DNA of 16,761 nt from Gemmatimonadota bacterium (lineage in GTDB: Bacteria; Gemmatimonadota; Gemmatimonadetes; Longimicrobiales; Gaopeijiaceae). The notes below the pieces were generated by a model, which did no database searches, was not told the DNA's origin, and worked only from the letters and a program-made list of their open reading frames with translations. Location: the NCBI GenBank assembly GCA_039589315.1, contig JBDHHQ010000088.1, positions 1 through 16,761 of the forward strand, written 5' to 3'. The position numbers and the translations under genes were made by a program. Positions 1-16,761 of this stretch are shown here, one piece after another; the first letter of the stretch is position 1; every line of letters starts with the position of its first letter.

Positions 1-2210
<2,210 letters not shown>

Positions 2211-2253
2211 CTATCTCGACCTGTCCCAGTCCGTTCTCGTTATCAAACATCGG

Positions 2254-2392
2254 TGCGCAAAAATGCGCAGGGGCCACGTAAGCTCTCCGAGCGCTCTCGG
2301 TGCCGCACCTGTCTCATCTGGCGGCAGCGATTCTCGCGCTTCGGTCGCGGGACCGTATGCCCGCGTGGGCGCTTGGCGTGCCCCCTGCGCGT
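2254..2392. repeat. Multi-hairpin inverted-repeat element in the rpsG-fusA spacer (structured RNA or REP/MITE-like)
   Basis: Imperfect outer arms 2263-2283 and 2371-2392 (core gcgcagggg/cccctgcgc) enclose hairpins ccgag/ctcgg (2287-2300), tgccgc/gcggca (2301-2326), tctcgcg/cgcggga (2332-2352) and gccc/gggc (2359-2370). Confidence 0.6.
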
Positions 2393-2440
2393 GTTCCCCG
2401 GACCTACTCCGTCACGGCCGTGGGAACGAGCCGAAATCTG

Positions 2441-2911
2441 CTACCAGCGATAGTGTGCGAACGCCTTGTTCGCTTCTGCCATCCGATGCGTGTCGTCCTT
2501 CTTCTTGATGGTCGCTCCCTCGCCACGGCTCGCCGCCATCAACTCACCGGCCAAACGCTCCGCCATGGTCTTCTCGGACCGCTGCCGGGAGTACGTGATC
2601 AGCCACTTGATGGCGAGAGCCTGCCGACGCTCCGGCCGGACCTCGATGGGCACCTGATAGGTGGCACCCCCCACGCGCCGGCTCTTCACCTCCAATGCGG
2701 GCTTCACATTGCTCAGCGCCTGCTTGAACACGTTGACGCCCGGCTGTCCGGAGCGCTCCTCCATGATCTCCAGGGCCTGGTAGAAGATCCGCTCGGCCGT
2801 GGACTTCTTTCCGTCCAGCATCAGGCTGTTGATGAACTTCGACGCGGACACGGACTCGTGCCTCGGGTCCGCCGCGATGACGCGGCGCTCTGCCCTGGAA
2901 CGACGGCTCAT
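2441..2911 (-). CDS. rpsG: 30S ribosomal protein S7
   Basis: Start placed at ATG 2911 ([10 protein letters not shown]..., 156 aa); contains [19 protein letters not shown] and [15 protein letters not shown]. The longer ORF-track start overlaps rpsL. Confidence 0.98.
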
Positions 2912-2921
2912 GCTGGATCCT

Positions 2922-3293
2922 CTACTTGGGTCTCTTGGCGCCGTACTTCGACCGGCCCTGCTTCCGATCCCCGACGCCGGACGCATCGAGCGTCCCGCGA
3001 ATGATGTGGTAACGGACGCCGGGGAGGTCCTTCACCCGCCCGCCCCGAATCAGCACGATCGAGTGCTCCTGGAGGTTGTGTCCCTCCCCCGGGATGTATG
3101 CGGTGACCTCGTACCCGTTCGTCAGGCGCACCCTGGCCACCTTCCGTAGAGCCGAGTTCGGCTTCTTCGGCGTCGTGGTGTACACACGGGTGCATACCCC
3201 CCGCTTCTGGGGGTTCTTCTGAAGCGCGGGAGACTTGTTCTTCTTGACGAGCTCCCGGCGGCCCTTCCGAACGAGCTGGCTGATCGTCGGCAT
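2922..3293 (-). CDS. rpsL: 30S ribosomal protein S12
   Basis: [12 protein letters not shown] start at 3293 (123 aa); [13 protein letters not shown] and [12 protein letters not shown] motifs, with the streptomycin-relevant lysines intact. Confidence 0.99.
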
Positions 3294-3312
3294 GAAACCC
3301 TGTTCTTGCGTC

Positions 3313-3343
3313 AAAAGAAGCGCGGCAGACCCCGCCGCGCCTC
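3313..3343 (-). terminator. Intrinsic-terminator-like hairpin within the rpsL 5' leader (possible attenuator)
   Basis: Minus strand reads GAGGCGCGGCGG-GGT-CTGCCGCGCTTC-TTTTG: a 12-bp stem with two G-U pairs that form only on the minus strand, followed by a U-rich tract. Confidence 0.55.
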
Positions 3344-3397
3344 GTGAAGGACGCCTGACCGCCTGAAGGCCTCGGCGCCTCTCTTACAGAGCTTGCT

Positions 3398-3426
3398 AAG
3401 TTACCCATGCGACATACCGGTGTCAA
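3398..3426 (-). promoter_or_regulatory. Sigma70-type promoter of the str operon (rpsL-rpsG-fusA-tuf)
   Basis: Perfect -35 TTGACA (3426-3421), 17-bp spacer, -10 TAACTT (3403-3398), about 100 nt upstream of rpsL. Confidence 0.8.
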
Positions 3427-3440
3427 CGGGGCAGAATGGG

Positions 3441-3469
3441 TTCAAAAGGCCCGCGCCCGCTGGTAAGAT
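3441..3469 (+). promoter_or_regulatory. Divergent sigma70-type promoter with extended -10, facing the pseudo-receiver gene
   Basis: TTCAAA (3441-3446), 17-bp spacer, TAAGAT (3464-3469) preceded by TG at 3461-3462 (TGnTAnnnT). Confidence 0.55.
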
Positions 3470-3743
3470 GGCGCCTTTCACCGCGGTGCACCTCCACCTC
3501 GTGCACGATGCGACGTCGCGAGGGATTTCGAGACAGCCGGAGCGAATGGCCAGCGCTCTGTGACGCGCCGCTCGAGCGCTCGGGCAGACCGAGGGGCCCC
3601 GGCTTCTCGGGACATCCGACGCGGTGCCGGCTCCTCGGGTGGGGGCGCGGCACGGCTCGTGCCTCCCATACGGACCGGGCCCGGCGGGTCAGGTCGCCAA
3701 CCGGGCCGTATGGCGTGGTTCAGAGATCCAGAAGGACGGATTG

Positions 3744-4175
3744 ATGCAGACGAAGAGTGTATTGATCGTCGGGGCGGACCCGGACGCCCGCGGCGCTCTC
3801 GCCGAGGGCCACCGCGACGGCGGGTACGTGGCGTTCGAGGCTGCCACCGAGTTGGACGCCCTCGAGAGGGCGAGTCTCGACCAGCCATCGTTGATCGTGG
3901 TCCGGGTCGACGAGCCCGCGCTCGACGGGTGGACGACCATCAAGCGACTGGGCGAGAGTCCCAGGACCGAGCGCATTCCCGTGGTGGCCGTTTCGGCCGC
4001 ACCCTCACCCGGGGAGCAAAGGACAGCCGCGCTTCTCGGCTGCTCGGGCCTCGCGTGCCTGGAGCCCGTCGCGAGGGTCGTGAAGCTGACGCTGGACGTG
4101 GCAGGCAAGCCCGTGGCGCGGCATGCCCGGGACAGGCCCCCAAGGGTCATCCGGCGCCGCTACGCCGGCCGTTAG
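3744..4175 (+). CDS. Stand-alone atypical response-regulator receiver (CheY/DivK-like pseudo-receiver), 143 aa
   Basis: MQTKSVLIVGADP...QPSLIVVRVDEPALDGWTTIKRLGESPRTERIPVVAVSA...LLGCSG follows the REC-domain pattern (ILIVDD / PDLILLD / MDGW / IPVIALTA / AGCDG). GAAGGA SD-like sequence upstream of ATG 3744. Confidence 0.8.
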   Translation: MQTKSVLIVGADPDARGALAEGHRDGGYVAFEAATELDALERASLDQPSLIVVRVDEPALDGWTTIKRLGESPRTERIPVVAVSAAPSPGEQRTAALLGCSGLACLEPVARVVKLTLDVAGKPVARHARDRPPRVIRRRYAGR

Positions 4176-4217
4176 CGCCTGCAGGCTCGCCCCGGGCCGG
4201 GACGCTGAGGTTCGCCA

Positions 4218-4249
4218 AAGGGGGACGCCCCGAGTGAGGCGTCCCCCTT
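4218..4249. terminator. Bidirectional intrinsic terminator between convergent rpoC and the receiver gene
   Basis: Perfect 12-bp inverted repeat aagggggacgcc (4218-4229) / ggcgtccccctt (4238-4249) with an 8-nt loop and short T-rich tails on both strands. Confidence 0.8.
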
Positions 4250-4277
4250 GTTCGGTGCCGGTCCGGAGGAGCGGCCG

Positions 4278-8572
<4,295 letters not shown>

Positions 8573-8576
<4 letters not shown>

Positions 8577-8952
8577 GCTGTAGGCACCCCAACGTGGCTG
8601 GTGGGTGATACCGCTGAACCATGCGATGCCGAGCCGACTGCACGCGCCCGGCGACTGTCTATGCCCTCGAGGGTTGTCCCCCCCAAGACCGCGTCAAATC
8701 GAGTGTAGGGGTAGGAAGGCGAGCACGGGGACCGAGGCGTACTGAAAAGCAGGTCGCGCGCTTCGCACGCGGTCTCGCGGTACGCCAAGGCGGAGCCGAA
8801 GCCACCGGAATGGCCGCTCGGCTCGCAGGCCACCGCGCGGAGCCTGACGCCGCCCTGTGCCGATTTGCCGGCACTTCGTGCCGTCGTACCGCGGTCCATC
8901 ATGAGTGCGGTGAACCCGATCCTCCGGGCCGCGGTGCTCACGCGGGCTGTGC

Positions 8953-8956
<4 letters not shown>
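8573..8956 (-). CDS. Hypothetical 127-aa ORF spanning the rpoB-rpoC spacer, overlapping both neighbours by ATGA
   Basis: ATG 8956-8954 overlaps the rpoB TGA (8955-8953), and TGA 8575-8573 overlaps the rpoC ATG (8576-8574). Open for 127 codons ([14 protein letters not shown]...HVGVPTA) with no recognisable domain. Confidence 0.35.
8736..8897. repeat. Palindrome-rich REP/MITE-like element in the rpoB-rpoC spacer
   Basis: Inverted repeat cgcggtacg (8776-8784) / cgtaccgcg (8885-8893), two GAA-loop minihairpins on the minus strand (GCGAAGC near 8760-8766; CGGCAC-GAA-GTGCCG 8869-8883), and a gtactgaaaag end resembling an IS/MITE terminus. Only one copy is visible here, and boundaries are approximate. 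Confidence 0.35.
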
Positions 8957-13152
<4,196 letters not shown>

Positions 13153-13382
13153 AGGGATCCCCCTTCCCTGGTGCGCCGGCTCGAAGAGCTCGACACACGG
13201 ATACACAGGCGCCTACGCGGCGCCAAAGGCCTGAGTCCGAAGCTGGCGCGCGTGGCGGCCCCACGCGCTGAGATCTGCGGGCACACGTTCCCCACGGCGC
13301 CGGAGGCGCCGAAGAGACCCACTGGGTGCCCGATGGTCTGGTGACCTGAAATCGTGTGCGTCCCTCGCACGGTAATCCCGTG

Positions 13383-13407
13383 CCCGGGCGCCACGTTGGC
13401 GCCCGGG
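13383..13407 (-). promoter_or_regulatory. Strong hairpin just downstream of rplL (pause/processing/attenuation element of the rplL-rpoB spacer)
   Basis: Perfect 11-bp stem cccgggcgcca / tggcgcccggg with a 3-nt loop and no U-tract. Confidence 0.5.
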
Positions 13408-13428
13408 TCAGGGTCCAGAAGTCTTGTC

Positions 13429-13812
13429 CTACTTGAGGGCGACAGTTGCCCCCACCTCCTCGAGCTTGGCCTTGATCTGCTCGGCCTCGTCCTTGGACAC
13501 CGCCTCCTTGACGGTGTTCGGGGCGCCGTCGACGACTTCTTTGGCCTCCTTGAGACCCAGGCTCGTGACCTCGCGGACCACCTTGATGACCTGGATCTTC
13601 TTGTCCCCCACGCCCTCGAGGACGACATCGAACTCGGTCTGCTCCTCGGCGGCGGCTTCGCCGCCTGCTGCGCCGGGCATGGCGAGACCGGCCATCGCCA
13701 TGGGCGCGGCGGCGGTGACGTTGAACTTCTCCTTGAAGGCGTCGACGAACTCGGAAAGCTCGAGAACCGTCATGTTGCCGATCGTCTCGAGGAGCTCCTC
13801 TTGGTTAGCCAT
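13429..13812 (-). CDS. rplL: 50S ribosomal protein L7/L12
   Basis: 127 aa; [43 protein letters not shown] and LGLKEAKE motifs; AGGAGG SD. Confidence 0.99.
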
Positions 13813-13909
13813 CTGCTGGGTCCTCCTGGGTTGCTCCGGTCTGCGCCGGCGGTTGAGCTTCGGTGATCCTCATCTCGTCACGAATGGCTGGCATGGGCGC
13901 GAGAGAGCC

Positions 13910-14437
13910 TCAGCTCTCCTGGTCGCGCTCCTGGCGTAGTGCTTCCAGGAGCCCAGCCATCTCCTGGATCTTCCCTTCCAGAGCCGCCGCCAGGGCCGCC
14001 ATCGGGCCCTCCAGCGCTCCGGCGAGCTGAGCGAGCAGCGTCTCCCGGGGGGGCAGCTTCGCCAGCGCAACGATCTGTGCAGCTTCGAGGAGCTTGTCCT
14101 CGAGAACGCCTACCTTGAAGACGGGCTTCTCGTCGTGCGCCTTGGCGAAGTCCGCCACGACCTTCGCGGGCTCCACCACGCCCTCGTATCCGAACACCAC
14201 GCCGGTGGGTCCGTTGAGGGCGTCGCTCACCTCCGGAATGTCCAACTCCGCCAGCGCCATCCTGGCCAGACGGTTTTTCACCACGACGTACTCCGCACCC
14301 TGCTCCTTGAGCTGGGCGCGCAGCGTGGTCATGGCCTTGACGTCGAGTCCGGTGAAGTCGGTGAGGTAGAACACCGGCGCCTTCTCGATCCGGGACCGGA
14401 AGTCCTCGACGAAGGCCTCCTTTTCGGTGCGCTTCAT
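13910..14437 (-). CDS. rplJ: 50S ribosomal protein L10
   Basis: 175 aa; DFTGLDVKAMTTLRAQL, VVKNRLA and LAKLPPRETLLAQLAG motifs; lies between rplA and rplL. Confidence 0.98.
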   Translation of the reverse strand: MKRTEKEAFVEDFRSRIEKAPVFYLTDFTGLDVKAMTTLRAQLKEQGAEYVVVKNRLARMALAELDIPEVSDALNGPTGVVFGYEGVVEPAKVVADFAKAHDEKPVFKVGVLEDKLLEAAQIVALAKLPPRETLLAQLAGALEGPMAALAAALEGKIQEMAGLLEALRQERDQES

Positions 14438-15135
14438 CAGTTCCCCCGCCGGAAGTAGTTGGGGTCGACGTCCACCCCGGGCCCCATGGTGCTGGCCACG
14501 GTCAAGCTCTTCATGTAGGTCCCCTTGGCGCCCGACGGCTTTGCCCGAAGGATCGAGTCCACGAAGGCCCCGAGGTTGTCCACGAGCTGCTCGTCGCTGA
14601 ACGAGACTCGTCCGATCGGGGCGTGGACGTTGCCCGTCTTGTCCACCCTGTACTCGATCTTACCGGCCTTGATCTCCCCCACGGCACGGCCGACGTCGAA
14701 CGTCACGGTGCCGGCCTTGGGAGTCGGCATGAGACCGCGGGGTCCCAGGATGCGTCCCAGGGGACCCACCTTGCCCATGACGTCCGGTGTGGCCACCACC
14801 ACGTCGAAGTCGAGCCACCCTTCCTTGATCTTGTCGGTATACTCGACGCCCACGTAATCGGCCCCCGCCTCCTGGGCTTCCTTCTCTTTCTCGCCCTGCG
14901 CGATCACGAGCACTCGCTTCGTCTTCCCGGTTCCGTGAGGGAGGACGACGGTGCCGCGGACGATCTGGTCGGCTTTGCGGGGGTCCACACCCAGGCGCGT
15001 GGCCGCCTCGATCGTCTCGTCGAACTTCGCGAAGGAGAGGTCCTTCACGAGCTGTACCGCATCGGGCGGATCGAACTTGACGCCGGCCGGCACGTTGGCC
15101 CGTGCGGAGGCGTACTTCTTTCCGCGTTTCGGCAT
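14437..15135 (-). CDS. rplA: 50S ribosomal protein L1
   Basis: 232 aa; [33 protein letters not shown] and STMGPG motifs. Confidence 0.99.
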
Positions 15136-15224
15136 GATCTCTCGAGCCGTCTCGTGATTGGCCCTCCCACCGCTGGCGGCTCTCAGCAGGGTGGTCAGCA
15201 GGCCTGTCTCTGCTCGCGGGGTCC

Positions 15225-15650
15225 CTACCCCTGGACCTCGATCCCCATGGAGCGAGCGGTCCCAGCGATCATCTTGACGGCCGAATCGATGTCCTGCGTG
15301 TTCAAGTCGGGCATCTTGACCTCGGCGATCTCTTTGAGCTGCGCCGTGGTCACCGTCGCCACCTTGTCCCGGTTGGGCTCACCCGAGCCCTTGGGGATCC
15401 CGGCCGCTTGGCGAAGCAGCACGGCGGCGGGCGGCGTCTTGGTGATGAACGTGAAGGAGCGATCGGCGTAGACAGTGATCTCCACCGGAATGGTCGTCCC
15501 CATCTGGGACTGGGTCCGGTGATTGAACTGCTTGCAGAACTCCATGATGTTCACGCCGTGCTGGCCGAGTGCCGGACCCACGGGAGGCGCCGGATTGGCC
15601 TGCCCACCGGTGACGTGAAGCTTGATGAACCCGATAACCTTCTTGGCCAT
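15225..15650 (-). CDS. rplK: 50S ribosomal protein L11
   Basis: 141 aa; [26 protein letters not shown] and [10 protein letters not shown]. Confidence 0.99.
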
Positions 15651-15665
15651 CTATCCCCGCGCTCC

Positions 15666-16214
15666 CTAGTAGCCTTTGAGCTGCGTGAAATCCAACTCTA
15701 CGGACGTGGGCCGTCCGAACAGCGACACCTCGACCTTGACCTTGCCCTTGTCCGCGTCGACCTCCTGAACCGTCCCGGAGAAGTCCGTGAAGGGCCCTTG
15801 CATGACCTCGACGACCTGACCGACGTGGAACGGGATCTCCTCCTGGGTCTCGGCCTCCTCCTCGGTCTCGATGCCGAGAATCTTGTTCATCTCGTCGTCT
15901 CGCAGCGCATGCGGCTCGTTGCCCGGTCCGACGAACTTGATCACGCCCTGGATGTTGTTGACGACGTGCTGCGTGCGCTCGTCCAGCACCATCTGCACCA
16001 GCACGTATCCCGGGTAGAGCCGCTTGGTGACACTCACCCGCTTTCCATTGCGGATCTCCACGACGTCCTGGGTCGGCACGAGAACGTCCCGGATCCCCTT
16101 CTCCTCCGGGGTGTCACCGGCCTCGTCCTCGATCCGTCGCTGGATGAGCTTCTGGACCTTGTTCTCGTGTCCAGAATAGGTCTGGATCGCATACCACTTC
16201 GCGTCGTCGGCCAT
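15666..16214 (-). CDS. nusG: Transcription termination/antitermination factor NusG
   Basis: 182 aa; WYAIQTYSGHENKV, YPGYVLV and KOW motif GPFTDFSG...FGRPTSVELDF. Confidence 0.99.
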   Translation of the reverse strand: MADDAKWYAIQTYSGHENKVQKLIQRRIEDEAGDTPEEKGIRDVLVPTQDVVEIRNGKRVSVTKRLYPGYVLVQMVLDERTQHVVNNIQGVIKFVGPGNEPHALRDDEMNKILGIETEEEAETQEEIPFHVGQVVEVMQGPFTDFSGTVQEVDADKGKVKVEVSLFGRPTSVELDFTQLKGY

Positions 16215-16227
16215 TCGATCCAGTCCG

Positions 16228-16434
16228 CTAGGCTCCGAAGATCCCCATGATGAAGTCCACGATCGTCCGGACCGTGATGTCCATCACCCAGATGATCGCG
16301 CTCACCGCGACCACGAAGACGATGATCACGAGCGTGGCGTTCTTGAGCTGCTCGTAGTCGGGCCAGGTGACCTTTTGGAGCTCGTCCCACGACTCTTCGA
16401 GGAACGTTCTGGTTTCGCTGATCTTCTCGAGCAT
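16228..16434 (-). CDS. secE: Preprotein translocase subunit SecE
   Basis: 68 aa; ELQKVTWP motif followed by one hydrophobic TM helix; directly upstream of nusG. Confidence 0.97.
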   Translation of the reverse strand: MLEKISETRTFLEESWDELQKVTWPDYEQLKNATLVIIVFVVAVSAIIWVMDITVRTIVDFIMGIFGA

Positions 16435-16478
16435 CGCCTATCCGGGAGAGGGAAGCCGCCAGGGCGGATCCCGGTCTC

Positions 16479-16628
16479 CTATTTGGTCTCCTTGTGCGTC
16501 GTGTGCGTGCCGCACCGACGGCAGAACTTCCGGTACTCGACGCGCTCGGGATGGAGGCGCTTGTTCTTCGTCTGCGTGTAGTTCCGTTCCTGACAGGTCT
16601 GACACGCCAGGATGACTTTGTCGCGCAT
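16479..16628 (-). CDS. rpmG: 50S ribosomal protein L33 (zinc-binding C+ type)
   Basis: Not in the ORF track. Manual translation gives [49 protein letters not shown] (49 aa) with two CxxC motifs. Confidence 0.97.
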
Positions 16629-16639
16629 GGCTCAGCCGG

Positions 16640-16761
16640 TTACTCGATGATTTCGGTGACGACGCCGGCGCCCACGGTGCGGCCGCCTTCGCGGATGGCG
16701 AACCGGAGCTCGGTGTCCATGGCGATGGGCGTGATCAGGTCCACCTCCATCTGCACGTTGT
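16640..16761 (-). CDS. tuf: Elongation factor Tu, C-terminal fragment (second copy, runs off the window end)
   Basis: Manual translation gives [39 protein letters not shown], the EF-Tu C-terminus, with TAA at 16642-16640. Confidence 0.97.

Follow-up and report, generated by a model that had tools for sequence, protein, structure and literature searches.

An open reading frame bridging rpoB and rpoC in a family of Gemmatimonadota, a candidate ribosome relay

The window analysed here is a stretch of 16,761 nucleotides from a Gemmatimonadota bacterium of the family Gaopeijiaceae (GenBank assembly GCA_039589315.1, contig JBDHHQ010000088.1). It carries rpoB and rpoC on the minus strand among the usual set of neighbours, with secE-nusG-rplKAJL upstream and rpsG-fusA downstream. 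The two polymerase genes are separated by a gap of 376 nt, between the end of the rpoB stop at 8953 and the start of rpoC at 8576, and the whole of this gap is covered by one ORF that runs from 8956 to 8573, with 127 codons and a stop. This bridge ORF lies at -4 spacing to both genes: the TGA of rpoB and the ATG of the bridge form a single ATGA, and the same motif joins the bridge stop to the rpoC start. Coordinates and translation agree with a sequence-only reading of this DNA, which had described just such an ORF filling the gap. That reading had also noted mostly G/C-ending codons in the first 70 or so and fewer distally, and we obtained a GC3 of 0.83 for codons 1–70 and 0.63 for codons 71–127. 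The GC2 of the bridge, however, is 0.67–0.70 compared to 0.41 in rpoB, so its codon pattern is not gene-like. All features are listed in Table 1. On the other side of rpoC, the rpoC–rpsL gap (window 3420-4277) is likewise long and GC-rich, and contains ORFs of 153 aa (minus strand, 3689-4150) and 183 aa (plus strand, 3624-4175); the 153-aa ORF had no match in NCBIfam.

Table 1. Positions of genes and sequence features in and around the rpoB–rpoC gap of the window.
Feature	Position	Strand	Remarks
rpoB	8953..13152	-	TTG start at 13152 inferred from family alignment; ORF finder runs on to GTG at 13206
5' ATGA overlap, rpoB stop / bridge start	8953..8956	-	-4 spacing; no well-spaced Shine-Dalgarno ahead
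Bridge (candidate relay) ORF	8573..8956	-	127 codons; peptide without purifying selection
Proximal spacer segment	8871..8952	-	Near-identical in sister species; hairpins predicted
Dispersed MITE/REP-like repeat	8692..8870		Unit of ~110 nt plus 69-nt module; imperfect terminal inverted repeats at 8692-8701 and 8861-8870
69-nt module of repeat (23 codons)	8758..8826		Absent from sister spacer; 68-nt relative in another repeat copy (G001:C203)
Weak terminator-like hairpin within module	8755..8771	-	Consensus match only
C-rich tract and rpoC Shine-Dalgarno-like GGGGTG (8585-8590)	8582..8612	-	Predicted paired stem inside bridge ORF
3' ATGA overlap, bridge stop / rpoC start	8573..8576	-	
rpoC	4278..8576	-	1432 aa

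The gap contains a repeat, located 85 nt from the rpoB stop. A profile of this repeat gave seven matches in the window's genome (G000), including the window copy; the others are at C85:15201-15309, C3:82284-82387, C24:377-479, C199:1596-1690, C68:17719-17817, and C12:57779-57832. Copies were also found in the sister genome and in many genomes of the family (further copies in relatives are loci L041-L067). They have a central palindrome and often lie in the sense orientation shortly (2–25 nt) after a same-strand stop codon. Being dispersed and multicopy, and having terminal inverted repeats, the element is MITE/REP-like, and it has no real match in Rfam. An ATGA occurs within the repeat in two of the 29 copies listed, and the repeat has no terminal ATGA. 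Across the family, the repeat is present in seven rpoB–rpoC spacers of at least 60 nt, four of which (L010, L142, L149, L152) lack a bridge, and a copy lies inside the bridge in 3 of 42 family bridges.

Taken by itself, the window locus is not beyond chance. The bridge frame stays open in 14 per cent of dinucleotide shuffles of this locus. The overlap with rpoC is not independent evidence either, because rpoC starts with ATGA (Met-Ile) in 127 of 128 junctions and any open frame in the right phase will end there. For both of these reasons the single locus is weak evidence. Its closest comparison is a sister species of the same genus, where a gap of 307 nt holds a 104-codon ORF with an ATGA overlap at both ends. 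Between the two spacers there are 46 substitutions and one indel of 69 nt, across which the frame persists; such substitutions would be expected to leave it open 54–57 per cent of the time. A third spacer length comes from a contig of a public sequencing run (X3) that is about 96 per cent identical to the window and has 7 differences across 8436-8631. In this contig 320 letters of the window are replaced by 95, a multiple-of-three change that is seen as lengths and not as letters, and the implied spacer is about 151 nt. A contig from an RNA run covers 8442-8631, which we take to show presence and not as evidence of expression. Two metagenome scans identified no further relatives.

It could therefore be that, even with a real trend in the family, this particular GC-rich gap is open incidentally and rpoC uses its own Shine-Dalgarno motif. 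We judge this improbable. The chance openness, the expected survival of the observed substitutions, and the automatic 3' overlap are all compatible with it, as are the origin of the 69-nt piece, a repeat module that measures 68 nt elsewhere, and the 4/7 repeat-bearing spacers without a bridge. Against these stand the phase kept at three related lengths (376, 307, and ~151 nt) and the other two frames, which hold 1+3 and 4+2 stops. In addition, all five long gaps in the family whose rpoB ends in ATGA carry ORFs that overlap both genes.

To look beyond the genus we compared rpoB–rpoC junctions across the family. For a discovery set, the rpoB stop and rpoC start could be placed in 128 of 130 fetched loci. 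Gaps of at least 30 nt were counted as long, a cut-off that was picked after viewing the gap lengths and left unchanged for the held-out set; the range for bridge starts (-11 to +12) was fixed before any statistics. A strict bridge is an ORF that runs from the rpoB stop to the rpoC ATGA. Five rows were left out before counting: L019, L082, and L242 (rpoB end missing), L168 (uncertain rpoC start), and L175 (a duplicate of L148).

In the sixty-two long gaps of the discovery set, from forty-four genera, the frame terminating at the rpoC ATGA is interrupted by 21 stops, compared to 69 for the rpoC frame and 58 for the third frame; the reverse frames contain 38–49. The ATGA-ending frame is open in 46 of these 62 gaps. 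This deficit of stops is present at every distance from rpoC, and it survives dropping the last 30–50 nt (genus-level frame rotation, P = 0.001–0.016). Start codons within -4 to +12 of the rpoB stop show a similar asymmetry, with thirty-two loci having one in the bridge frame and eleven and ten in the other frames. Strict bridges were found in 28/62 gaps, while shuffles gave 9.3 ± 2.5.

We then applied the same rules to a held-out set of further genomes, which yielded 106 usable loci out of 107 and, after removing one duplicate, forty-one long gaps. Its family part consists of twenty-two long-gap loci from nine genera, six of which are also in the discovery set. These gaps have 3 stops in the bridge frame versus 23 and 26 in the others, and 14/22 carry strict bridges versus 4.1 ± 1.7 expected. 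Held-out loci of other families showed no significant excess (6/19 strict bridges vs. 4.6).

Pooling both sets, gaps in the family are at least 30 nt in 81 of 164 junctions and at most 8 nt in another 81. Strict bridges are present in 42/81 long gaps against 13.4 expected, and stops number 20 in the bridge frame versus 88 and 78 in its alternatives. When one genome was drawn per genus and the window's genus was removed, the mean was 15.9/44 compared to 6.3 (median P = 5 × 10^-5, worst draw 0.006), and a bridge was found in 19/44 genera. The family-wide pattern is thus beyond chance. Bridge starts are most often at -4 (sixteen cases) or -8 (eight cases). Among fifteen long gaps where the end of rpoB forms an NTGA start, the ORF from -4 ends within -7 to +8 of the rpoC start in fourteen, and in ten it ends exactly on the rpoC ATGA. 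One distant genus (L193, genome G102) has a 313-nt gap with a 106-codon ATGA-to-ATGA ORF of unrelated sequence, in which the other frames hold 5 and 5 stops.

The sequence-only reading had proposed checking whether spacers of relatives retain an ORF with both overlaps despite changes in length. The sister species does so, across the 69-nt indel. Of the long gaps in the family, 39/81 have no strict bridge. The frame is open in 64/81 gaps and interrupted by an in-frame stop in 17/81. With about half of the long gaps unbridged, a stop in the frame in seventeen of the 81, and four of seven repeat-bearing gaps lacking a bridge, a relay would be favoured but not obligatory. Bridges are scattered over several subgroups of the phylogeny (167 columns, 137/215 branches unresolved), a tree too weak to order or count gains and losses.

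A few other observations came out of this survey. The first twenty-nine loci had suggested that gap lengths are biased to multiples of three, as might be expected of readthrough to a beta-beta' fusion, but this faded to 29/20/14 for remainders of 0, 1, and 2. We also rejected an apparent beta-beta' fusion in G006, as rpoB stops 50 nt ahead of rpoC. At this locus (L175, G006:C1 near 258488) no stop interrupts the rpoC frame over at least 1500 nt upstream, where it runs out of frame over rpoB; from stop to stop it spans 2859 codons, which is probably a by-product of high GC3. Finally, one genome of the order (G042) has a second, divergent rpoC-like match at C62:1531-2076 with 61 per cent identity, which could be a paralog or contamination.

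Other junctions served as controls and were scored with a looser definition of a bridge. By this definition the rpoB–rpoC counts are 38/62 and 17/22, versus 14.2 and 5.4 expected. Three control junctions in the family were at shuffle level: nusG-rplK (2/21), rplK-rplA (2/40), and rplJ-rplL (5/41). By the same definition the rplL-rpoB junction gave 9/43 compared to 1.1 expected; a single genus contributes three of these nine, and in several cases the stop of the ORF belongs to the Shine-Dalgarno region. In the window itself the 276-nt rplL-rpoB gap (13149-13428, minus strand) is open in the frame ending on the rpoB TTGA, as it is in both genomes of the genus, and position +10 from the rplL stop is TTG in the sister and CTG in the window. 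A scan of the window's own genome with a crude gene caller found 57/185 before NTGA-start genes versus 44.4, and 10/134 versus 7.8. This mild genome-wide excess may reflect missed small genes or more relays, and because of it part of the rpoB–rpoC signal may be generic.

Outside Gemmatimonadota there was no excess of bridges (7/40 vs. 5.3, E. coli included); in this outgroup test 6/81 loci had no usable start or rpoB end, and ten loci named Gemmatimonad were left out. In the sister order, almost all members of its two large families (f4 and f5) have rpoB–rpoC gaps of -1 to 26 nt. The rplK-rplA gap is bimodal, at -1 or -4 in most genomes of other orders and 72–348 nt in the family (L199-L298). 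These long rplK-rplA gaps have no bridge ORFs, and a conserved motif right before rplA takes the place of an obvious Shine-Dalgarno; it is possibly an L1-binding site or another regulatory element.

The frame specificity of the signal bears on a second explanation, that the frame is translated and selected for ribosome cover against Rho, the repeat hairpin, or mRNA decay, and not for delivery to rpoC. Such cover would serve in any frame, yet the depletion of stops is limited to the frame of the rpoC ATGA (20 vs. 88 and 78), and the rplK-rplA and rplJ-rplL gaps are as long and go without such bridges. Protection of this kind is unlikely in our view, though several features are consistent with it: rho is present in the genome, a C-rich and G-poor tract precedes rpoC in long gaps, the repeat module has a terminator-like hairpin (as a consensus match), and the frame is open in sixty-four gaps while just forty-two have a canonical start codon where rpoB stops. 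As to rho, the main copy is on C12, and G000 C32:25709-26818 holds a further rho-like match that scores under the curated cut-off.

Where the bridges start is also relevant to a third explanation, in which the bridge would be an independent upstream ORF of the bicistronic-design type that feeds rpoC and is uncoupled from rpoB. Such upstream ORFs have been described (PMC13285730), and GGAG, GAGG, or AGGA is found upstream of 17/42 bridge starts, supplied by the tail of rpoB. A free upstream ORF could begin anywhere in the gap, however, and the starts gather at the rpoB stop as described above; the window's bridge, moreover, has no well-spaced Shine-Dalgarno. We give this explanation little credence.

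We also examined the rpoC initiation site. rpoC has its own Shine-Dalgarno-like motif, which is paired in the predicted fold of the window, and given this motif rpoC may initiate independently. The pairing of the motif is 0.56 in long gaps and 0.35 in short ones, while composition-matched shuffles give 0.53, so sequestration of the Shine-Dalgarno as a conserved structure is not supported beyond composition. The fold of the whole spacer is no more stable than shuffles (z = -0.32), and a search for promoter-like sites found none. Long-gap genomes share a conserved C-rich, G-poor tract at -28 to -18 ahead of rpoC, which is predicted to be able to pair with the Shine-Dalgarno (window 8582-8612 and its equivalents).

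The sequence-only reading had offered two options for the bridge, an undescribed small protein or a ribosome relay across an inserted repeat in which the peptide counts for less than the open frame. The first has fared poorly. A comparison of the two species gives the bridge a pN/pS of 1.03, and fourteen close pairs give 1.04, compared to 0.09 for rpoB; substitutions are spread evenly across codon positions. Bridge peptides range from 12 to 127 aa and show no likeness between genera except at the C-terminus, where the likeness comes from a common RNA motif read in differing registers. No family was found in NCBIfam, Pfam, or the ESM Atlas, and a search for shorter homologs of 30–55 aa found none. 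The sole protein homolog found is the ORF of the sister species, which a gene caller had annotated as a hypothetical protein. That annotation and the GC3 of 0.83 over the first seventy codons are what speak for a functional small protein; with neither purifying selection nor homologs beyond the genus, the marks of a conserved one, we regard it as very improbable. Because the peptides are unrelated and drift neutrally, what matters is the open frame and not the protein. The second option gained ground: the gap does contain a dispersed repeat, and throughout the family open frames and starts by the rpoB stop are both commoner than expected.

Several known systems resemble the bridge in part. Mycobacterial interspersed repetitive units (MIRUs; Supply et al. 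1997, as reviewed in PMC12548453 and PMC3184786) are intergenic repeats containing a short ORF with -4 overlaps to its neighbours, and this ORF has been proposed to let the insertion sit in an operon without harm downstream. The bridge is likewise a small ORF that overlaps both of its same-direction neighbours. However, the MIRU ORF is carried by the repeat, while the bridge takes its start from the rpoB stop and its stop from the rpoC start. The host is also a member of the Gemmatimonadota and not a mycobacterium, and the repeat has no Rfam match. Because the host is different, the sequence appears to be so too, and the flanking genes supply the start and stop, the bridge is not a MIRU, and the selected unit is the junction and not the repeat element.

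Integrons provide another parallel. The short ORFs of attC sites, and ORF-11 and ORF-17 of attI1, are described as encoding non-functional peptides in which residue changes matter little, with termination-reinitiation through a hairpin-rich element raising translation of the next gene (PMC8876359). A dispensable peptide and, as proposed here, termination-reinitiation are shared with the bridge. Unlike those ORFs, which belong to mobile cassette arrays, the bridge lies between two essential core genes, and its frame is kept over many genera in unrelated sequences. Coupled upstream ORFs and synthetic bicistronic designs, in which a short ORF delivers ribosomes to a gene overlapped by ATGA (PMC12548453; PMC13285730), have the delivery-only role that we propose for the bridge. 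Those ORFs have a ribosome-binding site of their own in a leader, whereas the bridge is overlapped at both ends and apparently fed by rpoB. The Salmonella ORF mgtQ, between mgtC and mgtB, is also intergenic and small and aids translation of the next gene by RNA remodelling, but it is reported to need specific residues (PMC8092293), and the bridge has no residue conservation. In E. coli, the 76-nt rpoB-rpoC gap precedes an rpoC that starts with NTGA, and that frame is open there too; the difference is that no start codon lies at the rpoB stop in that frame. Among titles and abstract openings, a scope that leaves most subscription papers outside, we found no report of a relay ORF at rpoB-rpoC or in Gemmatimonadota.

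Taken together, the geometry of the junction, the scarcity of stops in the bridge frame across the family, the surplus of starts in that frame where rpoB stops, and the neutral peptide make it likely, in our assessment, that the bridge ORF is a cis-acting ribosome relay which keeps the output of beta and beta' linked by termination and reinitiation. At -4 on both sides, the window's bridge lies within the short spacing (-8 to about +10) that a relay calls for, and selection acts on the frame and not the peptide. Published work reports that translational coupling falls steeply with distance and is almost nil by about 20 nt, that overlapping genes encode subunits of heteromeric complexes more often than expected (PMC10666635), and that -4, -1, and -8 are favoured gene spacings (PMC12548453). 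From these observations we infer translation of the bridge, reinitiation, unfolding of the stem, and a stoichiometric purpose. A ribosome ending at the rpoB TGA would reinitiate on the overlapping ATG and translate across the 376 nt of structured RNA, through the inserted repeat and also the stem in which the rpoC Shine-Dalgarno lies. It would then terminate on the TGA within the rpoC ATGA, and either reinitiate on rpoC or open the site for a new 30S subunit. Synthesis of beta' would in this way stay tied to that of beta despite a gap too long for direct coupling, and the bridge peptide would be a by-product.

A broader proposal is that relay ORFs are an evolved, repeatedly rebuilt, and sequence-agnostic device, with selection keeping or recreating a dummy ORF once the rpoB–rpoC gap in this family outgrows reinitiation, and the two subunits thereby remaining coupled in translation; we hold the case for and against this to be evenly balanced. 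If it is true, screens based on homology or dN/dS would miss relay ORFs, and other operon junctions may harbour a hidden class of them, of which the rplL-rpoB counts and the genome-wide NTGA excess would be hints. A new kind of screen suggests itself, combining asymmetry of stops between frames with starts at the upstream stop, which would catch ORFs that small-protein surveys would discard. The comparison also provides evidence, between two essential genes and over dozens of genera, of selection on an open frame alone. It is relevant, too, to the disputed question of whether ribosomes reinitiate at short range or scan over long distances, since with efficient scanning such bridges would not be needed. 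Relays would explain how a core operon can take up mobile repeats, and they would imply that coupling of rpoB to rpoC matters to the stoichiometry of the polymerase.
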